UHGV virus genome: UHGV-1552609
Strand: one strand, 5' to 3'
Length of the DNA: 10,238 nucleotides
Source of the DNA: a virus
Shown here: positions 1 through 10,238 of the stretch, piece after piece
Numbering within the stretch: the first letter of the stretch is position 1
Layout: each line of letters opens with the position of its first letter
Program-made: the position numbers and the translations under genes
Notes under the pieces: model-generated
The model's database searches: none
Seen by the model: the letters and a program-made list of their open reading frames with translations, nothing else
What the model was told of the DNA's origin: nothing

Positions 1-45
1 GAGATTACAAGGTGACTGGAGTTCAGACGTGTGCTCTTCCGATCT
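1..45. other. Illumina TruSeq indexed adapter remnant (sequencing artefact at contig end)
   Basis: Positions 12-45 read GTGACTGGAGTTCAGACGTGTGCTCTTCCGATCT, the TruSeq read-2 primer site. It is preceded by TACAAG at 6-11 (reverse complement CTTGTA, which I recall as TruSeq index 12) and GAGAT at 1-5 (the end of the P7 flank). Recognised from memory of the adapter sequences. Confidence 0.95.
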
Positions 46-718
46 GGGCTTTTTCTTGCTCGCGTTTTTTCATCAATTCCAGCACCCTTTTAGCCGCTCC
101 CATTTGCTCATCATAATCACGTTTATTTATATGAACGTTTGGTTTGCCTTTCTCGTTTCTTTCGTCTGGTGGCGTTTTAGCGCGTACAGCGGCCCTATAC
201 CCGGTCATTGTCATGCCCCATGCTTCAGATTCAGACAATCCCAGGTGAGCAACGGCGGAGTAAACATACTCAAGGATGTCGAATGTTGGCTTGTACTCGC
301 CATCCTGGGTTGTGCCCGTGTCTTCTTCTGGACCGTCACCAATTAAACCGTGATACATACAGTGTTGCGCCAGCGTGATAACGTCGCAGGTTGGCATCAA
401 TCCAGGTTTCAGTCTTAACTTACCCGAAGGAGTAAAGCTGCATTCGCCCAATAACGGGCCTATTTCGCACTCTGAGCAACATTTCAGTACGTGGATGGAT
501 GTTTGCACAAGTTCACCATAACAACGCGCCAGAATGCGATTGCGGAGGTCTGTATCCATTGGCAAACGTTGTGGGTATCTGCCACCGTGAACCGTTGCGA
601 AATATTCGACCAGTTCCCTGTCACTGCCGATCTTAGCCATTGCAGCAAAGCAGGGATTAAATTCGTAACGCCTGCCATCAACTACAACCGCAAACTGTCC
701 TGTTCGAACGTGAATCAT
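46..718 (-). CDS. Hypothetical tail-region protein, 3' end truncated at the contig/adapter junction; its position after the major tail gene is where a tail assembly chaperone usually sits, but that is unverified
   Basis: This is the track ORF 23..727 on the minus strand. The track start is GTG at 727; the ATG at 718 has a better Shine-Dalgarno (AGGGTG, 6-nt spacer). The last 7 residues (QIGRAHV) and the stop codon are encoded entirely by adapter bases 23-46, so the true C-terminus is unknown. The central region has an unusual cysteine cluster (KCCSEC...GEC...PTC...QHCMYH). Confidence 0.45.
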
Positions 719-730
719 AGTTGTCACCCT

Positions 731-755
731 AAAAATAAAGGGGCCAAATGGCCCC
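731..755 (-). terminator. Rho-independent terminator downstream of the major tail protein gene
   Basis: On the minus strand the sequence reads GGGGCC-ATTT-GGCCCC followed by TTTATTTTT: a 6-bp GC stem (plus 740-745 pairing with 750-755), a 4-nt loop, then a T-tract (plus 731-739). It lies 17 nt after the TAA stop of the 773..1249 gene. Confidence 0.7.
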
Positions 756-772
756 GATGTTAATATTTGCTG

Positions 773-1249
773 TTACAATACAGGAACGTCGCCAACTGTG
801 ACCTTGCCAGCGCTTTCGCACTCAATGGACCAGGTTGATACATCGTCGTGAGGATCCTCTTCTTTAAAGGAGGTGCAAAGGAACGGACCTTCGGTTACAT
901 CGAGCGGTGAAACAAGTTTCAGCCAGACGTAAGGCTGCGCACCAGTTGTTTCGCCAGGGTTAATAACGTGGCGTTTAAGTGCCTTCTGATTATGAATTTC
1001 TTCAGTACGGGATACGCCGTCACCTGAGAAAGAAACAGATTTGTAAGTGACCATTGATTCTTTGGTGTAGTCTGCTGATTTGTCAGCGGTGGCGTCTGCG
1101 GTTTCCCATTCTACGGAAAGAGATTTGCCACGCATCATGCCTAACGCTTTATAAGCGCTTTCTTCAGGTTTCGCATTAGGGCAGGCGATAGCGTAAAATA
1201 CGGCAACGTCGCGGCCTAAGAACGAACCTTTATCACAAGTCTGAGACAT
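773..1249 (-). CDS. Putative major tail (tail tube) protein
   Basis: 158-aa ORF with an ATG start and a strong Shine-Dalgarno (AAGAGGT, 8-nt spacer). It is the last gene before a strong terminator and follows the head-tail joining genes, which is the usual position and size for a siphovirus tail tube protein. The family assignment is by gene order and size, not confirmed by homology search. Confidence 0.5.
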   Translation of the reverse strand: MSQTCDKGSFLGRDVAVFYAIACPNAKPEESAYKALGMMRGKSLSVEWETADATADKSADYTKESMVTYKSVSFSGDGVSRTEEIHNQKALKRHVINPGETTGAQPYVWLKLVSPLDVTEGPFLCTSFKEEDPHDDVSTWSIECESAGKVTVGDVPVL

Positions 1250-1262
1250 GTTTATTTACCTC

Positions 1263-1649
1263 TTATCTAGATATGATGGTTTGGAAAGCTACGGTGAAAA
1301 TAAAGCGCCCTTCTCTTGTCTGCATTGCAGGAATAGCGCCAATTGGTTTCATGTGTGTAATTTTATCAGTTTTATACTCGGTTATCATACTTTGGCGTAT
1401 TGCGTCGGCGAGATCTTCCACTTCACTAATATTTGCATCGTTACGCGCTGAAATAACCAGGATGCGGAAATAGTCACGGGTTACTGCTTCTTCACCAGCC
1501 GCACCGCCGTTTTGCTGTATGACAATGTACCTGTCGTTATTAGAATTGGATCGCTCATTCCAGAAACGGGCCTGCAAAATATAACCTTCGTCGTACCCGT
1601 GGGACTTAATCCAATCCCTTATTTCGTCATATACTTCGCTGCGTTTCAT
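1263..1649 (-). CDS. Putative tail completion / tail terminator protein
   Basis: 128-aa ORF whose ATG overlaps the upstream stop in an ATGA arrangement (1646-1649), indicating translational coupling. It sits immediately upstream of the major tail gene. Function is inferred from position only. Confidence 0.4.
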   Translation of the reverse strand: MKRSEVYDEIRDWIKSHGYDEGYILQARFWNERSNSNNDRYIVIQQNGGAAGEEAVTRDYFRILVISARNDANISEVEDLADAIRQSMITEYKTDKITHMKPIGAIPAMQTREGRFIFTVAFQTIISR

Positions 1650-2086
1650 GTTTTGTAACCTTCTACAATCTCTTTATAAATATCGTCAGCGTTGTTTGGA
1701 TCTTCAAATGCATTACGCAAAAATTCCGGCTCCGCGTTTGGGTCCCAATAATTACCCTTACCAGTGCCGCCGCCAAATTCGACGCCCTCTCTGGTTTTGC
1801 CGAAATGTTTGCGCGGCTGGCCTTTTAATTTACCCGGCATGTCATGCACCCATTCAGCGTAACGGGCCGTATATCCCAGCCGTAATTGCATACCCTCCGC
1901 CGTGTTACCTATATACTGAAATTGACTGTTAATTAAAAAACCCGTGTCAACTGGGGTCATGTTCGCCGCGAAGCCACCAGCCAGCATCCCTACTCGCCAT
2001 AACACCTCATAAGTTTTCTTGTCTGTGATTTCCTTTAGCTCCTGCTTTAATCGCTCCCTGACACGTTTGACGCCCTTAATAGGCAT
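1646..2086 (-). CDS. Putative head-tail joining protein, HK97 gp10-like
   Basis: 146-aa ORF with an ATG start preceded by AGGGGG (6-nt spacer). It contains a VDTGFLINS motif that I recall as resembling the DTGxLxxS signature of the HK97 gp10 family, and it sits in the neck gene cluster. Confidence 0.5.
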   Translation of the reverse strand: MPIKGVKRVRERLKQELKEITDKKTYEVLWRVGMLAGGFAANMTPVDTGFLINSQFQYIGNTAEGMQLRLGYTARYAEWVHDMPGKLKGQPRKHFGKTREGVEFGGGTGKGNYWDPNAEPEFLRNAFEDPNNADDIYKEIVEGYKT

Positions 2087-2088
2087 AA

Positions 2089-2457
2089 TTAACCCCCTGT
2101 AACGATCTTATAATCCGGCGTGTCGTTAAATATACTCATGTCCCATTCAACGATCCCGGTTATAAAGTTGGCCCCAGCCGCCAGCGGGTCAGCAATAGCA
2201 GTAGTGTCCCCAGTGGCAATCATCCACCCTTTTTCCGGGCGCTGTACTGGCTGCATCTTGTGAAGCAGTTCGGTATATACGGTTATCGTGTTGCTAACCT
2301 CATTCCCGTTTGCGTCTGTTGCGGTTCCGTCAGTGCGTTCCCATGCACAATCAATAAGATATGGCGTTCCGTATACGTCTGAGTTTGTCCAGTCGTCACG
2401 CGTTACGGGGTAAATGGTGGCTAATGCCTTGTAACTGAATCTCGCGATCTTACTCAT
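2089..2457 (-). CDS. Putative head-tail adaptor / head closure protein
   Basis: The track ORF is 2089..2463 (124 aa). The first ATG at 2463 has only a 2-nt spacer after GGAG, whereas the second ATG at 2457 has an 8-nt spacer, so I favour 2457. The start overlaps the end of the upstream 61-aa gene. Function is inferred from its position between the capsid and tail genes. Confidence 0.4.
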   Translation of the reverse strand: MSKIARFSYKALATIYPVTRDDWTNSDVYGTPYLIDCAWERTDGTATDANGNEVSNTITVYTELLHKMQPVQRPEKGWMIATGDTTAIADPLAAGANFITGIVEWDMSIFNDTPDYKIVTGG

Positions 2458-2635
2458 AGCCATAGCTCCATTTGACGATTTTCGGATGGGTTTTCGCCAC
2501 GCGTGGGCAAAGAATCACCCATTCGCCAGCGTCATTGAGATATGCCGCAACCTGTCGCCCGGTGTCAGTCTTCACCCATACGCGGGTAAACAGTTTTGGC
2601 AATAACGGATCCGGTAATGTAAGGTCATTCCACAT
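2450..2635 (-). CDS. Small hypothetical protein (61 aa) in the head-tail joining cluster
   Basis: ATG start with a strong Shine-Dalgarno (GGGAGGA, 7-nt spacer) lying 2 nt after the stop of the upstream gene; same strand and tight coupling with its neighbours. No recognisable motif. Confidence 0.45.
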   Translation of the reverse strand: MWNDLTLPDPLLPKLFTRVWVKTDTGRQVAAYLNDAGEWVILCPRVAKTHPKIVKWSYGYE

Positions 2636-2637
2636 TG

Positions 2638-3024
2638 TTACATCCTCCCGCTTTTACCTATCCACAAGCCAGCGTGCGCGGTGTTTTCTGGATCTGCTGG
2701 AATTAATTCGGCTGTACAGTGATTCTTATCAAGGGAGTAAAGCAACGAGTGTGCTGCCTTCCATTTTTTATTGAAATCGACATAGCGGTATGACTGGCTT
2801 GCACCGTTCGTACCAGTATGCGAGGAAACGTATTTGTTAGCCTGGGTGAGCCCCAACAGGCCAATCAGGTAAAGTTGAATTAATGTTGCAGTGGAGGCCG
2901 GATAGTTGGCATCAAGGCATTCGTTAACGCTGTTTGCCTGCTCCACCAGCAATGATAAGATAACGTCTGGCAGGTCAATACCCTGGCTTTCAAGATATTC
3001 CCGCGCCTGTTCTGTAGTGACCAT
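2638..3024 (-). CDS. Putative head-tail connector / head completion protein
   Basis: 128-aa ORF with an ATG start preceded by GGAG (8-nt spacer). It is the first gene after the terminator that follows the major capsid gene, the typical location of head-tail connector genes. Function is inferred from position. Confidence 0.4.
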   Translation of the reverse strand: MVTTEQAREYLESQGIDLPDVILSLLVEQANSVNECLDANYPASTATLIQLYLIGLLGLTQANKYVSSHTGTNGASQSYRYVDFNKKWKAAHSLLYSLDKNHCTAELIPADPENTAHAGLWIGKSGRM

Positions 3025-3042
3025 TTTGTTTGCTCCACATAC

Positions 3043-3071
3043 AAAAAAAAATCCCCGGCATCGCGCCGGGG
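3043..3071 (-). terminator. Rho-independent terminator downstream of the major capsid protein gene
   Basis: On the minus strand the sequence reads CCCCGGC-GCGAT-GCCGGGG, then A, then nine T residues: a 7-bp GC-rich stem (plus 3053-3059 pairing with 3065-3071), a 5-nt loop, and the T-run at plus 3043-3051. It lies about 20 nt after the MCP TAA stop at 3092-3094. Confidence 0.8.
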
Positions 3072-3091
3072 AGTTACAGGAAGCGTTCTAA

Positions 3092-4144
3092 TTAAGAATT
3101 TTTGCCGTAAACGACACCGGAACGGCCTAACATGTCGCAGGTGATTTGTAAACCTTCGGCAGACATGATTTTGAAGTTATAGTTATCAGTCGGCATAAAG
3201 CGCGGTACAGGTACAACGCCAGTAGTCATACCGATCAGCGGGGTGATGACATCACGGCGGCGCTGATAAGCAATAATTTCATTTCCTTTCAGTGCAAAGG
3301 TCTGGCGGATTTCACCTACCGGGGCGAACGGCATAACCGTTTGCAGCACGCTACCAACCACAGCACCGTTAACGATGTGCGGACGTGCCAGGTTAGCCAT
3401 GATTTCAGGTGATACCCACATAACATCATATTTAGCAACGAAGTTATTGCGGGCCAGAACGCCGAATTCACCAATGGTGAAGAAGTCGATCAGTGCGTCA
3501 AATTGCGCAGTGGTCAGGTCAGTTGTCAGGGTCAGTTGCTGGGTGTTTTTGTGGTTTTTAATACCCATAGCTTTATGACCATCAACCTTGATGTTTTCGT
3601 TACCGTTCAGATAGAAGTTAACGCGTGCTTTGTTGAATTTTTTCAGTTTCAGGCGCTGGCTGTCAAGGGCAAGGTCAATGCCTACAGTATTCAGGCCCTG
3701 AGCAAGACGCCAGTTGACACCATAACCAGCCGCGAACATCGGGATCGGGTCGCCATCGCTGCCGTATTCGGTGTGATCAAAGCCGTGCGGTGCCTGGCCA
3801 TCCATAGACATTACGACTTCATCGTTGATGTCACCGGATACGCTGTACATTTTCAGCGTTTTACCGATAGGCAGTACGGTTTGAACACCCATCAGGTCGT
3901 TGACGATTTCAATACCGATTTCCTCGGTGTTCAGTTCGATGATCTGGTTATCGATTTCTTTCCAGAACTCTTTTGCGAAGCCACCAACAGCGTTGCAGGC
4001 CAACATTTCAGAAGTCATGTTTGCTTTGTTCGCTGCAATCATGGCGTCATGTTGAGCGTTGAAGATATTGCGTTGCGCCCACAGTTCGTTCCAATGGCCC
4101 TGCATACGGGCGTTGGTAGCAAGGTTTTCTTTGGTAAAGTACAT
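3092..4144 (-). CDS. Putative major capsid protein
   Basis: 350-aa ORF with an ATG start preceded by AAGGGG (6-nt spacer). It is followed directly by a strong intrinsic terminator, which is typical of a highly expressed capsid gene, and it sits after the portal, minor head and scaffold genes. Its size fits an HK97-fold capsid protein. No homology search was run. Confidence 0.6.
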   Translation of the reverse strand: MYFTKENLATNARMQGHWNELWAQRNIFNAQHDAMIAANKANMTSEMLACNAVGGFAKEFWKEIDNQIIELNTEEIGIEIVNDLMGVQTVLPIGKTLKMYSVSGDINDEVVMSMDGQAPHGFDHTEYGSDGDPIPMFAAGYGVNWRLAQGLNTVGIDLALDSQRLKLKKFNKARVNFYLNGNENIKVDGHKAMGIKNHKNTQQLTLTTDLTTAQFDALIDFFTIGEFGVLARNNFVAKYDVMWVSPEIMANLARPHIVNGAVVGSVLQTVMPFAPVGEIRQTFALKGNEIIAYQRRRDVITPLIGMTTGVVPVPRFMPTDNYNFKIMSAEGLQITCDMLGRSGVVYGKNS

Positions 4145-4161
4145 GTTTTTCCCCTTTTAAA

Positions 4162-4584
4162 TTAAGCGACGCGAACTCGGATGAAGTCTTCTGCGGTCAG
4201 GGTCACATCTTCCTGGCAGAATGCAATGATTGGTGCTGAGCCGCCTTCCACAGCAGAAGACAATTTAGCGCCATCTGCCGCAAGGGAAATGGCTGCGCCT
4301 TTGGCATAAGTGGCCTTAGGAACACGGAGAGCAAACTCACGCCCCTGTTCCACATAATCGGCTACAACGGTTGCATTTGCAGCGATTGCATCAGCAATGG
4401 TTTTACCTTCATGGAATGCCGGGTTAACGATATACAACTGTCCCTTGCCAACATCAGCAGGGGCCGCTTTAACGAATTTACCGCCTTCAAGTTTAACCAG
4501 TTCACCAGGTTTTAATTCAGCACCAGCGAGGCGGGTTTCTGTGATGGATTTACCATCAATATTTACACGACGAAAACGAAACAT
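4162..4584 (-). CDS. Small head protein (140 aa), possibly a head decoration or accessory capsid protein
   Basis: ATG start preceded by AAGGGG (6-nt spacer), within a TAA-TTAAAAGGGGA junction motif that is also found upstream of the capsid gene. The protein is Ala/Gly/Val-rich and lies between the scaffold and capsid genes. Function is inferred from position only. Confidence 0.35.
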   Translation of the reverse strand: MFRFRRVNIDGKSITETRLAGAELKPGELVKLEGGKFVKAAPADVGKGQLYIVNPAFHEGKTIADAIAANATVVADYVEQGREFALRVPKATYAKGAAISLAADGAKLSSAVEGGSAPIIAFCQEDVTLTAEDFIRVRVA

Positions 4585-4600
4585 TGTGATCCCCTTTTAA

Positions 4601-5890
4601 TTAGAAATAAGTGTTAAAGTCTGGTACTTCGCCTTTTTTACCTTCGCTTGCTGCGTTGGTTGCCATCGGCGCTGCTTTGCCCAGGGATTTAAACATTGCT
4701 TCTAACGCTTCACCACTTAATGCGTTAGCAACAATTTCGCCGTGTACTTTTGCTACTGCGGCGCGTTTTTCTGCTACTTCTTTATCTGCGTTTGCTGCGA
4801 TCTCTTCTTTAATCGCTTTCTGGTTGGTCTGCAATTCTTTTTGGTTGGTCTGTAATTCTTCAACGCTTGCCTGTACTGGTTTAAGTGCTTCAGCTACTGC
4901 ACTGGCGATATTAGCGGCTAAACCTTCGTTAATTTCTTTTACCAGTTCGGCGCGTTCTTCTTTGGTCAAAGGCATGGGTTCACCCTCCGATTTATTGGCC
5001 TTAATTTTTTCATTCAGGGAGAAAAGATTAGATAAGTGTTCAGCGAACTGAGCGAACCACGATTTACTTTCCTCATTGGTTGCAAGCTCGCCATTATTGA
5101 GAATTATTTTATCAGCCTGTTTTTCATACGTGCAAACTTGAGCACTTTCAGTATTAGTGGCGATCGTCACTTCTTTATCAGTGAAGTCCACCACATACAC
5201 ATAATCGGCATCAGGGAATAATTCCCGCGCCGCGTCAGTTAATTGTTTCTCAAGCGTGCGATAGCTGTTTTCTTTCATTGCCACCGCCATTAACGGCTTC
5301 GCCTGGTCAGTGTTAACCATCAGGCCAACACCCTGTTCTGGCGATGCGGCTGGCGGTTCATGAAGTAGGATGGCGTCATGGTCGATTGACATGATTTTAA
5401 CCACGCTGTCAGCACCCTGTGCTTTCATTTCTTCAGTAGCTGGCATACGCTGACGATATACGGCAACAGATGACCAGATCGGATCTTTGCTTTCACCTTT
5501 TTCCAGTGCTTCGAGTCGGCTTAATAATTCGCGACCTTGTTCTGAATGGCTGGCGGTTTCAACATCCACCCATTTTTCCACATAAACACGGTTGCCACGT
5601 AATTCAACATTTCTGTTCCACGCTCCGCAAAAGCCAATATTCAGACCTTCCGGGCTAAATGCGGAAACAAATTCACCGTCTACGGTAGGATGACCCAGCG
5701 GCGCAAGCGTACCTTCCAAAGATTGATAATTAGCAATGATTTCAGCTTCCGGGTAATATTCCCGATTCATAACGATATTAAAGGGCAACGTATACGACGG
5801 AACCACAATGTGTTCGCGACCGTTATATGTTTCCCGGCGGATGGTATTAGCGGTTAATTTGGTATTAACCTGAATCAGTTCTTTATTCAC
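4601..5890 (-). CDS. Putative capsid scaffolding protein with an N-terminal domain of uncertain function (possibly prohead-protease-like or DUF2213/XkdF-like, from memory only)
   Basis: The track ORF is 4601..5905 with a TTG start. A GTG at 5890 lies 5 nt after the TAA of the upstream gene and has GGGAG 8 nt upstream, so I favour 5890. The C-terminal half is Ala/Glu/Lys-rich and helical in character, with a tandem ELQTNQK-ELQTNQK repeat, as expected for a scaffold. The N-terminal region contains GREHIVVP...YYPEAE. Confidence 0.5.
   Translation of the reverse strand: MNKELIQVNTKLTANTIRRETYNGREHIVVPSYTLPFNIVMNREYYPEAEIIANYQSLEGTLAPLGHPTVDGEFVSAFSPEGLNIGFCGAWNRNVELRGNRVYVEKWVDVETASHSEQGRELLSRLEALEKGESKDPIWSSVAVYRQRMPATEEMKAQGADSVVKIMSIDHDAILLHEPPAASPEQGVGLMVNTDQAKPLMAVAMKENSYRTLEKQLTDAARELFPDADYVYVVDFTDKEVTIATNTESAQVCTYEKQADKIILNNGELATNEESKSWFAQFAEHLSNLFSLNEKIKANKSEGEPMPLTKEERAELVKEINEGLAANIASAVAEALKPVQASVEELQTNQKELQTNQKAIKEEIAANADKEVAEKRAAVAKVHGEIVANALSGEALEAMFKSLGKAAPMATNAASEGKKGEVPDFNTYF
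4820..4861. repeat. 21-bp tandem direct repeat (2 units, 2 mismatches) inside the scaffold gene
   Basis: Plus strand 4820-4840 ctggttggtctgcaattcttt and 4841-4861 ttggttggtctgtaattcttc. On the minus strand these encode ELQTNQK twice; both mismatches are synonymous. Confidence 0.9.
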
Positions 5891-5895
5891 GGTTT

Positions 5896-6840
5896 TTACT
5901 CCCAATCTTCGCCATATTTAGCGTGCGCAACCTTATAGTTTTCTTGCGCCCGATCTAATATTCGTTTGTTTAATATGTTACCAGATTCATCGACCATCAC
6001 GGTAATAGTGCTACATTTGCAGTTAATTGAATTTGGGGATCTGCTCCACCATTCGCGCTGCTCTTCTATGGTGTACGTTTTCCCGTGCCGCTGTGCGTGT
6101 GATAACCTGGTAGTCGGTGACAGTGCAGAAATGTGCATCTGCATAGTGCGCAAGTTAAGCTCATCCGATGCGGCCTCTGCCTCATCCATACGAGCTGTGC
6201 GTAACGCTGTGCATATTTCAGTACGGGCAATACGTTTACACCTGTATAGCGGCAATTGCGTTTCCTGCTGCAATGTGCGTGCTATTTCCAGTGGGTTTAA
6301 GCCACGGGCCATGCCTTCAGTTAATCGGCGAGCCATATCCTTCTTGATCTGTGCTGTAAGCCCGCGCATCTCTTCAAATACACGGGTACGGACCAGGGCA
6401 AGGCGTGTGCGATATGTCTGACTGGTTAATACCGCCGACACTTCTGGATAAGCTCTGGAATATGTGACTGACTGGTTAGAGAGGTTGGCATATTCCTGTG
6501 AAGTGCCGCGCTGATATGCCACCTTCACGTAATTCTGCCAGAACCAGAAGTTTTCAGGGTCTGTTAACTCGAATATTTCATCAATCATGTCGCTGGCGTC
6601 TTCCAGCAAATCATGCAATTCGTCAATGTAGATCTGGAAGGTGTACTTCTTATTAACAGCCAGGGTATATTGTATTCTGTCCAGTATGGCAATATACGGA
6701 TCCGCGACTTTCTTCAGGCAGGCTTTAAAACGCTTGATAGCTCCCGACCGTAACTTACCTGTCATGGTCGGGTCTTCGGTGTTAGATGGCATTATAGCGG
6801 CTGGAGGTATTCGCCTGATTATCTTCTTCACCTTCATCAT
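5896..6840 (-). CDS. Minor head / head morphogenesis protein, Mu F-like (SPP1 gp7 family)
   Basis: 314-aa ORF with an ATG start preceded by GAGGA (5-nt spacer). It lies immediately downstream of the portal gene, as in SPP1 gp6/gp7 and Mu, and overlaps the portal 3' end by about 59 nt. The region GLNPLEIARTL...RIARTE resembles the Mu F-like domain as I recall it. Confidence 0.65.
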   Translation of the reverse strand: MMKVKKIIRRIPPAAIMPSNTEDPTMTGKLRSGAIKRFKACLKKVADPYIAILDRIQYTLAVNKKYTFQIYIDELHDLLEDASDMIDEIFELTDPENFWFWQNYVKVAYQRGTSQEYANLSNQSVTYSRAYPEVSAVLTSQTYRTRLALVRTRVFEEMRGLTAQIKKDMARRLTEGMARGLNPLEIARTLQQETQLPLYRCKRIARTEICTALRTARMDEAEAASDELNLRTMQMHISALSPTTRLSHAQRHGKTYTIEEQREWWSRSPNSINCKCSTITVMVDESGNILNKRILDRAQENYKVAHAKYGEDWE

Positions 6841-8152
6841 CGTTTTCCTCTTCCGTTTCTACTACACTGGCAGGGCCATCGTATCCGGCAGCCTCGCGGA
6901 TCTCGTCACCGCTAAATATTTCTTCACCAGTAGCCAGACAAGCCTGATTGATTTGTGCCATTTTGTATGCCGCTTCCAGTAGTTCGGCTTTAGTCATGGC
7001 GTTCAGGTCGTCCCATATAACTGATACATCAATTGGCATACTGATAAGGCGGAGATCTGCCATCTTGCGGAATAGTTCCTCAAGCTCGCCTCCGATTTCC
7101 TCGCGGCGGGTCATACAGCGGCTGTTGAAGTAGCGGAGATCTTCGGTTGATGCGCGTTCGCCCTGCTGGTTACCAACCAGGATGCGGGTCGGAATATCAA
7201 TACCAGCGGCGGCAGTTTGCAGGTTTACGTCATAGGTTGCTGACGGGTCAGATACGGCAGTCACTAGCGGGCTTACTGTTGCCCCCTGTAATGCCATCAT
7301 CACGTCGTTACCCTTATTCATTTCAGCCGCTGCCTCGTTGAATTTTTCGCGCAGCTCTGTGACGTCGCATCCGTATGTTGCAGCCAGAGAACGGAAATCA
7401 ATTTCTTTATCGAACGAGATAGCAAGTTGACGTGCTGCGTTTTTCAGGAATGATTCACCGCTGCCGCCTTCCACTTTCTCCAGCGAAACGAATGCGTTAT
7501 AGGACGGCTCAAGGAAAGCAATGGCATCATCAGAATAATCACCGAAGATAAATATGCGATCTGGATGTATCTTTCTTGCTATGGTCTTATTGTTAATGCG
7601 CTCCTTGTATTCCCACCATGTAGGCAGGCCATAGTTTTCTTTATCCGGGTTTTCTTCGAAGTCCTTCGGTGTAAGAGCACCAGCCCATACGGGGGTAAAT
7701 TTGGCAATGCCTACGCCTTTTGTTACTGGCTGATCCCACGGCTGGTTATCTCTGACATGAATTAACAGGCCAGCATAACGACCGATGAGGCGGCGGCGGT
7801 CGCATTCGGCAATGACACGCCAAAATCTGTTATCAAATTGTTTCTTGATTTCTCTTTCCCAGGGTGTTTCCGTTTCGGCTTTCTCGTCTTCGGTTCCTTC
7901 AATCATCGTTGGCCTGGTGCGCCAGCAAGTTGTGATAATCTTTTCTACAGCACCATGAGCGATACCACCGCGCCTGTACAGTTTGTATAGATCGTCATAC
8001 GTGATCTCTTCTTTGAATCCGTATTCACTCCACGCAGCATCGCGTTTGGCATCTATCCCCATAGTGAATGGGTTGGCGGCTGCATAGCGGGCGTAGGCCG
8101 CCTGGCGTTGAGACAAGGCAGCATTAACCGCCAATTCTAAATTGGATGGCAT
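6782..8152 (-). CDS. Portal protein
   Basis: The track ORF is 6782..8173 (463 aa). The ATG at 8152 (MPSNLELAV...) is preceded by AGGAG with an 8-nt spacer, whereas the first ATG at 8173 has no Shine-Dalgarno. Its size, its position immediately after the large terminase gene and its strongly acidic C-terminal tail are consistent with a portal. Confidence 0.7.
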   Translation of the reverse strand: MPSNLELAVNAALSQRQAAYARYAAANPFTMGIDAKRDAAWSEYGFKEEITYDDLYKLYRRGGIAHGAVEKIITTCWRTRPTMIEGTEDEKAETETPWEREIKKQFDNRFWRVIAECDRRRLIGRYAGLLIHVRDNQPWDQPVTKGVGIAKFTPVWAGALTPKDFEENPDKENYGLPTWWEYKERINNKTIARKIHPDRIFIFGDYSDDAIAFLEPSYNAFVSLEKVEGGSGESFLKNAARQLAISFDKEIDFRSLAATYGCDVTELREKFNEAAAEMNKGNDVMMALQGATVSPLVTAVSDPSATYDVNLQTAAAGIDIPTRILVGNQQGERASTEDLRYFNSRCMTRREEIGGELEELFRKMADLRLISMPIDVSVIWDDLNAMTKAELLEAAYKMAQINQACLATGEEIFSGDEIREAAGYDGPASVVETEEENDDEGEEDNQANTSSRYNAI

Positions 8153-8230
8153 AATGTTTACTCCTGAATACATGTTTACGCGTTGCTACGCGAAAAATAG
8201 AAAAACTTGTGGGGGATTGTGAGGCAGATT

Positions 8231-9709
8231 TTAAAATCCGCGCAGGCGCTTCGGTAACATGAGGCCCATCGCCTGTGGCTGGCTTAATTCGGTAATACCC
8301 CAGACCATTGCGTCCATACGGTCAGGGGATTTTTTGGCTGTAGCTGGCACGTATTCCATCATTTGATTTTCCAGCGTGTACAGTTCACCAGTGTGTGCCA
8401 CCCTTCCTTGCGCATACAGTGCAGATATTGGTTCGGCACGGGCGAATTTACCTTTGCTTGCGTGCACCTTAACAATGCGGCCTTTGAATCCGGCATTGCG
8501 TAGTGTGGCCTCTGCCATGTCACCGCCCTGGTTGGTTTCGATAACCATCGCGTCAGCCTCATGGATGTCATAGGCATTCATTGCTGCGTGCGCCCAGTCG
8601 TTAGGCGACATGCGGCCTGAATAGTCACCATCAACAGAATACTGAGCATTCTTGCCGCCACCATAGGCGGAACACGCCATGATCCCCGTTTCGTCCGATT
8701 CTTCCGATGAGGTTGTCGCCGGGTCGATGGCTATTACCGTGCGGATCTTGTCCTGCGTTATCTGCATCCGGTGCGCTGCGGTTATCATTGCTTCAGTCCA
8801 CAATGCGCCTTCTTCGTCGAATTTACGCGGGCGCTGCATGTACTGGGCCTCAAATGACCGCCTGTGTGCTTTCAGTCCAGCTTCATGGGCGTCATTGTGC
8901 TTTTTAGGCCATAGCCAGCCATCTGGCAGGTTGTGAGCGATAGGGATAGCGAACTCGTTTTCAGGGTACAGATCCCAGTAGTCCAGACCGTTATCGATCT
9001 TCACTGGCAGGTTCAGGTGATACCACTTTTCACCGCTTCCACCGCGTAGCAGGTAGCCTGACAAATCATCGTAGTGGATGCGCTGCATGATGACGATAAC
9101 AGGCGTCGTTTGCACTGCCAGACGTGAAGCAAGCGTGTCGTTATAGTTGGTATTTACCTGCTTTCTCACAACATCGGAGTAAGCGTCAGCGGGTTTTAAT
9201 GGGTCGTCTATGATTAACGCGCCGTTAAATCCCGGTTCCATATACCCGGCACGGAACCCAGTTACCTGGCCCAGCGATGACGTTGCATACACGCCGCCAC
9301 CGTATTCGGTCCACCACATCGATTTTGAGTTTGCATCGTTGCGGATCTTCATGGGCCACATTGCCTGATACTCAGGCGTGCAGATCATGTTTCTTACGGT
9401 CGAGGAATTGAGTAGTGCCAGGTTGTTGGAATAGGAAACGTGAAGGAATCGTGTGCGGGGATTTATTGCGAGGGACCGCGCCATCATATTGATAGTGGCG
9501 ATCATGGTTTTGCCGTACCCTGGGGGGATGTTGATGATGAGTCGGGTTATCTCACCTTTGATAACGCGTTGCAGTGCGTCGCGGATAGCTAAATGATGGC
9601 CTGAGATTAACATCTTCGTTCCATTCGCTTGCTTGTAAAAGTAGCGATTGAAAAACAGGCCATCGTTTTCACATTTGGACTGAATTACTCGTTCTCTGAT
9701 TGTCAACAT
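8231..9709 (-). CDS. terL: Terminase large subunit
   Basis: The track ORF is 8231..9715 with a GTG start. The ATG at 9709 has GAGG 8 nt upstream and lies 2 nt after the small terminase stop. There is a Walker A-like P-loop (PPGYGKT) near the N-terminus, and the C-terminal region contains an AIDPA motif and acidic residues typical of the terminase nuclease domain. About 490 aa, immediately downstream of the small terminase gene. Confidence 0.9.
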   Translation of the reverse strand: MLTIRERVIQSKCENDGLFFNRYFYKQANGTKMLISGHHLAIRDALQRVIKGEITRLIINIPPGYGKTMIATINMMARSLAINPRTRFLHVSYSNNLALLNSSTVRNMICTPEYQAMWPMKIRNDANSKSMWWTEYGGGVYATSSLGQVTGFRAGYMEPGFNGALIIDDPLKPADAYSDVVRKQVNTNYNDTLASRLAVQTTPVIVIMQRIHYDDLSGYLLRGGSGEKWYHLNLPVKIDNGLDYWDLYPENEFAIPIAHNLPDGWLWPKKHNDAHEAGLKAHRRSFEAQYMQRPRKFDEEGALWTEAMITAAHRMQITQDKIRTVIAIDPATTSSEESDETGIMACSAYGGGKNAQYSVDGDYSGRMSPNDWAHAAMNAYDIHEADAMVIETNQGGDMAEATLRNAGFKGRIVKVHASKGKFARAEPISALYAQGRVAHTGELYTLENQMMEYVPATAKKSPDRMDAMVWGITELSQPQAMGLMLPKRLRGF

Positions 9710-9711
9710 AA

Positions 9712-10107
9712 TCACACCTCGTCTTCTACTTCCTGGACGATGCGGGCGATCTCTTCTTTCGTGACTTCAACCTGGACTGGCGCTTCTTCCCTGTTGCCGA
9801 CGATCTCCTGCGTGACGCGTTCACCATATTTACGCGGTTGCAGTTTTGCCAGTAACCATTTACGCGTTTCAATCATCAAATGATGTCTGTTCAATTCTTC
9901 CTTTTTGATGTTCTCTGGCGCATCAGCAAGATCGATAATCTCATCAGCCAATACCTCAAAACCGATCTCCTTCGCGCGCATATACATGTCCGAAAACTCT
10001 GGCACATCACGGAACCACTTGAGGATTGTTGAACGTGCAGGCATACCAGGCATCTTCGAAATTTTGTTAATGCTTTCGCCGTCCGACACAAGCTCGCAGA
10101 TCTCCAA
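9712..10107 (-). CDS. terS: Terminase small subunit (5' boundary uncertain; conserved coding appears to extend upstream to about 10200 with no in-frame start)
   Basis: The protein has a helix-turn-helix-like N-terminal region (ICELVSDGESINKISKMPGMPARSTILKWFRDVPEFSDMYMRAKE) that matches, from memory, the conserved N-terminus of many small terminases, and it sits directly upstream of the large terminase gene. The only available start in the track ORF is TTG at 10107, which would cut into this conserved region; see the corresponding finding. Confidence 0.75.
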   Translation of the reverse strand: MEICELVSDGESINKISKMPGMPARSTILKWFRDVPEFSDMYMRAKEIGFEVLADEIIDLADAPENIKKEELNRHHLMIETRKWLLAKLQPRKYGERVTQEIVGNREEAPVQVEVTKEEIARIVQEVEDEV

Positions 10108-10238
10108 TGCCTTTTCTTCTGAATAGCCATGTGGACGGCCCGTCTTTTTGGCTGCTGGCTTTTTATCGTCAGCCTTTGCCTTTTTATCGCCAAAGTTCCT
10201 TTATGGTTTCTTCAAATTCATGATTGATACCGGGTTTA

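Follow-up and report, generated by a model that had tools for sequence, protein, structure and literature searches.

The window, by which we mean the whole stretch of DNA analysed (10,238 nucleotides of the viral genome UHGV-1552609), encodes on its minus strand, tips aside, an Sf6-like small terminase (terS), the large terminase, a portal, a Mu-F-like head protein, the major capsid protein, head-tail connectors, the tail tube and a DUF6246 protein. Between positions 46 and 10186 it is colinear with the terS-to-tail-tube module of the mEp021 group of lambdoid phages of E. coli and of the related prophages. Identity reaches 93% with mEp021 (MH706966; bases 46-3000), 83-91% with mEp010, mEp044, mEp554, mEp013, mEp515 and MagusPhagus, and 85-91% over the whole window with the prophages listed among the 35 matching complete E. 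coli chromosomes. No record in the collections searched was identical at 95% or more across the window.

One gene of this module bears a puzzling name in public genomes. The homologue of 6782-8173 (minus strand) is labelled 'anti-CBASS protein Acb1 family protein' by RefSeq/PGAP in 15 of the 15 listed rows of the 35 matching E. coli genomes. The gene lies at the portal position, is annotated as the portal protein in mEp021 and matches Pfam Phage_portal_3, and an NCBIfam scan of the portal homologue, run to account for the Acb1 label, gave no match. The label therefore seems either to be misapplied or to reflect a fused domain.

The last gene on the minus strand, called at 23..718, belongs to the tail module and carries DUF6246 (PF19759, E = 5.7e-55; score 186.4 bits, gathering score 27; positions 1-184 of the 185 in the profile). 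NCBI uses the name DUF6246 family protein for its cluster mates. The product has 231 aa when started at the ATG at 718 and 234 aa when started at the GTG at 727. The earlier note had drawn this ORF as 23..727; its coordinates and its end hold, but the likelier start is ATG 718, since all homologues start with MIHVRTG. The GTG-start version is absent from the public protein collection in which we sought it, and only the 231-aa ATG-start version is present. The gene (window 46-727) sits between the tail tube and tape-measure genes, a slot that holds the tail assembly chaperone (gpG/gpGT) in lambda-like phages. In mEp021 and the prophage of E. coli WCHEC025970, DUF6246 is separated from the tape-measure gene by an inserted 417-nt gene of opposite orientation; the region compared with window 46-727 is 2536-3703 of locus L001.

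The end of this gene call runs into the first 45 bases of the window, GAGATTACAAGGTGACTGGAGTTCAGACGTGTGCTCTTCCGATCT, which read, block by block, GAGAT, TACAAG, GTGACTGGAGTTCAGACGTGTGCTCTTCCGATC and T. We tested the window start against reverse-complemented versions of the TruSeq indexed adapter, one for each of 24 indices. Bases 1-45 are identical at 45/45 positions to the reverse complement of the Index-12 adapter including its A-tail base (adapter nt 1-44, reverse-complemented, match bases 1-44 exactly), and index 12 (CTTGTA) was the sole match, the other 23 giving none. The oligo, TruSeq_Adapter-Index12, is printed as /5PHOS/GATCGGAAGAGCACACGTCTGAACTCCAGTCACCTTGTAATCTCGTATGCCGTCTTCTGCTTG in PMC8362010, so that the identification of these bases as an Illumina TruSeq index adapter, proposed from the letters only, stands up to exact comparison.

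The subdivision into P7 tail, index and read-2 primer site is likewise exact in each part. Read on the plus strand, positions 1..5 are the last 5 nt of the P7 flow-cell sequence (…CGAGAT; the reverse complement of ATCTC), 6..11 (TACAAG) are index 12 in reverse complement, and 12..45 form the read-2 sequencing-primer site, with 12-44 corresponding to GATCGGAAGAGCACACGTCTGAACTCCAGTCAC on the other strand. The T at base 45 complements the A-tail and is the terminal T, or T-overhang base, of the adapter duplex; all 45 bases are therefore non-genomic. The window thus contains what characterises a P7-side adapter of the TruSeq type: the 33-nt constant part GATCGGAAGAGCACACGTCTGAACTCCAGTCAC with the A-tail base (12-45), a 6-nt index from the kit list straight after it (6-11), and then the P7 sequence ATCTCGTATGCCGTCTTCTGCTTG, present as 5 nt in the window (1-5) and with all its 24 nt in a sister contig described below. 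TruSeq-compatible index-12 oligos of other vendors presumably have the same sequence, and therefore no brand or kit can be named.

The 45-mer is present in a single copy within the window and had no match, with 3 mismatches tolerated, in 200 dinucleotide-preserving shuffles. A search across the window for the cores of the Nextera, P5 and universal adapters, and for internal adapter copies, gave nothing outside 1-45. We rejected a 10-nt match to P7 at window position 4252 as a chance occurrence.

The adapter explains the end of the DUF6246 call. The translation of ORF 23..727(-) ends in ...MKKREQEKAQIGRAHV (...EKAQIGRAHV), and its TGA stop (minus strand, 23..25, read 25-23) is made of adapter bases throughout. 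The natural homologues end differently: the E. coli cluster mates, of 225-226 aa, end in ...EKAR, ...EKARS or ...EKARN, and the mEp021 gene has two more codons beyond the equivalent of base 46 and ends in ...EKARG*. The genuine sequence (bases 46-718) thus encodes ...EKA and breaks off after the C that opens an Arg codon; the adapter completes this codon as Q and adds IGRAHV and the TGA. The artificial stop and tail suspected in the earlier note are thereby borne out, with one small correction: QIGRAHV comes from the adapter for 20/21 coding bases, and the first base of the Q codon (C, base 46) is genomic, being the first base of the Arg codon. The true protein loses just 1-2 residues and its stop.

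A second ORF at this tip is also an artefact. The ORF at 29..346 on the plus strand, antisense to DUF6246, is a mechanical one that takes its GTG start (29-31) from the adapter; it matches no Pfam family, no gene is called there on the sister contig, and it is not a gene, as had been supposed when it was described as spurious and seeded by the adapter. The warning that deposited annotations might be partly artefactual has come true for the other ORF: the 231-aa product with the QIGRAHV tail was called on a contig in ENA and is present in the public protein collection.

Homology to relatives breaks off where the adapter begins. We aligned the window with 7 phages of the mEp021 group and with prophages in 35 E. 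coli chromosomes; most alignments begin at window positions 43-47 and the rest at 155-157, and none crosses the adapter proper. The homology of relatives thus starts around base 46 or further in, and bases 1-45 are matched just by unrelated records, in agreement with the earlier claim that they are not genomic DNA. The string lies at the end of the contig, with its P7 side outward, and is absent from the homologous genomes, as expected of an assembly artefact. The first genuine phage bases, GGGCTTTTT (46..54, unstranded), were delimited by the alignment with mEp021 and the annotation of its terminator. They are the 3' half of the terminator hairpin annotated in mEp021 (GCCCGG-CTAACC-CCGGGC-TTTTT), and the end of the sequenced DNA fragment lay inside this hairpin.

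A look-up of the precise translation of the corrupted DUF6246 call (ATG 718 to the adapter stop) led to one public contig, in ENA ERZ773516. This sister contig, NODE_2140_length_10342_cov_5.549830, has 10,342 bp and a coverage of ~5.5x according to its record name, and its reverse complement shows 0 mismatches to window positions 1-10186. At the same junction it reads TTTTTT, CAAGCAGAAGACGGCATACGAGAT, TACAAG and GTGACTGGAGTTCAGACGTGTGCTCTTCCGATCT, and then ends. It therefore holds, at the base-46 junction, the complete 64-nt adapter and a poly-A run, i.e., 70 adapter-side bases against 45 in the window, a difference that may stem from the settings of the assemblers or from trimming of part of the adapter. 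The placement of the window at a contig edge is thereby upheld. The difference in length also led us to reject an estimate of the k-mer size of the assembler from the 45-nt remnant, given the 70 nt at the same junction in the sister assembly. Most simply, the window and NODE_2140 are two assemblies of one library. Neither the adapter-genome junction nor a 22-mer from the right end had a match in IMG/VR, and the junction had none among JGI metagenome contigs either; the contig of the window itself is thus absent from both collections.

The other end of the window is foreign as well, which is new relative to the earlier note. Positions 10187..10238 (plus strand) are chromosomal DNA of Phocaeicola vulgatus: the identity starts at 10185 and covers 54/54 positions, up to 10238, of the chromosome of strain ATCC 8482 (NZ_CAXTYD010000003.1), within a 1057-aa ORF that appears helicase-like by eye from its translation. 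Just 'TA' is common to both sequences at the join. The matches of all relatives end at window positions 10185-10187, 11 nt before the start codon of terS. This gene (9712..10186, minus strand; Pfam Sf6_terminase, E = 1.7e-34) accordingly misses its first 3-4 codons, with the ATG and the ribosome-binding site: the join falls at codon 4, and upstream of it a TAA now lies in frame. As a result, terS appears in the ORF list just as a 131-aa ORF with a TTG start (9712..10107), beside which an overlapping 100-aa ORF lies in another frame (9891..10193). We considered a frameshift in terS (window 9712-10197) and rejected it, since the alignment to relatives is free of gaps (that with the WCHEC025970 prophage is ungapped and ends 11 nt before the ATG); the short ORF arises solely because the chimeric junction has removed the ATG.

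In NODE_2140, terS has a normal start and encodes 161 aa with a match to Pfam Sf6_terminase, and the contig has 131 additional nt that match the prophage relatives. The Phocaeicola stretch is absent from the sister assembly and from all relatives. When the 69 nt at the right end were compared with phage records by distant BLAST, matches were at chance level only; PhiX, lambda and known phage modules are thereby dismissed as its source. In the full-window search of E. coli, 10187-10238 matched nothing, the rest of the window having one place per genome; a common E. coli insertion sequence is thereby also dismissed. The presence of the same genotype with a normal terS in NODE_2140 indicates that the Phocaeicola tail is the tip of a chimeric read and not part of a recombinant phage. 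The Phocaeicola DNA also indicates that the sample was a gut metagenome and the window an entire contig, artefactual at both tips.

The adapter string is by no means restricted to this contig. Bases 1-47, 11-47, 11-49 or 12-49 of the window match unrelated phage records at 91.8-100% identity, the upper value being reached in 8/13 of the listed unrelated records that match the window start. These records include Salmonella phage TS13, phages of Klebsiella, Mycobacterium, Bacillus, Caulobacter, Paenibacillus and Staphylococcus, and the RNA phage MS2. The matches lie mostly within ~100 nt of the end of the record and nearly all in unannotated sequence. A shared synthetic contaminant is the only explanation for the same string in phages of unrelated hosts, mostly near record ends. 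IMG/VR contigs that contain the adapter 34-mer of positions 12-45, its P7 side pointing outward, number at least 120. Among the IMG/VR matches listed, it is within 100 nt of the end of the locus in 107/123 occurrences, and most copies with enough upstream sequence have GAGAT and varied 6-8-nt kit indices ahead of it.

Several of these records deserve mention in their own right. Among the IMG/VR loci (L006-L125), IMGVR_UViG_3300045988_036917 (L042) has the 34-mer at both ends. Two of the IMG/VR occurrences listed are more than 250 nt from the locus end and may represent chimeric joins within a contig. The same 34-mer is present in over 10 phage records of GenBank, including 'complete' phage genomes (MK249308.1 23-69, LC768500.1 38-74, LC710218.1 17-52 and KY442063.1 22-55), and in OR797046.1 (38874-38908) and PV611058.1 (295321-295355) the adapter lies under an annotated CDS, in one case for a hypothetical protein and in the other for 'Sir2'.

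We conclude, with a probability of about 98%, that bases 1-45 are a synthetic remnant of a TruSeq-type index-12 adapter that probably reached the contig tip via read-through. Four elements of this account are direct observations: the identity of the adapter, the break of homology at base 46, the full adapter in the sister assembly and the corrupted public protein. The order of sequences on the window minus strand, from the insert through AGATCGGAAGAGC...CTTGTA...CTTG to AAAAAA, is that of insert, adapter and poly-A, the order seen in read 1 on an insert shorter than the read; 4-colour Illumina instruments give poly-A once reading passes the end of the template. We thus propose that a library fragment from an mEp021-like E. 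coli phage or prophage, with its end at window base 46, was too short to fill a read, so that read 1, which corresponds to the window minus strand, would have passed the insert and entered the adapter, as in short-insert read-through. The reads were presumably used without adapter trimming, and the assembler may have extended the contig tip with the read-through of one or a few reads. At 5.5x coverage, so few untrimmed reads could suffice to build such a tip. The adapter brings its TGA in frame with the DUF6246 gene, and gene callers therefore yield the false QIGRAHV C-terminus.

Could the 45 bases be natural genomic DNA that resembles an adapter by chance? No observation speaks for this; a few alignments of relatives reach 1-3 bases into the adapter (from window position 43), but this is chance identity. 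A 45/45 exact match has a chance of ~4^-45 per site, in line with its absence from the shuffles, and no relative has bases 1-45 in common with the window. The sister assembly runs on into the full P7 and poly-A, and the same string recurs in phages of unrelated hosts, one of them an RNA phage. The odds against this reading are of the order of a thousand to one, and we regard natural DNA mimicking an adapter as excluded; bases 1-45 are confirmed as a laboratory artefact, with no biological feature.

A subtler alternative accepts the adapter as real and takes base 46 for a genuine recurrent end of DNA, either a genome terminus or a preferred site of breakage or processing at the terminator hairpin. 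That the junction is identical in two assemblies and falls inside the hairpin would fit this view, but two assemblies identical over 10,186 bases and with the same index most simply derive from the same reads, and coverage, as given for the sister contig, is just 5.5x. Base 46 is part of the tail module, where it falls between the DUF6246 and tape-measure genes, ~10 kb from terS. The Pfam match of the small terminase to the Sf6-like type points to headful packaging, with which this type is associated and which leaves no fixed ends, and the related prophages of the 35 E. coli chromosomes run through this position without a break. We therefore consider a recurrent end at base 46 very unlikely, and a true recombinant molecule at the junction of terS with P. 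vulgatus (10186/10187) less likely still. The preferred reading remains that of read-through into an index-12 adapter at one tip and of a chimeric read at the other.

The worth of these findings lies in quality control and not in biology, and the adapter matters only in that it spoils how a single gene call ends. Before use, the contig should be cut back to 46-10186, and the C-terminus of the public 231-aa DUF6246 protein should be treated as corrupted. The chimeric tip calls for equal care: the false 5' truncation of terS could wrongly suggest a defective prophage, and the Phocaeicola tail could mislead host prediction by giving a false Bacteroidales signal for an E. coli phage. Both tips of low-coverage metagenomic contigs can carry the sequence of single artefactual reads.

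Compared with the mEp021 group, the genuine part of the window represents a distinct genotype, known from a metagenome and not from an isolate. The first 44 bases of the window are, reverse-complemented, the first 44 nt of the Illumina TruSeq Index 12 adapter (GATCGGAAGAGCACACGTCTGAACTCCAGTCAC-CTTGTA-ATCTCGTATGCCGTCTTCTGCTTG), of whose 24-nt P7 part the window keeps just a 5-nt stub, whereas the sister contig has all 63 nt and the A-tail base. Contamination by Illumina adapters has been called well documented, with NCBI FCS-adaptor and UniVec named as screens (PMC13182109). The case described here does not differ in substance from the adapter contamination of public assemblies of the kind caught by UniVec/VecScreen and FCS-adaptor: it is likewise synthetic, lies at a contig end, points outward and creates false ends of ORFs, and is thus a typical, textbook example.

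Follow-up and report, generated by a model that had tools for sequence, protein, structure and literature searches.

A DUF6246 gene downstream of the major tail gene in virus genome UHGV-1552609: a probable tail assembly chaperone with its T-like domain in frame

Background

The gene that follows the major tail gene of a long-tailed phage is normally expected to encode a tail assembly chaperone, and the locus considered here raises the question of what occupies this place when the product looks neither complete nor like a member of that class. The stretch of the virus genome UHGV-1552609 that we analysed (10,238 nt, hereafter the window) consists of a single long late operon, encoded on the minus strand, in which genes for the small and large terminase subunits, the portal, a head morphogenesis protein, a PHROG 760 protein, a decoration protein and the major capsid protein are followed by four small connector or unknown genes. 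These are succeeded by the tail terminator protein (1263..1649, minus strand; Phage_tail_terminator_3) and the major tail, or tube, protein (773..1249, minus strand; Pfam Phage_tail_2, PHROG 'major tail protein'). A preliminary description, made from the letters of the window, had reported beyond these genes a cysteine-rich ORF of more than 220 aa, considered to be cut by the contig edge, to carry a Cys/His cluster suggestive of a metal-binding module, and not to look like a chaperone.

Here we re-examine this ORF through its boundaries, its family, its genomic context across phage lineages, its predicted structure and its relation to the chaperones of gene transfer agent (GTA)-type loci. Taken together, these lines of evidence lead us to favour, as the likely nature of its product, a tail assembly chaperone whose single reading frame includes a T-like domain.

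Results

Gene boundaries and contig edge

The ORF lies at 46..718 on the minus strand, downstream of the major tail gene and of a terminator as had been described. Its ATG occupies positions 718–716, 224 full codons extend to base 47, and base 46 opens codon 225. A Shine-Dalgarno sequence, AGGGTG (730–725, minus strand), precedes the ATG at 718 by 6 nt. The GTG at 727, listed by the ORF finder, falls inside this Shine-Dalgarno sequence; family alignments begin with MIH...

Positions 1..45 hold a non-phage remnant, the reverse complement of AGATCGGAAGAGCACACGTCTGAACTCCAGTCAC followed by CTTGTA and ATCTC, which we take to be an Illumina TruSeq indexed adapter with the index CTTGTA; these 45 bases have 100% matches at the ends of many unrelated phage records. 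The apparent read-through '...IGRAHV*' is therefore adapter, and what leaves the ORF 'open' at the contig edge is simply that adapter has taken the place of its last few bases. The closest DNA relatives of the window are the non-lambdoid E. coli phages mEp554, mEp010, mEp021 and mEp044 (90–93% nucleotide identity). The homologues in mEp554 and mEp021 are 226 aa long and end in ...EQEKARN* or G*, and two metagenomic relatives with 96% (P0001) and 94% identity have 225 and 226 aa, respectively. Since these relatives end at 225–226 aa, the window copy is short of only two codons and the stop: the ORF is nearly complete and its truncation, noted in the preliminary description, is trivial.

An ORF open at a contig boundary might also be the N-terminal part of a tape measure protein severed by that boundary, as had also been envisaged. 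The homologues, however, stop two codons further on and are followed by a terminator, and the relatives carry the tape measure protein as a separate ORF of 782 aa farther downstream (TIGR02675, TMP_3). A tape measure fragment was consequently rejected, its probability being close to nil.

Family membership

The protein is a full-length member of the DUF6246 / PHROG 791 family. It matched Pfam DUF6246 (PF19759) over profile positions 1–184 of 185 (E 5e-55, 186.6 bits for a cut-off of 27) and PHROG 791, annotated as 'unknown function', over positions 3–226 of 227 (E 1e-64), which places the ORF far beyond chance. A search of 1.8 billion cluster representatives yielded 372 family matches, and the lengths of the 150 representatives listed among them range from 114 to 240 aa, mostly about 190–240. 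Family members were found by tblastn in 328 phage records, with hosts including Salmonella, Klebsiella, Pseudomonas, Escherichia, Vibrio, Aeromonas, Mannheimia and others. The annotation 'hypothetical' predominates in the 60 of these 328 records that were listed, and seszw records read 'putative tail protein'.

The family bears no chaperone label in Pfam, PHROGs, NCBIfam or the 60 sampled phage records, and the protein matched no structural tail family in the Pfam, PHROG and NCBIfam searches. A PDB sequence search and the NCBIfam search returned no match at all. A profile search of a large protein database with the family alignment retrieved DUF6246 members only, with no bridge to chaperone families. 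The literature search returned nothing on the function of DUF6246, nor on that of PF09550, DUF2376 or TIGR02216; the paper on the mEp phages does not discuss the gene, and its supplements contain no protein table. The profile search suggested in the preliminary description thus led to a described family, in which the cysteines of the protein are not conserved, but a DUF is hardly a 'well described' one.

Cysteines and the possibility of a metal site

The protein has eight cysteines in 224 aa (C23, C66, C80, C81, C84, C93, C111 and C120). The cysteines of the reported Cys/His cluster are real, but the spacings given for them had been miscounted, each being off by one; the true arrangement is C80-C81-x2-C84-x8-C93-x17-C111-x8-C120-x2-H123. 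This richness in cysteine could betray a zinc-binding accessory protein or a moron, and C81, H123 and H158 are individually conserved and occur together in 109 of the 155 family members aligned. Across the same 155 members, however, C81 is the only cysteine kept (Cys in 95%). The seven others are lineage-specific: C80 is Cys in 18% of members (usually Ala), C120 in 6% (Leu in 88%), C66 in 5% and C93 in 3% (both at variable positions), and C23 (Ser in 85%), C84 (usually Asp/Glu) and C111 (variable) in 1% each. The eight cysteines of the query are the family maximum, for a median of 3, and 26 of the 155 members have exactly one; no zinc-family profile was matched in Pfam.

Because only C81 is kept, single-cysteine members exist and zinc profiles gave no match, a multi-cysteine zinc module is not a property of the family. 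The gene is moreover syntenic across distant phage lineages, and the flanking morons are not. A metal-binding accessory protein or moron is accordingly a very improbable identity for the product. The metal-binding module proposed from the cluster finds no counterpart in the family, and the cluster is, judging from these residue frequencies, a quirk of the E. coli lineage and not a conserved metal site. His123 (79%), His158 (87%) and Asp85 (82%) are the other conserved residues, and the co-occurrence of C81, H123 and H158 would be compatible with a single Cys-His-His(-Asp85) site.

Genomic context across lineages

The tube gene, the DUF6246 gene and the tape measure gene come in this order at all the loci inspected. 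This synteny was established on seven related loci (mEp554, mEp021, ES18, Akira, phi297, Mannheimia 535AP2 and the 96%-identical metagenomic relatives), the window itself showing the tube-gene side only. ES18 has a terminator between genes 16 and 17, then three morons ahead of gene 21, which encodes the tape measure protein. In Akira, four reverse-strand morons separate the tube gene from the DUF6246 gene, whose stop overlaps the start of the tape measure gene, and in phi297 the tube, DUF6246 and tape measure genes follow each other with nothing else in between, the DUF6246 stop abutting the tape measure start. Mannheimia 535AP2 has a HicAB cassette before the DUF6246 gene and morons after it. 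In the mEp phages and the closest metagenomic relatives, a terminator and then at least one reverse-strand moron stand between the DUF6246 gene and that for the tape measure protein. In these seven loci, only morons separate the DUF6246 and tape measure genes, and nothing does in phi297 and Akira.

As the sole gene between the tube and tape measure genes of phi297, DUF6246 is the only chaperone candidate there. The position of the family is that of the lambda G/GT slot, which bears out the placement made in the preliminary description. Phage_tail_2 is the tube protein family in the window, in ES18, phi297 and the Mannheimia phage, and equally in the Rhodobacter phage RcapNL and the GTA-type loci.

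The gap between the tube gene and the candidate chaperone gene holds an intrinsic terminator (731..755, minus strand) of six G-C pairs, a 4-nt loop and a T tract; it reads GGGGCC-ATTT-GGCCCC at 755–740, then TTTATTTTT. Terminators are annotated at the equivalent place in mEp554, mEp021, ES18 and Mannheimia phage 535AP2, so that its position is kept in several lineages. The terminator would hold the chaperone sub-stoichiometric.

Domain layout and predicted structure

An AlphaFold (AF2) model was built from a 126-sequence alignment (pLDDT 93.1, pTM 0.80), and the protein can be read as four parts. The N-terminal alpha/beta domain (aa 1–127; 338..718, minus strand), which we propose to be G-like, holds the lineage-specific cysteines together with the conserved Cys81, and is modelled as a beta hairpin at residues 9–20, helices to residue 81, a second hairpin at 91–105 and a helix at 110–126. 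A variable acidic linker (aa 128–147; 278..337, minus strand) follows, with the lowest conservation (0.25) and a lower pLDDT. It leads to the most conserved module (aa 148–200, FDILEYVYSAVAHLGLSESEAWGMTMTGYRAAVRAKTPP...; 119..277, minus strand), which appears Phage_TAC_6-like, hence T-like, and is modelled as a small helical unit at 148–188; its mean top-residue frequency is 0.57, as opposed to 0.25–0.45 for the segments of the N-domain. The protein ends in a Lys/Glu-rich helix (aa 199–224; 47..124, minus strand), modelled as one long helix at 199–223 and conserved at 0.29 only. The charged Lys/Glu-rich tail noted earlier is present, at aa 185–224.

A Foldseek search of BFVD returned five family members, then RcapNL_00016 (E 5e-4) as the first non-family match, then several proteins named tail assembly chaperone (E 0.05–0.65).

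Relation to GTA-type chaperones

When 126 family members were scanned one by one against Pfam, with a match limit of E<=10, two families recurred besides DUF6246: Phage_TAC_6 (PF09550), in 26 of the 126 members with a best E of 2e-5, and Phage_TAC_11 (PF11836), in six. All four Phage_TAC_6 matches located in full-length members fall in the C-domain, at 148–200 in P0045 (25.3 bits, for a cut-off of 23.4), 164–192 in P0050, 129–159 in P0107 and 149–203 in P0163. The C-terminal fragment of the window protein reached E 0.18 and 12.7 bits against Phage_TAC_6, under the 23.4 cut-off, and none of the 20 members scanned individually to locate Phage_TAC_11 matched it.

The nature of Phage_TAC_6 can be read from loci in which it is encoded separately. 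RcapNL_00016, from the Rhodobacter phage, is a single in-frame ORF of 190 aa between a GTA-g9-like tube gene and the tape measure region, with Phage_TAC_11 at its N-terminus (35 bits). Its homologues are shorter, 116–157 aa (most 125–147), and cover 51–76% of RcapNL_00016. In four GTA-type loci, the G-like ORF has an A_AAA_AAA site at codon 113–114, and a -1 frame ORF of 50–61 aa comes next, directly before the tape measure gene; in one of them (L011), this -1 frame ORF, between the Phage_TAC_11 gene and the tape measure gene, is itself marked as Phage_TAC_6. Conceptual -1 fusion in the four loci gives GT products of 190–197 aa, collinear with RcapNL_00016. By this layout, Phage_TAC_6 is the T-equivalent, the domain added by frameshift.

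Profile-profile alignment with hhalign extended the comparison to the whole protein. The DUF6246 profile aligned with the GT products collinearly from end to end (query 14–209, template 2–189, 178 columns; score 33.9, E 1.2e-4), at a moderate probability of 55% (72% in global mode) for a template of only five GT sequences; the maximum of 20 column-shuffled controls was 17.8 and the reversed template scored 12.4. Taken separately, the C-domain scored 22.0 against the T part (40 shuffles: mean 9.5, sd 1.7, max 13.0), and the N-domain scored 13.5 against the G part, not above chance given a shuffle maximum of 13.4. The DUF6246 profile found no N-domain match in the G-only family, and home-made HMMs of the GTA-type G family (120 sequences) and of the T part (5 sequences) found nothing significant among DUF6246 members. 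Profile comparison thus shows the C-domain of DUF6246 to be similar to the T-type domain, and the N-domain, having no sequence match, is assigned from structure and synteny. In the hhalign alignment, the GTA-type frameshift junction KKK|S coincides with the acidic linker of DUF6246 (aa 128–147).

Search for a programmed frameshift

The preliminary description had suggested looking for a slippery sequence with a -1 extension. This search came out negative in the window, mEp554, mEp021 and ES18, whose genes contain no in-frame X_XXY_YYZ heptamer. Heptamer sites do occur in Akira, phi297 and the Mannheimia phage, at non-homologous positions and with stops within 0–21 codons. The open stretches beyond the stop vary in frame and length among close relatives (56, 31, 27, 2 and 1 codons), and in the mEp phages they enter the terminator and the antisense of a moron; Akira and phi297 have no space for such a stretch, their tape measure genes beginning at the DUF6246 stop. 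No conserved overlapping ORF or out-of-frame extension of the DUF6246 gene was found among the genes compared. A programmed frameshift was rejected, given that slippery sites are not shared, extensions are not conserved and the T-like domain is already in frame.

A conventional two-product chaperone would then have to make its second product by non-canonical recoding, either through a +1 shift of ES18 gene 17 or through a shift in the linker that yields a short G-only form. The GenBank record of ES18 indeed carries for gene 17 the note 'possible +1 frameshift at 3' end of gene', and its +1 frame stays open for 27 codons past the stop, a stretch that is not conserved. Frameshifting is moreover very common in the chaperone slot (PMC10274946). 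The lack of an in-frame heptamer in the four genes above, the inconsistent extensions and an in-frame T-like domain that needs no recoding nevertheless make two products unlikely. Single chaperone genes are also on record: the same study counts 347 SEA-PHAGES genomes that have just one, and it refers to T4-like phages for chaperones made with no frameshift (PMC10274946). The frameshift that marks many chaperone genes appears to be absent from this one, and it is a frequent feature, not a universal one.

Discussion

Function of the protein

From the whole of this evidence, we consider that the ORF most likely encodes a tail assembly chaperone in which the T-like domain is part of the same reading frame. 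Its position is that of a chaperone gene, and the sequence and fold comparisons lean towards such a protein. The Phage_TAC_6 matches, the profile-profile alignment with GT products, the fold matches and the synteny all contradict the earlier impression of a protein unlike a chaperone. The alternative idea of a chaperone fused to another domain came close to the evidence, the two parts being the putative G-like N-domain and the T-like domain in the same frame.

The mechanism that we propose is drawn from the lambda G/GT paradigm (Xu, Hendrix and Duda, 2004–2014). The N-terminal alpha/beta domain (aa 1–127) would coat the tape measure protein and keep it soluble and extended. The C-module (aa 148–200), as the counterpart of the frameshift-added T domain, would recruit the Phage_tail_2-type tube protein, which would then polymerise round the tape measure. 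The chaperone would be displaced as this happens, and would be absent from the virion. Both modules would be translated in one frame, with no programmed frameshift, as a single product of ~25 kDa, and the terminator between the tube and DUF6246 genes probably lowers chaperone expression relative to that of the tube protein. An excess of the lambda GT form is reportedly harmful, as Xu and co-workers are said to have found in 2013, so that a phage relying on GT alone would have to balance its stoichiometry in another way. The conservation pattern fits this mechanism, with a conserved C-module facing a conserved tube protein and a variable N-domain facing variable tape measure proteins.

We infer the chaperone function, the binding partners and the absence from the virion alike, and the protein could instead be a minor structural component of the tail that stays in the virion, associated with the tube or the tape measure protein. 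The gene does lie inside the tail module, and some records call its product a 'putative tail protein'. Against this, mEp021_62 is not among the genes labelled as virion structural in the mEp021 record, which was built from virion mass spectrometry and maps 16 virion proteins; on the basis of these annotation labels, this is consistent with a non-structural role. The similarity to a chaperone-specific T-type domain and to chaperone folds, and the lack of any match to structural tail families in the searches above, also speak against a structural protein, which we hold to be improbable.

Implications for the family

Extended to the family, the chaperone reading would make DUF6246 a large, hitherto unrecognised chaperone class with its T-type domain permanently in frame, spanning ES18-like, mEp021-like, Jersey/Akira-like and phi297-like siphophages, among others; we see the chances of this broader claim as evenly balanced. 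If it holds, these phages would build their tails with a GT-only chaperone and no control of a G:GT ratio, for which the upstream terminator may compensate. A family left unassigned in Pfam, PHROGs and NCBI would thereby acquire a function. Such a natural, widespread, in-frame two-module chaperone would offer a system in which to ask why most long-tailed phages set G:GT by frameshift. A functional site peculiar to the class might be made up of the nearly invariant Cys81 with His123 and His158. As the databases carry no chaperone label for DUF6246, the assignment and the in-frame GT architecture represent a modest addition to present annotation. The cysteine-rich and truncated appearance of the ORF comes from lineage-specific residues and an untrimmed adapter, and not from a new metal-binding tail gene.

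Comparison with known systems

The phage member with which the family began, ES18 gp17, shares 39% identity with the window protein over 95% of its length. Both genes are flanked by a terminator and lie between the tube gene (gene 16 in ES18) and the tape measure gene (gene 21 in ES18). They differ in their cysteines, two in ES18 gp17 and eight in the window protein, and the +1 frameshift speculated for ES18 has no counterpart in the mEp lineage.

With lambda gpG/gpGT (Phage_TAC_2 and Phage_tail_T), the candidate chaperone has in common its place between the tube and tape measure genes, an organisation in an N-terminal and a C-terminal module, a length near that of the GT product and a presumed transient role. 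Unlike lambda, DUF6246 has neither a -1 slippery site nor a separate T ORF, so that a G-only product is not expected, and it shows no detectable sequence match to the lambda families. Among the closest systems with solved structures, Rbstp2171 (3FGX), HK97 gp13 (2OB9), YqbN (3KLU) and lactococcal phage p2 ORF12 (3D8L), the chaperone fold is a small alpha/beta unit.

With the GTA/RcapNL type (Phage_TAC_11 plus Phage_TAC_6), the resemblance lies in a tube protein of the same Phage_tail_2 family and in a profile alignment that is collinear over the whole GT product. The motif ...G.S..EAW.MT... of the DUF6246 C-domain corresponds there to ...G.LP.E.RAMTP.E..., and a P-[ST]-x-x-[DE]-[YF]-[DE]-E tail is common to both. 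The GTA-type genes rely on their A-run slippery site and short -1 ORF, whereas RcapNL_00016, like DUF6246, is one in-frame ORF. An additional beta hairpin and helix lengthen the N-domain of DUF6246, which has no significant sequence similarity to its GTA-type equivalent. In contrast to the GTA type, DUF6246 is found mainly in phages of Gammaproteobacteria.

Adapter sequence at the contig end and conserved residues of the DUF6246 protein

The first 45 nucleotides of the window, at the contig end, are an untrimmed Illumina TruSeq adapter with index CTTGTA. These adapter bases generate the false C-terminal extension (...IGRAHV and its stop) on the DUF6246 open reading frame, the proposed tail assembly chaperone, as well as a false GTG-started call of 234 aa. 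The same adapter sequence was also found at the ends of other records in a public phage collection.

In the DUF6246 family alignment, Cys81, Asp85, His123 and His158 (query numbering) were each conserved in 79–95% of members, with C81, H123 and H158 occurring together in 70%. These residues could form a single metal site or a catalytic-like triad, or could be structural.

Head genes

In the scaffold/protease position, the window encodes on its minus strand a 434 aa protein (4601-5905) of PHROG 760, a family listed as of unknown function, in whose C-terminal helical part a heptad is perfectly duplicated in tandem (ELQTNQK-ELQTNQK). When called from its first ATG, the head-morphogenesis ORF (5896-6840, minus strand) shares 59 nt with the end of the portal gene (6782-8173, minus strand) and reaches 945 nt, whereas its counterpart in phage mEp021 is annotated at 870 nt. 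Because the latter is shorter, the real start codon in the window probably lies downstream of the called ATG.

A moron hot-spot downstream of the DUF6246 gene

The interval separating the DUF6246 gene from the tape measure gene is a hot-spot for morons, with a gene content varying among close relatives (L001 5385-5936; L002 5536-5952; L012 5693-6067). In L012, this gap encodes a reverse-strand protein of 124 aa with a lipoprotein-like signal peptide (…LLAGC…), and the gap of mEp554 contains small, membrane-like reverse-strand ORFs. The mEp554 record places the latter ORFs on the structural strand (mEp554_92 and mEp554_93), whereas in mEp021 the opposite strand is annotated (mEp021_63). Morons (HicAB, Imm, DUF4041) also flank the DUF6246 gene, on either side, in ES18, Akira and the Mannheimia phage.

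Comparison with frameshifted chaperone genes

In ES18, the 'possible +1 frameshift' remark attached to gene 17 in the record matches a 35-codon ORF overlapping the stop codon of this gene (L003 5608-5715); the mEp phages, Akira and phi297 all lack a counterpart of it. In the Rhodobacter phage RcapNL (RcapNL_00016, L007 10354-10926), the G/T frameshift site carries an A7 run, versus A9 in four related GTA-type loci (L008-L011), thus placing G and T in a single frame as a 190 aa ORF. Either G and T are naturally fused in frame here, or the ORF results from a homopolymer sequencing error. The A9 runs of the four relatives could also sustain transcriptional slippage in place of ribosomal frameshifting.

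Follow-up and report, generated by a model that had tools for sequence, protein, structure and literature searches.

Why should the small terminase gene (terS) of a phage carry a conserved N-terminal coding region and no start codon from which to translate it? The question is raised by one end of the virus genome UHGV-1552609, a stretch of 10,238 nt that we refer to as the window.

The small terminase frame and its missing start

The minus-strand frame of terS reads ATG (10221-10219) AAT TTG AAG AAA CCA TAA (10203-10201) AGG AAC TTT GGC GAT AAA AAG GCA and, further on, GCA TTG (10107-10105) GAG ATC TGC, which translates as MNLKKP* RNFGDKKAKADDKKPAAKKTGRPHGYSEEKA LEICELV. Reading this frame base by base from the TAA at 10203-10201 down to the TTG at 10107, we found no in-frame ATG, GTG or TTG; the open reading frame listing gives a TTG-started ORF of 131 aa (9712..10107, minus strand). 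The motif cgataaaaag occurs twice in this region, at 10189-10180 and at 10168-10159. Additionally, another minus-strand frame comes in from off the window (KPGINHEFEETIKELWR*) and stops at the TAA at 10186-10184. An earlier account of this locus, made from the letters alone and called here the sequence-only reading, had described the start-less frame in the same terms, and on re-reading its coordinates and sequence statements were all correct to the base.

That account had also taken the peptide upstream of the TTG for the genuine conserved N-terminus of the protein, and homology bears this out. The segment KKAKADDKK...GRPHGY is conserved in relatives, with the residues from KKAKADDKK on being identical or near-identical across all of them, and the non-terminase part of the upstream peptide is confined to its first five residues, 'RNFGD'. 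The stop-free translation matches the Pfam family PF20901 (Sf6_terminase) with 124.1 bits against a gathering cut-off of 27, covering profile positions 1-106 of 106 with residues 26-132. Because this alignment begins at Tyr26, six residues upstream of the TTG-encoded Leu, a start at the TTG would cut into the conserved domain. The TTG (10105..10107, minus strand) is an internal codon, Leu31 of a 161-aa TerS, and no start codon; Leu is invariant at this column. Homologues could have been expected to begin at the residue equivalent to the TTG if the short ORF were the real gene, as the sequence-only reading had noted, and in all relatives the annotated Met lies 30 residues earlier. The stop-free and start-free stretch upstream of the TTG is real and no chance effect.

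The surroundings of the gene are those of a phage packaging module. terS lies directly upstream of the large terminase gene (terL), with the terS stop at 9714-9712 and the terL ATG at 9709, and downstream of terL we observe portal, Mu-F-like, capsid and tail genes that are collinear with those of phage mEp044. Compared with the small terminases of the mEp021 group (mEp021_50 AXN54169.1, mEp554_78 and MagusPhagus CDS0053, the relatives' proteins being 161 aa long), the window protein is 87-99% identical from Lys5 to the stop; it shares with them the position of terL directly downstream at the same 2-nt spacing, and its own PF20901 match is full length. What differs is that the window is without the first four codons and the ribosome binding site (RBS), and has foreign DNA instead. 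By its sequence, the gene product is an unexceptional small terminase of the Sf6 type, and would as such be expected to bind pac DNA as an oligomeric ring and to stimulate TerL.

Divergence from related phages and the origin of the contig head

Positions 46..10186 of the window (minus strand) are authentic phage DNA and comprise the module for packaging, head and tail of a coliphage of the mEp021 group (mEpimmI), from terS to a gene for a DUF6246 protein. The mEpimmI phages are a group described in PMC11893012. The window is 86-92% identical over 96-99% of its length to mEp044, mEp010, mEp554, mEp515, mEp021, mEp013 and MagusPhagus, and related prophages are found in 25 complete E. coli chromosomes; the phage is an unremarkable mEpimmI phage. 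All 32 matches (7 phages and 25 E. coli prophages) start at query base 53/54, which corresponds to window 10186/10185, and none reaches further upstream. When the terminal 89 nt were searched against phages by blastn set for distant matches, only chance-level matches were found upstream of base 53. It was this comparison with the nearest related phages, proposed as a check by the sequence-only reading, that decided the question.

In each of the seven phage genomes terS is a 486-nt, 161-aa ORF, and in these genomes as well as in two inspected prophages it is a single uninterrupted ORF from a normal ATG. The aligned DNA of the relatives reads AGAGGTGAAnT-ATG GCC CGC ACT/ACG AAA AAG GCA AAG at the start of the gene, encoding MARTKKAKADDKK... 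(MARTKK...), with a Shine-Dalgarno sequence, AGAGGTGA-n, before ATG GCC CGC ACT/ACG AAA AAG. Collinearity of the window with the relatives starts at the A5 run; the sequence before the run is unrelated to theirs. Both A5 runs are unchanged in length in 7/7 aligned phage relatives and in L013, a second assembly of the same phage that is presented below. Alignments with the relatives and L013 show that the window holds terS without its 5′ end (9712..10186, minus strand), that is, the last base of codon 4, codons 5-161 (K5 at 10185-10183) and the TGA stop (9714-9712). Absent are the RBS, ATG GCC CGC and codon 4 up to its second base.

The sequence that stands in their place comes from a gut bacterium of the Bacteroidales. 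Window 10238-10185 is identical at 54/54 positions to bases 371-424 of a Phocaeicola vulgatus contig (L008), and this foreign head (10185..10238, minus strand; 54 nt) lies inside a helicase gene, at codons 121-139 of 1057. The P. vulgatus ORF encodes a 1057-aa superfamily-1 helicase with the Pfam domains AAA_11/AAA_12. A 28-mer taken from the unmatched head has exact matches in 5 Phocaeicola/Bacteroidaceae genomes and no match among the viral contigs of IMG/VR. By base-by-base extension we located the chimeric junction at 10185..10186 (minus strand), where 'TA' is the sole sequence common to both parents: Phocaeicola identity spans 10238..10185 and phage identity runs from 10186 downward. After ...GGCGATA, Phocaeicola goes on with TGCCCAGC..., whereas the window goes on with AAAAGGCAAAGG..., which is phage. 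The breakpoint between P. vulgatus and coliphage is therefore abrupt, with an overlap of 'TA' and no shared repeat. A 30-mer across it is absent from JGI metagenome contigs and from IMG/VR.

The elements that made the locus puzzling can be read directly from these two parents. The 'blocking' TAA (10201..10203, minus strand) is an out-of-frame triplet in the helicase codons ACC ATA AAG (T-I-K), where the helicase protein reads ...EFEETIKELWRY..., and the ATG of 'MNLKKP' (10221-10219, minus strand) is helicase sequence as well, again out of frame. The minus-strand frame that enters from beyond the window is the helicase frame. The TAA that ends it (10184..10186, minus strand) is made by the junction, as seen by comparing the window with Phocaeicola and L013: the native CGA TAT GCC has become CGA TAA AAA. 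The sequence-only reading had found the upstream gene boundary unclear, an apt remark. The first copy of cgataaaaag (10189-10180, minus strand) is likewise junction-made, from Phocaeicola 'cgata' and phage 'aaaag'. The duplication of this 10-mer (window 10159-10189) is a coincidence in which only the second copy is native phage sequence.

Sister assemblies and the adapter at the other tip

Using exact-sequence look-up of the window's capsid and TerL proteins, we identified further contigs of the same phage: ENA ERZ773516, NODE_2140_length_10342_cov_5.55 (L013); ENA ERZ28665303, WENC17-2_SAMN06111986_METAG-scaffold_1685, of 10,243 bp (L014); and two Logan contigs of run SRR5091519 from BioSample SAMN06111986 (L015 and L018). 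Neither the portal ORF (463 aa) nor the TerS started at the TTG (131 aa) returned a record in the exact-protein look-up.

L013 132-10317 is identical to positions 53-10238 of the window read on the minus strand, at 10186/10186 bases. Where the window carries Phocaeicola DNA, L013 has ...AATAAATATTGAGAGGTGAAATATGGCCCGCACTAAAAAGG, and its terS start is intact (...GAGAGGTGAAATATGGCCCGCACTAAAAAGG), with GAGAGGTGAAAT-ATG and an undamaged RBS; the non-chimeric phage sequence at the terS start is ATGGCCCGCACTAAAAAGG. The TerS called on L013 is 161 aa long and identical to that of the window from Lys5. The 116 nt upstream of terS in L013 are 74-99% identical to the terS-upstream regions of the relatives, with 99.1% identity to MagusPhagus, and because of these matches L013 represents the authentic continuation of the phage. 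Thus the window has no start upstream of Leu31, and the 100%-identical L013 has both a start codon and an RBS of its own for the 161-aa protein. The missing start and RBS are a property of the contig, the gene and the phage being normal.

Upstream of the terS Shine-Dalgarno sequence the relatives fall into two sequence types, with mEp021, mEp515 and the E. coli 190 prophage ~74-75% identical to L013 and the others 90-99%. This two-type region (L013 16-110; ~1385-1480 in the relatives' loci) contains small unannotated or hypothetical ORFs. It looks like a mosaic boundary adjoining terS, and this boundary may be a contributor to the fragmentation of assemblies there. The closely related prophage of E. 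coli strain 190 (NZ_CP020520.1; L016 877-1186) is probably defective, since its large terminase is annotated as a frameshifted pseudogene.

The sister scaffold L014 (BioSample SAMN06111986) has the window's Phocaeicola head too, and the Phocaeicola-phage junction is thereby present in two assemblies, the window and L014. The gene call at L014 150-527 (window 10089-9712, minus strand) is a 125-aa TerS from the GTG at 10089, even shorter than the TTG ORF. At the 3′ end of L014 (10187-10243) we observed a tail of 57 nt that is non-phage, TCCATACTTTCATAGCGAATACC..., unlike the window's tail and without a match in mEp044 or the other loci compared; it is probably a second chimeric tip. In the Logan assembly of SRR5091519 the phage is present in ~3 kb pieces, and one contig (L018) starts inside terS. 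Fragmentation and differing tips fit thin coverage, and the coverage of L013 is low at 5.55x.

The opposite tip of the window is technical as well. Positions 1..45 (minus strand) are an untrimmed Illumina TruSeq index-12 adapter consisting of AGATCGGAAGAGCACACGTCTGAACTCCAGTCAC, the index CTTGTA and ATCTC, an exact match at 45/45 positions. Adapters were recognized by the pattern GATCGGAAGAGCACACGTCTGAACTCCAGTCAC, a 6-nt index and ATCTCGTATGCCGTCTTCTGCTTG, with the A-tail base before the pattern; TruSeq adapter sequences are tabulated in PMC8362010 (Hi-C 3.0 protocol). L013 continues the adapter in full, through all 64 nt to ...ATCTCGTATGCCGTCTTCTGCTTG and AAAAAA. The exact adapter at window 1-45 means that the contig was built from untrimmed reads. 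Moreover, since the adapter, its index 12 and the insert end position are the same in L013 and the window, the two were almost certainly built from the same reads. The window's adapter string also matches, at 92-100%, the extreme ends of several deposited records of unrelated phages, among them Salmonella phage TS13 (MK249308.1, 23-69), Klebsiella phage phiKp_32 (LC768500.1, 38-74) and Mycobacterium phage Kashi_RDG1 (ON687736.1, 53-90), and these records are adapter-contaminated too.

The adapter reaches into the last phage gene, which encodes the DUF6246 (Pfam) homologue of mEp044_90 (23..727, minus strand). The gene is deprived of its last codons and runs into the adapter, with the protein ending in ...EKAQIGRAHV* in the window versus ...EKARN* in mEp044, and the ORF of the 231-aa DUF6246 call on L013 likewise enters the adapter. 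In both of its terminal ORFs the window is therefore corrupted by technical sequence. Behind the last gene there is a rho-independent terminator hairpin, and the phage part ends within its stem (window 46-60, GCCCGGAATTAACCGGGC; 'T12' in mEp044, L019 10738-10778). The window turns to adapter after GCCC and L014 departs 4 nt earlier, so that both break at the T12 hairpin, and this shared break may reflect a drop in coverage at the structure.

Origin of the start-less gene

Both parents and the exact breakpoint are established, as are the adapter and the intact copy in a second assembly, and we are highly confident that the start-less terS is technical, and that a Phocaeicola chromosomal fragment was joined to the end of a low-coverage contig from an mEp021-like coliphage or E. 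coli prophage. On this reading the window is a complete raw metagenome contig with technical sequence at both tips and a phage body at 46-10186. At its terS end, a chimeric library molecule would have joined a P. vulgatus fragment to the phage at the third base of terS codon 4, presumably in vitro by fragment-to-fragment ligation or by PCR template switching in TruSeq library preparation. One or a few reads starting in Phocaeicola and running into the phage would then have led the assembler to extend the contig tip along them. This swap deletes the RBS and ATG GCC CGC AC; the TAA that it brings in happens to fall in frame, and the ATG that comes with it has no meaning. The gene proper of this phage starts at GAGAGGTGAAAT-ATG and encodes a normal 161-aa Sf6-type small terminase, MARTKKAKADDKK....

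At least one physical chimeric read must exist because an overlap of 2 nt cannot connect two paths in a k-mer graph, and its existence explains why the junction recurs in L014; the occurrence of the junction in two assemblies also makes an assembler-only error unlikely. The window shares with chimeric or adapter-contaminated tips of short-read metagenome contigs the abrupt taxonomic switch, 2 nt of microhomology, a foreign overhang (54 nt) of less than one read, the position at a contig end, low coverage, adapter sequence at the opposite end and a second assembly that lacks the junction. Nothing sets it apart from this class, of which it is a textbook case, the position of the break at a gene start being the sole coincidence.

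We considered whether the breakpoint of a technical chimera could nevertheless be a preferred physical end of the phage DNA, a pac-type initiation cut at the 5′ end of terS in an Sf6-type, headful-like system, whose end was open to blunt ligation with a bystander Phocaeicola fragment. Phages of the P22, Sf6 and SPP1 types have their pac sites within or beside terS, the TerS studied here is in the Sf6 small terminase family, and the break lies ≤11 nt from the start codon. This origin would map the packaging start site of mEpimmI phages if true, but we regard it as very unlikely: as the sample carries the label METAG, what was sequenced may be a prophage without free ends, the Logan contig breaks ~150 nt further in, and the other tip is an ordinary adapter read-through in a terminator hairpin, as thin coverage alone would give. 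The paper on mEpimmI phages (PMC11893012) contains no report on termini or packaging mode. Even less likely, and in our estimate very improbable, is a recombinant that truly arose in vivo, in which a coliphage or prophage took up Phocaeicola DNA just upstream of terS and was left with a terS that would be decapitated and probably dead. The junction is found in two deposited assemblies and illegitimate recombination can use 1-2 nt of microhomology; however, intact phage sequence runs across the junction point at 100% identity in what is almost certainly the same dataset (L013), and the donated DNA comes from within a helicase gene of a Bacteroidales chromosome. To our knowledge, E. coli phages do not infect the phylum of Bacteroidales. 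The contig also ends 54 nt into the donor, with adapter at its other tip and with the junction absent from the JGI and IMG/VR contigs searched.

The sequence-only reading had offered four causes for the start-less frame, namely a base-call error or nonsense mutation at the TAA, an indel in an A5 run, a truncated protein started at the TTG, and recoding. None of them is right, the contig end being a chimera. One extra base in the first A5 run would formally bring the TTG at 10193 into the terS frame, but both runs are A5 in L013 and in 7/7 phage relatives, and the sequence upstream of 10186, which holds the TAA, the ATG and the TTG at 10193, is entirely Phocaeicola and without homology to the relatives' terS region; a point or homopolymer error in terS is accordingly excluded. 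Excluded as well, with the lowest probability of all, are recoding, whether by stop readthrough or programmed frameshifting, and a truncated TerS from the TTG at 10107, for which the open but start-less frame is all that speaks. No relative has a stop or a frame change there, and all have a conventional ATG with the AGAGGTGA Shine-Dalgarno sequence. The nearest purine-rich run lies almost directly before the TTG at 10107, with hardly any spacer, and translation from this codon would lose the first six positions of the Pfam domain together with the whole Lys-rich arm. Programmed recoding sites, such as the G/GT -1 frameshift of tail chaperones or readthrough sites, are superficially the same in having conserved coding past the first usable start, A-rich runs and an in-frame stop; they differ in that here the stop and A-run context is conserved in no relative and the upstream sequence is from another organism.

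Two more specific links between frames were rejected because the sequence upstream of 10186 is Phocaeicola. These are a -1 slip or an A5 to A6 correction that would link the TTG at 10193 (frame 2, after AAGGA) to terS, and a prfB-like +1 shift out of the incoming frame at CTT TGG.

The chimeric contig end remains a useful case for quality control, in that a low-coverage metagenome contig with untrimmed adapter, or with a chimeric tip from a single read, can mimic a start-less gene. Such tips can also imitate recoding candidates and cross-phylum mosaicism, and a truncated TerS call from the chimera is already in public collections (L014, 125 aa). Screening contig tips for adapters and checking for abrupt taxonomic switches before terminal ORFs are read would remove such false leads. 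In the window, the stretches to be trimmed or marked are 1-45 and 10187-10238, and scaffold_1685 of ERZ28665303 deserves a mark too, together with its 125-aa TerS. For the phage itself there is nothing biologically novel in the locus: both the small terminase gene and its start are ordinary.
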